Below, in pieces: positions 1 to 11,193 of a DNA stretch of 11,193 bases. This stretch comes from Chlorokybus atmophyticus. Lineage: Eukaryota; Plantae; Mesostigma and Chlorokybus algae. A program made the translations under genes and the position numbers. The DNA is taken from NCBI GenBank assembly GCA_009103225.1, contig RHPI01002558.1, forward strand, positions 1 to 11,193, written 5' to 3'. The notes below the pieces were generated by a model. It saw nothing but the letters and a program-made list of their open reading frames with translations, was not told where the DNA came from and ran no database searches. How positions within the stretch are numbered: the stretch's first letter is position 1; each line of letters opens with the position of its first letter.

Positions 1-101
1 ATCCACACCATGCCCTGCTTCTCCATAGTAGGAATGGACTTTGCGCACCCCCTTGAAGACAAGCTCTTCATGCCCCCACTCTCCACCTCTGACTTGGGCA
101 T
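1..101 (-). CDS. Internal exon of a minus-strand gene that runs off the left edge; reading frame and product uncertain
   Basis: Acceptor ttcaacAG ends at 102, and 1-101 is GC-richer than its flank. Two frames are open. Phase 0 reads MPKSEVESGGMKSLSSRGCAKSIPTMEKQGMVW, with 25 of 33 codons ending in G/C; it resembles the end of the Rieske domain of PAO/PTC52/CAO-type oxygenases (R-A-C-A-x-x-x-P-T-x-x-x-Q-G-x-x-W). Phase 1 reads AQVRGGEWGHEELVFKGVRKVHSYYGEAGHGVD. I could not find a Rieske CxH or CxxHGW exon upstream. Confidence 0.45.
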   Translation of the reverse strand, partial: MPKSEVESGGMKSLSSRGCAKSIPTMEKQGMVW

Positions 102-309
102 CTGTTGAATAACAAGATAATATATCTCTTATTCGTGGCAGCAACAGATGCACACTAACGTGTATAAACCAACCCGCATGCCCCGTAGCAATGGTAGGAT
201 TTAAAAGACTCTAATGCAAATGTAGGAAGCTACCAGAAAGGTGGTGGTAAAAGCGAGATCAAAAAGACGAATTTATGTCCCATAACCAAACCACCGTGAA
301 CATACTTAC

Positions 310-344
310 AAAGCAAAAGTTTTGCAATTTCCAATATGCCATCT
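310..344 (-). CDS. Candidate 35-nt mini-exon of the left minus-strand gene
   Basis: Flanked by ctgactcAG (ends 345) and a consensus GTAAGT donor (starts 309). It reads DGILEIAKLLL (exits phase 1) or MAYWKLQNFCF (exits phase 0); each joins in frame to one of the two readings of the 1-101 exon across a 208-nt intron. Confidence 0.35.
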
Positions 345-2007
345 CTGAGTCAGTGAGTAGTATAGGCTCGTCAAGTGTTTAAGTTGTTGTTATATGCATC
401 TCTTTGACATTAATACACAAGTTTCAAGCTAAAAACCTTTTGCGGCCACGTAAGGCCTTGCAGATTATATAAGGCCACAGGGGAAATACGATCTCCCACT
501 CTTTTTAACATATATCGTGTTTTACACAATTCAATCTTAAAACTTGCAAATGGTCTCACATGTCATTTCTTGCAGCCCAAAATAAAGCAATAGAGACTCT
601 TTCATTTGGGACAAAAAAGCGATTGTGAATATTATAATATCATTTAGCGTGCTAACTTATAAGCGCAAGTTGCTTGATGGCATTTGAGGCAGCTGTTATA
701 ATAAACCACAACCACGGTTCATTGTTCATCAAATGAAGCTGCACATATTCCTAAGATGAAAGCGCAATTTGCTTGATTGACCCGGATGATGTGTGCCGCC
801 GTCACCTTTGACCAAGGAAATTTAAGGCCTCTCTTTCATGAAACCTGCAGCTACCTGCATGTAGCTTTATCAATTAAATACCGTACGTATGAAGTCAGCA
901 AGTCATCGGGTTGCATGTACATTGGAAATCAATGCTCGGCAGAACCTATATTCATGCAGTTGAGGCATTGATTGTCAAGTTCTGCGTGACGGAACCATCC
1001 CCTTGCAACCAGATGTGTCACGTGGTTGTAGTGATGTTTATAGGACTAGGTCCAAAAATTTTCCTTGCGCAATTATATGTATCCAATTAAATCTTATTAC
1101 TGTGGGCAAGCTATCTTACATTAGCAAAAGATACTAACTTGATATCACCACGTAACATCGTTGAGAATATTGATTTAAAAATGATGTTTCAATGGATTAT
1201 GCTCTGCATGCATTAGACAATCTCATTTTTTCAAATATGCGATGACCATCCATTTACCTCACTAAGTAGTATGTAGTACGTTTATGAATCTATATTTATG
1301 TCAACGGTACTGTTAAATATGTTGGCTAACAAACTTTTCAAGCTTTTGAAGAAAAACAGCACACGATTCTACTGTGTGCTAATGCGATTTGTACGGATAT
1401 AATGTCTTATAATGTATGGCATGAAAGTGGCCCGTACTGATTCGTGCATTCAATGCACGTTCAATGCAAGTTGCATTCATTATATTCATAAAGAATGCAA
1501 GCGGATCCCCATTATCACTTGATACTCTTAACATTATTAAGAATTTAATATTAAAAAAATAGGTTTGATTACATGTCAACGCGCTTCAACTCATATACAA
1601 CTGCATAAAATGGTGCATAAAAATACTTTATGATTATAAAATGGTGGCCAAGCTTAAGCTTGTAATTGATGATTTAATGATGTGATGCGGTCTTAGCCAC
1701 GCCATACTTTACAGCCTGGATCACTTGATGAAAGAAGCACAATAATGAGCGTCTCGGATAAGCATCATCGATCGAGCTCTCTTATTATATATAAACTCAA
1801 CCATTTGATGTATGCAACACTACCCCTTATGAGCATAAGGATTGTAAAGATGATAATTCAAAGCCGATAAAGAAGACTGTGCAAACCATGCCGGCATGAA
1901 GTTGAGCATGCATGCCTTATACGTGAGGATCTTAGCATGCATATTCATGGTTATATTTATAATATGACTTAGGGTTAACAACAATGAAGAGGTTTACACC
2001 TTAAAAG

Positions 2008-2218
2008 CGTCATATGCTTTCTGTTTTGCAATTTTATAATCCGGCTGATGAACCCTCTTGTTATTCAAACAAATAAGTTAAAATGATAAGATAACGTGAA
2101 AAAAAAAAACCTTTTACGTTATCCGTCATATGCTTTCTGTTTTGCAATTTTATAATCCGGCTAATAAACCCTCTGATTATTCAAGCAAATAAGTTAAGAT
2201 GATAAGATGACTTAAAAA
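2008..2218. repeat. Direct tandem duplication of ~95 bp (2008-2102 and 2124-2218, period 116 bp)
   Basis: Hand alignment: the first 39 nt are identical (cgtcatatgctttctgttttgcaattttataatccggct), followed by 9 mismatches in the remaining 56 nt. An A11 run (2099-2109) lies at the end of the first copy. Confidence 0.95.
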
Positions 2219-2520
2219 TAAGGTAATGTTAACGTTATAAATGACGGTCCAATTCAAATGCATTGATACATTGCTCATTCATTGGTGTATCATGATATTG
2301 CTATGGTGTTTATTTGATGCTCATGCATGATGAACACGCACTTTATACGCAGCGCAAGTCATTTAACATATGATAGCAGGCTTTAAACATGTCAATAGAG
2401 TTTGGACAACACTTCTTGTGTGATTTACTATATTAGCACAATTCACCCTACAAATCCCAAGCTAGGTGACTTATACGTATTCCGGAAGGCTTCCATGCAG
2501 TACATGTACATGTATGCAAC

Positions 2521-2602
2521 CTTCACCTTCATCAACCTCCCGATGTTTGCGATTGTCTGTGGGACATTTCTCATTCGGGCAAACATCTGCCTTCATCTGC
2601 AT
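2521..2602 (-). CDS. Candidate first coding exon of the left minus-strand gene
   Basis: ATG at 2602 reads MQMKADVCPNEKCPTDNRKHREVDEGE to a GAAG|gttgca donor. It follows a GC-rich leader and is divergent from the ATG at 2805. A second frame (MFARMRNVPQTIANIGRLMK) is also open to a donor. I recognise no homology. Confidence 0.3.
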
Positions 2603-2804
2603 TCTGTGGGCGGCGGGGGCGGCGGTAACAGAGGCGAAGATTTTAGCCGCCCGGCTCGCTCCTTGTGTCGTTGCGCAACCTTGAGAAGCAACTTTAAGCC
2701 TCCTTGCCAAGGCGCACGCACATTGACACGTTGGGCTTTGCGTATGAGATTTGAGTCCAATCACTCAGTCACCCAATTAGATTGGAAACACAAAGCGTTT
2801 TTCC

Positions 2805-4512
2805 ATGAGTGGCCGGCTCGCCCTTGTGGCGCTGGTGTTGGCCGCCTTGATCAGATCATCCTATCAGCAGCAGCAGCATGATGACGGTGAGATTGTATGT
2901 ATGTGTGCATGTGCGTGTGTGCGTGTGTGTGCGTGAAATGTACGTGTGCCAAGCATGATGTTTTGTGCGGCTCAATCAGTCGACTTCACAATTGTTAGTT
3001 CTTAGTGTCAGAACTGTAACATTTCAGGCCAGGTATTGTGCACATTGTTGTTTTATGCATGCATGCATGCATGGCCTTGAAGGCTTTCAGGACCAGAGGT
3101 ATAGTCATGGTAGCTTGCTGCAGCATACGGATTCTCAGTGTGTCATGCCAGTGGTTATTTTTCAACATGCCCAAAATGCTAGTCACTTAGCTTGTGCGTC
3201 AGCTTTGGTTGACTCGTCTTGCTGGATGTGGGTGCGCAGTTGCTTTGGCAATCACAGAAGTGAGCAACTCGACACTTTTGCTCGAGGACTTGCAGATATC
3301 GGCTGGTAAACTGCGGCCGCCTTTCCAGCCTCTCATCTTCAAGTGAGTACGCGCTATCAAACTTATCAACAACATGCGCACGCATGCATGCACGTAGACA
3401 TACATGTCTACACACACGCACGCACGTGCGCCTCTGAACATGCACGCACACACGTGTACAAATACACACACATGTATACACGTGGGCGCATATGCACACG
3501 CAGACACAACACGCCCACATTGTATCCTCACAGGTACAATGTGACGGTGTCGAGTAATGTTGACAGCATCAACATTACTGCTTTTGCAATGGACCCGATC
3601 GATGCCGAAATTAGCGTCAATGGGACTTTTATTGCCAGTGGGTTTGCCTCACCTGCAATAGACCTGACCGAAAACGGTCTTACGGTTCTTATCATCCAAG
3701 TCACAAACACTGGTAAGGAAAGCCGTTTTGTTGTACATGCCATGCCACGCGTGCGCGTGCGTGCGTGCACATAATCTCTGCACACGCTTATGCGTGCATC
3801 TGCACGCACAAGCGTGTGCATGCACACGTACATGCGCGTTGAAACACGCACATGCGCACGCACACGCATGCGCGTATGCACATTTTATGTGGACATTGCC
3901 ATTGATGTCCGCTTTCTTTTTCCAGGAGAACGGAGGGCAATAGGCACGGTGGAGTATGTAATATCCGTGCTGCGGCCGAAGAAATCGACTCAAGGGAGAG
4001 GGGTGACCGCGGCGGGGGCGATCGCGGCCGGCGTGGCCGTGTTGGCCATGTACGGGCTGTGGTGGTACACACGACGGGAGGCTGAGAGCAACAGAGGTTT
4101 GCATGTGCCATGTGTATCGATAGCTTCATATGTGGGTTTGCGTGCGCACCAACGTGTGCGTGCGTGCGTGCGTGCGCGGCGCTTTATACATATCCATAAC
4201 AGCGCCATGCTCTTTGTGCATTCCTTGCTCACGTATGGACACTTTCATGACTGCATGTGCATCATTCATTCAGTGTGTGTTGTTGTTGAGCAACATGGAA
4301 GCAGTGGGTTCACGCAGGTAACAAGTTGCTGGTTGCTTGTGCCTGCTTGCTCTATGTTGTTGTTGCCTGTTTGCTGGATGTTTCACCTATGCGACATCCA
4401 ACTGTTGTTGTGCTGGGCAGCGCGCAAGAGATATGAGGACTTGCAGACGATGTACGGTTTGTTGGAAGAGTCGAGGCGGACGGCCGATGAGGAGAATCAA
4501 GCACACTCATAG
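2805..4512 (+). CDS. Type-I membrane protein of ~202 aa: signal peptide, cadherin-like beta-sandwich domain (PF12733-like), one TM helix, short cytosolic tail
   Basis: Exons 2805-2886, 3258-3342 (acceptor uncertain; 3240, or 3203 with a microexon, also keep frame), 3534-3712, 3926-4096 and 4421-4512. All introns are GT-AG with consistent phases; 609 nt total. Protein: MSGRLALVALVLAALIRSSYQQQQHDDEVSNSTLLLEDLQISAGKLRPPFQPLIFKYNVTVSSNVDSINITAFAMDPIDAEISVNGTFIASGFASPAIDLTENGLTVLIIQVTNTGERRAIGTVEYVISVLRPKKSTQGRGVTAAGAIAAGVAVLAMYGLWWYTRREAESNRARKRYEDLQTMYGLLEESRRTADEENQAHS. The pattern L-x-x-L-x-I-S-x-G-x-L-x-P-x-F...Y-x-V-x-V...I-x-V-N-G...I-x-V-T...Y-x-I-x-V-x-R matches my recollection of the Cadherin-like family. 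Confidence 0.8.
2893..2947. repeat. Intronic GT/GTGC-type alternating purine-pyrimidine microsatellite
   Basis: tgtatgtatgtgtgcatgtgcgtgtgtgcgtgtgtgtgcgtg immediately after the 2887 donor. Confidence 0.85.
3375..3510. repeat. Intronic CA/CACG-type degenerate microsatellite
   Basis: gcgcacgcatgcatgcacgtagacatacatg...cacacacgcacgcacgtgcgc...cacacacatgtatacacgtg fills most of intron 3343-3533. Confidence 0.85.
3745..3882. repeat. Intronic mixed GTGC/GCAC microsatellite containing an inverted repeat
   Basis: A GTGC-type tract is followed by a GCAC-type tract within intron 3713-3925. It includes the 19/20-bp inverted repeat 3779-3798 / 3801-3820. Confidence 0.85.
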
Positions 4513-5034
4513 TTTGTTTGTTTTGTGTTGGGTCTGTTCATTACATCACAATGTATGGAGACATCAAGCATCAAGTCTGAAGCGATATGTATAGTCACAC
4601 AAGGTCAAAGCCGAGCACATTCTGTGCATCAGATGTAGTTGATGACTGTATGTCGATTTGTTGGGAGTGCGCGTTTTATTGAGTGGCAACGTTTGCACGC
4701 TTGGTGGTGTAGCTAGAGGGTGCTTGAAGCGCATGGTGATTGGAGAGCTTGGTTAGGTGGTGCAGTGCGTTTAAGACTGGTGCTGAGGGTCATGCCATTG
4801 ATAGGTACAACCCTTACTACCTGGCAAGCACCATGCGACAATCACATTGTGGTCTCGCGAATGAACATGCACAAATGCAATGCGTCACTCCACAGCAACA
4901 CAATCGGCTACTGTACTTGACTAATGCGTGCCCAATGTGGTTAAGCTAACCTATCCAAAAACAAGCCGCTAGTAAAGCCAGTGTCATCGTCATGTTGATG
5001 TCCTATTGTGCATACTCAACCGCACGCACACACG

Positions 5035-7061
5035 TCACTTGCTTGTGTGGCTTGTCCACGAACCCCACCTTCCTCCGGAGTCGCTGGGCTTGGAAGCGTT
5101 GCTGGCAACGTCGTCCCCATCCTTGGGGATATAGTAGTTGCCCTTGTCCGATTGCACGGGTGACATCACCTCCGGGCTCTCTGCGCTTGAGACTTCAGGC
5201 GCAAAGTAACTGCCCAACGGGGCGTCGGTGGGAGCCATCTCACCCTGACACAAGCGTAGGTTCAGTGCGTGTGCATGTGCGTGTACGCGTGTGTATAAGT
5301 AGCATCTGCGGTGAACTTGTGGTTAGTTATGATCAGTCACCTGTTGGGTGCTTGGACCGGCTGCATTGACTTGGGCGTCGCGTGCGGGCTGCCTTGTGTC
5401 TTGTCCCCAGGTGGTGCTCTCACCTGTACGCAATGAGAGTGTCAGCCACCGAACTGCGCTTACTGTCAAGCTGTTTCCGATCAACAAGGTTGAGCAGTTG
5501 TGCGACACACATCCATAAACAACAGCTACCGCAGAAGCAATGCGCAGATAGTGTAGCGAACTGACAATTGCAACTGAGCTGCAGAAGTTGAGCTCTGGAG
5601 TATGGAAGTTTCGTTGTGAGTGTACAGCGCACAGTTATACAATACGTTTTGAGTTAAGTCTCACCTTCAAATGTGGATTCACTGCCTGTTGGTGCATACC
5701 ACCGCCCCAGCTCATCGTCGACTGGTTGGATGCAGTCTTCTGAGGGAGGCGGTGCAGGGGTGAAGTAACCGCCCTTAGGAGTGTCAACAGCTGCCATCTG
5801 CCAGGCAAAACGTTGGTACACCAGCCACAGCGCAGGGTAAAGTTGCTATTGCATGCTTCAGCTGTAGCTTACTTGGCCTTGCGGGCCCGGCCCAGCTGTG
5901 TTTAATTCGCCACGCTCGCGCTCGACTGTTGCCTGAGCACCCCATGTTGTGCTGTTACCTGTAAGAGAGGAGTGAGACAACGAGCACATGGTCCAGCACA
6001 TCTTGTGCATCTTTCTGCAAGGTGTTGTGACAGCAGCACTCACCAGTGAAGTTGGACTCTGTTCCCGTTGGATTGAACCATCGGCCCTGGTCAGATTCTT
6101 CAACAACCATGTTGGTAGGCTGCTCGTCGCCAGCTGGGGCAAAATACTTGCCACCTGAATTGGCAAGAAGGTACATTAGCTATCAATGACAAATCAACTG
6201 CTAGTTATTCTGAATCATCATGTGCAAGCTCAGAACAAGGCAGCTTGCCTGGTGCGTCTACTGCTGCTAAGTTGTCCGGGACAGACTGCGGGCCGGCAGC
6301 ATTCGGCGCACCGCGAGGCCGTGCATGGCTGGTCCAACTGCACACACACGACACTTGTCTGGAGTAGTGTACTTCCAACTAACCTACAATGCTCCGGCAA
6401 ACCCTCACAGGACGTTCTATTTGTCACATTGCCACTGATATGCCAATCCATCAGCAGCCCTGCATTTGTTGGCAAACAATACTACTTGCAACGTAGTGAC
6501 TGGCACACTGCACTGCGTGCATGAGTGCTTTACCTTCCCCAGCGTGTGCCTTCCATGTCCTTAGCAAAATCGCTTTCCTTGCCGGTGTTGCCAAAGTAGT
6601 TGCCCATGGGGGTTTCGACAGGCTTGAAGCAGTCATCGGTGCTGGAGTTGTCTGGAGCAAAGTAAGCGCCTCCAGGAGCACTCACGGGAGCAAGGTTTGA
6701 GCCGTCAGACGAAGCACTGCTGGCAGCATGGGGAGCTACCAATGTGCTCTGTCGCACCTGGCATGGCATGAATGTGTAAGGTATGGGCGTTGGACATTGC
6801 TCTTTTAGTGGTAACTTTACACACCGGAGGCTGCTGGCAGCTCCTATGAAGCCCTGATTTGAAAGCTTACTCGTTTGACTGAAGCTGGCTTGTGCAAGCG
6901 GCGGCATGCTGGCAGTGATTGTCTTCTGCAAGTCAAGCTGTCAGCTCAGCATTGCCTTCACCAATGACACTGCTTGGAGCAACAGTTGCATTGGAAAGTG
7001 TTGCTTACTGGAGGCCTTGACAAGGCAGGGACAGACAATGTGCGAGAGTGGACACCGTCAT
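5035..7061 (-). CDS. Uncharacterised 347-aa protein: predicted plastid transit peptide followed by four ~74-aa aromatic/Gly/Pro repeats
   Basis: Nine exons: 7061-7009, 6925-6871, 6757-6534, 6337-6249, 6154-6044, 5958-5873, 5797-5665, 5423-5341 and 5244-5035 (1044 nt, all phases consistent; seven GT-AG introns and one GC-AG). Protein: MTVSTLAHCLSLPCQGLQRQSLPACRRLHKPASVKRVRQSTLVAPHAASSASSDGSNLAPVSAPGGAYFAPDNSSTDDCFKPVETPMGNYFGNTGKESDFAKDMEGTRWGSWTSHARPRGAPNAAGPQSVPDNLAAVDAPGGKYFAPAGDEQPTNMVVEESDQGRWFNPTGTESNFTGNSTTWGAQATVERERGELNTAGPGPQGQMAAVDTPKGGYFTPAPPPSEDCIQPVDDELGRWYAPTGSESTFEGESTTWGQDTRQPARDAQVNAAGPSTQQGEMAPTDAPLGSYFAPEVSSAESPEVMSPVQSDKGNYYIPKDGDDVASNASKPSDSGGRWGSWTSHTSK. Internal check: RWGSWTSH is rebuilt across the exon 3/4 junction and recurs intact in the last exon. 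Exons 3-9 are well supported; exons 1-2 somewhat less. Confidence 0.85.
6155..6248 (-). other. GC-AG intron (94 nt) in the repeat-protein gene
   Basis: Donor CCAG|gcaagc and acceptor caattcAG|GT. It is needed to join AAVDAP to GGKYFAP in frame, recreating the motif seen unspliced in the other repeats. Confidence 0.8.
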
Positions 7062-7101
7062 TGCGCAACACGCCTCAGTAACAGAGGCTCCAATGACAAC
7101 C

Positions 7102-7237
7102 CTGCTCATGGCAAGGAAGCATATACACAACACTTAGACTGGGCTGAGGCACATCTTACGCATACAGCGCAGTGACCGTCTATGCCCTTGACACATGCAC
7201 GTGAGAAACTTGGAGGGCGGATTCAAGTTGACCTTAC
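7102..7237 (-). other. Probable 5'-UTR intron of the repeat-protein gene
   Basis: Consensus donor CTG|gtaagg at 7237 and acceptor gagcAG ending at 7102, 40 nt before ATG 7061. The upstream exon has no usable in-frame ATG. Confidence 0.5.
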
Positions 7238-7470
7238 CAGCTGGTGCAAGTGAACAGTGGCGGCCAACACCACCAGGCAAGTGAACTAAGCTGTTAATGC
7301 CGACAACAGCCTCAAGCAGCAGACAGCAACGCAAGCCACGTAAGCACTTAGGCAAGACAACGTGAGAATCTCAACATGTTTATGAAATTTTTCTGCCTAG
7401 ATTCAATCCCAATGCTGCGATCGTGATCCGTTTGTGAACTAACCGAGCCCGCTTTGACAATCTGGAGCAG

Positions 7471-7531
7471 CTAAACCCTAAACCTAAGCCCTGAGCTTGA
7501 GCCTAAACCTAAGCTCAAGCCTACACCCTAG
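7471..7531 (+). promoter_or_regulatory. Degenerate telomere-like (CCTAAA/CCTAAG/CCCTAA) array including a telo-box (AAACCCTAA, 7473-7481), in the divergent promoter / NDUFA6 leader
   Basis: ctaaac cctaaa cctaag ccctgag cttgag cctaaa cctaag ctcaag cctaca ccctag ends 5 nt before ATG 7537. The repeat is seen directly; the regulatory role is inferred from plant telo-boxes. Confidence 0.6.
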
Positions 7532-7536
7532 CTGTG

Positions 7537-8749
7537 ATGGCGGCGGCGGGGAAGGCGGCGGCGGCCGCTGCGGCCGCCACGCGAGCCGCCGTCTTGCCGA
7601 CGTCGCAGAGCGGCAGCGTTCAGGAGGCATCGTCGAAGGCGAGGGTAAGAGGGACCCCATCATCATGCTGGTTGAGGGGAGCGTGTGAAAGGCTGCGGTG
7701 TTGTGTTGCTGAACTTATGTGTACTTGTTTCCCTGTGTGTGTCGGCATTCTGTGTGCAGAAGTTCTTCCATGAGATTGCCAGGGCTATGCCGGCGATCAT
7801 GAAGGCTTACAACCTGGAGAACACGATTGAGGCTCATCAGCTGCTGTCCGCTGTGGCAGATGAGTTCCGGCGCTTTGCGCACGTCTCTAACCCCAAGGTA
7901 AAGCCATGCACTGTCCAGATTGCTTTCACTAGAAAGCGAGCACAGTGTCTACAATGCATTCATCAGTTAGTACAGATTGTGCATGTAACAAGTTACTCAC
8001 GCAAGTGAAAGTAATAATCCTCGTATTGTTTTGCTACTACTTCCATGCGCACAGCCGTCAATTGGTACATGCAGGATTTTTGCATTTGCGGTGATGTGTG
8101 CCTGACTTGTAAGTGGCTGCCCAGCGAGTACTGTACTTATCAGCACTTGTTGACTGTTATTCAGTCAGTCACTACAATAGTAGTATGGAAATGTCAGACT
8201 GTTTGTGGTCCTATGTACACTACGATATGGTTTGCGGCTGCTGTTATCGTACGTATGTTACAGCTGAGTGTAAGTTTAATACTGCCAACGAATCTTACAT
8301 GCAGCGCAACCGGTGAGTGAATTGAAGCGGTTGTACACTTTACTGAGCAGCACGATGTACGCAATGAGTCTGTTCAGCGTAGTTCTAATTAGAGTTGTAA
8401 GCCAAAACTGAAATCAACGTTGCTGTGTCCGTTGAGACAATGAGCTATTGGTTGCTTGTTGCAGCTGTCAAGAGCCAGCACATCTCATGTTTTGCCAAGC
8501 GGCATCAGCAGCTCACATCCACATTGACACTTGCGAGCGCATGCTCAAGGGTGAACCGCGCTGAGACTGACATTGTCTTAACAGGCCATAGATATGCTTG
8601 TTTACAAGGGCAGGGAGGAGCTTTACGACACGGTGATGCATTACAAGCAGCGGCATCACTTGCTGACGACGTGGGTGGAGCGATACAAACAGCGCACGCA
8701 GCCAAAGACATCAGACTTCCTTACCAGATTCTACCAGGGCAACAATTAG
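7537..8749 (+). CDS. NDUFA6: NADH dehydrogenase (ubiquinone) 1 alpha subcomplex subunit 6 (B14, LYR-family), 136 aa
   Basis: Exons 7537-7644, 7760-7897 and 8585-8749 (phase-0 GT-AG introns). Protein: MAAAGKAAAAAAAATRAAVLPTSQSGSVQEASSKARKFFHEIARAMPAIMKAYNLENTIEAHQLLSAVADEFRRFAHVSNPKAIDMLVYKGREELYDTVMHYKQRHHLLTTWVERYKQRTQPKTSDFLTRFYQGNN. It contains hallmark motifs: FF..R..P.IM..YNL, HV.[DN]PK.ID[ML]L..KG.EEL, KQRHH, and C-terminal SDFL..FY, as in plant B14. Confidence 0.96.
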
Positions 8750-9986
8750 ACAATTGTCCTAAATTGCTTTGTACTACTAATCTTAGCAGTAAGCATTTTG
8801 CAACTGCACTTGGGTCTTGTCATGGATTACATGCATACGACAATGCCACCAAACACATGTGTACATGTTAACATACAGGAGTCTGATCTAATGCAGAAAC
8901 CATGCCTTGCTTTTGTCTCATCAGCTTTGCTGTATGCAACACCGGCTGCTGACAATGGACCGAACAACTGTTATGGTCCTAGCATTCAACATTAGAGACA
9001 ACCGCAACACAGCTGGAACTGTTGCGCTGAGCCTAGACTTGTCAGCAAGTGCACCTTGCTAATGACAGAGTGTACATCAATGAAAAGGGCCCAATGCGCA
9101 AGGCAAATTGTGTAAAGCATGTGGTTGCTAAGGAACTTGCTCTTGGCTGCTTTGCGTTCTTGTATTCCTCTTGATTAACTATATGAACTTTCGTGTTGGT
9201 TACTTTCTCTTTTCGGTTTATGAGGCAATCGCATACAGCAGCATGCAAGTGCCCGAAGCAATAAGCCCTGCAAAAGTTTTGCATGGGCACATTTCACAAA
9301 ACCAACATGCGGTCATACCGACACCGACTGAAACACTATCATTGTGTAATTAAAGACTCTTGATAGTTGCATCTGTTGTGCACAACAACATGTCCTGGGA
9401 TTCCTTTGTGGGAGTACGTGCAAGCTACTCTCCAGTCATCAAATAGTTGCTGTGCTGCTGGGTGCACACGTTCTTACTCTGATGCAGCCACTTAATAGAC
9501 TGGTCACAAAGGTCACCAAATGTGTTTGACCACTGCAAAGGGAATAACACCATGTCTGCACACAGACAACCTCAAGAACAATTAAAGCCTCAAGAACAAT
9601 TATGGACAACAGAGCATTACTGCCAACATCATGGGTTGTACCTGAGGTCTCAAGCTACGCCCTGAACACGGAATATCATGTACATCTGTAGAGAGAACTA
9701 TTAGGTTGTAGACACAGTCGTTTTGATATGTAACACATTAAACGCGCACGCACAATACAGCACCGCAACTTTCGGGCGTTGTGGGCTTAAAATCACAATT
9801 GCGACACGGATGTCTGCGGGTGACCTTCACGCTTTCTCGGGCTGCAAAACTCTCTTTGCTACAACTCCCTGCACTGCCTTTCGGCTCAAGTTGAACGAGG
9901 AGCTGCAAACTCCCTTTTGGCAGGTATACTGGAAAACACAACTGTGTATAGCTGTCTGCAACGCCAGCTGGCGCCCGAGCTTGTCC

Positions 9987-10554
9987 TCAACCTCCTAGTT
10001 GTCTGGACACTTTCATCGCGTAGCGTGTCGGCCCGTTGATCCCCACCCATGGCGTGTTGCCGTCCTCAACAGTGTAAGAGGGCGCCGAAGGTTCCACTGG
10101 AGGCAGAGAGCGCTCCCTGGCGAGTCGTCTGGCTTCAAGCTGCTGTGCCCGCTTTCGTCTCACTGAGATGAGAGCGAACCATATGAGCCAAAAACAAATG
10201 CTACATGAAAAAGCATTGTTGTAAAGTGAGGTGATTGCACTTACGCAATGCTGCTCGAAGCGTTGGCCAGCTCCCGAGCGAGACCCACGACCGGAGTCCG
10301 TTTATCCATACAAGTGTGCTGTCATTTCTGCCACACGCAAGATGTCAATGCATGCACCTGTCAGGCAAGAACTAGTTTCGATAATGCATATGCCGCATGA
10401 GAATCGGGAACGAACATTCAAGGAACACATCAACTCACATGAGTGAAAATGTCCAAAGGCGACGAAGTTCTTGCAAACACGCAGGTCCGTTGGCTTGTCC
10501 ATTGCGATCCTGCCAGAACCAAGACTCTTCCCTTCCTTGCGTTGCCCGTGCCAT
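9987..10554 (-). CDS. GYF_2 (DUF4339)-domain protein, 124 aa in the minimal model
   Basis: Exons 10554-10439, 10327-10245 and 10162-9987 (GT-AG introns of 111 and 82 nt, phases consistent). Protein: MARATQGREESWFWQDRNGQANGPACLQELRRLWTFSLINDSTLVWINGLRSWVSLGSWPTLRAALLRRKRAQQLEARRLARERSLPPVEPSAPSYTVEDGNTPWVGINGPTRYAMKVSRQLGG. The pattern W-F-W...G-x-x-x-G-P...E-L...I-x-x-x-T-L-V-W-x-x-G-x-x-x-W matches GYF_2. An acceptor lies 7 nt before the ATG and a donor at ~11114 implies an upstream leader exon. The C-terminus may extend further (see findings). Confidence 0.82.
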
Positions 10555-11137
10555 GCTCAACCTAAACACAGACACGCATACAAACAATAAGCGTCAGCCC
10601 ATCTGGATAGGCAACAAGCACCGCAATAATCATAACGTGGCAACACGCGTGCAGACAACACAAGCGCCACTGACAGCAAGAGTGCCTCTCCTGGCATGCA
10701 GTTGGTGACGGCTGAACAAAGCTTGCAGAATTGTTAAGAGTTATCGCATGCCTCAAGTCAAACACGCTAAGCACCACAAAAGAAACGCCCGAACAGCCGA
10801 TGGGCGTGCAAATAATGCTTGCTGCTTGCAAACCGGTACATGACGTTAGCATTGCACACGTAGCTTTCCTGTGGCAACAATAGACTAAACAAGTACAAGC
10901 ACAGCCAATATTGTGGTAATAAGATGCCTTATGCGTCAAGTTTATATCTTGGCAACGACGCCAGCTCAGCAACCCAAGTCGCAACCAAAAGGGCAGAAAC
11001 CACCAGCAACACACGGTGAGCGCAAAGCAAACAGCACATAACCCGAAGTACCAGCCAGCTGCAAGCACCTACCCCAACCACCGACGACCCCTCTTAACAG
11101 CAAGCCAATCTCACCCAAAGCCCCACGAAGTCAAACA

Positions 11138-11168
11138 CCCGCCCGTCCGCCCGCCCGCTCGCCCGCCC
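11138..11168 (-). repeat. Six GGG tracts with 1-5-1-5-1 loops (GC-box-like; potential G-quadruplex)
   Basis: Minus strand: GGG C GGG CGAGC GGG C GGG CGGAC GGG C GGG, upstream of the GYF_2 gene's putative leader-exon donor. Confidence 0.7.
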
Positions 11169-11193
11169 GCGTCACGCCCAAGCCAAGAGCGGC

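Follow-up and report, generated by a model that had tools for sequence, protein, structure and literature searches.

The analysed window, a stretch of 11,193 nucleotides that takes in positions 1 to 11,193 of Chlorokybus contig RHPI01002558.1, is eukaryotic DNA, and an Rfam search returned no match anywhere within it. Mapping of assembled RNA contigs from two studies onto positions 4700-7500 delineated a minus-strand gene of 10 exons and 9 introns. The contigs, taken from run X1 (a 2021 study) and run X2 (a 2013 study), show zero mismatching letters against the genome, and their splicing bears out both the gene coordinates 5035-7061 and the protein model given by an earlier, sequence-only reading of this DNA. 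The encoded product has 347 aa and a precursor mass of 36.5 kDa; its reading frame is intact from the ATG at 7061 to the stop codon at 5037-5035 and opens with the first AUG of the spliced transcript, behind a leader of 121 nt that contains no AUG. No single long open reading frame spans 5035-7061, and translation of the minus strand places the conserved motifs in three frames, as expected of a spliced gene.

Eight of the nine introns are GT-AG, and the intron at 6154-6247, which lies 3' of exon 5 on the minus strand, becomes GC-AG once its ambiguous cut is moved by 1 nt. The same intron is the site of the sole difference from the public model (EukProt Chlorokybus atmophyticus / JGI Chlat1), which has 351 aa and carries four additional residues, KLPC, at this position; the form without KLPC is backed by both transcript contigs. 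The probed exon of the gene was recovered complete in runs X1 and X2 and partially in runs X3 and X4, all labelled as the same species, and the assembler word depth for one contig was 115 in X1 and 14.3 in X2, values with no reference gene alongside. In three 2018 RNA runs carrying the same species label the probed exon was not found, which may reflect another cryptic species or merely low coverage. The locus is a genuine nuclear gene and is expressed in Chlorokybus, whose sequenced strain is filed as C. atmophyticus.

Distribution of the coding content over the minus-strand exons follows the repeat organization of the protein. Exon 1 (7237..7318) is exclusively 5' UTR, with no AUG in any frame, and contigs from both X1 and X2 join 7237 to 7100. 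RNA contigs and translation together assign presequence residues 1-18 to exon 2 (7009..7100), which includes the start codon at 7061-7059, and residues 18-37 to exon 3 (6869..6925). Exon 4 (6534..6755) encodes the end of the presequence, whose residue 53 ends at 6707. From 6694 the exon also carries the larger part of repeat 1, including its two aromatic motifs as well as TGKESDF and RWG. The end of repeat 1 (NAAGP) and the initial eight residues of repeat 2, which starts at 6270, are carried by exon 5 (6248..6337), followed by the repeat 2 core (GKYFAP, GRWFNP and TGTESNF) in exon 6 (6042..6153). The repeat 2 tail, running from STTWG to NTAGP in exon 7 (5873..5956), has its counterpart in exon 9 (5340..5417), where the repeat 3 tail runs from STTWG to NAAGP; similarly, the repeat 3 core (GGYFTP, GRWYAP and TGSESTF) in exon 8 (5659..5797) is the counterpart of exons 5/6. 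Exon 10 (4856..5243) holds the whole of repeat 4 (5238-5038), with GSYFAP, GNYYIP and RWGSWTSH, as well as the stop codon and the 3' UTR, which extends to about 4856.

The N-terminal 53 residues have the composition of an organelle-type presequence. The count reproduces what had been read from the letters, with no Asp/Glu and 7 Arg/Lys, and adds 12 Ser+Thr (23%), 4 Pro and a pI of 11.4; the segment is rich in Ser, Ala, Leu and Arg, its residues 1-18 are uncharged, and the first charge is R19. A basic stretch of this kind, about 53 residues long and free of acidic residues, most likely directs the protein into an organelle, and plastid targeting is plausible from its composition. The chloroplast stroma would be the likeliest destination, given an extreme N-terminus free of charge, a hydroxylated presequence that includes proline, and the lack of a second hydrophobic (lumenal) domain behind it. 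The protein has no membrane segment, as had been claimed: Kyte-Doolittle means over 19 residues peak at 0.44. A hydrophobic core of signal-peptide grade was likewise not found, the best 9-residue mean being 1.40, and with no signal peptide a secreted glycoprotein or peptide precursor was ruled out. Judged as an arabinogalactan or hydroxyproline-rich glycoprotein, the protein lacks an ER signal core and has a Pro/Ala/Ser/Thr (PAST) fraction of 0.39-0.40, where such proteins would exceed about 50%.

Downstream of the presequence, the protein is built of four tandem repeats that start at residues 58, 134, 207 and 281 and measure 76, 73, 74 and 67 aa. The four units recognized by the sequence-only reading therefore stand, with each of its starts (57, 133, 206 and 280) one residue off, and every motif string it quoted is present in the 347-aa protein. 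Pairwise identity between repeats is 30-50%, and their pairwise local alignment scores of 70-156 compare with 26-29 +/- 5-6 for shuffled sequences (z 7.6-22); none of 1000 shuffles reached the observed scores. Each repeat contains two G-x-[YW]-[FY]-x-[PN] motifs with 22-24 residues between them, plus one W-G. The resulting eight aromatic motifs lie at residues 66, 88, 142, 164, 215, 237, 289 and 313, so that the gaps between successive motifs are 22, 54, 22, 51, 22, 52 and 24 residues. Distribution of the accessory motifs was also as previously described, with TGxESxF and N[AT]AGP in repeats 1-3 and W-G in all four. Ten columns of the repeat alignment are invariant in 4/4 repeats, namely A2, P7, G9, Y11, F12, P14, G31, S41, W52 and G53.

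The duplications that gave rise to these repeats are ancient, given the low DNA identity, saturated synonymous sites and divergent codon use: nucleotide identity between repeats is 43-57%, dS ranges over 1.26-3.86 where it could be computed at all, and the same codon is used at just 28-50% of the identical residues. Since the motifs persist despite saturated synonymous sites, their positions appear to have been kept by selection and not by recent copying; the aromatic motifs thus look constrained when repeats are compared with one another within the one gene. Repeats 2 and 3 have introns at matching sites, one ahead of the STTWG exon and one where adjoining repeats meet, with an offset of 4-5 nt and in different phases. 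This layout fits the duplication, long ago, of a unit of two exons whose boundaries later drifted.

The mature part (residues 54-347, about 31 kDa) is strongly acidic, in agreement with the character first ascribed to it: its pI is 4.26 and its net charge -22, with 41 Asp+Glu against 19 Lys+Arg, and the full-length protein has a pI of 4.74. Polar or disorder-promoting residues make up 81% of it, aliphatic and aromatic residues 9% each, and in a charge-hydropathy plot it lies beyond the boundary, on the disordered side. AlphaFold2 modeling of the whole protein from its single sequence gave a mean pLDDT of 42.6 and a pTM of 0.13, with no secondary structure. The modeling of one repeat that the sequence-only reading had called for, run on a very shallow alignment of the four repeats, yielded no stable fold: pLDDT was 50.4, pTM reached up to 0.15, and the model contains no helix of at least 4 or strand of at least 3 residues, showing instead one 3-residue helical turn at low confidence and, around positions 26-34, two strand bridges of 2 residues each. 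Low pLDDT from alignments of one or four sequences is consistent with disorder and is no proof of it; the mature part is most likely intrinsically disordered. Repeat scores, motif conservation and composition agree on the earlier description of a multivalent array in which acidic linkers of low complexity separate conserved aromatic motifs.

To place the protein among known families, several collections were searched, and its description as unrecognised held throughout, with no family, solved relative or homologue in Pfam, PDB sequences, protein clusters or JGI metagenomes. Pfam returned no families either for the whole protein (E<=10) or for four exon pieces (E<=1), in line with the claim that no enzyme domain is present, and a PDB sequence profile search found nothing but nanobodies, whose E values of 0.19-0.59 are no better than chance. 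An exhaustive HMMER search of 1.84 billion cluster representatives with the presequence end and repeat 1 found the protein itself and two weak matches, word-seeded searches of 5.8 billion 90% clusters with the full protein and with repeats 2-3 found only the protein itself, and a JGI metagenome scan with the protein produced 209 pattern matches, none of them confirmed. Two candidates were rejected. P0002, a bacterial protein of 707 aa (E 1.2e-4), is a WDG..W / VSC..C.AVG repeat protein whose 33-residue match is compositional chance. P0003, a soil-catalogue fragment of 117 aa (E 3.4e-4; PGGAAFAPE ... DAFCPVENP) with no encoding contig on record, was discarded as a homologue because it and its relatives P0004-P0006 have in common one element of about 27 residues in otherwise unrelated surroundings, a pattern typical of a translated DNA repeat. 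The nearest ESM Atlas language-model neighbours are weak (scores 0.55-0.75, with recognition far under the reliable range) and comprise hypothetical proteins of green algae together with small proteins of plastids, such as Lir1, CP12 and TSP9; at best they hint weakly at a green-algal, small plastid protein character. The 347-aa spliced form is not among the members of the gene's one-sequence 90% cluster, so runs of the X1/X2 type are apparently missing from the protein collection; the lack of relatives may partly reflect thin coverage of streptophyte algal transcriptomes in protein collections. Orthologues may exist in other Chlorokybus species, and a diverged one in Mesostigma.

Considering these features together, we hypothesize, with middling confidence, that the gene encodes a lineage-specific, probably plastid-targeted, acidic and disordered multivalent binder. 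The presequence would mediate organelle import, the probable site being the chloroplast stroma, and the four ancient tandem repeats would each offer two Gly-x-aromatic-aromatic-x-Pro motifs and one Trp-Gly site. Separation of these motifs by Gly/Pro/Ser/Ala/Asp/Glu spacers suggests a sticker-and-spacer layout, in which the eight aromatic-proline motifs could dock repeatedly on a folded or polymeric partner, or on one another, the four Trp-Gly sites could act as further multivalent contact points, and the acidic spacers could hold the chain soluble and extended. Rubisco and starch are merely two among many candidate partners. A working analogy for motif action may be offered by Tic62 and TROL, in which stromal Ser/Pro-rich FNR-binding repeats with short motifs of Pro and aromatic residues tether a soluble enzyme multivalently. 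The likeness lies in the repeated Pro/aromatic short linear motifs, whereas the motif itself is different and the repeats of Tic62 and TROL are joined to a folded or membrane-bound protein; we know of no homology between them and the Chlorokybus protein.

That the product is a disordered protein of an organelle or the cytosol unconnected to carbon fixation we consider rather unlikely, though more probable than the other alternatives. It might be mitochondrial, a stress or desiccation protein of a subaerial alga, or a Tic62-like stromal enzyme tether. A basic, acid-free presequence rich in Ser, Ala, Leu and Arg is common to chloroplast and mitochondrial presequences, and the data indicate no specific partner. 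However, the uncharged residues 1-18 and the four prolines would be more typical of a chloroplast transit peptide than of an amphipathic helix for mitochondrial import, and a composition that is aromatic and rich in Trp is unlike that of LEA-type protectants.

The possibility that each unit of about 74 residues is a small β-rich domain, such as an aromatic β-hairpin, and that the whole is a folded repeat protein appears improbable. G-x-W-[FY] followed by Gly a few residues on resembles repeats of the GxWYYF hairpin type, with which the sequence-only reading drew a comparison, and the repeated Gly-x-Trp-aromatic cores about 20 residues apart are shared with bacterial cell-wall or glucan-binding repeats (Pfam CW_binding_1 type); the two short strand bridges of the single-repeat model point in the same direction. 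In the Chlorokybus protein, however, the aromatic pair is followed by x-Pro, and the Pfam and PDB searches detected no such domain. The aliphatic content is far too low for a hairpin fold, and the confidence of the models (pLDDT 42-50, pTM 0.13-0.15) also argues against a stable β-rich unit.

The scaffold role initially favoured from the letters, in which the protein would serve the Chlorokybus pyrenoid through its aromatic-proline stickers, either as a Rubisco linker condensing the matrix or as a starch-sheath tether, seems very unlikely, and none of the results ties the protein to the pyrenoid, Rubisco or starch. Chlorokybus has two pyrenoids, one of which is starch-sheathed (PMC8611356), and the literature searched reports no separate linker for streptophyte algae. 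Known linkers are also order-restricted, disordered repeat proteins with no mutual homology. The nuclear-encoded EPYC1 of Chlamydomonas, CsLinker of Chlorella and SUPA1 of Ulva resemble the present protein in being lineage-restricted repeat proteins of about 30-35 kDa with no enzyme domain and with at least three tandem repeats, in which short conserved elements tens of residues apart are separated by low-complexity spacers. CsLinker and SUPA1 were found by the FLIPPer search logic, which looks for at least three repeats in a largely disordered protein with a pI>8 and elements 20-120 residues apart. The four repeats of 67-76 aa and the 22-54-residue gaps between aromatic motifs lie within the repeat-count and spacing limits of this logic, and the probable disorder of the chain would also suit it, but the mature protein fails its pI filter. 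EPYC1, CsLinker and SUPA1 are basic, whereas the Chlorokybus protein is acidic (pI 4.3).

The nature of the stickers differs as well. EPYC1 and CsLinker bind Rubisco via α-helices, and the stickers described in the SUPA1 paper are helical and positively charged; in contrast, the conserved elements of the Chlorokybus protein are Gly/Pro-flanked aromatic pairs, AlphaFold2 predicts no helix of at least 4 residues, and none of the linker motifs is present. A regex search for [DN]W[RK]xx[LIVA] and KWSP found neither, which upholds the earlier remark that the Chlamydomonas [DN]W[RK] motif is absent, and the looser W[RK]xx[LIVA] was also not found. The protein has no sequence homology to EPYC1, CsLinker or SUPA1. 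As regards starch, Pfam gave no match to a carbohydrate-binding or cell-wall-binding repeat.

A parallel exists with the pyrenoid linker PYCO1 of Phaeodactylum, a repeat protein that can bind both Rubisco and itself and whose stickers include KWSP, with an aromatic residue beside Pro (review PMC13655443). The repeats and the combination of aromatic residues with Pro are shared, but KWSP is missing from the Chlorokybus protein and no homology between the two was detected. The plastid type and the targeting route of PYCO1 also differ from the Chlorokybus case. Within streptophytes, the relevant comparison is RbcS-STAR of the hornwort Anthoceros, since it is the sole Rubisco-condensing device described in this group. 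STAR extends RbcS itself by a coiled coil at the C-terminus, whereas the Chlorokybus product is a separate repeat protein with no RbcS domain in Pfam and no predicted helix of at least 4 residues. For an organizer of the pyrenoid matrix or starch sheath that combines an acidic chain with aromatic-proline stickers, perhaps docking on a basic partner, we see only a very slight chance. If true, no acidic, non-helical scaffold for Rubisco or starch would have preceded it, and streptophyte algae would gain their first known separate pyrenoid scaffold.

That the gene is a young or drifting orphan without selected function, as its status as a singleton in every collection searched might suggest, is scarcely credible, given the retention of motifs across repeats with saturated synonymous sites, the correct splicing of nine introns in two studies and the open reading frame intact from the first AUG.

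The reading we prefer is a multivalent binder that is probably disordered and stromal. As a putative scaffold the gene is at present no more than one candidate, and it departs from the traits predictive of real linkers. The firm value of the locus lies in a clean gene model for an orphan repeat protein, verified by RNA and containing a GC-AG intron that is handled differently in the public annotation, and its conserved, evenly spaced aromatic motif invites a binding study. Every characterised linker is a lineage-restricted repeat protein missed by homology searches. If confirmed, a Chlorokybus scaffold of this different chemistry, in which aromatic-proline stickers sit on an acidic chain, would broaden the design rules on which pyrenoid engineering in crops draws.

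The minus-strand intron at 6154–6247, which interrupts the gene encoding the acidic four-repeat protein, is of the GC-AG type and is backed by both transcript contigs, assembled from the 2013 and 2021 studies. The public gene model of 351 aa uses a different donor at this intron and so adds the residues KLPC in repeat 2, within the first of its two aromatic motifs.

Outside the window, a 117-aa soil-metagenome protein fragment that matches the protein weakly (P0003) and its own three relatives (P0004–P0006), likewise fragments from soil metagenomes, have in common one element of ~27 residues, QNASDVLCPGGAAFAPERTELSDAFCP, set in unrelated contexts. This shared element has the look of repetitive DNA that has been translated, and its resemblance to the PGGxYFAP...PVExP motif looks like a chance one.

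Repetitive DNA is also found within the window. Positions 3180–4130 are occupied by a long imperfect low-complexity stretch of the CACGCA/CATACA type, inside which TRF detected a period of 18 at 3820–3882; the stretch gives rise to numerous spurious Cys/His/Arg-rich ORFs on both strands. The block at 1000–2500 is AT-rich (GC 34–36% vs ~50% elsewhere) and contains a 116-bp direct repeat at 2008–2238, present in two copies of 85% identity; this block with its repeat may be the remains of a decayed mobile element, or else spacer DNA between genes.

In the promoter region, degenerate telomere repeats of the plant type form a short array at 7469–7530 (2.5 copies with a period of 25), which is TTTAGGG/TTAGGG-like when read on the strand of the gene. 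It lies ~150–210 nt upstream of position 7318, where the transcript begins. The array could comprise telo-box-like promoter elements or be an interstitial telomeric remnant. A plus-strand open frame beginning MAAAGKAAAAAAAATRAAVLPTSQ lies at 7513–7770 and runs in the direction opposite to the gene. It may represent exon 1 of a neighbouring gene that is transcribed divergently and encodes a protein with an Ala-rich presequence; the two genes would then share an intergenic region of ~200–250 bp.
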